This document shows positions 1 through 64,000 of a stretch of 64,000 nucleotides of DNA, piece by piece. The stretch lies in IMG/VR virus record IMGVR_UViG_3300027533_000013, positions 55,702-119,701 of that record, one strand, 5' to 3'. The notes below the pieces were generated by a model. That model was not told where the DNA came from, ran no database searches, and was given only the letters and a program-made list of their open reading frames with translations. Position 1 is the first letter of the stretch, and each line of letters starts with the position of its first letter. This DNA comes from a virus (Duplodnaviria > Caudoviricetes). The position numbers and the translations under genes are program-made.

Positions 1-411
1 GAGCCACAATACGGCCCGTATGCGTCTCTCGGTGTGTGTTTTCGGCGGGAGATGCTGGGGTTGATTGTGCCGCACTGTCAGGTGGCGTACTTTCACAATC
101 TTCGGATGTATTGCAAGACACGGTTTGCCCCGTCAAAGTTTGATTGCGAGCAGGATGGGCTGTTCTGTCGTGTCTTGATCGGGCATTCGATTGCGTGGCC
201 ACCGATTCCCTATGCACAACATGTGGGGTGGTATGGTTACCACCGGAAGAAGAGTATTCGACCGGTTGGCACGTTAGCAGAACGCTATTATCAGGTAAAG
301 CACGTATTGACCAGTGCCACGGCTTTGCGCCAGTGGGTGAAAGATTTTGGGGATATTAAGGTCTTGCAATTGAGTGCAACGAGTGGCACAGTATCTGGTG
401 CAGCCGAGTAG
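1..411 (+). CDS. 5'-truncated hypothetical protein
   Basis: Frame open from base 1 to TAG at 411; lies upstream of structural genes. Confidence 0.45.
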   Translation, partial: EPQYGPYASLGVCFRREMLGLIVPHCQVAYFHNLRMYCKTRFAPSKFDCEQDGLFCRVLIGHSIAWPPIPYAQHVGWYGYHRKKSIRPVGTLAERYYQVKHVLTSATALRQWVKDFGDIKVLQLSATSGTVSGAAE

Positions 412-437
412 GTTGTCAGGTTCAAAGGAGAACGCTG

Positions 438-1292
438 ATGAGTATGGTAAATGCACGTAACTTGGGGTTTGGTGGTTCGGGCATTCCCGACACTTTGCCT
501 CAAGCGATTGCCGAACTCCAAGGCATGAGACAGTCCGTCGTGGATGGAGCAGCGGCGGGTACGGTAATGGTCGTGCCGGGTATGGACCCTGAAGACCATA
601 TCGGTGCGGCTGTGGATCTGACGACCCCGGCATCGATTGACCCTTCAACACTGAGCGTGAAGGGGCGCAACGCTGAAGCCGTGATCACGTGTCTCACCAC
701 CGCCGTGGACGGGAACACCGTGACGGTCAATGGTCGTGTATACACGTTCAAAGACGTCTACGTGCATCCCAGCTACAACACACCTCCCGGTGTGGTGCCC
801 ATCGACATTACGCCCAGCGGCAACGACGCCGAAGAGATGGCTGACAGGCTGGCCAAGGCCATCATGTCGGGTGATAGCAGCCTGACGGCCACCGTGGAAG
901 CCGACACAGCCTCACCGCCAGCGATGACGAAGGTGCGCCTCAAGGTGCGTCAGCCCGGTACCGCAGGCAACGCCTACACGCTGACCGAGGTAGGCACCGC
1001 CGTGACGGTGTCGGGTGCCGTGTTCTCAGGCGGCACGGCAGAAGCTAGTGCAGGATTCGTCTGCACCGAGTCGCTGGCAGGCAAGAAAGTCCTTGTGACG
1101 TGGTATGACCGTCATCCGGGAGTCGCCACTGCACCGCTGATGATGGAGTCGCAAGAAGTGGACGAAGAGGAAAGCCGTGTCTTGGGGAAAGTCGTATTCC
1201 GTGGCAAGCGTGAAGACGCCAAGGAAGACGAAGGTCGTGGTGACGACCGGAACGACAAACCCGGTCCCGGCAAGCCCAAAGTTGGCCGCTAG
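438..1292 (+). CDS. Putative virion structural protein
   Basis: AAGGAG RBS; G/T/V/A-rich beta-type sequence; directly before the tail tube gene. Confidence 0.55.
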   Translation: MSMVNARNLGFGGSGIPDTLPQAIAELQGMRQSVVDGAAAGTVMVVPGMDPEDHIGAAVDLTTPASIDPSTLSVKGRNAEAVITCLTTAVDGNTVTVNGRVYTFKDVYVHPSYNTPPGVVPIDITPSGNDAEEMADRLAKAIMSGDSSLTATVEADTASPPAMTKVRLKVRQPGTAGNAYTLTEVGTAVTVSGAVFSGGTAEASAGFVCTESLAGKKVLVTWYDRHPGVATAPLMMESQEVDEEESRVLGKVVFRGKREDAKEDEGRGDDRNDKPGPGKPKVGR

Positions 1293-1319
1293 CTTCAAAA
1301 GGCATAGAGGAGACACAGT

Positions 1320-2153
1320 ATGAGCACCTTTGATGCGGCCAACTGGTACTTCAGTGGCCAAGGCGTAATCATGGTGGGGCGTCGTGACCCCATCACGGGC
1401 AATCCGATTGGGTTGCGTCCCATCGGCAACTGTCCTGAGATGCGACTGGGCATCGCCACGACAGTCGTGAACCACAAGGGGTCACAGGACGGCCAGAGGG
1501 CCACTGACGCTCGACTCCAGACCGAAGTCAACGTGACGTGCTCCATCACCGTGGAGAACTGGAACGCGAAGAACCTTGCAGAGGCCACTCGCGGCGACGA
1601 CATTCTGATTCCGGCAGGGACGGCCACTGATGAAGACATCATGGGCTTCCCCGGTCGTGTCACGTCGCTCCGCTACATCGACGTGAGTGCGGTGGTGGTT
1701 GAGCAGTACGGCACGCCACTGACGATGTACACCGATGGCACCGTGCCGTGGGACTACAAGTTGAATCCGGCAGCGGGTTCCATCATGTTGAACGACGGTG
1801 TGGCGATGGACTTTGCTGAATTCCAACAGGCATCGCCCATCGACCCTGCCGGTGACCCACTTACGGTGACCTATCAGTACGCCGAGCAGTATCTCGTATC
1901 GGCTATGACCCGTCCGATCACCGACAATTGGCTGCGGTTCGAAGGTCTGAACACCATCGAGTCGAACAGTCCAGTCATTGTGGACGTGTTCCGCTTCAGC
2001 AACGATCCGCTGAAGGAACTCGCCCTGTTGTCCGACACGTTCGGTCAGTTCGTGATCGAGGGTTCGGTTCTGAAGGACGATACGCGGCTGGCGGGTTCGA
2101 ATTACTTCAGCATCAAGAAGTTGAAGTTCGCTCCTGACAACGCGGTCAACTAG
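1320..2153 (+). CDS. Major tail tube protein
   Basis: N-terminal YFSGQG...IGNCPE...HKGSQDGQR pattern typical of siphophage tail tubes; precedes chaperone and tape measure genes. Confidence 0.8.
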   Translation: MSTFDAANWYFSGQGVIMVGRRDPITGNPIGLRPIGNCPEMRLGIATTVVNHKGSQDGQRATDARLQTEVNVTCSITVENWNAKNLAEATRGDDILIPAGTATDEDIMGFPGRVTSLRYIDVSAVVVEQYGTPLTMYTDGTVPWDYKLNPAAGSIMLNDGVAMDFAEFQQASPIDPAGDPLTVTYQYAEQYLVSAMTRPITDNWLRFEGLNTIESNSPVIVDVFRFSNDPLKELALLSDTFGQFVIEGSVLKDDTRLAGSNYFSIKKLKFAPDNAVN

Positions 2154-2172
2154 GAACGATTCGTGCTCACAC

Positions 2173-2206
2173 GGGGTGGGTGGCAGGTGCCACCTACCCC
2201 ATTTTT
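2173..2206 (+). terminator. Rho-independent terminator
   Basis: GGGGTGGGTGGCA / TGCCACCTACCCC stem followed by ATTTTT. Confidence 0.8.
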
Positions 2207-2233
2207 ATACTCGTCGGCCAACAAAGGAGTTGT

Positions 2234-2695
2234 ATGGCCAAGCAAACCGTTAAGATAGCGGACCTAGCTCAACTCGCACGACCCGTCGATATTTCTGAAG
2301 ACCAGCAGATCATGGTGAGAGCTTTGAGTCTCCGTGAGATGGTGGGCTTGTTTATCGATTCTAGAGAAGTGTTTCTACCGTTGTATGCGGCAGGACTTGA
2401 AGGCAAGATGAGTACGGAAGAACTTGGTCCATTCTTGCTCACCGCGCCTGAAGTTGTCGCTAAGATTATTGCATTGGCTTCTGATGAACCGGATTCCGCC
2501 CCGGTTGTAGAGAAGCGTATGCCTGCGACCGTGCAATTGATTGCATTGTCCGAAATCTGGAAGGCGTCGGTACCCGACCCAAAAAAAGCGAGAGAGTTGT
2601 TATCCGAGGTGACAACTCTGTTGCAAAAGCTCAACGAAAAAGGCGAACAGTTGACCCAACCGATGCCTTCTCCGATGGCCTTGCAACCTCAGTAG
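2234..2695 (+). CDS. Tail assembly chaperone (G-like)
   Basis: AAGGAG RBS then ATG 2234; between tube and tape measure; contains in-frame slippery C CCA AAA AAA. Confidence 0.7.
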   Translation: MAKQTVKIADLAQLARPVDISEDQQIMVRALSLREMVGLFIDSREVFLPLYAAGLEGKMSTEELGPFLLTAPEVVAKIIALASDEPDSAPVVEKRMPATVQLIALSEIWKASVPDPKKARELLSEVTTLLQKLNEKGEQLTQPMPSPMALQPQ

Positions 2696-2697
2696 AA

Positions 2698-2892
2698 ATG
2701 CTGATCGCTCATGGGCATCGTCTTGCGGACATCTGGGGCTACTCGATGAGAGCGGTACAGGTGTACGCGGATCTGATTGTTGCTCGTCAGCAGAGTGAGT
2801 TGCATGCGTTGACGGTAGCGATTCGTCATTCGCAGGGGACTGACCAGAAGATATTTAAGCAGTTTCTGGAAAGTTTACAGGGAGACGACTAG
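2698..2892 (+). CDS. Tail assembly chaperone T part, probably reached by -1 frameshift
   Basis: In the -1 frame of the upstream gene and open back to 2581; LIAHGH...IWGYS motif. Confidence 0.6.
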   Translation: MLIAHGHRLADIWGYSMRAVQVYADLIVARQQSELHALTVAIRHSQGTDQKIFKQFLESLQGDD

Positions 2893-5800
2893 ATGAGTAA
2901 CGGCTCGTCCTCCGCGATGGAACTGAAAGTTCTGATCAGTGTGTTGCAGAATGGCACGGCTCTGCAAACGATGCTGGGTCAGGTCAATCAACTTTCTCAA
3001 GCTCTTTCGGCACTCCAACTCAAAGCAGCCACGGCAGGCGTAGCAGCGGGGGGTATTGGTGGGGGCACTGGGAACACCGCAGCGGCAATAGCCGCAGCCA
3101 ATGCCTTAGCGGCAGCGTCAGGTAATGCAGCGGCTGGAATTACTGGGGCAGGGGCGGCGGCAGCGGCTGCGGCTCCTAAGATGTTGACACTTGAACAAGC
3201 CGTCAATAAAACGTGGAGAGCTATACAGTTTTTAGCTGGAGGGTTTTTAGCTTACCAGAGTGTTCGGTTTATAAAAAACATTGCAGATGTTGCTGCAAGA
3301 ACAGAAGTTCTGAATACCGTATTGCACGTGGTGGCCCTCAATGCCGGGTATACGGAACAACAGATCGATAAAGTGTCCCGAGGTGTCCAGCGTTTGGGCA
3401 TCACTGCACAGTCAGCCAATCAATCGCTGACGCAGTTCCTGCAAGCCGGGTTGAAAATCGAATTCGCAGAACAATTGGCCCGAGCGTCACAGGATTTGGC
3501 CGTTGTTTCTGGGATGGACTCGTCGCAGACCTTCCAACGGTTGCTGGTCAACATTCAGCAGTTGGATACGTTGGGCCTGCGGCATATGGGCATCATTGTT
3601 TCCCGCACAGAAGCCGAAGCGAAGTTCGCAAATTCGTTGAAGACGTCAGTCAATGCTCTGTCACAGCGGCAAAAACAGGAATCCTTGATGATCGCTGTCA
3701 TCGAGAAGGCCCGTGGGCTGGAAGGAGCCTACGAAGCCGCGATGGGGAACGTCGGCAAGCAGTTGACGTCGTTGACTCGGTATACACAAGACTTGCGGAG
3801 TGAAATTGGTAAGCATCTGTTGCCAGCGTATTCCGCCATCATCTCGGAACTGTCGTTGTTTTTGTCCAAGATGCAGGATCTGGCGATTGCTAGTAGTACC
3901 AATATGGATTGGGCTGAAAGGCTAGCCACGGTTACACGAACACTGGCGCATTGGTTTTTTCAGGTTGTCGAAGTCATCATCAAGTACCGTCAAGCTATTT
4001 ACACCTTGGTTGCCGCGTACGGAGCGTACTGGGCTATTGTGACGGGTCGAGCGATCTGGGCACATCTCATTACGGTCGTTACAACGCTGACGACGAGCGT
4101 GCTCAGTTCGGCTGAAGCTATTGTGAAAGCGACACGAGCGACCTACGCTTGGATTGCCGCGTTGCAATTGTTACGAGGTGCTCAAGCGACTAATGCTGTC
4201 ACACAGACTGGGCAATTTCTGTTGTTTCCCATTGAAAAAGAAACTCGGTTGGTTACCGGTATTAAGTCGGTAGTGGGGTGGCTGAAGACACTCGGTCTGT
4301 GGTTACTTGAAGCCAGTCGAATTTCGTTGGTGCTACGTGCGGCATGGGCGGGTCTTGTTCCAATTGTTGCAGGATTGGGACTCCCATTGATTGGATGGAT
4401 CGCTGGCATAGTTGCGGCAGTAACAGCATTTGGAGCGTTTACCGTTGCTCTGGTGAAGTTCACATCGGTCGGAACGATGGTGTCTTCGGTCATCGATAAG
4501 CTCAGGAATGCTTTTAGTGCGCTGACGAGGATTGGTATTGGTGACAAGACATGGGAGGTGTTGACGAACGCGGCAAACACTTTTAGTGATTCCATCACGC
4601 AACTGAAGATCAATATGGAAGCTCTGTTCAGGGTAATGGAGCAACTGCCCGGTAATCCTGTCAATAAGGTGAAACTTGGGCTGTCCATTATTGATCTGGC
4701 GATAGACGTAGAAATCGCCAAAATCAAGAAATTGATCGAGTGGCTTGAAAAGCTCGGCATTATTAAGGTCAAGGCTCCAGCCCCCGGAGAACGTAGTGAG
4801 GAATCTCTACGGCTGGAGCAGCAACTGAATGATAAAACGGCTGAATTGGCAGAAGCCAAAGAAGCTGAGGAACTTGCCAAAACGGCATTCGGAGCGGCTA
4901 ATAAAGCCGGTAAATATTCAGAAATCAAGCGCACCGAAGAAGAACTAAAGAAGTTGTCCGAGGAAGTGAAGAGGTTGCTCAAGCAACGGGACGACCTCGT
5001 TGAAAAAAGTAGACAAACCGATCCTGAAGCCTTAGCAGCATCGGAAGCCCATGCCAGACGGTCGAAGTTTGAACAAGATTTGAACACTCTTGTTTCAGCG
5101 TCGAATGACGCCAAGACGAAGTTGTTGAAGGTCAATATTCTAGATGGCCTTATCACGACGAAAGAATTTGACGAGAAGCGTGGGCAATTGAAAGTGATAC
5201 TTGATGCCCTCGATAAGCTCCGAACTAGCGCGGCTCGTGCGGCAGGTATGGGGCGTACTGGGGCAGATGGAAGATTTGTCGCGCCACCGGGACAACCCGG
5301 CCTTACAACTCTCTCTGATGATTTACGAGGATTACGTGATCAGGCTTTGGCTAGTATTGAAGGAGCCAAAGTCATGTCGGGTGCTCCAGGCCTCATTTCA
5401 GATTTGAAGGGTTTTGATGAGGAGATGGCGAGGATACGACGCACCGTTACGTTGACGCCCAAAGATGAACAGTTGTTGCAGAATTTGGAACAGGTAGCAC
5501 GTCTGAGGGCAGAAGAAGGTGAACGCTCCGTATTGGCTCCGCTGACTGCGATTCGTAAAGCACGTTTTGAGGCTGTTGAGAAACAGTTGAGGAGCAGTCT
5601 GGAAGAACAGTTAGATATCCAAAAGAATGCGAATGAACAAGCGGAGACGATCAATAAAGAGTCACTAGAGCGTGGGTTGCTGTCCGTTCAGGAGTACTAC
5701 AACCGACGACGTCGAGCAGCCAGCGATGCGTATGGCATCGAATTGATGTTGGCGACTCAGAACGTCGAGGCGATGAAACGGAGAGTCGTTCAAGTTCGTG

Positions 5801-7200
5801 GTCAGGATGAACCAACACGAATTGCGGCACGGGAAGCTCTTGCAGAAGCTGAGCAACAACGTCGTCAGGTAGTAAACCAAAGAGCCACGTCAGTTACTGC
5901 GTTTGACGCGGAAGAACGTAACGCGATTTTGGCGTTTGATCGTAAGCGAACCGATGCAGCATTGGCGTCTGCTTCTGCCTATGGGAGTGAAACAGAAGCT
6001 CTGAATGCGTTGAATAATCAGTATCTGTTGCGGGTAGAGGCACTTGGTGGAGACATAGAAGCTGAGAGGATCGCTAAGGCCGAGTTGGTGTTGAACACGT
6101 TGAAGACGCAAATAGAGTTTGAAGAGCGAAGAACACAAGCTGAAATTGAGGCTACGAAAGCCAAATCGGCGTATTTGGACGTGTCACAGGCTGAAGTGGA
6201 TCTTGCCAAGCAAAGAATTGCCATTGGAGAAAAACTCGGTGCTCTCACCACGTATGAAGCGATGCAGGCGAGGAATGCACTGACTAACAGACAGATAGAG
6301 ATTGATACGGCAAAAAAGGCTGGCAAAGAAGACGAATTAGCGCAGAAACGCCTGCAAGTGAAACAGGCGCAAGCGAATATCGACAAATTGATAACTGCTG
6401 GGTTTGCCGCTGACAACGAATTTATGCTGAAAGCGAACGCTGCATTGCGGCAGGCGCAGGCAGAAGTGTTGGGCTTGGAAACCGCTGTGCTCGGGCTGCA
6501 AGGGACCATTGAAGAAGGTCGAGCGGGTATTGAGAGCTATGGTCAGACACTCAAAGAAGATTTTGTAAAGGGGTTCTCTGACGCATTGACGCAGACCATT
6601 ACTGATTTCAAGAAGGCCGGGGACGCATGGATCAATTTGGGTAGGAGTATTTCGAACCAGATTGTCGATGTCTTTATGACCGCGTTCACTCAACGCTTGT
6701 TCGCCAAGATAGGTCTGTTTAAGTTTGTCGATGCGTTAATGAATCGTATTTTCGGAGGTGGTGGGGGTGGGGGTAAGTCGGGTGGACTTGGACTTCCGGG
6801 TGTCGTACCTACACCCTTCCTTGCTGGAGGTGGTCCAGTCAATGGCCCCGGCACAGGCACGAGCGATTCGATCCCGGCCATGGTGTCAGCCGGTGAGCAC
6901 ATCATGCCTGCGTCGAAAGCCGCCAAGTGGATGCCCGTGTTGGAAGGTATCCGACTGGGCAGGATCACACCGGCCTTTGCACTGGGTGGCGTGGTGGCGT
7001 TGCAATCAATTGCCGCAGGACCAGTCATCCCAAGACGGTATGCCGGTGGTGGGATGGTTATGACCGATGCTGGCGCGTCAGCCGTGGTACCGGGTGCGAC
7101 CAACGGCAACATGACCATTGCGCTTCATCCTGACGCCCTGAACATGACGATGCGAGACTGGTTGGAGCATGAAGTCGTGCGTCAGCACGGGAGACGGTGA
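2893..7200 (+). CDS. Tail tape measure protein
   Basis: 1435 aa, Ala-rich and helical, hydrophobic middle, C-terminal GGPVNGPGTGTSDSIPAMVSAGE motif. Confidence 0.92.
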   Translation: MSNGSSSAMELKVLISVLQNGTALQTMLGQVNQLSQALSALQLKAATAGVAAGGIGGGTGNTAAAIAAANALAAASGNAAAGITGAGAAAAAAAPKMLTLEQAVNKTWRAIQFLAGGFLAYQSVRFIKNIADVAARTEVLNTVLHVVALNAGYTEQQIDKVSRGVQRLGITAQSANQSLTQFLQAGLKIEFAEQLARASQDLAVVSGMDSSQTFQRLLVNIQQLDTLGLRHMGIIVSRTEAEAKFANSLKTSVNALSQRQKQESLMIAVIEKARGLEGAYEAAMGNVGKQLTSLTRYTQDLRSEIGKHLLPAYSAIISELSLFLSKMQDLAIASSTNMDWAERLATVTRTLAHWFFQVVEVIIKYRQAIYTLVAAYGAYWAIVTGRAIWAHLITVVTTLTTSVLSSAEAIVKATRATYAWIAALQLLRGAQATNAVTQTGQFLLFPIEKETRLVTGIKSVVGWLKTLGLWLLEASRISLVLRAAWAGLVPIVAGLGLPLIGWIAGIVAAVTAFGAFTVALVKFTSVGTMVSSVIDKLRNAFSALTRIGIGDKTWEVLTNAANTFSDSITQLKINMEALFRVMEQLPGNPVNKVKLGLSIIDLAIDVEIAKIKKLIEWLEKLGIIKVKAPAPGERSEESLRLEQQLNDKTAELAEAKEAEELAKTAFGAANKAGKYSEIKRTEEELKKLSEEVKRLLKQRDDLVEKSRQTDPEALAASEAHARRSKFEQDLNTLVSASNDAKTKLLKVNILDGLITTKEFDEKRGQLKVILDALDKLRTSAARAAGMGRTGADGRFVAPPGQPGLTTLSDDLRGLRDQALASIEGAKVMSGAPGLISDLKGFDEEMARIRRTVTLTPKDEQLLQNLEQVARLRAEEGERSVLAPLTAIRKARFEAVEKQLRSSLEEQLDIQKNANEQAETINKESLERGLLSVQEYYNRRRRAASDAYGIELMLATQNVEAMKRRVVQVRGQDEPTRIAAREALAEAEQQRRQVVNQRATSVTAFDAEERNAILAFDRKRTDAALASASAYGSETEALNALNNQYLLRVEALGGDIEAERIAKAELVLNTLKTQIEFEERRTQAEIEATKAKSAYLDVSQAEVDLAKQRIAIGEKLGALTTYEAMQARNALTNRQIEIDTAKKAGKEDELAQKRLQVKQAQANIDKLITAGFAADNEFMLKANAALRQAQAEVLGLETAVLGLQGTIEEGRAGIESYGQTLKEDFVKGFSDALTQTITDFKKAGDAWINLGRSISNQIVDVFMTAFTQRLFAKIGLFKFVDALMNRIFGGGGGGGKSGGLGLPGVVPTPFLAGGGPVNGPGTGTSDSIPAMVSAGEHIMPASKAAKWMPVLEGIRLGRITPAFALGGVVALQSIAAGPVIPRRYAGGGMVMTDAGASAVVPGATNGNMTIALHPDALNMTMRDWLEHEVVRQHGRR

Positions 7201-7601
7201 TGGCGAGACTTCAATTCAGTAACACGCTCCGCAACGCCCGAGTCAATCAGGTAGAAGCCACGCTGGGCACGTCACCCAAGCTCCGTATTCTGGCTGGAGT
7301 GATTCCTGCGAATGTGGCGGCGGCAGAGACAGGTCTGTTGCTCTGTGAGATGACGTTACCGTCGAACTGGTTGACCAGTGGATCGAGTGGAGCCGTCTCA
7401 AAGTCTGGGACGTGGTCTGGAGTGGCAGAGGCCGGAGGCATCGCCACACATTTCCGGCTACTCAAGAGTGACGACACGGTGCATGCTCAGGGTGATGTGG
7501 GCCTGTCAGGCAGTGTTTCGATGGTGCTCAGTCAAGTAGACATAGATGAAGGTACCACTGTCACGGTGACCACTTTCACGTTGACGGACGGCAACGGATG
7601 A
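7197..7601 (+). CDS. Virion structural protein
   Basis: Overlaps the tape measure stop; TLRNAR...KLRI...ATHFR pattern seen in phage structural proteins. Confidence 0.6.
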   Translation: MMARLQFSNTLRNARVNQVEATLGTSPKLRILAGVIPANVAAAETGLLLCEMTLPSNWLTSGSSGAVSKSGTWSGVAEAGGIATHFRLLKSDDTVHAQGDVGLSGSVSMVLSQVDIDEGTTVTVTTFTLTDGNG

Positions 7602-7867
7602 ATCTTGACCAGACGATCTGCTCGGCTGTTGCGGTGGTCGTTACCCCGCAAATTTTCAACATTACAGGCCAAATGTTGGACAATGGCGGGTGCATTCTGT
7701 GCTTTATTGGGGAACCTCACAAGACAATTGATTGGCGACTTCTGGAAGGGCATGCGACCCTGACGCCTTTCACCACGTTTACTGACAAGCTCGGTCGGTG
7801 CTCGTGTCGGGTGGATGCTCAGGGTTTTGTAGAAACCCTTGTGATTGGTGCGGCTTACGTACTCTGA
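7598..7867 (+). CDS. Small tail-module protein (possible Ig-like)
   Basis: ATGA/TGATG coupling on both sides. Confidence 0.5.
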   Translation: MNLDQTICSAVAVVVTPQIFNITGQMLDNGGCILCFIGEPHKTIDWRLLEGHATLTPFTTFTDKLGRCSCRVDAQGFVETLVIGAAYVL

Positions 7868-8826
7868 TGGCACTTCGACTTCTCGCCACCTTCCCGTTCA
7901 TTGATGCCAGCGGCAACAAAGCCGCTGATATGACGGTGCAGTATTGGTATCCGGGGGTGGGGTTGCTGTGCTCTGGGCATTTTAGTCAGTATGAGTCGTC
8001 GGGTGTGCATTTGGTCACGTTAGATGGCGTCTGTCGCAGACGTATGACCCACAATCGGACGTGGAGTTGGTGGCCGTCGAGACAACGTCTGCTCTGGATG
8101 AGTGGCGGATACGAGAGGATGTATGAACCCAAGGTCTTTGCCGTTCAGCAGACGCATCCTGATGACCACATGGAAGTGAATGATTCCATCGGGGCACATT
8201 ACATCAAGTTGTTAGATCGTCGGGTGTTTGTTAGCCTCGGAAGGATTCACCACATCGTACTGGGAGGCACGCAAGATGTGGTTGAGTCGGATTTGTTACC
8301 GCTGACGAATCCTTCGGTGAGACCCGGTCGATCAGATACGGACATTTGGGTGCCGGGAACGGTGTTAGGGAATGGGGCCGGATGTTTCTACGATACAGAG
8401 ATACGGAAGGTCGTATCTCCTGTCTACAACATCGGCATGCCGTGCGAAGCGTTGGTGTATGCCCCGGAATTTGGCGTGCTGGTGTCTGGTCATCAATTGG
8501 ATGAGGATGAATCGCCACCTACGGGAGAACCGTGGACGTATTCTCTGAAGATTTGGGCACTGGAAGTGAATCCGACCCAGTTACTTCCGGTCGAAGTGTT
8601 TGACGGAGTGCCGAAGTCTGGACAGGTAATCACGTATCGCGTGCAGCTACTTGGCGATCAGGACGACCCAGCCGAAGGCGAGTTCGTGAACTGGTTCGTG
8701 GAGGGCAAGGGTTTGTTACTGGATGCCCAGACCAAAACCGATGCGGACGGGTATGCCATCGCTCGGGTGCAGTATCTCATCGGGGAGACGGGTGAATCGA
8801 AAGTGCTGGCGAGGGTCGCATGTTAA
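7867..8826 (+). CDS. Tail-module protein with C-terminal Ig-like (Big_1-type) segment
   Basis: Coupled start; C-terminal ...TKTDADGYAIARVQY motif. Confidence 0.55.
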   Translation: MALRLLATFPFIDASGNKAADMTVQYWYPGVGLLCSGHFSQYESSGVHLVTLDGVCRRRMTHNRTWSWWPSRQRLLWMSGGYERMYEPKVFAVQQTHPDDHMEVNDSIGAHYIKLLDRRVFVSLGRIHHIVLGGTQDVVESDLLPLTNPSVRPGRSDTDIWVPGTVLGNGAGCFYDTEIRKVVSPVYNIGMPCEALVYAPEFGVLVSGHQLDEDESPPTGEPWTYSLKIWALEVNPTQLLPVEVFDGVPKSGQVITYRVQLLGDQDDPAEGEFVNWFVEGKGLLLDAQTKTDADGYAIARVQYLIGETGESKVLARVAC

Positions 8827-10622
8827 TGGAAGTCTTTCGGACAGCCCCGATTCCGTACCGGGTGTTGGGGGAATATGATGACCCGACCATTCTCGGGGTG
8901 TATTACAAGCCGAATAAGCCACCTTTTGTTGAGAATTTGCATTGGTTTATTGGCATGGCGGTACCGAGAGCATTTACAGACTCACTGGATGAGAAGTACG
9001 CGACTCCGCACAGTCCAGAAAGTATCTACCTGTGGGCGGTGATGAGTCAGCGGTCATGGCACCCAGCGGGGAACGCCATGTGGCGATTTGATGCGAAGAC
9101 CGGAGCACTCATCAAACGCATGTATCCACGGTCTGCCCCTCTTCTTCACTATCTCGTATTTCAAAACATGTATACGTCCCGTAGGGGGAGGATGTGGGCG
9201 GTTCATCTCTACGGTAGTTCGATGCGTGAAGTGTTCTTAGGAGCAACAGCCACGGCATCGGTGGGCGATGAACCCGCAGGGAGAGGTGACTCGTGGACCT
9301 ACGGCACGGAGATTATTTCGGATAACCGATTCAATATCTCGGGGTTTGGTGCGGCGGCTATTGATGATATGGCGACGACTCCTCTTTTCTTGAGTGGTGA
9401 TTCAACAGGATCGTTGCGTGTATTTGAATGGAACAGTGGGAAGTTTTTGTATTCGATTGAGATGCCACGGGGCATCACAGCCGTCTGTTTAGAAGACGAG
9501 CAGCGTTGTTATGTAATGCTGAACGACCAGACATTGGTCTTGGTTGATTACTTCCGTGGCGAAATTTTGGGAGCGGTGAAGATTCCTTCGTTGTCAGGTG
9601 CGAAAGATGGCGATGCGTGGGGTGGAGCCACTATTGCGTGGGATTCATTGTACCGTCGAATTCTTGTGGCGTGTCAACTGCCCAATGATCCGGTCACTGG
9701 GCAGGGCCAGTCCTACATCCGGGGATTCCGACAGGTGCCGATTCCGGTGCGGTTGACGACACCGATTCCACTGAAAGCGCCACGACAGGGCCGTCAAATT
9801 CCGGTGCTGGTGCAAGCCGTGGGAGACATGAACGAAGGCGTCGGCGGATACAACCTCAACGTCACGGTGCAAGGCTCCGGGATGTTGATGGGCACGCCTG
9901 TGTCTGACCACAACGGAAACACGATTATTCAAGTGTTGTGTTCACAGTACGACGTGTATGGTTACGGTTACGACATTGATTACAATTTGCCAGAACCACC
10001 ACCCGGTCCCGGCCCGATTATTCCAAACTTCGCCACCACCACACAGCAGATTGGTATTGGCATGTTCGATGACATGGTGGGACCACGCATCATTAGCTAT
10101 ACCGAGGAATTGTCTTCCAACGTGAGAGCGATTTTCGTGGACGATAGTCAGATAGAAGACCTCGTTCCTTCTCTGGAGTTGTCAGGGACGATAGGGTGGC
10201 CCGTAGAGATATATCACGACGGGTATGGACTGGACCCTGACGATGTACCCGGAGGCACACGTGGATTGGTTTTTGCCTACCCCACCGAAGGTGCAGAGGT
10301 TTCGACCAGTCTTCAGATCGTTCGAGCGAACATGAACGCTCTTGCGAATGCTGATGTGCCCATGGACATTGCGGTTGCCGCCTACTGCCAGTACCGTGGC
10401 CCCGGAGATTACGCACTGACGGAACAGAAGGTCTTGGACATGATGGCCGGGGTCTGGGATCTGGCTAGAGAGTTTCACGTAGGGTCGTTGTGGCTGTTCT
10501 CGAAAGCCCGTTTCCATGGTGAGGTGTTGGTGGACGGGGTAGATTATTGGCAATCAATTGCAACAGCGGTGGAACGCATGAAAGCCGCATCGGCTGACTG
10601 GACTCATTTCCCGGCTGCATAA
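8820..10622 (+). CDS. Multidomain tail protein (beta-propeller-like + Ig-like + Pro linker + C-terminal domain)
   Basis: LSGDSTGSLRVFEW propeller-like blade, SDHNGNTII, PEPPPGPGP linker. Confidence 0.5.
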   Translation: MLMEVFRTAPIPYRVLGEYDDPTILGVYYKPNKPPFVENLHWFIGMAVPRAFTDSLDEKYATPHSPESIYLWAVMSQRSWHPAGNAMWRFDAKTGALIKRMYPRSAPLLHYLVFQNMYTSRRGRMWAVHLYGSSMREVFLGATATASVGDEPAGRGDSWTYGTEIISDNRFNISGFGAAAIDDMATTPLFLSGDSTGSLRVFEWNSGKFLYSIEMPRGITAVCLEDEQRCYVMLNDQTLVLVDYFRGEILGAVKIPSLSGAKDGDAWGGATIAWDSLYRRILVACQLPNDPVTGQGQSYIRGFRQVPIPVRLTTPIPLKAPRQGRQIPVLVQAVGDMNEGVGGYNLNVTVQGSGMLMGTPVSDHNGNTIIQVLCSQYDVYGYGYDIDYNLPEPPPGPGPIIPNFATTTQQIGIGMFDDMVGPRIISYTEELSSNVRAIFVDDSQIEDLVPSLELSGTIGWPVEIYHDGYGLDPDDVPGGTRGLVFAYPTEGAEVSTSLQIVRANMNALANADVPMDIAVAAYCQYRGPGDYALTEQKVLDMMAGVWDLAREFHVGSLWLFSKARFHGEVLVDGVDYWQSIATAVERMKAASADWTHFPAA

Positions 10623-11894
10623 ATGGCTGATTACTACATCGCAGTCGGGCCGACAGGCCATGTGAGGGGGTCGATTGCCCCTGATCCACAGGTGGTCATC
10701 TTTGATGATGACCCACCGATTGAGATGCCGACGCATACGAATGCGATTGCCATCAGTCCTGATGGGCTGACCGCGTTGGTGCGTGGTAACGACGACCGTA
10801 CGTATCGTGTGTTGCGGACACCACCCGTCGCGTCACCACCGGAACCACAGGTGATTGATCTCGATTCAGCGGTCGGCACATATGACGTGGGGTTCCATCC
10901 AATTACGGGGGTGGAATATTGGATTCACGCCATTAACGCCTACAAAGTTGGTGGCGTCGAGAAGCCGGTTCCTGTAGACCAGACTGGTGACTACATCTCC
11001 GGTCAAGGATGGGTGCAGATTTTTGATTCAGGAGCGCCGGGGTGGACGGATCAGGTTGGGCGGAAGGTATTGGAAGGGCATTCACTGACCCGGTGCGTTC
11101 AACTCGGTGACTGGGTCATCGGCATGGAGACTGACCCACGGGGTTGGATTCTGCTGATCAATACGAGCACTCATAAGACGTACATTGCATGGGAGAACTA
11201 CACGCCTATCGGCCCCAGCTTCGTGCTGCGTGGTGGCCAGCCGGTGGCAGGCATCACGTTCCCCGGTGTGGAAGTCACACTGTTCCATGCACTCGACGGT
11301 AGCGGAGAGACGGTAGGTGAGGGTAGTACGCCCACGACGCCGACACTCCCCAATTTCAATGTGAACTTGCCGGGGTTGGCGCAGTGGCACATCCGAGTGA
11401 TTGCGACCGCGATTATCTATGGACCGGACCCCAAGGATATTCCCGTCATTCCTCCGGACCCCAAGAAAACAGGCATCTTGACGGCAGGAGGACCAGTACC
11501 GGGACAACCCGATCCGGGAAGTGGGACCAACACTTACGGCCCGAATGAAATGCCGAACATGAAATACATCTTGGATCAAGTGCTGGCGACCAAGACATGG
11601 AATTTTACGCAAGGCGAAGAATACGACATGACGCAGCCGAACGGTCGAGGGGCGTTCACCGCCACCGCTGTTACGGCGATGCACGATGTGGATGCTCGAT
11701 TTGGTCATTACTTGCGGAAACCGGGGTACAGCCAATACGTACCAAGTGGTGGGTCGGTAGATTCCGTATGTTTCAAGAACGATGACGGCACCACACAAGA
11801 AGGCGCGGTGATTGTCGCCAACACCATTCAATGGGTGGCGAAGGATCGTGCGCCACGTATTGCTGAAGGCGAACTTGATTCGTGGTTCTACTAG
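10623..11894 (+). CDS. Two-domain tail/receptor-binding-like protein
   Basis: 423 aa, Pro/Thr linker, AIAISPDG propeller-like motif. Confidence 0.5.
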   Translation: MADYYIAVGPTGHVRGSIAPDPQVVIFDDDPPIEMPTHTNAIAISPDGLTALVRGNDDRTYRVLRTPPVASPPEPQVIDLDSAVGTYDVGFHPITGVEYWIHAINAYKVGGVEKPVPVDQTGDYISGQGWVQIFDSGAPGWTDQVGRKVLEGHSLTRCVQLGDWVIGMETDPRGWILLINTSTHKTYIAWENYTPIGPSFVLRGGQPVAGITFPGVEVTLFHALDGSGETVGEGSTPTTPTLPNFNVNLPGLAQWHIRVIATAIIYGPDPKDIPVIPPDPKKTGILTAGGPVPGQPDPGSGTNTYGPNEMPNMKYILDQVLATKTWNFTQGEEYDMTQPNGRGAFTATAVTAMHDVDARFGHYLRKPGYSQYVPSGGSVDSVCFKNDDGTTQEGAVIVANTIQWVAKDRAPRIAEGELDSWFY

Positions 11895-11902
11895 AGTAAA
11901 CC

Positions 11903-13261
11903 ATGCACCATCGCGCTTGTAACAACAAGGGTTTGAGGTTCGACAGTGAAGGGCACACTGTCCAATACTCTGGTACTGGTGCGCTTACGACGGCTTCGTA
12001 CACGATTCACGTAACGCCGATTTGCCCTGACATGTTCAACAACATTGTGGGGTTTGGGTCGGCTGAAGACCCTGATATTCCGGAGTCCTTTGGCACGTGG
12101 TTCATCATGACTCCCGGCCAACAGCCGGTGCGTCCCACGGGCATTACGTGGCGGGGTCCGTACCCCGGTCGGTTCGCCCCTGATGGTGGGTGGTATCAGG
12201 GTGGAGAGGGTGGAGATCGGTCGGTGTACTGGGTGTGGAAGAACGGTGAACTTCTTGGGCCGTTCCCATCCGGCACGAATGATATTGAAGGCATTGCGAA
12301 CTTCACAGCGGGTGGTCCCGCTGGCTACACGCCTGTGTGGCAGGACCGAGGGTCACCGATCACAGTAGACGGTTACCGGATCGTGAAGTGGGCGCAGGCG
12401 GGGACGTGGTTCGTTGGGCAGCAGGGTGGTGACCACAATGATCGGTTCATCGCCAAAGCTCCGAACGGGGTGTGGTATCTCATCACGAATGCGACGAGTC
12501 AGTTTTTCCACTGCGTGAAGCAACAAGAAGATGGGTCACTACTTGTCGCGTGGAACGGTGACCAAGAGTCGTTCCTGTCATCAAAGTCTAACTGGCAGGT
12601 ATTGAGCCAAGGTCCGGTGGGAGAGCAACCCGACGCCCCAGCAGGACCAGTCGTTGAAGACCTGTGGCAAGGGTATGGGGGGTTTGGACACATCCCCGGT
12701 GTGAGAACACTGGAAAGTGAAGGCACGTTCGATATCGTGGAAGCGGCAGAGACGGTGGTCACGTTCTCGATGCACGTGAAACCAGCCATCTATTTGACCC
12801 GTGGGAACGGGCGTATCGTGCATCCCATTCTAGGGTCGTTTGATTACGAAGCGAAGCCGGATGAGTGGGTAAATCTGGATGAGGACATTATCATTCCGCC
12901 ACTGTGGGCGTCGTCTCAGGGCTTAGTCAGTACGGCAAACACGTTGTGGCAGGGGCTGCTAAAAGACGTGGTCGTTGAGGAACGGTGGAAGTCGCTAGGT
13001 GGGTTGGCGATGCCCATCACGCAGTTACGGATGCTGATTGCCATCTGGACGATGCCACTGGACCCTGACGTGGGCTACGTGCAGTGGCGTCCGAATTACG
13101 TGACTGACCGAGCATGGAAAGTTCTGCCGGTGAATCTGACAGTGGGTGGTCAGGGCATGACGTTCGATGACGTGATCAACTACAAAGATGAAGACGGTAA
13201 TCCGATTGGCTGGGTGACGGACCCCGTGACGTTGTCGATGAAGATCGTGGAGATTGTGTAA
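11903..13261 (+). CDS. Modular tail protein (N-domain paralogous to 51813 gene; C-domain paralogous to 13261 gene)
   Basis: Direct comparison of the translations. Confidence 0.6.
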   Translation: MHHRACNNKGLRFDSEGHTVQYSGTGALTTASYTIHVTPICPDMFNNIVGFGSAEDPDIPESFGTWFIMTPGQQPVRPTGITWRGPYPGRFAPDGGWYQGGEGGDRSVYWVWKNGELLGPFPSGTNDIEGIANFTAGGPAGYTPVWQDRGSPITVDGYRIVKWAQAGTWFVGQQGGDHNDRFIAKAPNGVWYLITNATSQFFHCVKQQEDGSLLVAWNGDQESFLSSKSNWQVLSQGPVGEQPDAPAGPVVEDLWQGYGGFGHIPGVRTLESEGTFDIVEAAETVVTFSMHVKPAIYLTRGNGRIVHPILGSFDYEAKPDEWVNLDEDIIIPPLWASSQGLVSTANTLWQGLLKDVVVEERWKSLGGLAMPITQLRMLIAIWTMPLDPDVGYVQWRPNYVTDRAWKVLPVNLTVGGQGMTFDDVINYKDEDGNPIGWVTDPVTLSMKIVEIV

Positions 13262-14733
13262 TGCCCTACCTGAACAAGTACGGTGAATGGTGTGCAGGTA
13301 TCGGCAGTGTTGGTGTGTCGTGGGGATCGGTGACTGGAATAGGCACGGTAATCTGGCCCACGGGTGGTGGTGCTCACTGGCTCGATGATGACACGGTGAT
13401 CGCCCAAAATTGCCCCGGTGGGGTCTGTGGTATTTGGTCGTATAACGTGCGCCTTAGTTCAGAAGTCCTAATCTCGGACAAGGGAGCTAACGACCTGAGT
13501 GCAAAATCAGGCGTGTGGGCTGCGTGGCTTGGTGGTAATCCTGCCTATGGTGTGTTTAGTTCAACGGGTAAGTTGTTGCCGAAGGCGGGTCTGTCGGTAA
13601 CGAGCGTGGGTTCAGACGGATCGATTGCTATCAAGAGAAGCTATCAGGGCATTGGTAATTGGGACGTTCATGAAATGACCGGAGCGGTGTGGCTGCTGAC
13701 CGGTGGGGATGCGTCCTCCATTCATTTGCTAGGCTCACGGAAAGCCTCGTGGATTGAAGGTGGTTTCCCAAAGGTGACGGACCTTGTTCCGAGGCCGAAT
13801 CCGAGAGCCACTCCGATTTACTGGCTCCGCATGTTGGAGACGCCGAACGGATGGTGGTGTCTTTACAACGTAGGTAATGACACGGTGTTGCATCCCGTGG
13901 CCTCAGCAGAGGGGTATATCGTGGCGCAAGGCAATGCCTTTCAGCCCGACCTGATGCTGTATGCCCCGAACGTCATTCGTGTCGTGTATTCGCTCACGGC
14001 TGGAGAACGTCCTGAAGATATTGTCGTTCTCGACGTTGATTTGGCGGCACCACGTATAGTGGTCGCCAGTTCACCGTTACCTTTCGTACCGGGGTTACCA
14101 CCCCCCTCTAGTATTAGTGTGGGAGGCCCCGGAATTTTAAGTCCACGTCAAAGAATTCCTATCGTGCCGAGTGGCTCGATGTTGATGACGAGCATGGGAG
14201 AATTTGGTGTGGCCGGGTTATCCGAGGAATTGTTGGTGGCACCAGATGAAGTGTTCCCGACGTTTCCAGTGGAGACAGGTAAAGGGCGTCTCGTACATCC
14301 ATCGTTGGGGATGTATGAGTATGAAGTCAAACCTGATGAGTGGGTGAACATCGATGCGGATGCGATTGTGCCCCCGGTCTGGGCGTCGAGTCGGACGCTG
14401 ACTGGTGCGGCCAACGTGCTCTGGCCCGGTAATTTGCGTGATGTGGTGGTGGAAGAACGATGGAAAGGCGAGGGTGGAATCTCGATGCCCATCGAGCAGC
14501 TTCGCATGCTATTGTCTTTCTGGACCACCCAGCCTGACCCTGAAGAAGCCTATGTGGAATGGTATCCGACCTATATCACACGGGTCTCATTCAAGGTGCT
14601 TCTGATCGGATTGACTGCCGGAGGACAGAACATTGTGCTCGATGATGTGGTGAACTACCGTGACCTCCGTGGACCTGATGGTTGGGTGACGGCTCCTGTG
14701 GTGTTACAACTTCGACTGGTGGGACGACTGTAA
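13261..14733 (+). CDS. Modular tail protein with possible distal-tail-like C-domain
   Basis: GRLVHPSLG...KPDEWVNID...DVVVEERWK shared with the preceding gene. Confidence 0.6.
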   Translation: MPYLNKYGEWCAGIGSVGVSWGSVTGIGTVIWPTGGGAHWLDDDTVIAQNCPGGVCGIWSYNVRLSSEVLISDKGANDLSAKSGVWAAWLGGNPAYGVFSSTGKLLPKAGLSVTSVGSDGSIAIKRSYQGIGNWDVHEMTGAVWLLTGGDASSIHLLGSRKASWIEGGFPKVTDLVPRPNPRATPIYWLRMLETPNGWWCLYNVGNDTVLHPVASAEGYIVAQGNAFQPDLMLYAPNVIRVVYSLTAGERPEDIVVLDVDLAAPRIVVASSPLPFVPGLPPPSSISVGGPGILSPRQRIPIVPSGSMLMTSMGEFGVAGLSEELLVAPDEVFPTFPVETGKGRLVHPSLGMYEYEVKPDEWVNIDADAIVPPVWASSRTLTGAANVLWPGNLRDVVVEERWKGEGGISMPIEQLRMLLSFWTTQPDPEEAYVEWYPTYITRVSFKVLLIGLTAGGQNIVLDDVVNYRDLRGPDGWVTAPVVLQLRLVGRL

Positions 14734-16901
14734 TGGATTATCGCTGGCAACCGTGTCAGATGGATAGCAAGCGTGACGTTAGGGTGATCCTACACCCGAC
14801 CGCTTCCATCTGGGAGGTGCGGCGAGGTCTTGATCCGGGGTCTGATGACTCCGTGGACCTGTCGGAGTTTGTGACGCAAGGAACGCAGACGGCTTTTGAC
14901 GTCACGGTCACGCTCAAGTTTCGCCGTGAACTGTTTGGGACGGCTCAACCAGCCCCGAATCAGATACTGGAGATTCAGTTACAGCAGAAAGGTGTATGGA
15001 AGCCAGTTTGGCTGGGAATCGTGGACTCTTTGCATGGTTACACGTTGAGTCGTGGCGAACGCTCGATGCAATTGACTGCAAAAAGTAGGGACCAGCAAGA
15101 TATCTGGCGAAACACGAATCGGCTGACGCCGCTGTTTCCACAGTTGACGGAATTGACCTACATCGCTCAGCGAGTCGCACGTTCTGCGGAGATGAAGGGC
15201 GATGAAATTGTCCTGCCCCGAAGTTCGTACACCACGGCGCACACCAACACGCAGTTAGCCGACATGAATGCGTGGGATATGGTGTCGTCGGTGTTTACGG
15301 CACTGGGGTGGACGCCATTCATGGATGGTCAGGGACGACTCAGAGGTGCTGACCGAAATTTGCAAGGGCGTCGGCCTGATGTGGTGCTAGCCGATGAGCG
15401 GTTGATCAAGGTTGGTGGGCAGCGTCAACGACCCCCGAAATCTCGTGTGCGTGTGCTCTGGTTGAACCCCACCCTGAAGAAAGAAAAGAGACAGGGGCGA
15501 CTGTTGGGTAAGCCTGAGACCATCACGATGGGATGGTTTATTCCCTACTGGAAAAGAACCGTGTGGTTTTCGGACGACCACACGCAACGGGCTGAGAACA
15601 CCTATCTCAATCGAGAGACGAGTTACAGTGTCAATGAGTTTGCAAGGGTATGGCTTAAATTTGATTTCGTAGAAGAGAACTGGATTCAACAGGAAGAAAA
15701 CAAAGGTAAGTTGTCGCTTATAAATTGGCAATTTATTCCTGCGTTGGCGACGTTTATTGCGATGATTAAAATCATCGGCAGTAAAAAAGATAATGTGGTA
15801 GGCATGATTAATCTTCCGGAAGAAGGAGCATTAGAAACTCCTGTTTTTGGTCCAGTGACAGGTGTTATTACTCCTACGCATCTAATGACTGAACCCTCTG
15901 CGATTGGGTCAAAGCTGGAAGCCGTACTGGTTGGGGCTTGGGCGATGATGACCATGACCATTGGCACCGGCACCTATGAAATTTGGGGTACACCCTATGA
16001 CTGGGTGCATGCACGGAACGTGTCGGAAGCCTTCGATAGTTCGGTGCCCATCTGGGTCGATAACGTCGTAGATATCGAATCCGATTTCATGGTGAATGAG
16101 GAACATGCCAAGACCACGGCGATTCGAGAGTTGATCTATCAGGCACGAGCCGCGAATAAATGGTCGGCCACGATTGTGGATGACCCTCGGATTGAATTTG
16201 GGGATATTCTTCAGTTCGATGATGGCAGCCAGTTGTATGTCGAGGACTTCTCTCGGTCATTGGAACGTGGTAGTCAAGCCGTCTTAGATGTGCAGGGATT
16301 CCTGATTCCGGTTACGCAAGTGATCCCCGGTACGGGATTCATTGGGGCGACGATTAACCCACCAGAGATTGCGACTCCGGCCCCCGGTGGTGGCGGAAGT
16401 GAACCGGCTCCGGGACCGGGTGGCACGCCTGCCCCCGGTAATAAGGGCATTGGTCACAGACCGAATCCACCCACGGAACCGTTGACCAGTCTGAGTCAGG
16501 TCCACTGGATTGACCACGATATCTCCGGGTGGCCTGAAACCTATCCGTTGGAAGTGCATTTCCCACGTGAAGGTTCTATCACGTTGGAGCAACAAGGCAC
16601 GTCGAACTGGCCGCTGAATCCGGATGGTGGGGCAGGTAATGCGTGGATCTTCGTCTATCGTGACGGCCAATGGTATGCCGGAACGTGGGAGTGGATGCTG
16701 AAGAACCAGAAGACTAAATTCCGCGAGAACCTGATGGAGACGGGGGCCATTGCGAAGCCGCTGAAGGATTTCACGGTGCAGCCGGGTGAGGTGTATGGCT
16801 TCATGGTGAGTGGCGTGGCTCGATACGGTCCTAACAACATTCAGGAGCGTACGAGTTTGGCGTACCCGGTGACGTGGCCCGATACGGGGACACCGAGGTA
16901 G
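14733..16901 (+). CDS. Tail tip/hub-like protein with appended C-terminal domain
   Basis: TAATG coupling; WTPFMDGQGRL and DPRIEFGD hub-like motifs; Pro/Gly linker. Confidence 0.6.
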   Translation: MDYRWQPCQMDSKRDVRVILHPTASIWEVRRGLDPGSDDSVDLSEFVTQGTQTAFDVTVTLKFRRELFGTAQPAPNQILEIQLQQKGVWKPVWLGIVDSLHGYTLSRGERSMQLTAKSRDQQDIWRNTNRLTPLFPQLTELTYIAQRVARSAEMKGDEIVLPRSSYTTAHTNTQLADMNAWDMVSSVFTALGWTPFMDGQGRLRGADRNLQGRRPDVVLADERLIKVGGQRQRPPKSRVRVLWLNPTLKKEKRQGRLLGKPETITMGWFIPYWKRTVWFSDDHTQRAENTYLNRETSYSVNEFARVWLKFDFVEENWIQQEENKGKLSLINWQFIPALATFIAMIKIIGSKKDNVVGMINLPEEGALETPVFGPVTGVITPTHLMTEPSAIGSKLEAVLVGAWAMMTMTIGTGTYEIWGTPYDWVHARNVSEAFDSSVPIWVDNVVDIESDFMVNEEHAKTTAIRELIYQARAANKWSATIVDDPRIEFGDILQFDDGSQLYVEDFSRSLERGSQAVLDVQGFLIPVTQVIPGTGFIGATINPPEIATPAPGGGGSEPAPGPGGTPAPGNKGIGHRPNPPTEPLTSLSQVHWIDHDISGWPETYPLEVHFPREGSITLEQQGTSNWPLNPDGGAGNAWIFVYRDGQWYAGTWEWMLKNQKTKFRENLMETGAIAKPLKDFTVQPGEVYGFMVSGVARYGPNNIQERTSLAYPVTWPDTGTPR

Positions 16902-16903
16902 TT

Positions 16904-17515
16904 ATGCCGGTATACACAGACCTTGCATCAGCCGAAGTCAAACGGCACGTCCGAAAGCTGTTTGGTATTACGATGACGCGCCCGACGCGACTCATCTCTG
17001 ATGGCATGACGGACATTTGGGCCTGCGATGTTCAGATTAGTGAACGAGATCCTACGGGAAGAATTAAGCAGTATCTGAACACCAAAGATGACCAAGAGGA
17101 CGAAGATCCGGAAGATGACCTCATCACGGGCATACCGGGGCAACGCCCCGAGGATTGGCAACTTGATGACTCGTTACCCGGTCACATCGATACGACGCTT
17201 CGCAATGTGCAGATTGCGCGTAATAATGCTGATTTACTGTATGCCGATATTGGGGCCGCTGTTGTAGTTGAGCGGAGTGCCAGTGGAAACTGGCAAATCA
17301 CCGGATTTTCACAAGAGCGACCGGGCACCTACATCATGTACCCGGTGGATCTTGGGACGATGCTCATCGGTCCAGTCATTGATATTTCCATCGATACGCG
17401 CTTATTGACGCTGGCAGAGTTGGGTGAGACAGAACCTGAAGTCCATCCCTTCGGATCGCTACCTTTCGGAGCCAGTGCGATTTTTGAAGGTGGCGTGTTA
17501 GTTCGAATTGTGTAG
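16904..17515 (+). CDS. Tail-module hypothetical protein
   Basis: GAGG RBS; operon context. Confidence 0.55.
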   Translation: MPVYTDLASAEVKRHVRKLFGITMTRPTRLISDGMTDIWACDVQISERDPTGRIKQYLNTKDDQEDEDPEDDLITGIPGQRPEDWQLDDSLPGHIDTTLRNVQIARNNADLLYADIGAAVVVERSASGNWQITGFSQERPGTYIMYPVDLGTMLIGPVIDISIDTRLLTLAELGETEPEVHPFGSLPFGASAIFEGGVLVRIV

Positions 17516-17523
17516 GAGCCAGC

Positions 17524-18627
17524 ATGGCTATTACGTTACGGACATTCGCCAGCGGAGACACCGATTACATTGCGAAGTTGAACGCCAATGTGTCGGCCAT
17601 CAAAGCCGCTATTGATGCGTTGCAAGGGCAAGCCGGTGCAGCCGGAGGCGTCAACGAGATTACGGTCGGCACGTTCTGGAACGCGCTGTTCAACAATGCC
17701 GACACGTTGATTGGTCCCGATAGTTACTGGCCCACGCAGGGAAGTTCCACGGTGAACGTGGCTCCCGGTGCGATGTATCTAGCGACAACTTTTACCCCGG
17801 TTCAAAAGACAACGCTCACGACGTTGAATTTTTCGGGTCAAACACCGGGCACCTATTACATTACGATCTCGTCAACAGGGCTTCCGACATTCAGTAGTGT
17901 GTTTGGTTCAGGAGCCGCCTACTCGGTGGAGTATGCCGGTGGGTCATTCGAAGGATTACCCATCCGTATTGCTCAGGTTCTTTTTGATGCCGCAGAATCT
18001 ACAGCGGCACGAGAGAGTTTGACGTTAGGTGAGGTGGAATCCCCAGAGAGTGGAGAAAAGATTTTCCGGACGCTCGATGACCGTTTGGAATCCGCTGAAG
18101 AACTAGCGGCGGAAGCCAAGGTCAATGCCGATGAAGCACTTAGATTAGTCTACGAAGCAGGCATCGCACTAGAAGGAGCCATCCGGAAGGTTGGCTGCAC
18201 GGTGGACGGCACCGTGGGTGTCAAGGGTGCCATTCAGATTGACTTCGAAGGGGACATTATCGGGTGGAGCATCATCTCAGATGTGGCGGGAAGCATCGAG
18301 GTGGAAGTCTCAGTGGCCGCATCTGTGGACCCTCCGTTTGTTCCAACCATCCCAGACCCTGTAGCCGACAAGATTTCAGCGTCAGCCCCTGTGGCGTTGG
18401 TGAGTGCTCAATCCGCTGCACGAGACGAAGCTGGGGTAGAGACGTGGGATGTTCACGTCACGAAGTGGTCGGTGCTTCAGTTCAAGGTGGCCTCGGTTGG
18501 AGTTATCAACCGTGCGACGTTGTATCTCCGCATCCGAGAGACGTTACCGGTGCTCTTTACCGTGAGTCCTCCTGAGCTACCTGAATTTCCTGAGATACCG
18601 ACAGAACCAAGTCCGCCCGAGGAGTAG
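17524..18627 (+). CDS. Tail fibre/anchor-like protein
   Basis: AGGAG RBS; coiled-coil centre; C-terminal IIGWSIISDVAGSIEVEV...DKISASAP domain. Confidence 0.55.
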   Translation: MAITLRTFASGDTDYIAKLNANVSAIKAAIDALQGQAGAAGGVNEITVGTFWNALFNNADTLIGPDSYWPTQGSSTVNVAPGAMYLATTFTPVQKTTLTTLNFSGQTPGTYYITISSTGLPTFSSVFGSGAAYSVEYAGGSFEGLPIRIAQVLFDAAESTAARESLTLGEVESPESGEKIFRTLDDRLESAEELAAEAKVNADEALRLVYEAGIALEGAIRKVGCTVDGTVGVKGAIQIDFEGDIIGWSIISDVAGSIEVEVSVAASVDPPFVPTIPDPVADKISASAPVALVSAQSAARDEAGVETWDVHVTKWSVLQFKVASVGVINRATLYLRIRETLPVLFTVSPPELPEFPEIPTEPSPPEE

Positions 18628-18629
18628 TT

Positions 18630-19715
18630 ATGGCTTTGTTGTTCATGGATAGTTGGGATCATTACGACTTTGCAGCGTTGACGTCCAAATGGGCGTTTGG
18701 TGGAGGGGACAAAACAGACACTTCTGCTGTGGGGGCATTTGGGCGACGAAGCACGAATGGATTTAAGTATCGGTCGTCTGGCACGGTGTTTGTTGGAAAT
18801 GGTCACCTCTTAGAAAAACAATTGGTGTCGTCTGGTAATACGGCGATTGTCGGATACGCCTTCAAATGCGTAACACCGCTGTCAGATTCCGTGAATCAGT
18901 CGAACAGTGAAAGTTCAAGTACGGTGTTAGCGTCTATCCAGAATTTTGGGGTGACCCACGTCTGGTTACGATTGAATGCCGATGGTACGGTGTCAGCGAT
19001 GTATGGGTCTACCGTGTTGGAAACATCGCTCGTGGGTGTGACGCAGAACGTGTACACCTACATCGAAGTGAAGGTGGTAATCGCGGCTGCGTTGGCGGGA
19101 TCAGTCATCGTCAGGTTCAACGGGAGTGAAATCCTCAATGTGCCGGGTGTTACCACTCAAGTTGGCGCGAGTGCGACGTGGACCGGGGTGTACTTGAAGC
19201 AACGCAATGTGGCCGGTGGCCTGAATGAATGGCACATTGATGACTTCTACATGAGTGACGGCTCTGGAGCCGCCCCGTGGAATGACCTCTTAGGAGATTG
19301 CCGAGTGGATGCGGTGTTCCCCACCGCAGAGGGTGCGTCGTCTGACTGGACCCCGCTGACGGGCACGAACAATGCTGCGATGGTGAACGAAGCGGTGGCC
19401 GATGGTGACACGTCCTACGTGACCTCGGTGACCGCTGGGCACACGGACACCTACCCCGTCTCGGATACTCCCGTGGTTGGTGCCGCGCCTGCGGGAGTGC
19501 AGATATGCTTGTTTGTTCGAAAAGAAAGTGCGGGGTTGGCGAACTTAGCCCCCGTCGTTCGTCATGCCGGGATGAACTACCCGATTGCGGTTCCCAGTCC
19601 CGGCACATCTTACGGGATCAGTTATGCGATATTTCAAACGAATCCGGGGACGGATTTAGCGTGGACCGAAGCGGATTTCAACGCGGCTGAATTCGGTTTC
19701 ACCCGAATGGCATAG
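18630..19715 (+). CDS. Tail protein, lectin/beta-sandwich-like, paralog 1
   Basis: MALLFMDSWDHY start; ends WTEADFNAAEFG. Confidence 0.65.
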   Translation: MALLFMDSWDHYDFAALTSKWAFGGGDKTDTSAVGAFGRRSTNGFKYRSSGTVFVGNGHLLEKQLVSSGNTAIVGYAFKCVTPLSDSVNQSNSESSSTVLASIQNFGVTHVWLRLNADGTVSAMYGSTVLETSLVGVTQNVYTYIEVKVVIAAALAGSVIVRFNGSEILNVPGVTTQVGASATWTGVYLKQRNVAGGLNEWHIDDFYMSDGSGAAPWNDLLGDCRVDAVFPTAEGASSDWTPLTGTNNAAMVNEAVADGDTSYVTSVTAGHTDTYPVSDTPVVGAAPAGVQICLFVRKESAGLANLAPVVRHAGMNYPIAVPSPGTSYGISYAIFQTNPGTDLAWTEADFNAAEFGFTRMA

Positions 19716-19723
19716 GAGTTGTT

Positions 19724-20836
19724 ATGGCCCTGTTGTGGATGGATTCGTTTGATCATTACGTCACGGCGGATATCGTCAAGAAATGGACCAATCTTGGCAC
19801 GCAGGGGTCTGGAACTACGACAATAGGGGCATTTGGGCGTCATAGCAGTCAAGGCATACGGCATGCCACAACGAGTGCTAATGCTTCTAGCAAGCCGACG
19901 TTGAAAGTTGTGAGTCCTACCTCTCCCATTGCCATTGTGGGGTTTGGGTTTCAAACGAATTCGTTTGCTACCGCAGGGTCGGCCAGTGCTGGCACGATTG
20001 GCGTGTGGGACCGAGGTCAATCCGGTGGAAACGGGTGTGCGTGTCTCCTGTTCATTATGAACGGGAACCTTGTCCAAGGAGCTTTCACCCTCGTCAATGG
20101 GACGGGACAGATTCGATATTACCGGGCTGATGGCACACTGGTGTGGACTTCGACGGGTAGTCTCGGGATGAACGTGTTCCAATTTCTGGAATTCAAGATC
20201 ACATTGTCCCCCACGGTGGGGACGATAGATGTCATCAGAGATGGAGTCGCGCTCAGCGCCCCAGCCACAGGGTTGAATACGGGTCTGGCGGCAGCATGGT
20301 CTGGGTTCGTCTTAGGACGGTGTGAGTCTAACGTCTCTGTATCAATGAATTGGGATTTCGATGATGTGTATGTCTGCGATGGGGCTGGGAGTGCTCCGTG
20401 GAACACGTTCTTGGGAGATTGCCGAGTAGACGTGCGAGTGCCGACTGCTGAAGGTACGACCATTGGATGGACGCCGCTGTCTGGGTCTGATAATGCCCTG
20501 ATGGTGGATGAAGCTCTGGACAATGGTGATACGGATTACAACGCCACATCTACATTGGATGCTATCGACACGTTTGTGGTGCAGGATGCCCCAATTCCCG
20601 GTGCCGCTATATACGGTGTGCAACATGTATTGAACATGAAAAAGGCCGATGCTGGAGTATGTACGGTGGCCCCCGTCATTCGCCATAGCACCACAGATTA
20701 CCCCGGAACCGCGTTGTCACCCAGTATGACCTATGCTCCTCTCACGCAGGTTCAGCCGACGAATCCGGGAACTGCCGCGCAATGGATTGAAGCTGATTTC
20801 AATGCGGCTGAGTTTGGATATAAGCGAGTGAGCTAA
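19724..20836 (+). CDS. Tail protein, lectin/beta-sandwich-like, paralog 2
   Basis: MALLWMDSFDHY start; LGDCRVD and WIEADFNAAEFG shared with paralog 1. Confidence 0.65.
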   Translation: MALLWMDSFDHYVTADIVKKWTNLGTQGSGTTTIGAFGRHSSQGIRHATTSANASSKPTLKVVSPTSPIAIVGFGFQTNSFATAGSASAGTIGVWDRGQSGGNGCACLLFIMNGNLVQGAFTLVNGTGQIRYYRADGTLVWTSTGSLGMNVFQFLEFKITLSPTVGTIDVIRDGVALSAPATGLNTGLAAAWSGFVLGRCESNVSVSMNWDFDDVYVCDGAGSAPWNTFLGDCRVDVRVPTAEGTTIGWTPLSGSDNALMVDEALDNGDTDYNATSTLDAIDTFVVQDAPIPGAAIYGVQHVLNMKKADAGVCTVAPVIRHSTTDYPGTALSPSMTYAPLTQVQPTNPGTAAQWIEADFNAAEFGYKRVS

Positions 20837-21834
20837 TGCCGCCTGCTGTAGTTGGAACCGTCTCACATCTCAACACCGGGAACAGCGAATCGACGTTGAC
20901 GATGGCGCATACGTCAACGGGTGATCCGTTGTACGTGTGTGCGTCGATTTCTGATCCGGCTGAGTCATACGGCACGATCACGTATGCAGGCATGCCCTTA
21001 GAACGTATTGGGCGGGTGACGGGCAGTTCGTTTTCACAGGAGTGGTGGTTTCTCCATAATCCCCCGGCAGGAACGGCGAATGTTGTTGTTACGTTGCTGT
21101 CTGGCTCGGATTGGTTGTCTATTTCCGCACGCAACGTGTCGGGTGGGGATCTTGACCTCTATGCGAAGAACCTAACCTCAGCGGCAGCAACCTCGACGGC
21201 TCCATCCGTGACCCTCGCCAGTGCTGTAGGCGATTTGGTACTCGACTTCCTCAGTCAGAACGCCAACAGCCAAGTCTTTACTCCCGGCGCAGGCCAGACA
21301 GCGGACTGGGCGCAGTCTCTCACAGGTAATAACCATTACACCGCAGGTAGTAAAGAAGACGGTGCGGCATCGGTCACGATGTCGTATGGTCTGTCGATTT
21401 CAACCCCGTGGTTGTATTCCGCCATCTCGATTCCAGCGGCAGGCACCGCTGGACCTGTCGAGACGCGAGTTACGCAAGATGCGGTCGAAGTTCTCAGCCA
21501 GCCTGCGTTACCCGAAGTACGAGTTACACAAGACGCCATCGAACTGCTGAGTCAACCGACTTCAAATGCACGTATCTCGCAATACGCGGTGGAGATACTT
21601 CGTGGTGCCGTGGCTCAGGTGTGGATTACACAGGCGACGGTAGAAATCATTACCGTTCCACCCGTTGTAGCTCGTGTGTCACAACTGGCGGTGGAAGTAT
21701 TGAATTTCCCCATCGCTGAAGCCAGACTTTCGCAAGTTGCGGTTGAAGTGTTGTTGAGACTGCCTCCTGACCCGAGTGACCTGATAGGCCCGTGGATGGG
21801 GGATGGGATGGCATCTGGTATCTGGATCGAGTAG
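20836..21834 (+). CDS. Virion protein with six C-terminal (R)VxQxAVEVL repeats
   Basis: ~17-aa repeats visible in the translation. Confidence 0.6.
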   Translation: MPPAVVGTVSHLNTGNSESTLTMAHTSTGDPLYVCASISDPAESYGTITYAGMPLERIGRVTGSSFSQEWWFLHNPPAGTANVVVTLLSGSDWLSISARNVSGGDLDLYAKNLTSAAATSTAPSVTLASAVGDLVLDFLSQNANSQVFTPGAGQTADWAQSLTGNNHYTAGSKEDGAASVTMSYGLSISTPWLYSAISIPAAGTAGPVETRVTQDAVEVLSQPALPEVRVTQDAIELLSQPTSNARISQYAVEILRGAVAQVWITQATVEIITVPPVVARVSQLAVEVLNFPIAEARLSQVAVEVLLRLPPDPSDLIGPWMGDGMASGIWIE

Positions 21835-21863
21835 TGCAATCAATTGCAAAGGAGTGCGTACCC

Positions 21864-22265
21864 ATGTTGCAGCCACAGGCGATTGCCGAAACGTATGTGC
21901 CTCCGGCCCACTGTGTCGCCTTGACCCGGTACTTCTACCCGCCCTCAGAGCGGTCGGACGTGGTGCTGGCACGTCAGCTATTCAGGGCCGAGAAGGTCGT
22001 CTCTCAGGTCATCGTGAGGCCCCTACAGGCCCACCAGCGGGAAGCCCTACTGTGTCTGGTGTCCGATGTGGTGGCCGGGTTGGCTGCGGCTCCGGTACGG
22101 TTTGAAAAGAGTTTTCTGGTGTCGGCTATCAACAAGGGGATGTTCCAGATCGCATCGGCTGAATTTCATGTGTTCTGCTATGCGGACGGAAAGGTACAGA
22201 CCCGTCTCTGGGAAAAGAGACGGGCCGAGCGGTACCTCTTTGAGCGCGGGGAATTACTCTTCTAA
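21864..22265 (+). CDS. Degenerate GH24 lysozyme-like protein
   Basis: PLQAHQREAL...SFLVSAINKG...AEF...ADGKV...RRAERYLF follows the GH24 C-lobe; the catalytic N-lobe motif is not evident. Confidence 0.65.
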   Translation: MLQPQAIAETYVPPAHCVALTRYFYPPSERSDVVLARQLFRAEKVVSQVIVRPLQAHQREALLCLVSDVVAGLAAAPVRFEKSFLVSAINKGMFQIASAEFHVFCYADGKVQTRLWEKRRAERYLFERGELLF

Positions 22266-22574
22266 CGCTTGCTCGATGGCCGCGCACTCCTTTGTGTAGG
22301 CGGGGCCATAAATCTGAGGGAAGCCTTCCGGGGCTTCTGTGCAGACGACGACGGCTTGGTTACAGGCCAGACAGAAGTTGTTCCAGCGTCCAGCCGGATC
22401 GTTGGGACGTTCGTGCCAGCCTGCGAGGTCGTGACCATGCTTGAATGCGGCCTTCTCCGCGTCACGCTTGCGTTCAGGTAGTTCACCGAACTGGTCGATG
22501 GCCTCGTAGTGCTCGACAATGATCTTGCGCTTCGCCTTCACGATGTTCTTACGGCGAACAAACTTTAGTGCCAT
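22254..22574 (-). CDS. Hypothetical protein (rare minus-strand gene)
   Basis: AAGGAG RBS and its own promoter on the minus strand. Confidence 0.7.
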   Translation of the reverse strand: MALKFVRRKNIVKAKRKIIVEHYEAIDQFGELPERKRDAEKAAFKHGHDLAGWHERPNDPAGRWNNFCLACNQAVVVCTEAPEGFPQIYGPAYTKECAAIEQALEE

Positions 22575-22615
22575 TTAGACTCCTTTAGGCTATGCTCACT
22601 CCTTGAGCTTCATAG

Positions 22616-22644
22616 ATCATATCACAACGCCAACCGTTTGTCAA
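22616..22644 (-). promoter_or_regulatory. Sigma70 promoter, leftward
   Basis: TTGACA-17-TATGAT with extended TG. Confidence 0.75.
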
Positions 22645-22663
22645 ATTAGGCTCAAAACTTAAT

Positions 22664-22693
22664 TTGACAACGGGATAGGTCTGGTGCTACGCT
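22664..22693 (+). promoter_or_regulatory. Sigma70 promoter, rightward (divergent pair)
   Basis: TTGACA-18-TACGCT with extended TG. Confidence 0.65.
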
Positions 22694-22713
22694 ACAAGCC
22701 GCAATGGAGTGTG

Positions 22714-22959
22714 ATGGAAGACGAACCGCTACCTACGCTGTATAACGTCTGTCAGTTTTTCATGGACGGATCGTATGAATACGTCTGTCGATTTGTGCCC
22801 GTCGAGGAAGCGGCCAAGGCATTTGGCCACTACACACGGTCAGTCGGCGCACGAATTGGTTCGACGGTGCGCGTCATCATTACAGGGAGCGACGATTGCA
22901 TTTATGCGGAGTGGAAGTTTGGAGAAGGCTATACGTGGCCGAAGGAGTCGGTGAACTGA
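22714..22959 (+). CDS. Hypothetical protein
   Basis: GGAG RBS downstream of the promoter. Confidence 0.6.
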   Translation: MEDEPLPTLYNVCQFFMDGSYEYVCRFVPVEEAAKAFGHYTRSVGARIGSTVRVIITGSDDCIYAEWKFGEGYTWPKESVN

Positions 22960-22960
22960 C

Positions 22961-24148
22961 GTGTTGACATTCGACGTGGCATTCAAAGCGCATCTGCCGT
23001 TTATCGGCATCCACACGGATGATCCGGTGAATGTGAAGACGGTGCTCCAATTTATGAGTGGTAAGGCATTCATGCCGTTGCCCACCGCCAAAAATGCCCC
23101 GATTGGGGACATGTATCTATGGTTCACGGAAGATATGACACAGGTGACCGTGGACATGTATCGGAAGCTCTGTGCGGCCACCGCGTCAGCGGTTGTCATC
23201 AACCCAGACAAGTCGTCGTCACTGGTGTATGACACCGGCACGTTGCTGGTCCCGTCCGTGTTCCATATGGATTATCTGGCCCAGTTCGTGGAAAAGGATC
23301 AGATCCCTGTTATTGCTCAGCAATTGAAGGGTTTGTCGCTGAAAACGGCTCAAGAGGTCGTGCAGTTGACGATGGCCCGAGTGCAGTCAATTGCACCGCA
23401 AGAGGTCCGGAAGACCCGGCAGATGATGGGTGGGGAGACCCCCGGTCTGACCCAGCTTGACACGGACTACGACTTCTACGAGTGGCCAGCCGCCCTACAG
23501 GAGTGGTTGAACCTGAATGATCCATACTTCCTTGATGTGAACACGCCACAGGTGTTGCAGCCCCGTGGCCTGTTGCTGGCCGGGGAGGCAGGCACGGGTA
23601 AGAGCATGGCGGCACGGGTGCTGGCGAAGCACTGGGACGTGCCCTTGTTCCGTCTGGATGTCTCGACCAGCCTGAACCGGTATCTCGGAGAATCCGAGAG
23701 CCGCATCGCCAGAAACCTGAACGTCATCGAGCAGAACGCGCCGTGTGTCTGGTTGCTGGACGAAGCCGAGAAGTTGTTCAACACGCAGGGCGACGAAGGC
23801 ACGACTCAGCGTATCCTGAGTCAGATGCTCTGGTGGTTGCAGGAGCATCGGTCCAGAGTCCTGACCATCATGACGACCAACAATCTGGAGGTCATCCCGA
23901 AGGAGTTGTATCGAGCGGAGCGGCTGGATAAGGTGCTCCATCTCGAAAAGCTCTCCTTGTCGGCGGCGAAGCAGTTTGCCGCAAAAGTCTACGAATCGGT
24001 GGTGCAGTCGCCGCTACCGATCAAGAGACAGAAGGTGATCCGGGATTTGCTGGACAAGGGTGACAAGGGCACGTATGCTCACGCCGAAGTGCGGGTGCTG
24101 GTCTACGAGCTTGTGAAAAAGAGTGGGTGGTTGGACCCGGAGAAATGA
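22961..24148 (+). CDS. AAA+ ATPase
   Basis: Walker A GEAGTGKS, YLGESE pore loop, Walker B WLLDEAEK, TTN...ELYRAERLD. Confidence 0.9.
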   Translation: MLTFDVAFKAHLPFIGIHTDDPVNVKTVLQFMSGKAFMPLPTAKNAPIGDMYLWFTEDMTQVTVDMYRKLCAATASAVVINPDKSSSLVYDTGTLLVPSVFHMDYLAQFVEKDQIPVIAQQLKGLSLKTAQEVVQLTMARVQSIAPQEVRKTRQMMGGETPGLTQLDTDYDFYEWPAALQEWLNLNDPYFLDVNTPQVLQPRGLLLAGEAGTGKSMAARVLAKHWDVPLFRLDVSTSLNRYLGESESRIARNLNVIEQNAPCVWLLDEAEKLFNTQGDEGTTQRILSQMLWWLQEHRSRVLTIMTTNNLEVIPKELYRAERLDKVLHLEKLSLSAAKQFAAKVYESVVQSPLPIKRQKVIRDLLDKGDKGTYAHAEVRVLVYELVKKSGWLDPEK

Positions 24149-24459
24149 CCATGAAAATGCCTGACGAATTGATTGCAGCAACCAAGAAAGCGTTGCGGAG
24201 TCTCGATGCGTCACATGTCTACGTGGGCATCGTCGGTAATCATCCCGTAGACGAGGCACGCATTCAATTTCTGATTGAGTTGGGGCACTGTGTGTTGACC
24301 GGGAAGACGATTGTCATTCCGGTGCCCTATGGCATGGATGTGCCGCCGAAGTTGGCAGCGGTGGCAGATCGAATTGTCCGGTATGACCCGAACCGCATAG
24401 AGACGCTGGAGCACAATCTTGCGGTGGCCTTGACGGAGATGGGAATCAACCGGCAATGA
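24145..24459 (+). CDS. Hypothetical protein
   Basis: ATGA overlap with the ATPase gene. Confidence 0.55.
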   Translation: MTMKMPDELIAATKKALRSLDASHVYVGIVGNHPVDEARIQFLIELGHCVLTGKTIVIPVPYGMDVPPKLAAVADRIVRYDPNRIETLEHNLAVALTEMGINRQ

Positions 24460-24463
24460 CCAC

Positions 24464-24492
24464 TTGACAAACGAAATGCCCAGTGCTATTCT
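24464..24492 (+). promoter_or_regulatory. Sigma70 promoter
   Basis: TTGACA-17-TATTCT with extended TG. Confidence 0.75.
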
Positions 24493-24531
24493 ACTGACCG
24501 GGCAAATTAGCCCAGTCAATGGAGTGAAACG

Positions 24532-25182
24532 ATGAGTGAACTGTTACGTTACGTCGGAAGTCGCAACGAATATCTGGACATCGCTACCCGTGGCGGGGGT
24601 GTCACAGCCGAAGGTGTGTCGCCACCGGACGAATTCTTGGGCATCAGTGCGGACTACGCAATCCACCCGAAAGGTGTGGGGTGTCTGATTATCCGATTCG
24701 TGGTCCATGGCGCAGGTGCCAACCCGAAGAATTACAAGCATCTGACTTATCGGGAGTCGGCCAAGTTCTTGATCCGGGCCACGAAGACGACCGGAGCGGA
24801 ACTGTTCAAGGGCTACCGGCTCAACAAGATCGCCATCCCTGTCTTCCAGCCGCCCGTGCGGCCACAGGAAGTGGAGAAGTTCGCGGAGAAGCTCAACGTA
24901 TGGGCGTTGGTGGAAGCGTGGATCGTGGAGACCGTGCAGGCCGAAGGATTTGTTCTGGTCGCCCCGGATCTTCAGAGTGTGCTTCGCCTGATGGTGTGTG
25001 GAGAATCCACCCCGGAAGATGCCGTCAAATCGGTGATTGAATTTCCGAACTTGAGTGCTCCGGAACAGCAAGCGTTCGCAAACTCACAGGCGCAGAAGCC
25101 TGAAGAGGACGAGGAAGATCCGGACAAGGAAGATCCGGACGAAGATGACGACGACGCGAAAGAAAAGGACTGGCTGAACTAA
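24532..25182 (+). CDS. Hypothetical protein with acidic tail
   Basis: GGAG RBS; 216 aa. Confidence 0.65.
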   Translation: MSELLRYVGSRNEYLDIATRGGGVTAEGVSPPDEFLGISADYAIHPKGVGCLIIRFVVHGAGANPKNYKHLTYRESAKFLIRATKTTGAELFKGYRLNKIAIPVFQPPVRPQEVEKFAEKLNVWALVEAWIVETVQAEGFVLVAPDLQSVLRLMVCGESTPEDAVKSVIEFPNLSAPEQQAFANSQAQKPEEDEEDPDKEDPDEDDDDAKEKDWLN

Positions 25183-25185
25183 CCT

Positions 25186-25473
25186 ATGGCAACAGCAACG
25201 GCTGAGAAAGCAGTAGCGCATTGCAAGTATTGTGGGAAGGAACAGGATATCGCAGGGATGACCAGTTTCGTGCGATTGTCCTGTAATCACACCATGATTG
25301 AGAAGGGCGAGTCTTTTTACAAGCTGGCGTTAGACACGGCGCGTTTGGATTACGCAGCCGCGAAAGAACGTCTGGCCCAGAAGCAGAAAGAACTGGCTGA
25401 GTTGGAGAAAGAAATCAACCAACTCAACCGAGTCATCATCGAGTTGGGTTGTTTACTAGGAGAGGGGGAGTGA
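25186..25473 (+). CDS. Hypothetical Zn-finger/coiled-coil protein
   Basis: CxxC...CxH and a heptad-repeat tail. Confidence 0.55.
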   Translation: MATATAEKAVAHCKYCGKEQDIAGMTSFVRLSCNHTMIEKGESFYKLALDTARLDYAAAKERLAQKQKELAELEKEINQLNRVIIELGCLLGEGE

Positions 25474-26288
25474 TGGCACAGAAACTATCGCTGGCAGATA
25501 GGCTGCTAGCGAAGCTCGGGAAGCTCGGTGTTTCCCAGCGAAAAGCAAAAGAGTTGGCCAAGGGTTTGGCACCTACGGCGGCTCGACAGACGGTCTCAGG
25601 CACGGTGACTGGCAAGCTGGAAGCCCGTCTTCTGAAGCTGGGACTGACTGAGCGGAAGGCCAAGGAGCTAGCCAAGGGTCTGGCTCCGCTGGTCAGGGCG
25701 TCCATCAAGGGCAAGGTCAAGAAGGCGGCGAAGACGCTGGACGACGTGTCTGATCAGGACGTGAACGAGACGGTAGACGAAGCGGTGGATGAGGCCGAGG
25801 ATGCCGAACTGGACAAGGTGGCCCCGAGGGTAAACGGGCACCGTGTCAGGCTCGACCTACCGGTGGTGACCCGGTCCCAGTGGCAGCACGCGCCCACCAA
25901 GGGTGTCGAGTTGCTGAGGGTCATGGATGGCCTGTCCACCAGTCGGACCTACCTTGTGGCGTCTGTCAAGAGCGAGACGGGCATCGTGGCGGTACGCCAG
26001 TTGAACAGTGACTGGTATAACGTCAAGTTCTACCCGACGATGGCGTTCTGGAACAAGACGCGGCAGGAACTGACGGATCTGGGAGGTCAGGACTTCCTGT
26101 CTCGGGAGTGGTATGAGCGGTGCCATTGCAGTCCCCGTGCGTTGGAGCGGGTGCTGGGCCAGTTGGAAATCGATGGGAAGCCGAAGTCACGGATGACACG
26201 ACTCATCGACCGGTTCAAGACGGTGGCGGCGAAGCCATTGATCAGGGCGTTCGATTACCTGCACAAGCGGGTGTCCACCGCCGCGTAG
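25473..26288 (+). CDS. Hypothetical basic protein with duplicated RKAKELAKGLAP motif
   Basis: TGATG coupling; internal repeat. Confidence 0.6.
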   Translation: MAQKLSLADRLLAKLGKLGVSQRKAKELAKGLAPTAARQTVSGTVTGKLEARLLKLGLTERKAKELAKGLAPLVRASIKGKVKKAAKTLDDVSDQDVNETVDEAVDEAEDAELDKVAPRVNGHRVRLDLPVVTRSQWQHAPTKGVELLRVMDGLSTSRTYLVASVKSETGIVAVRQLNSDWYNVKFYPTMAFWNKTRQELTDLGGQDFLSREWYERCHCSPRALERVLGQLEIDGKPKSRMTRLIDRFKTVAAKPLIRAFDYLHKRVSTAA

Positions 26289-26292
26289 TTAT

Positions 26293-26402
26293 GTGGGGAT
26301 AGCTCAGAGTAGAGCACCGGATCGAAGTAACAGCAAGTAGGGTCATGAACCGAACGCTATGAAAACATCCGGAGGTCATAGGTCAACGCCCTATTCCCCA
26401 CT
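26293..26402 (+). tRNA. tRNA-like RNA with ~44-nt insert in the anticodon loop and a non-canonical T loop
   Basis: Acceptor GTGGGGA/TCCCCAC; TA-GCTC-AGAGTA-GAGC D arm; CCGGAT/ATCCGG; AGGTC; ATAGG-TCAACGC-CCTAT. Confidence 0.7.
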
Positions 26403-26464
26403 CTCCATCTCGGCGTGAGTCGCTGGGTAAGTACGGCCCATCCACTCACGGTAAGTACCGTCTG

Positions 26465-26495
26465 GCACCGAACGGTCGAGATTCGGTGCATTTTT
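26465..26495 (+). terminator. Rho-independent terminator
   Basis: GCACCGAA/TTCGGTGC stem followed by ATTTTT. Confidence 0.65.
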
Positions 26496-26669
26496 CTGGA
26501 GTCTTATGGTTCTGGTCAAACCAAGACGATGCCGATTCTGTGGCAGTGTGTCATATCCACCCGCCACGTATATTCACCACAAGTCCAAGTGTCTGGTAAT
26601 GAAAAAGAAGGGCCGTAAGAGTGTCTTCACGGTGAGCGGTGGACGACCCGAGAGTGGCCGGAGGAAGTT

Positions 26670-26867
26670 TTGATGTTCTCCAAGATGCCGTTGAAGTGTT
26701 GCATCTGCGGTGTGGACTACGAAGCCTCTGTCACCGCCCGGTGGCAGAAGTTCACGGCGGGTGTGTGCGGCGAAGATTGTTTTGACGAGAAGAACTGGCG
26801 ACGAACCCTGTCCATCATGGGGAAGACCTATTACCCACGTCCTGTGAGGAATAATGACCCAGCTTGA
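26670..26867 (+). CDS. Small Cys-rich protein
   Basis: GGAGG RBS; CxxC...CxxxC. Confidence 0.5.
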   Translation: MMFSKMPLKCCICGVDYEASVTARWQKFTAGVCGEDCFDEKNWRRTLSIMGKTYYPRPVRNNDPA

Positions 26868-27759
26868 AGGTATGAAGGTGGCCGGGGATATTGTGGCGTG
26901 GGCACTGCTGTCTCGGATTATCGAAGTGTCGGCCCAGCCTAACGTATACTGGATCGCCAAGACTCGCGTGCAATGGATGGCCGAAACGGGCTTGACGCTC
27001 AAGCAATACAACCGGTGCATCCGGGTGCTGGAGAAGAAGAATCTGATTATCGTCAAAATTATGAAACACGAGGGCCTAACTATGACCCACGTGAGGATGG
27101 GACCATCCCATTGTTCCCAAAGGGAACAACCAAATCGATTCATTAAATACATTGATCACAGTAAAGAAGTATTAAAGAAAGAAAGTGATCAATGTATTGG
27201 CGATGCAAGCATCGCCAGAGCAGGAGAGTTAGTATCAATAGAGCACGGGGGTATAGAAGAAGGGAATAAGGAGAATAAAGAGAAGGAAGGGAATAAGGAG
27301 AATACGGGGTGGTTAATGAAAGCCACAGAAGTATTGAAGAACCATAAGGGTGGTGGAGTAGAAGGGAGTTTGGAGGCGTACTGGAAGTCCCGGTGTGCCC
27401 TCGTCTCCAATGAGTATCAGCGTCCCCTGACTGGGAAGGAGCGCGGACAATTGAAGCAGTTGTCCAAGTATTTGGGGATCGAGACGAAACCCGTGATTGC
27501 GTATGCGGTGGAGCACTGGTTGAAATTCAGCACGCACGCAGCCATTTCGGCGGGGACGGTAGGGGCTGAGAGCCCCCATATTGGATTTTTGTTGAAGTAC
27601 CATGCGGTGGCAATGAATTTGCTTCACCCTGTTGAGAAGCCACCGGTCGTGGCGGAACTACCCGTGCAATCAATTGCACCGGTCGCGGAGAAAGTGGAAG
27701 TCCATGCAATTTCTCTGAAGGAGTTGGAGGAAATGCTGGACGGACTGAAATCTCCGTGA
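26854..27759 (+). CDS. Putative replication initiator (N-terminal winged-HTH, AT-rich repeat linker)
   Basis: WMAETGLTLKQYNRCIRVLEKKNLI; precedes loader-like and helicase genes. Confidence 0.55.
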   Translation: MTQLEGMKVAGDIVAWALLSRIIEVSAQPNVYWIAKTRVQWMAETGLTLKQYNRCIRVLEKKNLIIVKIMKHEGLTMTHVRMGPSHCSQREQPNRFIKYIDHSKEVLKKESDQCIGDASIARAGELVSIEHGGIEEGNKENKEKEGNKENTGWLMKATEVLKNHKGGGVEGSLEAYWKSRCALVSNEYQRPLTGKERGQLKQLSKYLGIETKPVIAYAVEHWLKFSTHAAISAGTVGAESPHIGFLLKYHAVAMNLLHPVEKPPVVAELPVQSIAPVAEKVEVHAISLKELEEMLDGLKSP

Positions 27760-28307
27760 AGGAGCCAAACGTGACCCTCGGAATGCTAGACGCGAAGGAG
27801 CATGATCGGATTATTGCCGACTTCGAACAGGTGTGTACCACGGCGGGGATTCAGGGCCATTTCATGTATGAATCCGCCAAGAAGTATTGTGGACCTATCG
27901 AGGTCGATTGGATCACCAAGTTCTGGGCCTACAAGGCACACGGGTGCCCCGGTCTGGTGCTGCATGGGGTGACCAAGCCGGATACACGCTGCCAGTCGAT
28001 TGCGGCGGCATTGGTGCGGAACTACGTCGATGCACGGGTGATTCCGTTGAACACGTTGATTGAGAGCATGATGAATGGTGGGACGGCCCCGGCACCCACC
28101 GTGTTGCTCATCCCGAACCTTTACATGCTGGCGATGAGCAAGAACGTCCCGCCGTGGCGGATTCAGGTGATGTACGACCTGTTGCTGGAACGAGCCATCA
28201 AGAACAAGCCAACCGTGGTGTATGTGGAGGACGTGAAGGGATTGACGTCAATGTATGGCGCTCCGTTCGCGGATTTTCTCAGCCGGTTCACGCTGGTGGA
28301 AAAGTAA
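27756..28307 (+). CDS. Degenerate DnaC/IstB-like helicase-loader-like protein
   Basis: GLVLHG without GKT; VLLIPNL; LLLER...KPTVV; position between initiator and helicase. Confidence 0.5.
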   Translation: MKEPNVTLGMLDAKEHDRIIADFEQVCTTAGIQGHFMYESAKKYCGPIEVDWITKFWAYKAHGCPGLVLHGVTKPDTRCQSIAAALVRNYVDARVIPLNTLIESMMNGGTAPAPTVLLIPNLYMLAMSKNVPPWRIQVMYDLLLERAIKNKPTVVYVEDVKGLTSMYGAPFADFLSRFTLVEK

Positions 28308-28762
28308 TGAATTTGGGGAATAAAAATGCGCTGAAACATGGAATGACGCGCACTTACACACATCGATCATGGCAGGCAATGAGAGCACGATGTTTGTGGA
28401 AGCCACCACTACATTCTTCACCAAGGAAACAGGTGATATTTGCCTTGTATTCCAAGTTGGGCATTTGTGAACGGTGGATGGTGTTCGCTAATTTTCTGGC
28501 TGACATGGGTGAGAGACCAGCGGGTGCCACGTTAGACCGCATTGACAATGAAAAGGGTTATGAACCGGGAAATTGTCGATGGGCGACTAATTCTCAACAA
28601 CAACGTAACAAACGGACCACAAAAATTTTGGAATTCGGGGGAAAGATGCAGTCTTTACCAGAATGGGCAGACGAAATTGGTGTGCGTAGAGATATCTTGA
28701 CCCACCGTTTACGTCTAGGCTGGAGTGTTGAACGCACCTTAACAACTCCTGTAGGAAAGTAG
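28307..28762 (+). CDS. HNH homing endonuclease
   Basis: FLADMGERP...TLDRIDNEKGYEPGNCRWAT...N. Confidence 0.9.
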   Translation: MNLGNKNALKHGMTRTYTHRSWQAMRARCLWKPPLHSSPRKQVIFALYSKLGICERWMVFANFLADMGERPAGATLDRIDNEKGYEPGNCRWATNSQQQRNKRTTKILEFGGKMQSLPEWADEIGVRRDILTHRLRLGWSVERTLTTPVGK

Positions 28763-28768
28763 GTTCAT

Positions 28769-30058
28769 TTGGCCTACGCACTCGGAACCAAAGTTGTCAA
28801 AAAATTGTGCGAAGAACAGAACCACATCGGGTGGCAGAAGGCCAAGCTGTCACCCGCCCTTTTTAAGCCCTACGAGCAGCCGCTGTTCGCATGGACCCAA
28901 GACCATCTGAAGCAACACCATGTCCTGCCCCATGTCGAGACACTGCAAGCGCAGTTCCCGGATGTGGGAGCTGTGGAGACGGTCGAACCATCGAGTTACT
29001 ACATCGCGTTGCTGGAGAATCAGTTTTACTACGATACGCTCAATAAAACCCAACTGAAGTCGCAAGAGATTCTGAAGGACGACCAGAACAACCATCTACT
29101 GGCTGTTGAAACCTTGCGACATGGCATCCGAGAGATTACCGAACAGAAGTATCGCAGCCGCATACTGGATGTAGGAAAAGAAGCAGGACCACTTGTTCTG
29201 AAGGCGTACTACCAAGCCAACACCGTCGAGCATGTCGGGGCCTTTGGGTGGCCCTATATGGACCTGCAAAGCGGTGGGGTGATGCCGGGGGACGTGATCA
29301 GCTTCGTGGGGCGACCAGCCGTAGGCAAGACGTGGTTGACCCTCTGGACGGCTCTCCACAACTGGATGGTGCAGCAGTTGAACATTCTCTACGTGAGCAT
29401 GGAGATGATGACGCTGCCCATCGCGCAGCGAATCACGGCGCTCTACACCAAGCAGAACATCAACCAATTGAAGATGGGGGGCTACAGCACCCAGACCATG
29501 GCGAAGTTCTACAAGGGATTGCAGGCGATGGTGAGTGAGAAGGCCAAGATGTATGTGGTGGATGGAAATCTGGCCACCAATGCGGAAGACCTGTTTGAGT
29601 TAGCGGCGATGCTGGAGTGTCGAGTCGTTTTCATTGATGGGGCCTACCTCCTACGCCACCGCAACATCCGACTAGATCGATTCAGTCGTGCCGCAGAGAA
29701 CGTGGAACTCATCAAGCGATTCTGCACCGATCAGGAGATGATGGCCTTCTGCTCGTGGCAGTTCAACCGTGAAGCGAGTAAGAAGCAGAAGAAGGGTGGC
29801 GGCGACCACGGAGACTTGGAAGATATCGGCTATTCAGATGCCATCGGGCAAATTAGTAGCATTGCCTTGTCACTCTTCCAAGAAGAATCGGTCGAGACGA
29901 TGAAGCACCGGAAGGTGCAAGTCATGAAGGGACGGAATGGAGAGGTTGGGCAGTTCCAGATTGCGTGGGACTTCTTGAACATGACGTTTCATCAAACCGA
30001 TCCCGCACCGGGTGTCACGAAAGATGACAACGAGAACCTGAAACTCCAATGGGTGTGA
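28769..30058 (+). CDS. dnaB: DnaB-family replicative helicase
   Basis: GRPAVGKT, YVSMEM, VFIDG, QFNR, KGRNG. Confidence 0.9.
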   Translation: MAYALGTKVVKKLCEEQNHIGWQKAKLSPALFKPYEQPLFAWTQDHLKQHHVLPHVETLQAQFPDVGAVETVEPSSYYIALLENQFYYDTLNKTQLKSQEILKDDQNNHLLAVETLRHGIREITEQKYRSRILDVGKEAGPLVLKAYYQANTVEHVGAFGWPYMDLQSGGVMPGDVISFVGRPAVGKTWLTLWTALHNWMVQQLNILYVSMEMMTLPIAQRITALYTKQNINQLKMGGYSTQTMAKFYKGLQAMVSEKAKMYVVDGNLATNAEDLFELAAMLECRVVFIDGAYLLRHRNIRLDRFSRAAENVELIKRFCTDQEMMAFCSWQFNREASKKQKKGGGDHGDLEDIGYSDAIGQISSIALSLFQEESVETMKHRKVQVMKGRNGEVGQFQIAWDFLNMTFHQTDPAPGVTKDDNENLKLQWV

Positions 30059-30462
30059 AGTTCAAGCCGAAGCCTACGAAGGGCACGCTCGTAATCACTC
30101 CAGCCGCCCAGAAGGCGTTGCACAAGGGCAAGCCGAAGACTGTGGCCGAGACGTTGGCCATGCTGGAGGCGATTTATTGGAAAGAGGTTGCGAGAGCGAA
30201 GACCGTCGCCCGACTACTGGCAGGACTACATGGCACGGTGACATCTCGTGAAGTGGTAGCCTATATGATTGCGGAAGGAACATTTACTCCCGGTCCTGAT
30301 ACCGCAGAACACTGGATTAGTGCAGTGTGGCGAGAAAAGAGTCACGGACTCAAGGTGTGGGAAGACACGGGTGAGTGGCGATTCGGGAAATCAACTAAGA
30401 CACAAGGCGGTAAACGTAGTGGAAAGGTATGGAGACTGAGGAAACTACCGTGGATGACGTAG
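30049..30462 (+). CDS. Hypothetical protein
   Basis: ORF overlapping the helicase end. Confidence 0.5.
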   Translation: MGVKFKPKPTKGTLVITPAAQKALHKGKPKTVAETLAMLEAIYWKEVARAKTVARLLAGLHGTVTSREVVAYMIAEGTFTPGPDTAEHWISAVWREKSHGLKVWEDTGEWRFGKSTKTQGGKRSGKVWRLRKLPWMT

Positions 30463-30662
30463 ACACGGGTGAAAAAGAGGTAGATATGATCATGACCTGT
30501 CCGACGTGTGGGTTGGTGATTGTGGCGAAGGGGAAGCTGAACCCAAACGGCACGACCACCATGACCACGACGTGTTTCAAGTGTTTGCGGTTGTATACGG
30601 TGACGGTTGATTCACAGACGTTGCAACCCGTAGCACCGCTTGACAAACGACTGACTGGATGA
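30429..30662 (+). CDS. Small Zn-ribbon protein
   Basis: CPTC...CFKC; start uncertain. Confidence 0.45.
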   Translation: METEETTVDDVDTGEKEVDMIMTCPTCGLVIVAKGKLNPNGTTTMTTTCFKCLRLYTVTVDSQTLQPVAPLDKRLTG

Positions 30663-30668
30663 TACCGT
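30640..30668 (+). promoter_or_regulatory. Sigma70 promoter
   Basis: TTGACA-17-TACCGT with extended TG. Confidence 0.65.
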
Positions 30669-30687
30669 AGCGACACCAAGGAGTGGC

Positions 30688-31128
30688 ATGTTTTCCAGAA
30701 CGATCTGTGATTGTCCTCAGTGTCAGAAGTGTTGCCATGTCCAACCCGGCCACCTCTTGCCGGGGCAGATGGAGAAGATTGCCGACTACCTGAAGCAGAC
30801 CATCGAGGAAGTGAAACAGTTCTTCTGGGCGTCACCGGGGGCGCTCGTGCAGAGTGCTAAGACCGGGATACAGTTTCGTATTGGCACTATCACGCCTAAG
30901 TTCGATAAGCACAAGAAAGCCTGTGTGTTCCTGAGTGATGAGGGCAAGTGCCGCATCCATGCCGAAGCCCCGTATGGATGTGCGTTCTTCGATGCGTGTA
31001 AGATGAGTGCGGCTGAAGGTCAGAAGCGTGCTGTGTGGGGGATGCAGCAGATTATGGTCGATGAGGACTACAAAGCACTTCGCAATAGTTTACCGTTTGC
31101 CGAGTCGTATCACCCCAAAGGCTACTAA
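30688..31128 (+). CDS. YkgJ-like CxxCxxCC metal-cluster protein
   Basis: CPQCQKCC...CVFL...CRIH...PYGCAFF. Confidence 0.75.
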   Translation: MFSRTICDCPQCQKCCHVQPGHLLPGQMEKIADYLKQTIEEVKQFFWASPGALVQSAKTGIQFRIGTITPKFDKHKKACVFLSDEGKCRIHAEAPYGCAFFDACKMSAAEGQKRAVWGMQQIMVDEDYKALRNSLPFAESYHPKGY

Positions 31129-31130
31129 CC

Positions 31131-31610
31131 ATGGCGTTGAAGATCATATCGAAGCTGGAAGTCTCTCCAGTCATCGAGCCGGTGGCGGAACCGCAGAAGG
31201 TGCTGGTTCAGACCCCGACCTCAAATGTCGAGGCGATGACGATGGAATACATCGAGCTATACCGGAAATACACCTATTTCGAAGTCAAGGACATGGTCAA
31301 ACGGATGGACGATATCCGGAAGCAGTTACAGACCGTGGCCAACGAGACGATGGACGACAAGAAACCGGCCATCTTCACGTGTGCCGAGGGTGAGGTGGAA
31401 TTCTCGGAGCGAGGCACCAAGACCGAGGTGCCGAATCCGCTATTGCTGGTGAAAGTGTTGCTCGACAAGTTTGGGCCAGAAGCTACTGCTACTGCCGTGG
31501 ATATCGCACTGGGACCATTGCGGAAGTTGCTCAGTGAGCACGAACTGAAGAACTACTTGACGGAAGTCCCCGGAGGGCGCACGCTGAAATCTGTACGTCC
31601 AATCGGCTAG
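31131..31610 (+). CDS. Hypothetical protein
   Basis: Operon context. Confidence 0.6.
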   Translation: MALKIISKLEVSPVIEPVAEPQKVLVQTPTSNVEAMTMEYIELYRKYTYFEVKDMVKRMDDIRKQLQTVANETMDDKKPAIFTCAEGEVEFSERGTKTEVPNPLLLVKVLLDKFGPEATATAVDIALGPLRKLLSEHELKNYLTEVPGGRTLKSVRPIG

Positions 31611-31623
31611 CCAAGGAGGCACC

Positions 31624-31806
31624 GTGGGATTGCTGCAACTGATCATGATTTTGCTCGGGGTGGGGGCGTTGCTCTGGCTCGTGGAGACCGCACCATTCAT
31701 CTCGGCCACGATGAAGCCCATCATTCGGTGGGTGATCGTCGCCATCGTGATTTTGTGGCTCATTGCTTTGTTCGTCGGGGATATTCCGTTACCCATTCGG
31801 AGATGA
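31624..31806 (+). CDS. Small two-TM membrane protein (Thivi_2564-like)
   Basis: AGGAGG RBS; VGALLWLV...IIRWVIVAIVILWL. Confidence 0.65.
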   Translation: MGLLQLIMILLGVGALLWLVETAPFISATMKPIIRWVIVAIVILWLIALFVGDIPLPIRR

Positions 31807-32039
31807 TGCAAGACGATGTCGCGATGGTGGGGTGGACGATTTATTATCGTCCACTCGACTTCCCTGACCACTTTGCCGTTCGCATGTGGATGGTGGGTGA
31901 GGGGTCAGAATTGATCTGGCGCAACATCGCGTGTGTGTGTCGGACGCTGGAGGAAGCCCGAGAACAAGTTCCGACTGGCACGGTCTGTATGCCGCGTGAA
32001 GACGAAGATGATCCCGTGATTGTGGAAAGCTGGATATGA
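31803..32039 (+). CDS. Hypothetical protein
   Basis: ATGA overlap; TIY.RPLDFPDHFAVR...REDEDDPVIVESWI. Confidence 0.6.
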   Translation: MMQDDVAMVGWTIYYRPLDFPDHFAVRMWMVGEGSELIWRNIACVCRTLEEAREQVPTGTVCMPREDEDDPVIVESWI

Positions 32040-32233
32040 CCCAACGGCAGAAGGATGCCGCCAAGGCGTGGTGGGCCGAACGGAAAGCTAAGGGATTGTT
32101 CGTGCCGAAGCGCACAAAAGCTGAGAAGCGTCAGCGAGAGAATGTGGCACAGATGGCGAGACACAAGGCCAATCCAGAAATTCGACGTGCGCGTGATCGA
32201 GCACGCTATCATCGAAAGAAACATGACGGCTGA
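32036..32233 (+). CDS. Small basic protein
   Basis: ATGA overlap. Confidence 0.45.
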   Translation: MTQRQKDAAKAWWAERKAKGLFVPKRTKAEKRQRENVAQMARHKANPEIRRARDRARYHRKKHDG

Positions 32234-33179
32234 ACAGTGTGTGGCGTTTCTTGAAGCCCTGAGATGCACGCAGATACGGGTGAAGGACAACGGATGGGTG
32301 GAGGCTGCGTGCCCCTTGGCGAAATGGTTGCATAAGAAGCACGTCGATCACACCCCTTCGTTTGGATTGCAAGTCGCACCCGGTCAACGTAGCTGGTTCA
32401 TGTGTTTTGCGTGTCGGCAAGGGAGTGCCGAAGAATTGCTGTCCAGCATCGAGATGCACTCGCACATGAATGCGAAATACGACTTCGCACGGTGCCACCA
32501 GCTATTGCAAGACGAAGAATACGTGGTGCCACTTCCGGAGTATGGCGAGTTCGCCAGTGCGGCACAGGTGTTCGACCCGTGGCCACAATACTGGCTGGAC
32601 AGCTTTCAGAAAGCAGACTGGGTGATTGAGGCTATTCAGTATTTGACGCATCGAGGGGTGTCAGCTACCACGGTTCAGCAGTATGACCTGCGTTGGGATA
32701 TGAAGCGACAGATGCTGGTGTGCCCGTACCGTGACGTGTTTGGGCGGCTGGCAGGAGCCCGAGGTCGTGCCGTGGGGGATGCCACCCTGAAACACTACGA
32801 CTATACGTGGCAGGGTAAGAACAACGCGAGACTTTGTTGGTACGGCGAAGAAGTCCTGAACCTGCCCGGTCCTGTCGTGGTGGTGGAAGGCCAGTTCGAC
32901 TTGTGGAAGACCGCCACGGTGTTCCCGAAGACCGTCGCTAACCTCACGGCGAAGCCCACGCTGGAGAAAATGAAGAAGCTCGGGGACTGTGGGATGGTGA
33001 TCCAGATTCCAGACCGTGATGAAGCGGGGAAGGAAAGCATGCACCGGTATGCCAAGCTCTGTGACCAGCTTGAACTGGAATACCGTCCTATCTGGCTTGA
33101 TGAGGGTGTGAAAGATCCGGATGAGTGCCATCCGGACTACCTGAAGGAGAGAATCCTGCAATCAATTGCAGTCACTTGA
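32223..33179 (+). CDS. DNA primase (Zn-binding + TOPRIM)
   Basis: CP...H.DHTPSF...CFAC; VVVVEGQFD; DRDEAG; KDPDE. Confidence 0.88.
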   Translation: MTAEQCVAFLEALRCTQIRVKDNGWVEAACPLAKWLHKKHVDHTPSFGLQVAPGQRSWFMCFACRQGSAEELLSSIEMHSHMNAKYDFARCHQLLQDEEYVVPLPEYGEFASAAQVFDPWPQYWLDSFQKADWVIEAIQYLTHRGVSATTVQQYDLRWDMKRQMLVCPYRDVFGRLAGARGRAVGDATLKHYDYTWQGKNNARLCWYGEEVLNLPGPVVVVEGQFDLWKTATVFPKTVANLTAKPTLEKMKKLGDCGMVIQIPDRDEAGKESMHRYAKLCDQLELEYRPIWLDEGVKDPDECHPDYLKERILQSIAVT

Positions 33180-33204
33180 CAAACTGAGACGATGATGTTA
33201 AAGT
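33176..33204 (+). promoter_or_regulatory. Sigma70 promoter, preceded by the 14-bp palindrome
   Basis: TTGACA-17-TAAAGT with extended TG. Confidence 0.7.
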
Positions 33205-33248
33205 TCAAAGTTGATCCACCGCCGATCCAAGAAACTCAAGGAGAACCG

Positions 33249-34010
33249 ATGGCGTTCACATTCCTGAAGAAAGGCGCAGAAAGCGCCAAATTGGCTCAAA
33301 AAGCAGCCATGGAAGCCGAACAACGCAAGGCGGAACAAGGCAAGATGTTCCGGTTCTGGATGAAGGAAAAGGAAGAGGCCCGTATCACGTTTGTGGATGG
33401 TGACCTCAATGCTGACGGTCATCTGGTGCCACCCCGGTTTTACGAGCACGTGTTGTTTTTGAACGGATCGTGGAATAACCAGTTCGTTTGCCCCGAGAAG
33501 ACCAACCCCGATAGCAACGATAAGTGCCCGATCTGTGAGTCGGGTGAACGTCCGTCACTGGTGGCCCTGTTTACCGTCATCGATCACCGTCAGATTCAAT
33601 CGAACAAGGACAAGACGAAGGTCTACAAGGACCAGAAGAAGTTGCTGGTCGCCAAGGCCCAGACCTACGAGATGCTGAACAAGCACGCGACGAAGCGTGG
33701 TGGCTTGGCCGGATGCACGTTTGATGCCTCTCGTGTGGGCGACAAGTCCGCATCGGTCGGTAGCATGTTCGAATTCGTAGAGAAGCACGATATCAAGGAA
33801 CTTCAGGCCATCTACATGATCGAGAAGATCGATCCGAAGACGAACCAAAAGACCAAGGTCACGAATTTCACGCCTGCGAACTACGATACCGAGATCATCT
33901 ATCGTACGGGTGATGAACTTCGTAAATATCTGAAGGGAATTAACGACATCCCTTCTAGCGGATCACCAGCGGCTCCGGGTGGCGGTCCAGATTATTCGAA
34001 GGAGTTATAG
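33249..34010 (+). CDS. Single-stranded DNA-binding protein (gp32-like)
   Basis: RFW...ARITFVD...H...C...CPIC Zn site; position in the replication cluster. Confidence 0.65.
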   Translation: MAFTFLKKGAESAKLAQKAAMEAEQRKAEQGKMFRFWMKEKEEARITFVDGDLNADGHLVPPRFYEHVLFLNGSWNNQFVCPEKTNPDSNDKCPICESGERPSLVALFTVIDHRQIQSNKDKTKVYKDQKKLLVAKAQTYEMLNKHATKRGGLAGCTFDASRVGDKSASVGSMFEFVEKHDIKELQAIYMIEKIDPKTNQKTKVTNFTPANYDTEIIYRTGDELRKYLKGINDIPSSGSPAAPGGGPDYSKEL

Positions 34011-34013
34011 CTT

Positions 34014-35348
34014 GTGATTACCCAGCAAATACCGGTTCGAACGGGTGCAATGTCTACCTACCCCTATTCAGAGGGGTTGGAGAAAGCGTACACGTTCGAA
34101 TCGGCGTTTGATGGGGAGATCGTGTGTGGAGCCATCAAGCAGGGCAACATGTTGCTGGTGCCCCGTGAGAGCGTGCCCTACGCGATTCCTGAGAATGACT
34201 ACCGATCATACATTCCCGTGTCCGTGCCGGTGCCATGCACGTTCGTGCCCCGCAACGAGGAACAGCAGGCCCTGTATCTGAAGTCACTGAAGCTCCTACA
34301 GGGCGGTCAGAGCCACATGTTCGAAGCACCCACCGGGTGGGGCAAGACGGTCGTCGGTGGGGCCATAGCAGCCGCCGTAGGCCAGCCGACGCTCATCGTG
34401 GTGACCAAGGAAGACTTGATGCACCAGTGGCGGGATTCACTGACTCAGGTGCTGGGTGTGCCCATGAGTATGGTGGGGCAGATTCAGGGAGATATTCAGG
34501 ACTGGAAGGGGAAGCAGTTCGTCTTGGGGATGGTGCAGAGTCTGATGATCGAAGGCAAGTACCCACCCGAGATGTATCGGTATTTCGGATTCCAGATTCT
34601 GGATGAGTGCCATCAGATGGCGGCGGATTGCTTTGTGCGTGCCTGCCAGATGGTGTCAGCCAAGCTCCGACTCGGATTCAGTGCGACCCCGACACGGAAG
34701 GACGGGAAGACCAAGCTCCTGCACTGGCATATTGGCCAGATCATGGTCAAGGGCACGGTGATGACCGCGAAGCCCAAGATTTTGATTCGTCAGAGTAGCT
34801 GGTCCATTCCAAGACGCCGAGGTAAATACGGACAGCAGGGTCAACCGATTCCCCACTCGCCCGGTCGGATGATGCTGGTCAATAAGGCCATGGCCTCGTC
34901 GGACATTCGGAACATGGAAATCGTCAACTTCGTGCTACAAGCCTATAAACAAGGCCGTATCACGCTGGTTATGTCGGACCTGAGAGATAGCCACCTGAAC
35001 CGACTGTTTCAGATGTTGACAAATGAGGGCATACCGGGGGAAGATATAGGTTACTACGTCGGTGGAATGAGTAAGGCAGAATTGTCGCACACAAAGAAGC
35101 GACGTGTCGTCCTCGGGACGTATAAAATGTGCTCAACGGGCACGGATGTTCCTCACTGGGATACTTTGGTGATGGCGACTCCACGAGCCGATATTAAGCA
35201 ATCTATTGGCCGAGTGCTACGTGCGGTAGACGGGAAGAAACAGCCAGTGATTTTCGATCTGGTTGACAAGAACGCCATTTTCCAAGGATTCCATTTGGCA
35301 CGTCTAAAGCAATACTACGCTTTGGGCGCGGAAGTGGTTAAGGTCTAG
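34014..35348 (+). CDS. SF2 DExH helicase (UvsW/ResIII-like)
   Basis: APTGWGKT, DECH, SATP, QSIGRVLR. Confidence 0.92.
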   Translation: MITQQIPVRTGAMSTYPYSEGLEKAYTFESAFDGEIVCGAIKQGNMLLVPRESVPYAIPENDYRSYIPVSVPVPCTFVPRNEEQQALYLKSLKLLQGGQSHMFEAPTGWGKTVVGGAIAAAVGQPTLIVVTKEDLMHQWRDSLTQVLGVPMSMVGQIQGDIQDWKGKQFVLGMVQSLMIEGKYPPEMYRYFGFQILDECHQMAADCFVRACQMVSAKLRLGFSATPTRKDGKTKLLHWHIGQIMVKGTVMTAKPKILIRQSSWSIPRRRGKYGQQGQPIPHSPGRMMLVNKAMASSDIRNMEIVNFVLQAYKQGRITLVMSDLRDSHLNRLFQMLTNEGIPGEDIGYYVGGMSKAELSHTKKRRVVLGTYKMCSTGTDVPHWDTLVMATPRADIKQSIGRVLRAVDGKKQPVIFDLVDKNAIFQGFHLARLKQYYALGAEVVKV

Positions 35349-35352
35349 GAGA

Positions 35353-35805
35353 ATGGGTATGGCACTGATTTGGAAGACTCAAGAAGTAGCTGAGCCGGTG
35401 AAGGCCGGGTTCAGTTGGGACGCATGGTATGCGAAGAACAAGACACGCCTGTCGGAGAAGCGTGCCAAGCGGTATCGTGAGGACGTAGGCTATCGGAATG
35501 CGGCACTCGCCCGTAGTCGGGCACAGCGAGGCACGAAGAAGCCGACGCCTGCGGGTGACCACACGGTGTCGTTCAACGATGCCGCGCAGACGTTAGGCGT
35601 CACGGTGTGGGTGTTGCGTGAATGGCGACGGAAAGACTACTTCCCGGAGCCAACACGTCGAGATGGTCGTCTGTGGTTCGCGCCGTGGCAAGTTCACAAC
35701 CTGTCGTTTCTCGTGGACTACTTCGCCAAGCACGGATCGAGAGTGTCGGAGCAGACCCGTGCGGGATTGGAAGATATCGTTCGGTTGATCTATGCGAATT
35801 GGTAG
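35353..35805 (+). CDS. MerR-like HTH DNA-binding protein
   Basis: DAAQTLGVTVWVLREWRRKDYFPEP. Confidence 0.65.
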   Translation: MGMALIWKTQEVAEPVKAGFSWDAWYAKNKTRLSEKRAKRYREDVGYRNAALARSRAQRGTKKPTPAGDHTVSFNDAAQTLGVTVWVLREWRRKDYFPEPTRRDGRLWFAPWQVHNLSFLVDYFAKHGSRVSEQTRAGLEDIVRLIYANW

Positions 35806-35814
35806 GGAGTGAAC

Positions 35815-36183
35815 ATGGCGTTGAAGGTTGGGAAAGTCGTGTTGGGGAATTCGCAGGCGAAGACTCAGGGGGCAGATTACACGAAGCATCTGACCACGAA
35901 ACCGGTGACCGGGATGGTGACGTCATCCAAATCCGTCGCAGGCAAAGAGGTGGCAGCTTCTGCGTCTGAGACGAAGACGCTCCATCCCGGTGTGTTTTCG
36001 AACGGCATGTCCATCACGGTGGAAGGGGGCCGTGTCATCAATCTTGGGAACTACGAAACCGCCCGTATTGGTGTCACGATCACGGTGCCGTGCGATCCAA
36101 GCACACTGAACGAGGCATATAGTTTTGCCACAGAATGGGTGTCGTCAAAAATTGACGAGGCGGTTAAGCTGGCTAAAGAATGA
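35815..36183 (+). CDS. Hypothetical phage protein
   Basis: INLGNYETARI motif; GGGAG RBS. Confidence 0.6.
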   Translation: MALKVGKVVLGNSQAKTQGADYTKHLTTKPVTGMVTSSKSVAGKEVAASASETKTLHPGVFSNGMSITVEGGRVINLGNYETARIGVTITVPCDPSTLNEAYSFATEWVSSKIDEAVKLAKE

Positions 36184-36212
36184 TTGACAAATTGCTAGCC
36201 GTCTGGTAAGCT
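36184..36212 (+). promoter_or_regulatory. Sigma70 promoter
   Basis: TTGACA-17-TAAGCT with extended TG. Confidence 0.7.
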
Positions 36213-36242
36213 ACGCGCTCTCGCCATCGCAAGGAGTGCTCA

Positions 36243-37433
36243 TTGGCCTTAGTCGTGAAATCGACGGTCCCTCTGAAGCCTGTACCCGTGGTGCCCAAGA
36301 AAGACAAGGGCAAAGTTCCACCGTCTGGCAACCTGATGGAAGTTCTTGCTGGAATACGCAAGGACAAAGGCGACAAGGTCGTTGTCGCTGGGAACAAGAT
36401 TCCGGTCGTGCGACGGATGCCGACTGGTATCTTCGAATTCGACTTCTATACCGGTGGTGGCTTCCCCTGTGGCCGCTACAGCATCGTCTACGGCCCTGAA
36501 AGTTCCAACAAGACCAACCTCTGCCTGAAGGCGGTAGCGAACGCCCAGAAGCAGCCTGCACCCTGTAACAAGGCCATCTGGGTCAACGTCGAACAGAGCT
36601 TCGACCCTGTCTGGGCTGAGAAGATGGGTGTCGATACCCAAGAATTACTGGTGGTGAATGCCGGATATGGAGAAGAAGCCATCGACTTGGTGGACGCGCT
36701 TGTCAGGGCTGAAGACGTGGCTATTGTTGTGGTCGATTCAATGGCTGGACTTATTGCCTCCAAGGAGATCGCGCAGTCGGTCGAAAACTACGACATCGGG
36801 ACGTCGGCGCTCCTGATCAAACGCATGGTGAATAAACTCATGATTGCCTTTTGCGAATCGCAGAAGCGTGACCATGACCCGTGCGTCATCTTGATCAATC
36901 AGACCCGGTTCAAGCCGGGAGTGATGTTCGGTGACCCCGAGACGATGCCCGGTGGTGAGGCCCAGAAGTTCCTGTCCAGTCTCAGAGTCCGTGTCTACGC
37001 CAAGAACATCATCGATAAGGGCACCAATACGCTGGTGTTCAAGGATACGTCTGCCATCATCAAGAAGGCCAAGGTGCCCGTCAGGGCGACCAGTTTTGAC
37101 TTCAAGCTGTGTGTCCATGCCCATGATGATTTGCAGGTAGGTGAGACAGACAGTTTCCACATGGTGAAGTCCTACCTACAGGCTCTCGCCTTCCTGTTGA
37201 AGACCCCCAAGGGGTACACCATCGGAAAGACCACGTTCCCGACGCTGACCGCGATGCAGGAACGGTATATGAAGGACAACAAGTTCAAGCTGCTTCTTCA
37301 GGGCATGGTCATCGATGCCTACAAAGATAAGTTGATGCTGGTGGAAGAAGCCGATTTTTCACCCAAGGAAGTGCAGCCGGGGACACCTGTGGGTGTGCAA
37401 CCAATTGCAAATGGAGAGGAAGATGCCCAATGA
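36243..37433 (+). CDS. recA: RecA-like recombinase
   Basis: GGGFPCGR...YGPESSNKT, VVVDS, INQTR, FGDPETMPGG. Confidence 0.92.
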   Translation: MALVVKSTVPLKPVPVVPKKDKGKVPPSGNLMEVLAGIRKDKGDKVVVAGNKIPVVRRMPTGIFEFDFYTGGGFPCGRYSIVYGPESSNKTNLCLKAVANAQKQPAPCNKAIWVNVEQSFDPVWAEKMGVDTQELLVVNAGYGEEAIDLVDALVRAEDVAIVVVDSMAGLIASKEIAQSVENYDIGTSALLIKRMVNKLMIAFCESQKRDHDPCVILINQTRFKPGVMFGDPETMPGGEAQKFLSSLRVRVYAKNIIDKGTNTLVFKDTSAIIKKAKVPVRATSFDFKLCVHAHDDLQVGETDSFHMVKSYLQALAFLLKTPKGYTIGKTTFPTLTAMQERYMKDNKFKLLLQGMVIDAYKDKLMLVEEADFSPKEVQPGTPVGVQPIANGEEDAQ

Positions 37434-37752
37434 TTTGCCAGAGATGGTCAATCTGAAAGAGATAACCGTTGAGGAATTCATGGAGGAATATCGGCGTCTT
37501 GGCCATGCTATTCAGACTGGTGTCGGTTATGAACACGAATACGGGTCACAGGATGGTACGCCCAAGCATTTGCGAACGGGACTGGCCAATGTGATGTCTG
37601 ATTTGGGTTCCATCGGTCGGTTGTTGATTGCCAAGGGAGTCATCACCGAACAGGAGTATTTCCACGCCATTCTTGAGGGATTGAAACAAGAAGTGGCTGT
37701 CTACGAACAGAGGTTGGAAGCACGTCTCGGGGCCAAGATTACGCTTGCATAG
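37423..37752 (+). CDS. Hypothetical phage protein
   Basis: HAIQTGV...PKHLRTG...LLIAKGVITEQEY. Confidence 0.65.
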   Translation: MPNDLPEMVNLKEITVEEFMEEYRRLGHAIQTGVGYEHEYGSQDGTPKHLRTGLANVMSDLGSIGRLLIAKGVITEQEYFHAILEGLKQEVAVYEQRLEARLGAKITLA

Positions 37753-37760
37753 GAGAAGTC

Positions 37761-38120
37761 ATGAGACAGATTGACATGCACCACGACGGGCACGACCTGA
37801 ATGAGTCCATCGTTATCGTCACGGACGATCCGGACCAGAGTGGTGCCGCCCACAACTACGACCTGTCCATCAAGGGCACGAAGGTGGGCCTGATTCAGTT
37901 CCAGAAGGGTCCACGCAACGAAGAAGGCTCGACACCCGGTGTGACGGAGGCTGCGGTCTTGGCCATCCTCATTGACCGTCTCCGTGGCTTTCAGGCGGGT
38001 CCGTATGCCTGTCGGGAGAACGCCATCCAACTCACGAAGCTGGAAGAGACGTTGATGTGGACGAAGGAACGAGCGCACGCACGAGCGAAGCGCGGTGTGC
38101 TGGGCAAGAATGTCAAGTAG
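37761..38120 (+). CDS. tad1: Tad1-like anti-defence nucleotide sponge
   Basis: GAAHNY...IQFQKGP...LIDRLRGFQ...CRENA..LTKLEE.LMW...RGV.G follows the Tad1 family pattern. Confidence 0.75.
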   Translation: MRQIDMHHDGHDLNESIVIVTDDPDQSGAAHNYDLSIKGTKVGLIQFQKGPRNEEGSTPGVTEAAVLAILIDRLRGFQAGPYACRENAIQLTKLEETLMWTKERAHARAKRGVLGKNVK

Positions 38121-38128
38121 GAGTTACC

Positions 38129-38494
38129 GTGGACCTATCTTTTGATCAGCTACGTGCCGCCAACGTGGAGCGGTGTGAGACGGCGTTTCACTCGATTGAG
38201 GCGTGGGAGCCGTGGTCGTGGTCGAATGCGATGGCCGGAGAGTGTGGTGAAGCCTGTAATCTCACCAAGAAGATGCAACGCATCTGGCCTGCCAACCAAT
38301 ACATTCTGAACTGGAATAAGACCGAGGACCAGCGGTTGGAAGAGTTGGCTGAACGTCTGGCTGGGGAGATTGCCGATGTGGTGATCTACGCGGATCTGTT
38401 GGCCGCACGTATTGGTAGGTCACTCGGTGAGTGTGTACGTCAGAAATTCAACGAGAAGTCCGAGGAGATTGGTAGCCCAATTCGATTGCCATGA
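38129..38494 (+). CDS. MazG-like nucleotide pyrophosphohydrolase
   Basis: AGECGEACN...GEIADVVIY...KFNE. Confidence 0.85.
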   Translation: MDLSFDQLRAANVERCETAFHSIEAWEPWSWSNAMAGECGEACNLTKKMQRIWPANQYILNWNKTEDQRLEELAERLAGEIADVVIYADLLAARIGRSLGECVRQKFNEKSEEIGSPIRLP

Positions 38495-38859
38495 GCAGCA
38501 ATCCGTATCTGAATCGGTTGGCCAACGCAGGGACTAATGCTCACGGGAAGAAGTCTGAGAAGCGGGTAGCCAAGTCCATGGGAGCCAGACTGCATCCGAA
38601 TTCAGGAGCGATGCGTGGGGCGAAGTCGGATGCGAGTCTCCCCAAGTTCCGGATGGAGATGAAAAGTTCGACCACGAAGACGGTGCCCATCGACATGGCG
38701 TGGCTCGTGAAGATCGCTCATGAAGCGTTGGCGCACAATCAAGCACCGGTCGTGGTGGTGTCCTTTGTGGACCCGAGAGGTGAACCCCGCATGAAGCAGT
38801 ACGCGGAGTGGGTGATGATGCCCAAAGCCGTGTTTCAGGAGTTGACGCATGAAGACTGA
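38491..38859 (+). CDS. PD-(D/E)xK nuclease, Holliday-junction-resolvase-like
   Basis: SEKRVAK...NSGA...KSD...EMKS. Confidence 0.7.
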   Translation: MSSNPYLNRLANAGTNAHGKKSEKRVAKSMGARLHPNSGAMRGAKSDASLPKFRMEMKSSTTKTVPIDMAWLVKIAHEALAHNQAPVVVVSFVDPRGEPRMKQYAEWVMMPKAVFQELTHED

Positions 38860-39055
38860 ACTGCGAGTGGCTTCGCATACCATTGTTGGTGGAGCCATGG
38901 TGGTGGAGATTTGGCATGATGGAAAGTTCATCGGCCAAGTGACTGGTGCAGATGGGCCGGGAGTGCGGGTGATTTCGAAGTATCCGATGCTTCCACAGTG
39001 GCATGCGGATCAGGCGATCAAAGCGGTAGAAATCAAGATTGCTTCTGGTGATTAG
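38849..39055 (+). CDS. Hypothetical protein
   Basis: AGGAG RBS. Confidence 0.5.
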   Translation: MKTELRVASHTIVGGAMVVEIWHDGKFIGQVTGADGPGVRVISKYPMLPQWHADQAIKAVEIKIASGD

Positions 39056-39057
39056 TT

Positions 39058-39276
39058 ATGCCGAAGACGAAGTATGCCACCCTCGTGTTCAGTGATGGAC
39101 GCCTACTGACCGTGACGGTAGCCGAGGAAGGGTGGCCACCGGTTATTGAACACACGGATATCAAGGCTACTGGGGCGACTCATCGTGATAAGACGCTGGT
39201 GGTCCGAGAGAAGGTCGTGAAGTTTCGTTACTACGGGTGTCAGTACGGTATTGGTGCCTATGTTGAGCAACCCTAA
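39058..39276 (+). CDS. Hypothetical protein
   Basis: Operon packing. Confidence 0.5.
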   Translation: MPKTKYATLVFSDGRLLTVTVAEEGWPPVIEHTDIKATGATHRDKTLVVREKVVKFRYYGCQYGIGAYVEQP

Positions 39277-40187
39277 TGTCGTCGTGGCTGTATAACGCTA
39301 TCCATCAAGCGACTTACCCCAAGCACTCCATCATCGGGGTATTGAAGCGTCAGTTGGGTGGCCAGCAACCCGGTCGCTCGATGAAGATCGTCCACGCATC
39401 GGACGTGACCAAGGTGGATTTTTGTCCGAGACGGTGGGCACTGTTTGATCTGTTTGAGAAGGAAGCTCAGCCTCAGTATGTGGCGACGGCTATGGACGTG
39501 ACCTACCAGATGGGATTCCATGCCGAGACATTGGTGGTCGAGGAATGGGCTGGAGATGCCGTGGTGGGCAACTGGAAGTGCCGCTGGTGTGATGAGCAGC
39601 GGTCAATGGTGCCCAAGCCCTCGGGCTACTGCAAGGTCGTGCCAGAGAGTGCCATCCCCATCAGGAGACACTGGTGGAAGCACCTTCAGATGGTGGTTGA
39701 GGCTCCTGAGTATGGGATTCAGGGTGGCGTCGATGCCCTGTTCAACATCGGTGCTCCGCAACTGACGATTACCGAAGTCAAGACCATGAATCCCACGGAG
39801 TTTGAGGCGATTGTGGCACCATTGCCTGAGCATCGACTCCGGACCAATCTCTACATGTGGATTCTGGCCAATTCCAAGCATCCGTTCAAAGACAAAATTA
39901 ACGTGCAGGAAGCCCGTGTGCTGTATATTAGCCGGGGCTATGGAAAGCTGAACGCCGAGTGGAACGAGATTCTGCCGTTCAAAGAGTTTGTCGTCAAGCG
40001 GAATGACCTAGACCTGAATGAATTCCTGAAGAGAGCCAAAGCATTGAAGGTGTTTCGGGATCAAGGTCTGATGCCCAGCGGCATCTGTGCGACGGCATTG
40101 GACAAGATTGCTAAGAGTTGCAGTGTGTGTGCTCCCTGTTTCTCGGGTAAGTATTCGGCTGGTAAGTATCCGCCAAAGGTTGAGTGA
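39276..40187 (+). CDS. Cas4-like/PD-(D/E)xK exonuclease with Fe-S cysteines
   Basis: HASD...CPR; GGVD...EVKT; C-terminal C..C...C. Confidence 0.75.
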   Translation: MSSWLYNAIHQATYPKHSIIGVLKRQLGGQQPGRSMKIVHASDVTKVDFCPRRWALFDLFEKEAQPQYVATAMDVTYQMGFHAETLVVEEWAGDAVVGNWKCRWCDEQRSMVPKPSGYCKVVPESAIPIRRHWWKHLQMVVEAPEYGIQGGVDALFNIGAPQLTITEVKTMNPTEFEAIVAPLPEHRLRTNLYMWILANSKHPFKDKINVQEARVLYISRGYGKLNAEWNEILPFKEFVVKRNDLDLNEFLKRAKALKVFRDQGLMPSGICATALDKIAKSCSVCAPCFSGKYSAGKYPPKVE

Positions 40188-40408
40188 TGATCTGGTTGCT
40201 CGTATTCGTGTCGGTGTTGGTCGTGGTGATTCTCGTCGTGGTGCTCTGGCTTCTCTATCGTTTTCATGAACTGGATGCGCTGATGCAGAAAGCATCGGTG
40301 GTGATTCATCGGGTGGACGAAGAACTGCCGGAAGTGGTCAAGGACCGCATTTGTCAAGAGTTACCCGATATCCTCATGAAGCGATTCGATCAGGATCTCC
40401 CGAGTTGA
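40184..40408 (+). CDS. Small membrane protein
   Basis: N-terminal TM helix. Confidence 0.5.
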   Translation: MMIWLLVFVSVLVVVILVVVLWLLYRFHELDALMQKASVVIHRVDEELPEVVKDRICQELPDILMKRFDQDLPS

Positions 40409-40887
40409 AGACGGTCGGAATAGACCCTGCGACCACCACGGGCATGGCCTTGGTGGGGAACGGTGGGGACCGGGGTAAGACGGTTCATGTCCCGAAGCTG
40501 CGGGGGTTTCTGCGGCTGCAACTGATTGCCAATGAAATCTCCGAGACGCTGTTGGTGTGGGAACCGGAGTTTGTGGCCATCGAAGACTATGCCTACGTGA
40601 AGAACGTGGATGCCTTCATCACATTGGTGGAGGTCGGGACGGTCATCCGGATGACCATGAAGGAACTTGGCGTTCCATGGGTGGATGTGCCGCCTGCGGT
40701 CCTGAAGCGATGGACCACTGGCAAGGGAAATGCAAAGAAAGACGAGATGGCCGTCGCGGTTAAGAAGCGATGGCAGTTTGCTAGCCACTCACACGATATC
40801 GTGGATGCTATTGCCTTGGCCCAGATGGCGCAGCTTGGGTGGCCGGGAATTCTGGAAATAAAAGGTGTGACGGTGGGCTGGAAATAA
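40405..40887 (+). CDS. ruvC: RuvC-like resolvase
   Basis: GIDP, VAIED, GKGNAKKDEM, DIVDAIALA. Confidence 0.85.
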   Translation: MKTVGIDPATTTGMALVGNGGDRGKTVHVPKLRGFLRLQLIANEISETLLVWEPEFVAIEDYAYVKNVDAFITLVEVGTVIRMTMKELGVPWVDVPPAVLKRWTTGKGNAKKDEMAVAVKKRWQFASHSHDIVDAIALAQMAQLGWPGILEIKGVTVGWK

Positions 40888-40899
40888 CCTTGAATTGTG

Positions 40900-40928
40900 T
40901 TGACAAACGATTTTCGGCTGGATACAGT
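40900..40928 (+). promoter_or_regulatory. Sigma70 promoter
   Basis: TTGACA-17-TACAGT. Confidence 0.65.
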
Positions 40929-40992
40929 GGACCTACCCTAAATTTGGGGTCTTTCGTTGGGCTGTAGTCCAAGGAGTGGAAAGGGAGAGGTT

Positions 40993-41670
40993 ATGACAAT
41001 CGGAGCATTTCGCAAGTCGGTGGGCAAGACACTCACCACGAAGTCGGTAAAGACCGCCATGCGCGTGGCGTCGAGGAATACGCAGCGGACCCAGATCGCG
41101 CAGGCCGCTGTCGCCCTGAAGGGTGATACGGGACGGCTGATTCAGAACATGGGTCAGTATCTGTTGGGCCTTCAGGCCACACAGGAGATGAAGGACGGGG
41201 CGTTCCAGACGCTCGGTGATATCGGTTATGACCTGACCGTTCTCGCCCGTACCCTCAAGGTCAAGTTGCCATCCAGCACGAAGAAGTCCAAGTTGGTCGG
41301 AACCCGGTCGGCGGCTCTGTTGCAGTTCGACAGCCTGACGACTGAACTGTTGCGTCAGGTGGAAGTCGGCGTGTTTGGTAGCCCGAAGATGACCAGCATC
41401 AAGAAGATGGTCACCAATCCCAGCAAGGGTGGAGCGAAGGAAGAGCGCGACGTGGATGTGGTGGACGTCGAGGCCGACAAGGCGGCAGAGGCAGAACGTC
41501 AGACACAGATGAAGTCGTTCTTGTCTGGAGCCATCGACGTGTACTGGAGACTCTGCTTCGACGTGACGGGCAAGGCTCCGGCAGCGGTGCTGGACGCCAA
41601 GTTCGCTCGGATGAAGGCGCAGTATCCAAACGTCGAGTTTGAAGCCGAGAAGGAGGCTGTTCAGGCGTAA
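40993..41670 (+). CDS. Hypothetical protein
   Basis: GAGG RBS; helical, strong codon bias. Confidence 0.65.
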   Translation: MTIGAFRKSVGKTLTTKSVKTAMRVASRNTQRTQIAQAAVALKGDTGRLIQNMGQYLLGLQATQEMKDGAFQTLGDIGYDLTVLARTLKVKLPSSTKKSKLVGTRSAALLQFDSLTTELLRQVEVGVFGSPKMTSIKKMVTNPSKGGAKEERDVDVVDVEADKAAEAERQTQMKSFLSGAIDVYWRLCFDVTGKAPAAVLDAKFARMKAQYPNVEFEAEKEAVQA

Positions 41671-41687
41671 GCCGGGACAGTCTCCCC

Positions 41688-41717
41688 TTGACAAATTCTG
41701 GGGAAATCGGGTAGACT
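41688..41717 (+). promoter_or_regulatory. Sigma70 promoter
   Basis: TTGACA-18-TAGACT. Confidence 0.65.
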
Positions 41718-41761
41718 TACAGCACGTTGATTTTGCCCAAGAGGGGCACAGGAGAGTAAAC

Positions 41762-42550
41762 ATGTCAGAAGCAGAAGGGGCTGTGGCAACTGAGGCCAAG
41801 TCCGAGACGGCAGTGATCGGGAAGAAGAAGGTCGAGAAGACGGGCAACCTGATTCTCGATATCGCACACGAAGTCGAGACGTTGACGAAGACGAAGGCCC
41901 TCAACGAAGCGGATCGGTTGGCCGAGAACATCGAGGTCAACTACTTCAAGCTCGGGGGCATCCTCAAGCTCATCAACGACAATTCGTGGTTCGAAGGCTT
42001 CGAAGCGTTCGATGACTTCGTGGAAGAGAAGTATGGGTTCGCGTCCCGCAAGGCACGCTACCTGATTTCCATCTACGAGAACCTCGTCACCAAGATGATC
42101 CCGTGGGAGAAGGTCAGCCACTTGGGCTGGACCAAGCTCAAGGATCTGGCTCCGGTGCTGACACCGGAAAACGTGGATGACTGGGTGGCGAAGGCCGAGA
42201 AACTCACGGTCAAGGAACTTCAGGCGGTGCTGAAGGCCGAGGCCGGTGAGGGTGGAGAGAAGATCCAGAAGACCACGGAAGACGTGATCAAGATCAGCTT
42301 CAAGCTGAAGGCGGATCAGGCCGATATCGTGACGCAGGCGTTGGCCAAGGCCAAGGGTGAACTGCACACGGAATTTGACTCGGTCGCTATCGAGAATATC
42401 TGCTCAGGCTACGTGGGGGGCACGTCAGCGGTGGCCAAGCCCTACAGTCTGGATGAGGTGATTCAGGCGACGGGGTTCGAACCGATGCTCAAGCGCGTGG
42501 CGGAACTGTTCCCGCAATTCGATATCACCGTCGCGCCAATCGAGGGCTAA
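41762..42550 (+). CDS. Putative DNA-binding protein
   Basis: FDDFVEEKYGFASRKARYLI HTH-like; LGWTKL motif. Confidence 0.6.
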   Translation: MSEAEGAVATEAKSETAVIGKKKVEKTGNLILDIAHEVETLTKTKALNEADRLAENIEVNYFKLGGILKLINDNSWFEGFEAFDDFVEEKYGFASRKARYLISIYENLVTKMIPWEKVSHLGWTKLKDLAPVLTPENVDDWVAKAEKLTVKELQAVLKAEAGEGGEKIQKTTEDVIKISFKLKADQADIVTQALAKAKGELHTEFDSVAIENICSGYVGGTSAVAKPYSLDEVIQATGFEPMLKRVAELFPQFDITVAPIEG

Positions 42551-42830
42551 GGCGTCAGTTTTGCGGGTCGGGGTGGCACTGTGCCAGCGAATGGTGGCGG
42601 GAACTGCTAATCGCAACCCTGACCCGCAAATGTTTTTAGGCAATCGATTGCAATGGCGACGATGTGCATAAATAAGTGTGGCCGTCAGAGGCAACACACG
42701 ATTTCTCAACTGTGTCGGCGGTGTGAGAGGGAACGATTAGGTCAGTCCTGCCTTCCAAGTAACAACCCGAAGGGCAAAGGGAAGCATTCTCAAGAACGTC
42801 GAGTCAAACGAACGCCGTAGAGGTAATCCT

Positions 42831-43037
42831 ATGCCAAAAGAACGCATGAATGGGACGGTTGTCAGGCTCATGATGGACAAGGGTTTCGGGTTCATCAAGG
42901 GTGAAGACAGCAAAGAATATTTCTTCCATCGGTCTGCCAGTCAAGCATGGGATGAGATGCAGGAGAACACGCCTGTTACGTTCTCGCCCACGGAAGGCCC
43001 CAAGGGTCTCCGCGCCGAAGACGTGCGACTCCAGTAA
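42831..43037 (+). CDS. cspA: Cold-shock protein
   Basis: KGFGFI (RNP1), YFFH (RNP2), GPKGLRAEDV. Confidence 0.92.
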   Translation: MPKERMNGTVVRLMMDKGFGFIKGEDSKEYFFHRSASQAWDEMQENTPVTFSPTEGPKGLRAEDVRLQ

Positions 43038-43060
43038 CGACCCTACTGTCAAGACGGTAC

Positions 43061-43089
43061 TTGACAAACCTTTTACCTTGTGTAATACT
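43061..43089 (+). promoter_or_regulatory. Sigma70 promoter
   Basis: TTGACA-17-AATACT with extended TG. Confidence 0.6.
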
Positions 43090-43096
43090 CACTCCC

Positions 43097-43498
43097 GTGG
43101 CTGACTCCCCCAATTCGAAACCTACCCGCGAAGAAATCATCGAACATCTTGAGCTAAACAGGGCGGCAGAGCGTTTGTCTGTCATCATGGCACGCTTCAG
43201 ACATTCAGGTGTCGATTCAGAAGACGTCAGAGCCCTGAAGAGGGGCATACTGGCGTTACGTTCGTACGGTAGTATCGATGAGGTTCGACGCAAGCTCACC
43301 AACAAGGTCATTGAGGACATCGCGGAACAGGGCTACAAGGAACACGGGTGGAGAGAGCGCATTCGCGCTATCATCGTGAACACGCTGTGTGGTCCGAGAC
43401 CAGAACTCACTGAGAGACAGATTTTACAGGCAGCAGCGGAGGCTGCACCTGTACAAGAGACTGATGCGAGTCCCAGACGCATCACAAACGGTGCCTGA
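43097..43498 (+). CDS. Hypothetical protein (possibly leaderless)
   Basis: GTG just downstream of the promoter. Confidence 0.5.
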   Translation: MADSPNSKPTREEIIEHLELNRAAERLSVIMARFRHSGVDSEDVRALKRGILALRSYGSIDEVRRKLTNKVIEDIAEQGYKEHGWRERIRAIIVNTLCGPRPELTERQILQAAAEAAPVQETDASPRRITNGA

Positions 43499-43558
43499 CA
43501 TTCGTGTTGGGTGTCAGTGCCGTCCACAACACACTCTGGGAATAGGTAGGAAGATCAC

Positions 43559-44263
43559 ATGCGTAAGTACGTAGGTATGCTTGCGTTGGCGATGGCGCTG
43601 TTCGTGCCGCAAGTGGCGGGTGCAGCGACCATCACGTTCATGCAGTTTCAGGAGGTTACGTTCAACGCTCCTGTGGATTTCGTGAATGACGGATCAGGGA
43701 ACACCAGCATCACCGTCACCAATATCTTGGTGGATGTGGGGCTGGATGAGACGTTCTGCTTGAACGTGGGTTGTGACGGGTTCGATGATACGCAGGATGT
43801 CACGTTCAACTTGAACGCCGCGAGCACGGCACCGGCAACCGAAGTCGGCGGGGTGGTCACGCAGAAGTATGCGGGGTCATTCTCGTTCACGCAGGGTGGA
43901 ATCAATTTGCTGACTGTGACGTTCAGCGATGAACTGAGCGGTTCGACAGGTGGTTCCAATCCGGGACTCAATGCGTCAGACCCGCCCGATACGTTCTCGG
44001 GCACGTCGGATGTACTGGACCCGGATCTGTTGCTTGCGCCTCGCGGGTTCGCGTTCAGTTTCTCGGCGTTTACGTCTGATGCGCCGGGTGGTGGTCTGCG
44101 AATCGTGGATGCGTCCGTGGCGACCGGCACGGCTGATATCAGCGGTACGCTGAATGCCAGTCCGTTGGAAGTCAGTGAAGTTCCGGAACCGGCTTCACTG
44201 GTGCTGCTCGGTTCAGGCTTGGCGGCAATTGCGACTCGTGTTCGTCGTCGGCGTAAGGCGTAA
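43559..44263 (+). CDS. PEP-CTERM surface protein 1
   Basis: Signal peptide; C-terminal VPEPASLVLLGSGL...RRRRK. Confidence 0.9.
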   Translation: MRKYVGMLALAMALFVPQVAGAATITFMQFQEVTFNAPVDFVNDGSGNTSITVTNILVDVGLDETFCLNVGCDGFDDTQDVTFNLNAASTAPATEVGGVVTQKYAGSFSFTQGGINLLTVTFSDELSGSTGGSNPGLNASDPPDTFSGTSDVLDPDLLLAPRGFAFSFSAFTSDAPGGGLRIVDASVATGTADISGTLNASPLEVSEVPEPASLVLLGSGLAAIATRVRRRRKA

Positions 44264-44315
44264 GTCCGACTGACTACCCTCTCGGCGTGGGGTGCCGCAC
44301 GCTCCCCGCGTAAGT

Positions 44316-44349
44316 CCTGTCGGTCCCGAACAGGCGAGATTCGGGACAA
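44316..44349 (+). ncRNA. Putative pseudoknot, copy 1
   Basis: CCTGT/ACAGG interleaved with GTCCCGA/TCGGGAC. Confidence 0.5.
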
Positions 44350-44374
44350 CTTCTCGTTCTGGGAGATTACGGTA

Positions 44375-45079
44375 ATGCGGACACTCATCAGTAGCGTAGT
44401 CGTGCTCTTTGCGCTTCTTTTCGGAGTGACGCCAGCAAATGCAACGTCCATCGCAATTACTGGTAATACGTCCTTCACGGTGAACTGGCTGGTGGAGCTT
44501 GACGATCCCAATCCGGATCTGAAGGCATCAGCGACGTTCACGGTGACGAACTTTACGGACACATCGTTTGATTTGACCATCAGCGATATCGAGAACAACA
44601 CAGCGACCAGTCCGGACATCAATGCTCGGCTGACGAGCTTTGGGTTTGGCCTGACGCCTGATGCCACAGGTTTCACCAATCCGAGTGACGGAGATATCTA
44701 CAAGTGGGGTTTCACGAACTTCCCCGGTTTTCAGGAAGTGGATGTCTGTGGTTACGCGGGTGAGAACTGTGCGGGTGGGAGTAATGAAGGACTGAATCAG
44801 GGAGAGAGTACGGACCCCGGTGACCTCATGTCGATCACCATCTCAGGTGACTGGACAACGGGCGTCATATTCAGTCCGGTTGCGGCGAAGTTCCAGACGG
44901 CGATTGGGTCATTCGAAACGGATGGTGACAACCCACCGCCCCCGCCTCCACCGCCGCCGCCCCCACCGCCTCCACCACCACCCCCACCGCCACCTGATGT
45001 GGTGCCGGAGCCGGGGACGATGGTGCTGGTCGGGACAGGTATCGCGGCTCTCGTGGCACGTAGAAGGCGTAAGCAGTAA
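44375..45079 (+). CDS. PEP-CTERM surface protein 2 (cistern-like Cys motif, 21-Pro linker)
   Basis: Signal peptide; VDVC...CAGG; VPEPGTMVLVGTG...RRRRK. Confidence 0.9.
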   Translation: MRTLISSVVVLFALLFGVTPANATSIAITGNTSFTVNWLVELDDPNPDLKASATFTVTNFTDTSFDLTISDIENNTATSPDINARLTSFGFGLTPDATGFTNPSDGDIYKWGFTNFPGFQEVDVCGYAGENCAGGSNEGLNQGESTDPGDLMSITISGDWTTGVIFSPVAAKFQTAIGSFETDGDNPPPPPPPPPPPPPPPPPPPPPDVVPEPGTMVLVGTGIAALVARRRRKQ

Positions 45080-45111
45080 GACCTCGACACCGGGCAATCA
45101 TCGGTGGCATC

Positions 45112-45147
45112 CACGTCGGTCCCGAACGTGTCGGGGAATCGGGACAA
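45112..45147 (+). ncRNA. Putative pseudoknot, copy 2
   Basis: CACGT/ACGTG interleaved with GTCCCGA/TCGGGAC. Confidence 0.5.
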
Positions 45148-45152
45148 TTTCC

Positions 45153-48100
45153 ATGCTTGATTTGACTGAAGACCAAACCCGTCTCCTGAAGCTCCTGCAC
45201 GATCATGCAGAGATTGTGGCAGACCGTGGTCTGAACATGTCTCGTGACTCCATGCACGCCACTGAGTTGCACATGGTGCTCACCAGTGCAATCAAGTGCA
45301 TTGAAGATTTGTCACGGTGGAGAACCGCACTGGTTGAAGCGGCCATCGTGGATTGGTCCATCTCCAACGAGAACATGGACGATCCGAAGAAGATGCTCAA
45401 CGATATCGTGGTCAACAATATGCGGCAGGCACTGGACCCCTCCATCTCAGGAGACGCGGTGAAGCTCATTCAGCAGGGCCGTGAGGCTCTGGATGCGGAG
45501 TTAGAGCCACACCCTTGTGTGAAGTGCGGAGAACCCTGTCGCTGCGGTCACAGAAGACCCTGCATCGGTTGCTACGCGCATGAGTCCCCGTAATAAGGCT
45601 CGTCATAGTGCATGGAGTATGGAGTGGCAGGAAATCAAGCATGCACAGGGAATGTGTTCGACCTGTGGGCATCGCCCAGCCCCTATCAACCCGAAGACGG
45701 GACTGCCCATGTGGAAGTGCGATATCTGTCGAGCTAAATACAATTTGTACCAAGCGAAACGGTATCAGCAGTGCCGACCATCCCCGAAGACCTGATTCGA
45801 TTCTTCTTCATACTCTGTGGGATGTGGGCGGTGGCGGCGGCTGGGGTGATGGGGTATATGGTGTTCGTGCTGCCCGTCATCAGGAAGTGGCGGCGACGGT
45901 TTGATCTGTGGATGGACGAGGTGTTCTGGTGAATACGGATGCCTACGTGCGTGAGCTAGAGACTACGGTGGCACGATTGGAGTCTTCGCTTAAAGAGGTC
46001 CGAGAGCGCAAGGACCATCGCATTGTGGAACTGGTGCAGCAGTTGTCTAGGGCGCGGGAAGAAATCGTGGTGGATGAGGAGTTGATTGCACACCGCACGC
46101 TCTTGCTGGAAGCCATTCCAGAATGTCCTCAGCATGGATCGTGTGTGCCGCATGCGTTGGAGTGGATTCAAAAAGCGAAAGAGTGCATGAATGATCGGGA
46201 GAAGTGAGCATTACGTCGCTATCAACATCAGTATTGGGCTGGTCATTGTTCTGACGCTGCTCGTCCTTGCCATTGTCTATTCCATTAAGCGGTCCCAGAA
46301 GATCAATGCGGCCATTTTGGATGTGCTGAAAGAATTCCCCGGTATCTCGGCTCAAAACGTCCGAGCCAAGCTGAAAGACCGCAAGATTATTGTCGGGTAT
46401 GGGGATATCTATGTGCGCTTGGAGAAGCTCCATATTCGGAAGAAGGTGACCCGCTGGAATGTGCGTGGTGGCCCAGCGAGAGGTAATCTAGACCGTACTT
46501 TGTACAGGGTGATTTGACAGGTATTTGTCAGTATGGTACTAGACAATGCTTCATGCCCACATGCGAAACCTGTGTGTTCTGGAAAAAGGATTGGGGTGTT
46601 TGGGCGCATAATCGGTGGACTGGCCAGCATTTAGACCGTGGCTGGTGTCTGTTCCGAAAGCTCGACCCTCCCTTGACCATGCCAGCCACCGCCATCGTTT
46701 GTTTTACATACCAACAAGCTCCAGATCGACTAGAGGTTTTCTATGCCCCCGGTACCCAACCCAACAGCGCGGCAGGAAGCCATCCAACGCATGTTGGAAG
46801 CTCTCAAAACGCCAGTCAAGGAACTATCCAAATGGGAAGAAAACTTCCTTGAATCGGTGGCTGAACAGTTCGAAACCCGCCATTCTCTGTCCGAACGTCA
46901 GTACGAAATCCTCGACAATCTCTACAGCGAAAAGACGGGGTAGTCATGCCCGAACAATTGACTAATACGAAGCGAATTGATGAGTTGATTCGTGTGCTCC
47001 GAAATGGGACGCCCACGGAGCAGGAGTTAATGGAAGCGGCGGATAAGTTGCAGCAGATGCGGAACGATATGTTGCAACTGCAACGAGTGCTGAACTTGGT
47101 GGAGGAAGGTCTGAAGCCATGAAGATGCAACGATCTGCACCGAAGACACCGGGCACTCCCAGCCGAGAGCCTGACACGCCACGGGTGACGATCTCGTCTG
47201 ACCCGTCACAGGTGGAAGTGATTTTGCAACCGAGTCCTGAGCAGCATGAATACGTGCGGCTGCGGTGTGGGTGTGCATGGATTGTGGAGCCGCATCGATT
47301 GTTACAGGTAGCGATATGCCCAATCCTCGCAAGGGCCGACGCCAACAAGAAAAGCTGACACGGGCCGGGGAACCGGAATTCGTGTGTCGGTGTGACTGCG
47401 GTGGCAAGGTCATGGGCGTTCGCCAGTTTGGTCGTCTGTTTTCGTGGTGTACGAAGTGTTCACAGGTCATCCGCGTGAAGTTGCCGTGATATTGCAATTG
47501 ATTGCAAGCAAAGGAGTGCCATGCCGGATGTTCGTGAGCTATTCGGACTCGTACGAAAGCAGACGGCAGATGCCCGACAGGTATTTCAGAATCGAGTGAA
47601 CAAGATTCTGCTCGACGCATCGAATGATGCTGATAGTATTGCCAAAGCTATTGGTGACGTGAGTCCTGATGAAGCCTTCGATGCGTGGGTCCGGAATTTG
47701 TTGGAGAATGCCAAGAAGCATAGGTGATGTATGAAGCATGCCCGTGGTGATTACAATCGCATCCAAGACCCTGCTGAACTGATTCCCGAAGACGAACCAG
47801 TGTTTCTGATTCGTGGTCAGGATATGGTGGGCGCATCGGTGGTGCGTGAATGGGCGAGAGCCAACGACCGTGTGGGTGGAGACCCTGAATTGTCGGCACT
47901 AGCGAACGCACAGGCTGATCGGATGGATGCGTGGCCGAAGAAGAAAAAGGCTGATGCGTAGGAGTAAAATAGATGGATGCCACGAGCCATGTTGGTGTTC
48001 ATCGCAGTGCTATTTGGTGGGTGCGGCGACAAGCAGATCGTGGTTCCTACCGCCCATGAGTGTAACGCGCTTCGTATTGTGGGTATGGATGAACCGACGC

Positions 48101-48378
48101 CTGACATTACGCACACGTGCGGGGTGTTACCACTGGTGAAGGACAGTCCGTTGACCAAGGCTCAAGATGAACTCGATGCTTTGATGACTTCGTTGGAGTG
48201 CAAGAATGCCAGACCAGTGGCGTCGTTCATCGTGAATACGGTGGAGCCGCTGGTGGAGACATTGATGGGTAGTGAACGTCCACTGCTGAGACTCGCTGGT
48301 ACTGCCTTGAAGGCATCGTTTGCAGGCCCGAAAGTAATGCTGGAAGTGGGTCGCAATTGCCCCGGTGGCCAGAACTAA
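45153..48378 (+). other. Cluster of small hypothetical genes (e.g. 45153-45593, 45580-45795, 45908-46207, 46191-46517, 46743-46943, 47119-47358, 47521-47727, 47731-47961, 47977-48378 possible lipoprotein)
   Basis: Tightly packed + strand ORFs, several Cys-rich; TTGACA at 46514. Confidence 0.55.
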
Positions 48379-48603
48379 GGCGACAGGTCATGGAAGTGTC
48401 GTGGTGCTGGACGTGCCGATGCAGCGTGCATGGATTTGCGAAGAAATGTCCACGGTGTGGTAGTCCGTTGGATAAGGTTTTGAAGGAACGCAAGGTTTGA
48501 CGGGATGGGTGATGCCGACTAAGGCAAACATGCTACCTCTGGGCTGGGGAGTCAAAGGGGTCATCGCCAAGCGGTTAGCTCATCCCGTCAAAGGGAGTAT
48601 GTG

Positions 48604-49221
48604 ATGGCGTTTGAACGTCTACAGGAGCTAGGCGAAGAAAAATTCGGGAAGATTTTGAATCTGCTGATGCGAGGACATACCGCGATGGGTGTGGCTCGGA
48701 CCCTTCAGCAACCACCGCCAGCCGGGTGGGGGCTGTTTAAGGGGCAGTCTGAGCGGACGTTGACCCGGCAGTTGACCCGGTTACGGTCTCATGCCGCAGA
48801 GGGTGCCTTCGGCCCAGAAATTGCCCAGCAAATTGCGGCGGGTGCGACTCCGCAGATCAAGTTGCTGGAGAGAGTGTCCGTCCCGGTGATTACACGGCTG
48901 GAAGAAATCTCCGAAATCCAGCGGAACCGCATCCTGAAGCTGGTGGAGAAAGAGAAATTGTGGGACACCACCAAGCCCATCATGAACGAAGTGCTGGAGG
49001 ACTACCGCAAACTCCTACTGGATATTCAGAAAGTTAGGTTCGATCTAGGTCTGGACGAATTCAAAGGCCCGGTGAACATGACGACGATGCGTGGGGCGGC
49101 ACAGTCTGTGACTATGCCTGACGGCACGAACGTCCAGAAGCAAGTGTTCGAAGCGATCACGATGGTGGATAGTATCTTTGACGCGAGGAAGATACCGCGT
49201 GGCGTTAATACTCAAACGTAA
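48604..49221 (+). CDS. Possible terminase small subunit
   Basis: N-terminal HTH-like segment plus helices; upstream of the large terminase. Confidence 0.4.
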   Translation: MAFERLQELGEEKFGKILNLLMRGHTAMGVARTLQQPPPAGWGLFKGQSERTLTRQLTRLRSHAAEGAFGPEIAQQIAAGATPQIKLLERVSVPVITRLEEISEIQRNRILKLVEKEKLWDTTKPIMNEVLEDYRKLLLDIQKVRFDLGLDEFKGPVNMTTMRGAAQSVTMPDGTNVQKQVFEAITMVDSIFDARKIPRGVNTQT

Positions 49222-49385
49222 ACGCCGCTTTCTTCCTGTCATCGTGCGGTGTCCCGCGTGTCATGAGGAGTGGTTGACGGCGATTATTGAGTTGGGAACG
49301 TGGTGGGCTGAGTCCCCCGAAATGTGTGCGTCACGAGTGATCTGTGAATATTGTGGGCAGGACGCTCCCATGCAGGTTGTGAAAA

Positions 49386-49856
49386 ATGCTGGCAGTCTTG
49401 AAGACCATAGTAGCAGCCGGGTGTAAGCGACAGACGCCCGAGTACAGAGCTTATGCTAATGCCAAGCAACGATGCTTGAACCCCAAAGACAAGTCATTTC
49501 GTGACTATGGAGGACGGGGCATTACGTTTGGGTTCACGTCTTACATTCAATTTTGGAAAGAACTTGGGAAGCGACCTGTAGGCGGAACGCTTGAACGCAT
49601 TGACAACGGCAAGGGGTATGAGCCGGGTAATGTGAAATGGGCATCCCACTTGGAACAGGCAAACAATAGAAGACCGTATCCACCCACGCATAAGAGAGTG
49701 GGTAAAGGTTACAGTTGGCATAAGAAGGGTAAGAAGTGGTGCGCCAAGATTAGGATCGGTGGTAAAGATTTTCACCTTGGGTCATTTAGTTCAGAACAGG
49801 AGGCTCGTTCAGCTTACGAAGTGAAGCTGAAAGAGATGGGAATTGCTTGTATTTAA
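49386..49856 (+). CDS. HNH-AP2 homing endonuclease
   Basis: YGGRGI...TLERIDNGKGYEPGNVKWA..EQANN; KWCAKIRIGGK.FHLGSF. Confidence 0.88.
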   Translation: MLAVLKTIVAAGCKRQTPEYRAYANAKQRCLNPKDKSFRDYGGRGITFGFTSYIQFWKELGKRPVGGTLERIDNGKGYEPGNVKWASHLEQANNRRPYPPTHKRVGKGYSWHKKGKKWCAKIRIGGKDFHLGSFSSEQEARSAYEVKLKEMGIACI

Positions 49857-51813
49857 GCGTGGACCGGGGAAACCCCTGAGTCCAGTTCCACTTGATGAAA
49901 AGCGGCTGGATGAGGTGAACGACCGTGCTCACCTGTATCTCAAGAAGTTTCTTGGCTACGATGCGGCTGAGAAAATCTGGGAGACGGGCCAGAAGATTAC
50001 CGACCTGAGTGAACGGGCGATGTTTTACGCTCAGACCGTGGTGCATGTTGAGAGCGAGTTGAGCGGGAAGCCGTCACCGGCTCGTGATTACGTCCAGTAC
50101 CGGTGGAAACCTGTCGGGATCAGGGAATTCATTTGTAGTCCGCACTACCTGAACAAAGAGAAGGAAGTCTATCCCGGTGTGCTGGAGGCCGCTGAGGAAT
50201 TGAACGGTGGTGGCTACGTTGAGGCCATCATGACCGGGGGCATTGGCTCAGGTAAGACCACGCTGGCGCTCTACACGAACGCCTATCAGCTATACCTGCT
50301 GTCCTGCATGCACTCCCCGCACAAGCAGTTCAGGTTGGACCCGTCGTCGGAAATCCTACTCGTGTTTCAGTCCATCACGAAGCAGTTGGCGCAGGGTGTG
50401 GACTATCAGCGGTTCCGCAACATGATTGAGGGGAGTCCGTACTTCCTGAAGTCCTACCCGTTCCGGAAAGACCTGACGAACAAGTTGGTGTTTCCGAACC
50501 GTGTGGAAGTCGTGCCCATTTCTGGTTCAGAGACTGCCGCCATCGGCCAGAACGTGATGGGCGGGTTGATTGATGAGTTGAACTACATGGCGGTGGTGGA
50601 GAAATCCCGAGTCGCCGTGGATCGAGGTACCTATGATCAAGCCATCCTCGTCTATAACTCGATTAGCCGACGTCGAAAGTCTCGCTTCATGGAGAATGGG
50701 AAACTACCGGGCATCCTCTGCCTTGTCTCATCGAAGAAATATCCGGGGCAGTTCACCGACCAGAAGATGGCAGAGGCCGAGCGCGATCCAACGATATTTG
50801 TCTACGATAAGCGGGTCTGGGACATCAAGCCCGATGATTTTGGCAACTCCGGCTGGTTTCAAGTTTTCGCGGGGGACATGACACGGAAGCCGAGAATGCT
50901 TGGGAAAGAAGAAGAAGTTGCGGATGATGACCGACCGTTGGTGGTGTCGGTCCCCGAGGAATTCCGGCTGGAGTTTGAGAAGGACGTCATCAACGCCCTG
51001 CGTGAGATTGCTGGTGTTAGCACACTGGCTCGTCATCCGTTCTTCTTGGAGGTGGATAAGGTTCACAAGTCGTTCAAGCCACGTCAGTCCATCTTCAGCC
51101 AGCCCGTCGTGGACTTCGTCACGCAGCGACTGACACTGTTGAAGGCGAACTTCTGGAACCCCGAGGTACCACGGTTCGCGCACTGTGACTTAGCATTGAG
51201 CGGCGACAGTGCAGGGCTAGTTATTGGCACGGTGACTGGCTTCAAGAACGTGTCAGGTGATAAGGGACAGCCTGCCTACATGCCGAACATCTGGATAGAC
51301 GGTGTGCTAGAGGTACGGCCACCGAAGAACTGTGAGATTCTGCTCAGCAAAATCCGTGAGGTCATCATCGTCCTGAAGAAGATGGGTCTGAACATCGTCT
51401 GGGTGACGTTTGACCAGTTCCAGTCCAGTGATTCGCAACAGATTTTGCGGCAGCAGGGATTGATTACCGGGCATCAGAGCATGGATGAAATCCCGAGTCG
51501 TGCCTATGACTTCCTAAAGACGGCGATGTACGAAGCACGGGTAGATGTTCCCGCGCATCTCAAAGCCCACCGTGAGATTTTGATGCTGGAGAAAGACGCG
51601 AAGACCGGACGCATCGACCACCAACCGGGTGGCAGTAAGGACTGTTCCGATGCGATGGCGGGTGTAGCCTACGGCCTGACGATGCGGCGGGAGATTTGGG
51701 GTTTGTATCGTATTCCGACTCTCATGATCCCGCAGTCCGTCTACGCCAATGTGGATAAGCTAAAGAAAGAGCACGAACAACCCAAGTACCACGCAGTGGA
51801 AGAGAGTGCCTAA
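49843..51813 (+). CDS. Terminase large subunit
   Basis: GGIGSGKT, LIDE, HCDLA...D, TFDQFQS, KDCSDA. Confidence 0.88.
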   Translation: MLVFKRGPGKPLSPVPLDEKRLDEVNDRAHLYLKKFLGYDAAEKIWETGQKITDLSERAMFYAQTVVHVESELSGKPSPARDYVQYRWKPVGIREFICSPHYLNKEKEVYPGVLEAAEELNGGGYVEAIMTGGIGSGKTTLALYTNAYQLYLLSCMHSPHKQFRLDPSSEILLVFQSITKQLAQGVDYQRFRNMIEGSPYFLKSYPFRKDLTNKLVFPNRVEVVPISGSETAAIGQNVMGGLIDELNYMAVVEKSRVAVDRGTYDQAILVYNSISRRRKSRFMENGKLPGILCLVSSKKYPGQFTDQKMAEAERDPTIFVYDKRVWDIKPDDFGNSGWFQVFAGDMTRKPRMLGKEEEVADDDRPLVVSVPEEFRLEFEKDVINALREIAGVSTLARHPFFLEVDKVHKSFKPRQSIFSQPVVDFVTQRLTLLKANFWNPEVPRFAHCDLALSGDSAGLVIGTVTGFKNVSGDKGQPAYMPNIWIDGVLEVRPPKNCEILLSKIREVIIVLKKMGLNIVWVTFDQFQSSDSQQILRQQGLITGHQSMDEIPSRAYDFLKTAMYEARVDVPAHLKAHREILMLEKDAKTGRIDHQPGGSKDCSDAMAGVAYGLTMRREIWGLYRIPTLMIPQSVYANVDKLKKEHEQPKYHAVEESA

Positions 51814-53123
51814 TGAATCATCGAGCGTGCAATAACATCGGGGGACGGTTCGTGGCCAATGGCCATCGTGTGACATTCGGTGGTGTTCCGTATGATATTC
51901 CACCAACACCGAACACACCGGACATGCACGGGCCGTTGGTGGCGTTCGCGTCTGCCGAAGACATCGGTACGCCTGAATTTGGGACGTGGTTCATGCGATC
52001 AGGTGAACAGCCATTCCGACCTACTGGTATTCACTGGCGCTCATGGTGGCCCGGTCGCTTCGCGCCTGATGGCACGTATTACATGAGCGGTAAGCGGGGT
52101 GATCTTGGTGAGGACAGTGGTCGGGCGTCGTTCTGGATGATCAGGACTGGTCAGGCGGCTGGTCCGTTTGCTACGGGCACCACGAACATCGAAGGCATCA
52201 GCGATTTCAAGGCCGATGGCCAAGGTGGATGGATTCCGATGTGGCAGAACCGGGGCAGGCCATTGATCGTGGAAATTAACCGCACGTCCTACCGATTGCC
52301 GTTGTGGACGCAGGCCGGTGAGTGGCTGTACGGACAGATGACCGGGGCCTACGGCGACCAACATATTGCCAAAGACCCGAGCGGTGTGTGGAGACTTGTC
52401 ACCACCAAGACTCCACCGCCCATCTTCCCGTGTGTGAAGCAGCAGCAGGATGGGTCATTGCTGGTGGCGTGGGTGGGTGACAAGGAGTCGTTCATCTCAT
52501 CGCATCAGGGATGGCCGGTGCTGGTGATTGAACCTCCGGTGGTGAAGCCACCGAAACCGCCCATCATTGAACCACCGATAGTGATTCCACCGAAGCCGAA
52601 ACCACCGACTGAAATACGGTCATTGTTTCCGAAAATGGAGCGATTTATGAGCGAGACTGAATTGGTCGTGCGTGCCCTTCAGAAGCAAGTGAACTGGAAC
52701 CCGAACATGGATGGACGAGGCCACCGTGCCATTTGGGGCAGTGTGCGGCCTGACGGTCCTCTCGTGAACGGCGAGGGGAAGGTCAAGATCGGGGACGAGG
52801 TGTCAAACGCCCCGCCTGATCCGCATGGTGAGCACCCTGAAGGTCCACAGGATGACGGCTCCGATGATCAGACGGAAGTGCGGCTCCGTATGCTACCGGG
52901 CGAACAGGGTGAGTCGCAGCTTCAACGTATCGACATTCAGTTCACCAACGGTGAGCGGTTGCAGTTGTGTGAGATGCCACCGGACAGTCCCGATCAGTTT
53001 GGTGAACTTCAGACTCGTGCTACGGACGCCATCGACATTCAGGAAATGTGGAATGATGGCATCTTGGGCAACGTGGAACAGGTGTTTCACCTGAGTGGTG
53101 GCGCACTCCGCGTGATTCGATGA
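51813..53123 (+). CDS. Two-domain protein; N-domain paralogous to tail gene 11903
   Basis: MNHRACNN...EFGTWF...PGRFAPDG...CVKQQ.DGSLLVAW.GD.ESF; Pro/Lys linker. Confidence 0.65.
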   Translation: MNHRACNNIGGRFVANGHRVTFGGVPYDIPPTPNTPDMHGPLVAFASAEDIGTPEFGTWFMRSGEQPFRPTGIHWRSWWPGRFAPDGTYYMSGKRGDLGEDSGRASFWMIRTGQAAGPFATGTTNIEGISDFKADGQGGWIPMWQNRGRPLIVEINRTSYRLPLWTQAGEWLYGQMTGAYGDQHIAKDPSGVWRLVTTKTPPPIFPCVKQQQDGSLLVAWVGDKESFISSHQGWPVLVIEPPVVKPPKPPIIEPPIVIPPKPKPPTEIRSLFPKMERFMSETELVVRALQKQVNWNPNMDGRGHRAIWGSVRPDGPLVNGEGKVKIGDEVSNAPPDPHGEHPEGPQDDGSDDQTEVRLRMLPGEQGESQLQRIDIQFTNGERLQLCEMPPDSPDQFGELQTRATDAIDIQEMWNDGILGNVEQVFHLSGGALRVIR

Positions 53124-54007
53124 CCCGCCCATGGTTCCCGCGTATCCCGAGGTTCATGGTGGCCGAAGGCCCACCACCAGAGCCACCGACGACACCCGGC
53201 TGGCCGAACATGGACAAGCTGAACGCAGCCCGAGGTATCGAGATTGGGGCGTTGTATCAAGGCCATAACCTCATCAAGACGTGGGGAGACGCGGACGCTT
53301 TCAAGACGAACTGGGCATCGTGTTGCCGTACGTGGGTAGCGTCTCTGTGGGGCATCTGGATCAGTGACAACGGGCTGGACTGGCTGGGCAGACCGATGCG
53401 TGACCTCCCCTGTCATACGGCCTATCGGTTCCCGAGTGACGTGTTGGTGAAGCATGTCCAGAGCTACACCAGCATCCTCCGACCACCCGGCCACCGCTGG
53501 ACGTATTCGAACGGGGATCATTGGCCATGGCAGAACACCTGTATCGGGGAACTGTTTGAGACCACGGTGGATGATGCCTGCCAGCAATATCTGATTAACC
53601 CGATGGGGGCATCGCTTCAGGCTGTCAGGAACCGAGAAGATGGCACACTCAGGGTGTATGGATCGGCCAAGGAGCAGACGAAGTTGGCTCGGATGCTACT
53701 CGATAACGGGTGGGCCAACGGGATGCAATTGATTGCAGGACCATATGCCGAACGGATTGTGGCGGGAGGGCCGGATGGCACAGGCTATCCGAACCCCTTG
53801 GAAGGGTATCAGACGCATTTGTGTAAGAACGGTCAGGCGTGGGAACTGAACATGCCCCGAGTTCCAGACTTGTTCATGGCTCGGGATGGGTCTGACGACT
53901 ACAATAGCGGCCACGGGGCTATTGTGGGAGTTGAGAGTCTGAACGCCACGTTTGCGTACCGTGGGGCGTCACCAGAGAAGGTCTTTCCGTACGTGTTCAC
54001 AACATAG
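53120..54007 (+). CDS. Beta-lactamase/serine-hydrolase-fold protein with atypical SxxR motif
   Basis: ASCCR, PGHRWTYSN, KLARMLLDNGWANGMQLI, PDLFMA. Confidence 0.55.
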   Translation: MTRPWFPRIPRFMVAEGPPPEPPTTPGWPNMDKLNAARGIEIGALYQGHNLIKTWGDADAFKTNWASCCRTWVASLWGIWISDNGLDWLGRPMRDLPCHTAYRFPSDVLVKHVQSYTSILRPPGHRWTYSNGDHWPWQNTCIGELFETTVDDACQQYLINPMGASLQAVRNREDGTLRVYGSAKEQTKLARMLLDNGWANGMQLIAGPYAERIVAGGPDGTGYPNPLEGYQTHLCKNGQAWELNMPRVPDLFMARDGSDDYNSGHGAIVGVESLNATFAYRGASPEKVFPYVFTT

Positions 54008-54015
54008 GAGAACGC

Positions 54016-54261
54016 ATGGACATTCAGAAGTTCTTAGACGAGAAGTTGGCCGAGAACCCGGAGGCCCAGAAGTACGTCGAGAAGTTGTGGTACATTCCCC
54101 ATGGCGAGGCACCGCCACCCGAGGTGACGCACACCATCCGGTTGTCGTCTGTGCAGTCCCCAGTGCAACGAGAGATTACGGTGGGGCTGGTAGTCAAGCC
54201 ACCCTACGCAGCCGCCTTGGACGCCCTTCTGGCGACCGCAGCGACCCAGCCACGGCAATAG
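54016..54261 (+). CDS. Hypothetical protein
   Basis: AGGAG RBS; followed by a GCAGGCCAG/CTGGCCTGC hairpin (54269-54294). Confidence 0.55.
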   Translation: MDIQKFLDEKLAENPEAQKYVEKLWYIPHGEAPPPEVTHTIRLSSVQSPVQREITVGLVVKPPYAAALDALLATAATQPRQ

Positions 54262-55545
54262 CTCAACAGCAGGCCAGTCTAACCGCTGGCCTGCCTACTT
54301 GACAAATCAACGAGGGTTTGGTAAAGTAGGGATATGAATTTAGCCCATGGAGGGGAACCGATGACAGAGCCAGAGATTCTGGACGACGATCAAGAAGTTC
54401 AGTTGCCAGTGGATGAGTGCCCCCGCTGCCACAAAGTGGCGGAACTTGACGGTGATTCTGAGGCGGGTATCGAGTTTACCCAACCGATCTGTAAGAAGTG
54501 CCGCGAGTGGTGTATTCAAGATTTTCAAATGGACGACTTCGACCGTGCCTACGAACGGGCTCGGGCGAATGGATGGGAGGACTAATGGAATCCCAAGTTC
54601 CCGTCCGTTACGTGTGCCTGCATTGCCAGTGCTACATTCCGGAGTCCGTGGTGGACCTGCAAGCGATGGTTCACACGACGACGCAGTATTATCCGAACCG
54701 CGTGATCAAGAGCTTCGAACGCCACCCAGTGCGCGTGGAGTTTCTAGATACCCGCGCCGAGATGACCGAGGCCGACATGGATGCTATGGCGACCTATTAC
54801 CAACAGGTGACGCAATGAACTGGGCGCTATTGAAGGAGTTGGGAGCGAAGGCGACTCAAGGTGCGTGGACGACCGCTGACACGTCGAGCGGTGGCCGTAT
54901 CTTGAAGCGTGGCAAGGAGAACCCGGTCAGTGAGCGTCACCCTCAGTCGCACTTGCAGATTGTGCCTGCCGAGGATGCCGATTTCGTGGCCGCACTGGTG
55001 AATGCGTGGCCGGAGATTGTGGCCGACCGTGAGAAGGATCAGGAGCGTATCAAGGAGTTGGAGCAGCGGATCGGGTATTTGGAAACTGATCTGGAGACTG
55101 AGGACATATGAAGTACGTCAACACGATTCACGGACGAGTGCCGCTGTGGCGGTGGCGGCTGAAATGGTGGCTGATCGGGAACCGAGAGATATGGTTCAAG
55201 CTCGTGTGTATGGCCCGAGGCCATCGCGTGGTGCCTGACGTCAATCGGTTGTATTGCGTGCGCTGTCACCGGGTGGTGCCGCGATGAACCGACGAGAGAT
55301 GATGCGGCGATTTTCCTGCGTGAATTCGAAGGAGACGGCTATCCGCATGGCGGATTTTAGTCAGGAGAAGAATGGCGCTCGGGTGCAGATGGTCGTGGTG
55401 AAGTGGGGCGACGACTTGTTCATCGTTTTCAATTGGAATACGACCAGTAAGGACTTCGACGTGGTGAGAACCATGCCGGTGGTGTATCAAGCGAAGACTG
55501 CTTGACAAATGTGCTATTATCTTTGCATGCTCAGGAGGAGCTTGA

Positions 55546-55746
55546 ATGCCGAGACAGATTGCACCACGGCTGGCGTCGGGAGAATCCCGTATTAACTGGG
55601 GTGGACGGTTACCATCACATGTGAAAGCGGCTTTGCGGGTGATTGCGCGAGACGAGAAGAAGTCGATGTCGTGGGTGATGGAAGAAGTCGTGATTGACTA
55701 TTTTTCGTTGAAGCGTCCGAAGTATCGCAGTCGGAAGGTGGCCTGA
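55546..55746 (+). CDS. Ribbon-helix-helix-like protein
   Basis: AGGAGG RBS; RLPSHVKAALRVIARDEKKSMSWVMEEVV. Confidence 0.6.
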   Translation: MPRQIAPRLASGESRINWGGRLPSHVKAALRVIARDEKKSMSWVMEEVVIDYFSLKRPKYRSRKVA

Positions 55747-55797
55747 CCCGGAAGGTGGACACGGGCCAAGCCACTGTTGGTAGCGCGTTACCTACTG

Positions 55798-56070
55798 TTA
55801 CCGCACGGGGAAACGCTTCGCGGCAAGCTCGTCCACGTAGGCGTTGTGTTCTGCGACCGTCTTGGGACGCCACTTGTAAGGCGTGTGGCCCTTGGGTGGC
55901 CGCACCACGGTCTTGGTGGGTGACCCATCGGACGGGAGCACGTCGGGTGTCCAGTCGGTTGGCACGCCACTGACCCCGCCAGCCTGTGCCGCAGGATGTG
56001 ATGTTGGCTTGAACGGGGATGCTGGTTTCTCGGACGCAGGCGACTTGGTGTCGGCTGTGGTTTCGGTCAT
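55798..56070 (-). CDS. Hypothetical Pro-rich protein
   Basis: GGGAG RBS on the minus strand. Confidence 0.45.
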   Translation of the reverse strand: MTETTADTKSPASEKPASPFKPTSHPAAQAGGVSGVPTDWTPDVLPSDGSPTKTVVRPPKGHTPYKWRPKTVAEHNAYVDELAAKRFPVR

Positions 56071-57311
56071 GGTGTTGTCTCCCGAGAAGATGATACAGCA
56101 AGTCGCGTGCCGAGTGGGTGATTATGAACTGGCGCTGTTTTTGGCTCACACACTTGTGGTATCCGTGGGATTGTGAGAGCCCACAATGTCCATTGCCGCA
56201 TCGTCAATGTGCTCGGTGTGGAAAGAGACAAACGTATTATGGCCCATTGGGAGGATGGAGGACGCAATGAAGAAGCGGGTTCAGGTCATTCGGTGTTGGC
56301 CGGTGTGTAAGCGACCGGGGTGTGGAAAGGCAGCGGCAGTTCAACGGTTTGATAGCCCGTTCAGAGGTTATTGCAGTTCGAAGTGCCATGGTCTAGGCGA
56401 GGGATGGCTCGTGCAATCAGTTGCACAAGGGAGATGACATGGCCGAGGTCGTAGTTCAGCAGAACGTAGTAATAAAGGTGACAGAGTCCGAGTGGAAGCT
56501 GATCATGAAGTGTCTGGCGATGATGGCTGGAGTGGAAAATCTCAGAAACATCCCGGAAGAAAAGGAAAAGGCGGCTGCGTTGAACAAGCAGTTGCTGGGT
56601 CAGCGGGTGTATGTTCTGCGAGGGCAGTTGAAGTCGGCTGAAGATGCGCTGGCCAACACGGAGAACGAAGATTCGCAGGAGGATTCGTTGCCTGCTAGGA
56701 TGGCCGAAGCTGTAAATCGGGTGAGTGCAGTAGGGAGTCAGGGGCCGGAAAAGATTGATGTGGGTCGCAAGATTGGGGACTGACATGACTACTCTCGTAG
56801 TTAAACAGTGCTTTGTCTGTCAGGGCACTGACGACCATGTGTCGGAGATGACAGACGGAGTGTCACGTCATCTGGTGTGTGACAGTTGCCGCCCATTGGT
56901 GAACATCATGTTCGCGGTGTATGGGAAGCTGGGAGTAGCGGTGCTGGAGGCGGCTCAGGCGAAGCGCGGATCGAGAGATTGACAAATGATGCCACTGAGG
57001 GTATACTTCAGGAATGATTACGCTGGCTCAGAACCGTGTATGGGTCATTTTTGATGATGCCCCAGAGGACTTTGGACCGGAAGGCATCCTCGGGAATGTG
57101 GCCTATGCTAGTAAGCTGGATGCTGACTGGGAATTGGGTCAGTTGAAGTCTGATAAGCCTTACGAGCACCAGTATTGCAGCGTGAAGGGGCTGCGTATTA
57201 TCCCGAAGAAGAAGGTGAAGCGGTGACGTGGCTGTTGTTGGTTATGGGGTGTTTCCCTAGAACCATTGGTGCGTTCGTGTCAGGTCTGTTCGGGGTGAAG
57301 AAGGTGAAGCG

Positions 57312-57833
57312 ATGAGAGTGGGGTTCACGGGCACGTCGGCAGGACTGACGAACGATCAGTTGATTCAGGTGCATATGCTGTTGGGCGACCTGCAATTTGG
57401 TGGGGCGACACAGGCCACCCATGGCATGTGCATCGGTGCCGATGAACAGTTCCATGGTCAGGCCAAGGGCTTCGGCTATTTCGTGATTGGTGTGCCCGGT
57501 GTGAACTTCAAGGGTGATCCCTTCAAGCGTGCCAACGTGGTCTGCGATATGGTGGTGCCGCCGAGACCGTTCCTTGTTAGGAACCGGGACATTGTGGCCG
57601 AGTCCGATGTCATCATTGCGTGCCCGAGGGAGACGACGGAGCAGTTTCGTGGCTCCGGCACGTGGGCGACTATCCGATACTCTCGACAGGCCAAGAAGCC
57701 GCTGGTAATTGTGTGGCCGGATGGTTCAGGTATCGTGGAGCATGTGGCCGGTGTGAAGACGTTGGCCGAGTATCGAGAGATGCAGCATAAGGAGAGTCAT
57801 GAGCGACGAACGGAAGTACCAATTACCCCCTGA
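57312..57833 (+). CDS. SLOG-superfamily protein
   Basis: VGFTG, HGMCIGAD, RNRDIV, GSGTWATIRY. Confidence 0.75.
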   Translation: MRVGFTGTSAGLTNDQLIQVHMLLGDLQFGGATQATHGMCIGADEQFHGQAKGFGYFVIGVPGVNFKGDPFKRANVVCDMVVPPRPFLVRNRDIVAESDVIIACPRETTEQFRGSGTWATIRYSRQAKKPLVIVWPDGSGIVEHVAGVKTLAEYREMQHKESHERRTEVPITP

Positions 57834-58014
57834 ACTACCGTCTGAAGACCCACAGATGACGGTGGAGGCCCTGAAGCACGTCGTACAGGAGTTGACCCAC
57901 AAGATTCACTTTCTCGTCCAGTGGGCCGACGAGAAGGGTCTACTGGAAGACCATCAATTTGAGTTTCCGGATGGTGACGTGTGGAAAGCCCGAGACGTGG
58001 AACCACCGAAATGA
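57799..58014 (+). CDS. Hypothetical protein
   Basis: AAGGAG RBS. Confidence 0.5.
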   Translation: MSDERKYQLPPELPSEDPQMTVEALKHVVQELTHKIHFLVQWADEKGLLEDHQFEFPDGDVWKARDVEPPK

Positions 58015-58105
58015 GAACGGCGATCATCCTCGTGGGAGTTGTGCTCATGGTGGTGGGGTACATCGTGGCGTTGTGGGTAGTACCTGATATTGTGGGATGG
58101 GTGGA

Positions 58106-58134
58106 TTGACAAACGCCAGTTAGTGTGAGACAAT
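58106..58134 (+). promoter_or_regulatory. Sigma70 promoter
   Basis: TTGACA-17-GACAAT with extended TG. Confidence 0.6.
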
Positions 58135-58307
58135 GGTTTCAGTGAGGTGACGGATGCGTTAGACAAGGAGCCGGGAGTAGGGACCAGCCGACAAGTACCG
58201 TGGGCACCCTGAAGCGGCATCAAACCAGCGCGGACTCGACGGGTGGCAGAATCCTATGCCGGGTAGGGCCACCCCGGAGAAATCCCGGCCTCAGTCATGG
58301 AGGACAA

Positions 58308-58532
58308 ATGAGCAATAATATATCCCGTCGCGGCAATTCATCGTGGGTGCATCAAGCGGTGCTGGTGAACGGTCAACCGGTCCCAGCGTGTAAGCCTGAG
58401 CCGGTGGCACGGATCGCAGGGTGGCAGGCCGTCGAGTTTGCAGTCAATTGCACGGAGTGCATCGAGGTCGAGGCCGAGGAAGGGTATTACGACGCAGCCA
58501 ACGAGCCGTTGGTGGTGTGGAGGGGCCTGTAA
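58308..58532 (+). CDS. Hypothetical protein
   Basis: GGAGG RBS. Confidence 0.5.
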   Translation: MSNNISRRGNSSWVHQAVLVNGQPVPACKPEPVARIAGWQAVEFAVNCTECIEVEAEEGYYDAANEPLVVWRGL

Positions 58533-58753
58533 TGCTCTACACGCTTACGCTCAAGCTGGAGGCATATCACAAGCCGTCTGAGTCGTGGCACGTCCATGAG
58601 GTCAAGCACGGGGTCCGAGCGGTGTCTCGGAAGCACGCGCTGAACAAGGGGCTGAAGGTGGTCACGTCGTGGCCGGGATATCAGGACCGGGTGAACGAAC
58701 CGGACTGGCAGGTGGGAGCGGAAGCCACACTTGACAAATCAGACCGGGCATGA
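58532..58753 (+). CDS. Hypothetical protein
   Basis: TAATG coupling. Confidence 0.5.
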   Translation: MLYTLTLKLEAYHKPSESWHVHEVKHGVRAVSRKHALNKGLKVVTSWPGYQDRVNEPDWQVGAEATLDKSDRA

Positions 58754-58759
58754 GATAAT
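58731..58759 (+). promoter_or_regulatory. Sigma70 promoter driving GGY-NN array A
   Basis: TTGACA-17-GATAAT with extended TG; the array starts 11 nt downstream. Confidence 0.75.
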
Positions 58760-58769
58760 TGTTTTGTTC

Positions 58770-58834
58770 GGTAAGGCTTGGTACGGTGGGCCTTGGCTGG
58801 GCACGGTGTGGTGGGGCATGGTTTGGTGCGGCGG
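58770..58834 (+). repeat. GGY-NN pentamer array A (13 units), putative guide RNA
   Basis: 12 of 13 units begin GGY; NN variable. Confidence 0.85.
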
Positions 58835-58855
58835 CTCATGGAGGAGCGGTTAAAA

Positions 58856-59713
58856 ATGACAAAACAAGCAACGATTCACAATCCAACAAATTTCGACCCG
58901 GCGAATTACGAGGTCGTTGACTATTTGGACAACAAGCGTCCCGGCTATTACGGTCAAGGGATGGAAGCGTTCGAAGCCGAAATCAAGTTCTGGGAAGCCG
59001 ACATGCTGAACACCTTCGGTGCCGACTGGCGCAAGAAGGTTCGTCGCTGCATCCATTGCGGCAACGGTCGCGTCCGCTGGATCACGGCCACCAAGTATCT
59101 CCCCACGGATGAGACGGTGGTCTTCGGGTCTGATTGCACGTCGCGGCTGGAGTTCGCCAACAAGATGGAGTGGAAGCTGGCCGTCCTGAAGTCCAAGGCG
59201 GAAGCGGGTCATGCAAAGATGAAGGTCTGGAATGCTCGTGTCAAGTTCCTTGACGCGAACCCAGCGTTCGTGACAGCCATCGAGCAAGCGAAGAACGACA
59301 TTCATGCGAAGAACAGCTTCGTGCATGACGTGATCAGCAAGCTGAACATCTACGGGAGCTTGAGCGAACGTCAAGTGTCGGCGGTGCTCTCGTCCCTGAA
59401 GCGCGACGTGGACACGGCAGCGGCCAAGGCAGTAGAGGCCATCGAGGTCAAGGGAGACGCCCCAGAGGGCCGCGTGACGGTCACAGGGGTGGTCCTGAGC
59501 ACGAAGCTGGTCGAGAGCATCTACGGGAATACCCGGAAGATGCTGGTCAAGCTGGAGAACAATTCGCGGGTGTGGGTGACTGCCCCGTCGAAGGAGCACA
59601 TTGAACGGAACGACACGGTGACGTTCACGGCGACGTTCACGGTCAGCAAGGACGACAAGAGTTTCGCGTTTGGTTCCCGGCCCGTGCTGGTGAGCCAAGT
59701 GGCGGCAGCGTAA
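58856..59713 (+). CDS. Phage protein with Cys motif and C-terminal OB-fold-like domain, between arrays A and B
   Basis: GGAGGAG RBS; CIHC...C; GRVTVTGVVLSTK...DTVTFTATF. Confidence 0.7.
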   Translation: MTKQATIHNPTNFDPANYEVVDYLDNKRPGYYGQGMEAFEAEIKFWEADMLNTFGADWRKKVRRCIHCGNGRVRWITATKYLPTDETVVFGSDCTSRLEFANKMEWKLAVLKSKAEAGHAKMKVWNARVKFLDANPAFVTAIEQAKNDIHAKNSFVHDVISKLNIYGSLSERQVSAVLSSLKRDVDTAAAKAVEAIEVKGDAPEGRVTVTGVVLSTKLVESIYGNTRKMLVKLENNSRVWVTAPSKEHIERNDTVTFTATFTVSKDDKSFAFGSRPVLVSQVAAA

Positions 59714-59716
59714 TGT

Positions 59717-59876
59717 GGCGGGGTAGGGCTAGGTGGGGTCTGGCAAGGTCTGGTGAGGCGGGGCTTGGCTATGTCGGGCGCTGTATGGTAAGGCGAGGTA
59801 AGGCACGGCGAGGGGTGGTAAGGCGTGGCAGGGCTGGGTCCGGTTTGGTAGGGTGTGGCGGGGCAGGGTAGGGTGA
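59717..59876 (+). repeat. GGY-NN pentamer array B (32 units), putative guide RNA
   Basis: 29 of 32 units begin GGY; strict 5-nt phase. Confidence 0.9.
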
Positions 59877-59879
59877 TGA

Positions 59880-59908
59880 TTGACATATTTCATCCTAGTG
59901 TGTAAGCT
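59880..59908 (+). promoter_or_regulatory. Sigma70 promoter driving array C and the RAMP gene
   Basis: TTGACA-17-TAAGCT. Confidence 0.75.
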
Positions 59909-59921
59909 ACCAACTCCGTGA

Positions 59922-60126
59922 GGTGCGGTCGGGTGTGGCAGGGTACGGAAAGGTGAGGCTAGGTGGGGTCAGGTCTGGCAGGGTCTGGTTTGGCAAGGTG
60001 AGGTTAGGTCGGGCACGGTAAGGCGTGGCGGGGTAGTGTCGGGCACGGTATGCCATGGCCGGGTGAGGCAGGGCAAGGTCAGGCAGGGTGCGGTCAGGCA
60101 GGGTGCGGTCAGGCAAGCCAAGGTAA
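59922..60126 (+). repeat. GGY-NN pentamer array C (41 units), putative guide RNA
   Basis: 37 of 41 units begin GGY. Confidence 0.9.
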
Positions 60127-60153
60127 GGGTTTTGAAAACAAGGAGTGTTGCAG

Positions 60154-60795
60154 ATGAAGGTAGTCAAGTGCAGGATTCAGGGTGTCGGGGCAGGATTGCT
60201 CATGCACAGGTTCCCGTTGGAACCGATTGAAGCCATCGAGAAGAAGACGGCTCAGGAGCAGGCAGAGATTTCTGCGTATCGTGATCCCGTCACGAAGTCG
60301 CTGTATGTTCCAGCGGTGAACATCCAGCGGTGTTTGGTGAACGGGGCGACGTTCAGCAAGGGGAAGGGCCGAGCGTCGTTACAGAAGCAGGTTGCGGCCT
60401 GCGTCATTGTGGGGCCGGAAGAGCGGTTGCCACTGTTGGCTGAGTACGAGATAGCTACGTGGGGTCTTTGCTCTGCCTACGAAGTGTCCAGCTTGTCGGT
60501 CGTTATTCCGGCCACGAAGGGACGAGTCCTTCGGCATCGTCCTCTGATCAAGAAGTGGGCAGTTCTGTTTGAGGTCGAGTATGACGAGCGGCTGTTGACC
60601 GAGGTACAGTTGCGGCGAGTCGTGGACGACTCAGGCACTCGTGTGGGGTTGCTCGATTTCCGTCCCGAGAAGAAGGGGCCGTATGGCCGATTTGTGGTCA
60701 CGCTCTGGGAGCCGTTGGGCGGTAAGGATGAACCGGAGTTGCCGGAAGTCGTGGACGAAGAGAGCGACGGAGCCGAAGAAGCTACTGAAGGGTAA
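60154..60795 (+). CDS. Stand-alone Cas7/RAMP-like protein (putative RNA-guided effector)
   Basis: AGGAG RBS; IQG...LLMH first strand; LYVPAVNIQRCL; G-rich loop GTRVGLLDFRPEKKGPYGRFVV. Confidence 0.8.
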   Translation: MKVVKCRIQGVGAGLLMHRFPLEPIEAIEKKTAQEQAEISAYRDPVTKSLYVPAVNIQRCLVNGATFSKGKGRASLQKQVAACVIVGPEERLPLLAEYEIATWGLCSAYEVSSLSVVIPATKGRVLRHRPLIKKWAVLFEVEYDERLLTEVQLRRVVDDSGTRVGLLDFRPEKKGPYGRFVVTLWEPLGGKDEPELPEVVDEESDGAEEATEG

Positions 60796-60799
60796 GGAT

Positions 60800-61189
60800 G
60801 GCTTGGTTAGGTCTGCCATGGCGGGGCGTGGCGGGGCCGGGTATGGCTAGGCGAGGTTTGCCATGGTGCGGCAAGGCGGGGCGAGGCATGGTCCGGTTCG
60901 GCGTGGCAAGGTTGGGTAAGGTGGGGTCAGGCATGGCACGGTGCTGTACGGCAAGGCGGGGCAAGGTTGGGCTAGGCGCGGTACGGCATGGCAAGGTGCG
61001 GTGCGGTTGGGTGTTGCGTGGCGGGGTTGGGTTCGGTGAGGTGAGGTCGGGTATGGCCGGGTCTGGCTTGGCGTGGTTTTGCGAGGTCTGGTGAGGTCAG
61101 GTGCGGTCGGGTAAGGCGCGGCGGGGTTAGGTTTGGCTTGGTAAGGCGGTGCCGGGTGAGGTCAGGTTGGGCAAGGCAGGGTGTGGTGT
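60800..61189 (+). repeat. GGY-NN pentamer array D (78 units), putative guide RNA
   Basis: 72 of 78 units begin GGY; no phase slip over 390 nt. Confidence 0.92.
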
Positions 61190-61190
61190 C

Positions 61191-61216
61191 AGGGCCGGGG
61201 GTAACATCCCGGTCCT
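61191..61216 (+). terminator. Hairpin closing array D (terminator or 3' handle)
   Basis: AGGGCCGGG/CCCGGTCCT stem followed by ATTT. Confidence 0.6.
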
Positions 61217-61237
61217 ATTTCCAAGGAGTGGAATAGG

Positions 61238-61756
61238 GTGAGCGCGAAAAGAATCGTGATGCTGGATTTCGACGGAGTCATCAACCGGGTGAGCAATATC
61301 GGGTATTACATCGGGACGGCATACGAGCCACCGATTGAGCGGCAGTTGGCCCTGCGTGTGGGCAACATGGTGAACAAGCTCGATGCGTCGGTGGTCGTGA
61401 GTTCGGATTGGCGGCACAGCTACACGCTGGCGGAACTGCGACAGTTTCTCGGGGACTACGCTGGCATCGCAGCCAAACGTGTCCTTGGAACGACGGAGCG
61501 GGGTGGTTGGAAAAGCGTCCGTGGGCAGGAGATTGAGAACTGGCTCAAGGAGGCTGGAGAGCCGGTGCGGCTGGCGGTGCTGGACGACAATCATCTTGGC
61601 AGGTTCAACATGGACCGGGTCAGACCATGGTTCGTGAAGACGACGCCACAGGTGGGTGTGTCCGAGGCGAATATCAAGGATGCGAGTCGGTTGCTGACGA
61701 CAGGGCCGATCTTCTCGATGCAATCAATTGCAGAGGGTGAATTGACAAACGCCTGA
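61238..61756 (+). CDS. HAD-family protein (Swiss-army-knife RNA-repair-like HAD)
   Basis: LDFDGVIN, VVSSDWR, RGQEI..WL, AVLDD. Confidence 0.85.
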   Translation: MSAKRIVMLDFDGVINRVSNIGYYIGTAYEPPIERQLALRVGNMVNKLDASVVVSSDWRHSYTLAELRQFLGDYAGIAAKRVLGTTERGGWKSVRGQEIENWLKEAGEPVRLAVLDDNHLGRFNMDRVRPWFVKTTPQVGVSEANIKDASRLLTTGPIFSMQSIAEGELTNA

Positions 61757-61771
61757 GTAGGGTGCTAGAAT
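61742..61771 (+). promoter_or_regulatory. Sigma70 promoter, preceded by the 14-bp palindrome
   Basis: TTGACA-18-TAGAAT with extended TG. Confidence 0.7.
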
Positions 61772-61803
61772 GGTCTTTGTTCGTAGCTCATGGAGGAGTG
61801 GAT

Positions 61804-62175
61804 ATGGCAGACATGACTGTGGCAAAGACCATTTTAGAGCAGCTTGGCGGGGGGCGGTTTATCGCCATGACCGGAGCCAAGGAATTCGTGGGAGGCGATC
61901 AGTCGCTGTCTTTCAGGTTGCCGGGTGGCGGTGGCCGGGTCAAGGACGGGGTCAATTACATCAGAATCGTGCTCAACGGTCGTGATCTGTATGATGTGGA
62001 GTTTTCACGGGTCAGGGGCCGGAAGATGACGCTGGTGACCAAGGAGTCGGATATCTACGATGACAAGTTGCAGACCGTGTTCACGCGGGTGACCGGCCTG
62101 AACACGTCGCTGGGCACCATGAGGGCGTTTCCGGCGTCGGCGGAGAGAGCGTTCAACAATCGTCACGAAGACTGA
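61804..62175 (+). CDS. Hypothetical phage protein
   Basis: GGAGG RBS; TILEQLGG.RFIAMTGAK. Confidence 0.7.
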   Translation: MADMTVAKTILEQLGGGRFIAMTGAKEFVGGDQSLSFRLPGGGGRVKDGVNYIRIVLNGRDLYDVEFSRVRGRKMTLVTKESDIYDDKLQTVFTRVTGLNTSLGTMRAFPASAERAFNNRHED

Positions 62176-62184
62176 GGGGCTGGC

Positions 62185-62415
62185 ATGAATCTGTATCAGG
62201 AAGCAGCGGAGTTCGGGTTGAAGAAGGCCAACGAAGAGTTGGCAGGGCAGGAGCCGGAGGTCGGCAAGCTGTTGGCCAGAGCACGGTACTGGACGGCATG
62301 GTGGGCTGGCAGACGAGCGTCCGATGCCTTGCTGGACGAAGCCATCCGTGTCGGTGTGACCCCGGAGCAGTGGGAGGCCCTGCGGAAAAAGGCGGCTGAA
62401 GTCGCCTTCGACTGA
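62185..62415 (+). CDS. Hypothetical protein
   Basis: GAGGGG RBS. Confidence 0.55.
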   Translation: MNLYQEAAEFGLKKANEELAGQEPEVGKLLARARYWTAWWAGRRASDALLDEAIRVGVTPEQWEALRKKAAEVAFD

Positions 62416-62592
62416 GGAACCTATGGCAAAGTATCGAGTGAGTGTCGTGGTTGAGGTCAACGTCAGGGATGGCTCTACGACGGCTGTGGAGGCTGCTGAG
62501 GCGACTGTGCAGCGGGTGCTGGACCGATACGCCAAGCGGCTGGACGCGGTCGCTGGAGCCGACTATGGGACCGTGAGTGAGGTCGAAGGCAG

Positions 62593-62621
62593 TTGACAAA
62601 TGATTGGACTGGTGGTAGACT
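62593..62621 (+). promoter_or_regulatory. Sigma70 promoter
   Basis: TTGACA-17-TAGACT with extended TG. Confidence 0.7.
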
Positions 62622-62744
62622 GGTTGAAGTAAGGAAATGGCATCGCGTGACGGCTACCAATGCGCGGGGCAGACTAGGAGAGTAGCGGCTGAATGGGGCC
62701 AGCTTGATATGCCCCTTCACATTTTGCTCAAGGAGTGAGCCCTG

Positions 62745-63650
62745 ATGTTCAAAGCCATGCTCGCAGGCAAGTTGGATGCCCCGTTCGTGGTTGCTAGAGG
62801 CCGGTTCCCGGTGCTCGCGTCTCCGAAGCTGGACGGTATCCGCGCCACCATCCAAGGGGGCGTCGTCATGAGCCGCAGTCTCAAACCTATCGCCAATCTC
62901 CACGTGCAAGCTCTGTTGAGTCGTCCTGAACTGGAAGGGCTCGATGGGGAGTTGATCGTGGGTGACCCCACGGCGGCAGATTGCTTCCGAGTGTCGTCCA
63001 GTGCGGTCATGTCGGTGGACGGCAAGCCTAATTTCGCCTTCCATGTGTTCGACAAATTTATGTCTGGCCCGTTCGCTATTCGGTTGGCGGAAGCGACGAA
63101 GGTGGTGGAGACGGTCAGTCTGCCCTACGTGCAGATGGTCCCCCACAATCTGGTCGAGGATCAAGACACGCTGATCAAGCTGGAAACGCTGGCGGTGGAT
63201 CTGGGCTATGAGGGTCTGATGATTCGGAGTCCGAAGGGACCATACAAGCAAGGCCGATCCACCAGCAACGAAGGCTTCCTGATGAAGATGAAGCGGTTCG
63301 TGGATGGTGAGGGCGAAGTGTTGGACCTGATCGAACAAGAGGCCAACAACAACGTCGCGTTCACGGACGAGCTAGGCCATACCAAGCGGTCCAGCCATGC
63401 GGCTGGCAAGGCGCTCAAGGGCACGCTCGGTGCCTACCTTGTCAAGAACCTAGAGACGGGCATCGTCCACAAGGTGAGTCCTACGGGGACGCTGGCGGAA
63501 CGTCAAGCCATCTGGAACGATGGTGGGAACTACATCGGGAAAATCGTCAAGTTTAAGTTCTTCGCGTCTGGGGGAAAAGACAAGCCGCGCTTTCCTCAGT
63601 TCGTCGGTTTCCGTGATGCGGCTGATATGGATGCAAAGGTGGTGGTGTGA
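62745..63650 (+). CDS. ATP-dependent DNA ligase
   Basis: KLDG, LDGE, FHVFD, YEGLM, KMK, PRFP. Confidence 0.93.
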   Translation: MFKAMLAGKLDAPFVVARGRFPVLASPKLDGIRATIQGGVVMSRSLKPIANLHVQALLSRPELEGLDGELIVGDPTAADCFRVSSSAVMSVDGKPNFAFHVFDKFMSGPFAIRLAEATKVVETVSLPYVQMVPHNLVEDQDTLIKLETLAVDLGYEGLMIRSPKGPYKQGRSTSNEGFLMKMKRFVDGEGEVLDLIEQEANNNVAFTDELGHTKRSSHAAGKALKGTLGAYLVKNLETGIVHKVSPTGTLAERQAIWNDGGNYIGKIVKFKFFASGGKDKPRFPQFVGFRDAADMDAKVVV

Positions 63651-63898
63651 TGGCGAGGTTTAGAAATACTGACAGGGAGAAAGTCAATAGAACGGGGGCT
63701 GGTCTTGGCCCACTTCCCTTTTTAGGGAAGGGGACCACCACTGTTTCGAGAGCAGTATATGAGACGGTAGTCGCGGAATATCCGCAGGCACGTTTGAAGA
63801 TATTGTCCGAGAACGGTGGACAAGTCGAAGTTGAAGCGTGGGGTTTCGTGTACAAGCGGCTATGTAAACTGGCGAGGGAAAATCGTGAAGTTCAGTAG
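63647..63898 (+). CDS. Hypothetical protein
   Basis: Overlaps the ligase stop. Confidence 0.35.
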   Translation: MMARFRNTDREKVNRTGAGLGPLPFLGKGTTTVSRAVYETVVAEYPQARLKILSENGGQVEVEAWGFVYKRLCKLARENREVQ

Positions 63899-64000
63899 GG
63901 CGCAGGTATACATGGCCACGTTCGACTTGGTGGTGAATGGTGTCATCAAGGTCGAGACGGAGCCGTGCGAGGAACAGTTGCTGGTGGCGAAGGATTTCCC

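Follow-up and report, generated by a model that had tools for sequence, protein, structure and literature searches.

A complete environmental phage genome of 119.7 kb carries a locus that is very probably a Viral Interference Programmable Repeat (VIPR) system, with one of its RNA arrays, array A, aimed at an allele of rival phages; on sequence comparison, this is the best explanation of the locus as a whole. VIPR, in which a Cas7-like protein silences DNA under RNA guidance, was first reported in preprints of April-June 2026 (bioRxiv 10.64898/2026.04.26.720920, 10.64898/2026.04.26.720927). Because of these publications, the novelty that a sequence-only reading of this DNA had left possible does not hold, and the "VIPR" with GGY/NN RNAs that it named is real; the kind of system is already known, and the locus adds one more example. 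What is new here is the match of array A to a rival allele, the status of the neighbouring 285-aa gene as a backbone gene, and arrays in which, unlike in relatives, no ribozyme, phase shift or repeated 3' tail is present.

Module layout and the Vipr protein

Coordinates refer to the window, the 64-kb stretch of this genome that was analysed, and all features lie on the + strand. Promoter P1 (58731-58759; TTGACA-17-GATAAT, TG-extended, matching the consensus at 11/12 positions) stands upstream of array A (58770-58834; 13 GGY-NN units), which occupies the 5'UTR of the 285-aa gene (58856-59713). Array B (59717-59876; 32 units) begins 4 nt past the stop codon of this gene, and is followed by promoter P2 (59880-59908; TTGACA-17-TAAGCT), array C (59922-60126; 41 units), the vipr gene (60154-60795) with an upstream AAGGAG ribosome-binding site, and array D (60800-61189; 78 units in a single unbroken phase, ending GGCAA GGCAG). 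A terminator-like hairpin and short T tract (61191-61221) close the module. The hairpin itself, which the earlier reading had also placed at the end of array D, spans 61191-61216 at -22.7 kcal/mol and is followed by TATTT; a similar hairpin lies 3' of the last array of the relative L022. Of the two consensus sigma70 promoters proposed in that reading before arrays A and C, P1 stands, but P2 does not qualify as consensus, as its -10 box matches at 3/6 positions and the consensus promoter scan made no call there. P2 is nevertheless conserved, with ~38 nt identical in L022 although the arrays on either side differ. We infer two transcription units, one running from P1 through array A and the 285-aa gene to array B, which is probably co-transcribed from P1, and one from P2 through array C, vipr and array D to the hairpin.

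The vipr gene encodes a 213-aa Cas7-like RAMP, with the LLMH motif and C-terminal G-rich loop originally remarked upon. Type II VIPR systems are known from Escherichia phage SUSP1 and a Pseudomonas fulva prophage (bioRxiv 10.64898/2026.04.26.720920), with structures available (bioRxiv 10.64898/2026.04.26.720927; PDB 36pp), and the protein is homologous to that of SUSP1: profile A1 has an E value of 2.2e-10 against PDB 36pp_D ("SUSP1 Vipr protein"), and BLASTP against SUSP1 Vipr gives E 2e-11, although identity across the C-terminal 60 residues is only ~35%. Matches by tblastn comprise phiSUSP1 and about 120 related phages. The GGY-reading residues of SUSP1 (H17, R138, D177, W178 and R179) align with H18, R129, D168, F169 and R170, which are invariant or nearly so in a 31-sequence family alignment. 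Counterparts of SUSP1 K33 and E71/M72 are not alignable or differ, the bundle region that holds K33 being shorter here, and the protein has an acidic, disordered C-terminal tail of ~30 aa as a further difference from type II Vipr. Searches of Pfam, NCBIfam and PADLOC returned no match for Vipr, and its only match in family libraries is phrog_4652, for which no function is annotated.

The closest structural relatives of Vipr are Csm3 subunits, in keeping with the original suggestion of a Cas7/RAMP-like protein. This resemblance of fold alone gives no membership of CRISPR-Cas class 1. In contrast to the type III, IV and VII systems that use Cas7/Csm3, the locus has no CRISPR repeats, cas1, cas10, other cas genes or Pfam RAMP match; the complete genome, which holds a single vipr copy, yielded no match for Cas1 or canonical Pfam RAMP genes, and the TRF output contained no CRISPR-like repeats, so that the earlier claim to this effect is upheld. 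Additionally, each 5-nt period offers 2 bases for pairing, as opposed to 5 in a period of 6 nt, and the published VIPR target is dsDNA.

The 285-aa gene might have been taken for the conserved vap accessory gene of type II VIPR, but this candidate was rejected. It is present in VIPR-less relatives, where it lies directly beside HAD, as well as in another 26 kin loci that have no VIPR, and no neighbouring protein family is common to 19 vipr loci. Of the six rival contigs matched by array A, the three with enough flanking DNA to check all lack VIPR. Since rivals hold the gene but not the system, it is a backbone gene and no accessory, and the VIPR module is accessory, an insertion of ~1.5 kb into the early phage region to which the 5'UTR array adds 65 nt. 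A vap gene is absent here, unlike in type II systems. The 285-aa protein comprises a zinc ribbon, helices and a putative C-terminal OB fold; Foldseek gave a weak OB-fold match (E about 2e-3), and a PDB sequence search produced nothing useful.

The pentamer arrays

A recount agrees with the four same-strand arrays of 5-nt period first reported, with GGY units at phase 0 in 12/13 (A), 29/32 (B), 37/41 (C) and 72/78 (D), or 150/164 in total. A sliding scan (at least 7/10 GGY at period 5) found only these four stretches in the window, as had been claimed, all on the + strand, and no others are present in the 119.7-kb genome. The last two bases vary as freely as was asserted, all 16 dinucleotides being used among the 164 units. 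As in type II VIPR, the arrays lie on the vipr strand and on both sides of the gene; among relatives, they flank vipr in 29/30 loci, the remaining one being degenerate, which bears out the expected association of homologs with GGY-NN arrays. Open reading frames can be read through the arrays, as might be expected if the tracts were chance low-complexity DNA or coding repeats and no RNA-guided system existed. We give this explanation practically no weight: codons cannot accommodate a period of 5, the protein shares sequence homology with a Vipr of solved structure, and the strand-specific arrays are confined to vipr neighbourhoods in 30/30 relatives, against 1 match in 634 kb of VIPR-free control DNA (both strands, rest of the genome included). 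The match to published VIPR and the family tests instead support the originally proposed arrangement, in which each subunit would hold one GGY and present NN in a CRISPR-independent programmable ribonucleoprotein.

The arrays themselves depart from their published counterparts. Type II arrays comprise 9-16 units and each ends in an invariable pseudoknot 3' tail, whereas those seen here run for 13-78 uninterrupted units, arrays B-D being 2-5x longer than the family median (~16 units). No repeated 3' tail was found after arrays A-D, only the single terminal hairpin, while the relatives L067 and L072 carry repeated hairpin tails of 50-63 nt. Rfam searches for ribozymes and known RNA families gave no match in the window or in the loci of 19 relatives. 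A possible counterpart, as far as their description goes, is the VIPR "staggered arrays" (fig. S18; described, not experimentally confirmed there), which are likewise contiguous, with vrRNAs abutting without a tail between them. In the relatives L001 and L014, abutting arrays are also seen, with 1-nt offsets. The arrays of the window differ in that no phase shift occurs across up to 78 units.

Two further ideas about array grammar were rejected. The spelling of codons by NN-x finds no support as a general property, as codon positions 1-2 fit the NN composition only 0.03 bits/unit better than genome background over 164 units, even though the guide of array A follows codons. Degenerate units (TGY, GCC) do not act as guide punctuation either, since a perfectly matched guide contains one of them as unit 5 of array A (GCCTT), and the conserved block C17-28 contains two more.

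Only 1 of roughly 13 guide-equivalents in the locus has a target: for arrays B-D, searches of IMG/VR, GTDB genomes, the phage itself, kin loci (430 kb) and complete rival records (91 kb) found none. Together with internal tandem duplications (periods of 15, 30 and 55 nt), the lack of tails or processing signals and the unusual lengths, this absence of targets could be read as a sign that most of arrays B-D are no working guides, being either repeat DNA expanded by slippage or decoy RNA that titrates Vipr of the phage or of a rival, with only a few segments functional. We regard this as unlikely. GGY is kept in 138/151 units of B-D and therefore the scaffold is under selection. Against L022, blocks C1-7 and C17-28 have identical NN and block D63-73 is largely conserved, while the GGCAA GGCAG at the end of array D is a terminal motif of the clade; turnover of NN is also seen against the L022 array, but in all three blocks NN is kept between phages while Y drifts. 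Absent targets are moreover expected for an uncultured phage without a known host, and many published vrRNAs were likewise left without any (bioRxiv 10.64898/2026.04.26.720920). Arrays B-D (about 150 units) probably hold further guides of ~12 units against targets outside the searched databases.

The array A guide and its rival target

Under the published 1-nt skip rule, by which the target reads NN-x-NN-x, units 1-12 of array A (58770-58829) match 24/24 bases of the rival orthologue of the 285-aa gene, across codons 2-13, in six rival-phage contigs; unit 13 has no match. The match holds under skip-1 only, and the units spell codon positions 1-2 so that each skipped base falls on a wobble position, as at natural type II targets. 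It is the sole perfect run of at least 8 units in the 815 kb searched. As the six contigs are homologous, they represent one evolutionary observation. Array A appears to target the allele of the 285-aa gene in rival phages that are its carrier's closest relatives, and this match is an unusually clear natural VIPR target. In L022, the site spans positions 4833-4867. The phage's own allele agrees with the guide at 17/24 positions (71%), at a site (58859-58893) ~20 nt downstream of the array. Like type II VIPR, which is also encoded by phages and directed against their competitors, the locus shows no self-targeting, as the highest score within its own genome is the same as in shuffled controls. 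Relatives' arrays show no reciprocal targeting of this genome above noise. An escape signature, in the form of excess divergence of the own allele at the target site, was not significant, 40-47/276 windows being equally diverged.

The placement of this guide within the 5'UTR of a protein-coding gene, a further difference from type II VIPR, admits a reading in which array A serves chiefly as a cis element, for instance in Vipr-dependent control of the phage's own 285-aa gene, and its complementarity to kin is a relic of array origin from ancestral local sequence. The array does lie ~20 nt upstream of an own site that still matches at 17/24, and rivals share the promoter and UTR without the array, a homologous P1 with no array being present in rivals L022 and L024. 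Yet a relic should decay alongside the phage's own gene, whereas a perfect 24/24 match with tolerance at wobble positions only is to be expected from selection on the rival sequence, and the 71% match of the own allele falls below the 80% threshold applied to targets in published work (bioRxiv 10.64898/2026.04.26.720920). This reading seems to us highly improbable, slightly more so than action of array A on RNA within a VIPR system.

In the latter case, the vrRNA would be antisense to codons 2-13 of the rival mRNA, and the filament could block translation initiation or destabilise the message. The guide has minus-strand sense and is therefore complementary to the coding strand and mRNA, the site abuts the start codon, and the Csm3 subunits that most resemble Vipr bind RNA targets. 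In the published systems, however, dsDNA binding resists competitor, either strand can serve for silencing, and natural targets lie on both (bioRxiv 10.64898/2026.04.26.720920, 10.64898/2026.04.26.720927); one target cannot reveal a strand preference, and a site ~35-70 nt downstream of the rival promoter suits repression at the DNA level equally. We consider action on RNA very unlikely, and favour a VIPR system directed at the rival gene itself.

Proposed exclusion of kin phages by RNA guides

Going by homology with the SUSP1 complex, whose structure is solved, Vipr protomers would polymerise along the array RNA, one per pentamer, each sequestering GGY via H18, R129, D168, F169 and R170, and leaving exposed NN bases that would pair with dsDNA in the NN-x-NN-x register. 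During co-infection, the filament may then sit on the rival early gene and block its transcription while the diverged own allele is spared, which would amount to an RNA-guided means of excluding close kin.

Homing endonucleases mediate "marker exclusion" between T-even phages. The functional analogy is that of a rival-allele-specific agent encoded beside the resistant own allele of a shared gene; the difference is that the agent here would be an RNA-guided binder and no nuclease, and therefore repression would be expected rather than cleavage and gene conversion. If true, a guide to the rival allele with the resistant own allele just downstream would form an RNA-guided marker-exclusion cassette, spread by recombination, a selfish-element logic that VIPR is not known to follow. 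The wider proposal, that such a cassette spreads among kin phages and that the very long arrays without tails, reaching 78 units in phase, are used as continuous guide libraries without dedicated processing signals, is speculative and rather unlikely. The uninterrupted, tail-less arrays do pose the question of how vrRNA ends are defined.

The VIPR concept is months old, and natural targets are known for few clades. The locus cleanly and independently confirms the 1-nt-skip code in environmental phages of an unrelated lineage. With a guide of 13 units and a site of 36 bp, it is also a compact system in which to test mismatch tolerance and the discrimination of self from non-self. It also represents a natural experiment within one phage group, in which sensitive alleles occur in VIPR-less siblings, the carrier allele does not match, and the guide adjoins that carrier allele. 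Together, these features support VIPR as a mediator of competition between very close relatives.

The Vipr protein and its family

Vipr is a minimal RAMP protein that polymerises on vrRNAs composed of GGY/NN repeats, each repeat taking up one protomer. Double-stranded DNA is read through the NN bases, one base being skipped per repeat, and binding represses transcription; the natural targets are competing phages (bioRxiv 10.64898/2026.04.26.720920; 10.64898/2026.04.26.720927). Seven VIPR types are distinguished there, in layouts that are tailed, "staggered", interspersed with ribozymes or limited to a single guide. The sequence-only reading had named this system, which is indeed published, and its model of one subunit per GGY presenting NN agrees with that architecture.

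The candidate vipr gene (60154-60795) encodes a 213-aa protein with 1,073 homologues, most of ~176 aa. Its proposed RAMP-like identity is borne out by comparison with the solved Vipr protein of Escherichia phage SUSP1 (PDB 36pp), which is matched by a profile of 31 homologues (E 2.2e-10) and by pairwise BLASTP (E 2e-11). The published contacts H17, R138, D177, W178 and R179 align to H18, R129, D168, F169 and R170, positions that are (nearly) invariant across the family. Same-strand arrays, expected to accompany homologues, are present on the flanks of vipr in 19 of the 20 relatives from viruses or metagenomes and in 10 of 10 from MAGs (Chloroflexota, Verrucomicrobiota, Planctomycetota and two archaea). 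The one exception among these 30 carries a degenerate NGCNN array instead. Such an array (e.g. TGCAA, CGCAT) lies at L018:4560-4660, a relative with a 37%-identical Vipr, where the period of 5 is retained and the GGY detector does not fire. The phage genome contains no cas1, as had been claimed, and no canonical Pfam RAMP match, and vipr is single-copy. On sequence grounds, the window harbours a genuine VIPR locus of an already published kind.

Two features distinguish subsets of the family. Residues ~185-213 (60706-60795) form an acidic, disordered C-terminal tail of ~30 aa, common to this Vipr and its three closest relatives and missing from the ~176-aa majority; the longest arrays (62-78 units) occur in this same subclade. 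Additionally, the thumb region (residues ~97-106) bears a 10-aa insertion here and in P0001, the Vipr of the closest relative.

Array architecture

The source genome is a single CheckV-complete virus record of 119.7 kb, with the VIPR locus near its right end. The four GGY-NN tracts were reproduced exactly in coordinates and count: GGC or GGT begins 12 of 13 phase-0 pentamers in array A (58770-58834), 29/32 in B (59717-59876), 37/41 in C (59922-60126) and 72/78 in D (60800-61189), or 150 of 164. A sliding scan of the window found period-5 GGY at these four places only, all on the + strand, likewise as first read, and the same detector fired once on 634 kb of vipr-free control DNA, of which the remainder of this genome formed part. 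Of the two promoters described as consensus sigma70, P1 (58731-58759) stands, matching 11 of 12 consensus positions, while the -10 box of P2 (59880-59908) is weak and the scan did not call this promoter; ~38 nt of P2 are identical in one relative despite differing flanking arrays. The hairpin noted at the end of array D is present 3' of it (-22.7 kcal/mol), followed by a short T tract.

Array D, with 78 units and no phase shift, is the longest array observed, against a family median of ~16 units. Neither a repeated tail nor a ribozyme accompanies the window arrays, which stay in one phase for up to 78 units. Relatives, in contrast, keep the published layout: in L067, for instance, a common ~63-nt hairpin tail comes after each of six guides (9-15 units). 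Arrays in these Chloroflexota MAG relatives (L067:3795-4440; L072:3683-3966) are CRISPR-like in their regularity, a conserved 50-63-nt hairpin tail that starts GGATA lying between guides of 9-17 units. Two further relatives carry abutting arrays with a 1-2 nt offset (L001:3978-4164, 5939-6370; L014:3721-3966, 4701-4921), which may be the published "staggered arrays"; L001 holds ~314 units around a single vipr gene.

Three observations point to a functional module of ~12 units. The guide of array A has 12 units; in block C17-28, NN is identical to relative L022 in 12 of 12 units, with Y drifting between C and T; and a stretch of 55 nt (11 units) is duplicated inside array D. Most of the remaining units have turned over between the two phages. 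Tandem duplications occur at 60008-60128 and 60900-61006 with periods of 15, 30 and 55, multiples of 5 nt. Because the copies diverge chiefly at NN and Y positions, they suggest that guides arise through duplication followed by divergence.

Composition is also uneven. Across the window arrays and 50 arrays of relatives, AA is enriched at NN positions, and CC and TC are strongly depleted (2/164 each in the window; 2.4% and 2.7% family-wide), a bias that could stem from structural constraints on pyrimidine-C ahead of the next GG, or from CCGG avoidance. The last three units of arrays in this Vipr clade (L001-L022 ends; window 61170-61189) are AA or AG in 50-66% of cases versus 23% overall. GGG or GGA follows 23 of 50 arrays, and the result is a conserved terminal motif, GGCAA GGCAR GGG; the tails of SUSP1 VIPR likewise start with GGG.

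A predicted natural target of array A in kin phages

Targets were sought under the published skip-1 rule, with one wildcard in place of each GGY, for all 10-unit windows of arrays A-D. Within the phage's own genome, no array match rose above shuffled controls. Against relatives' loci, array A reached 20/20, compared with 16 for skip-0 and skip-2 controls. The match extends over units 1-12: 24 of 24 specified bases agree with the minus strand of L022:4833-4867, as they do at the corresponding site in L023, and unit 13, whose position would be over the ATG, is mismatched. In terms of the coding strand, pairing falls on the first two positions of codons 2-13 in a 286-aa gene and all skipped bases are wobble positions, the pattern published for natural VIPR targets (bioRxiv 10.64898/2026.04.26.720920). 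It is orthologous (82% identity) to the 285-aa gene (58856-59713) directly downstream of array A, and the site starts ~35 nt downstream of the rival's inferred transcription start (TTGACA-17-GACAAT promoter).

Two IMG/VR and two metagenome contigs carry the identical 24-base gapped pattern, always at these codons of this gene, and one variant of the site differs only at a skipped base. The six target-bearing contigs are homologous and therefore constitute one evolutionary observation. By a rough estimate, a 24-base match would arise by chance in the first local search with a probability of ~1e-7. When 1,789 guide units from VIPR loci were compared with 815 kb, perfect runs of at least 8 units occurred only at the array A target and only with the skip-1 rule; skip-0 and skip-2 gave none. 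Five other gapped patterns (20-24 bases) had no match in IMG/VR, and arrays B-D had no target in complete rival records, 430 kb of kin loci, IMG/VR or GTDB genomes.

The phage's own allele matches the guide at 17/24, below the 80% target threshold (bioRxiv 10.64898/2026.04.26.720920); its divergence at the site is not significantly above that of the rest of the gene. Since the exact target peptide is encoded only by the closest orthologues (79-81% identity), distant ones matching 8-11 of 12 codons, the array A guide is, as predicted from these matches, directed at close kin phages.

Boundaries of the VIPR insertion

Three syntenic siblings (L024, L025, L027) share one gene order: first a small upstream gene, next the 285-aa gene and HAD, and finally a 120-aa gene and a ligase. 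They have neither vipr nor arrays, and HAD follows the 285-aa orthologue within ~15 nt; VIPR is likewise absent from 26 more kin loci (430 kb). A role for the 285-aa gene as a VIPR accessory was rejected because these VIPR-less loci retain it. With 240 homologues in phages of roughly 95-124 kb, it is, judged by synteny, a backbone gene of a large phage group. Its targeted orthologue is predicted to contain a zinc ribbon, long helices and a C-terminal OB fold (pLDDT 88), with a weak Foldseek match to IF1/SSB (E ~2e-3). Among 19 vipr loci compared, no neighbouring protein family travels with vipr.

By the same comparison, the VIPR module is evidently a rare ~1.5 kb insertion between the 285-aa gene and HAD; a further ~60 nt, from array A, evidently entered the 5'UTR downstream of a promoter that kin share. 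On the P0001 contig, P0238 (306 aa), called upstream of the 90%-identical Vipr, apparently reads through a promoter and an array-A-like stretch into the 285-aa orthologue; this phage may have a 5'UTR array too. Downstream of the module lie a HAD_SAK_2 phosphatase-like protein (61238-61756; Pfam E 2e-22) and an ATP-dependent DNA ligase (62745-63650). A relative's contig also encodes Ku, and the phage group therefore carries an end-joining or repair module beside the site of the VIPR insertion.

While VIPR itself is already known, this locus adds a precise kin-phage target adjoining a non-matching own allele, VIPR-less siblings that delimit the insertion, and mega-arrays without tails.
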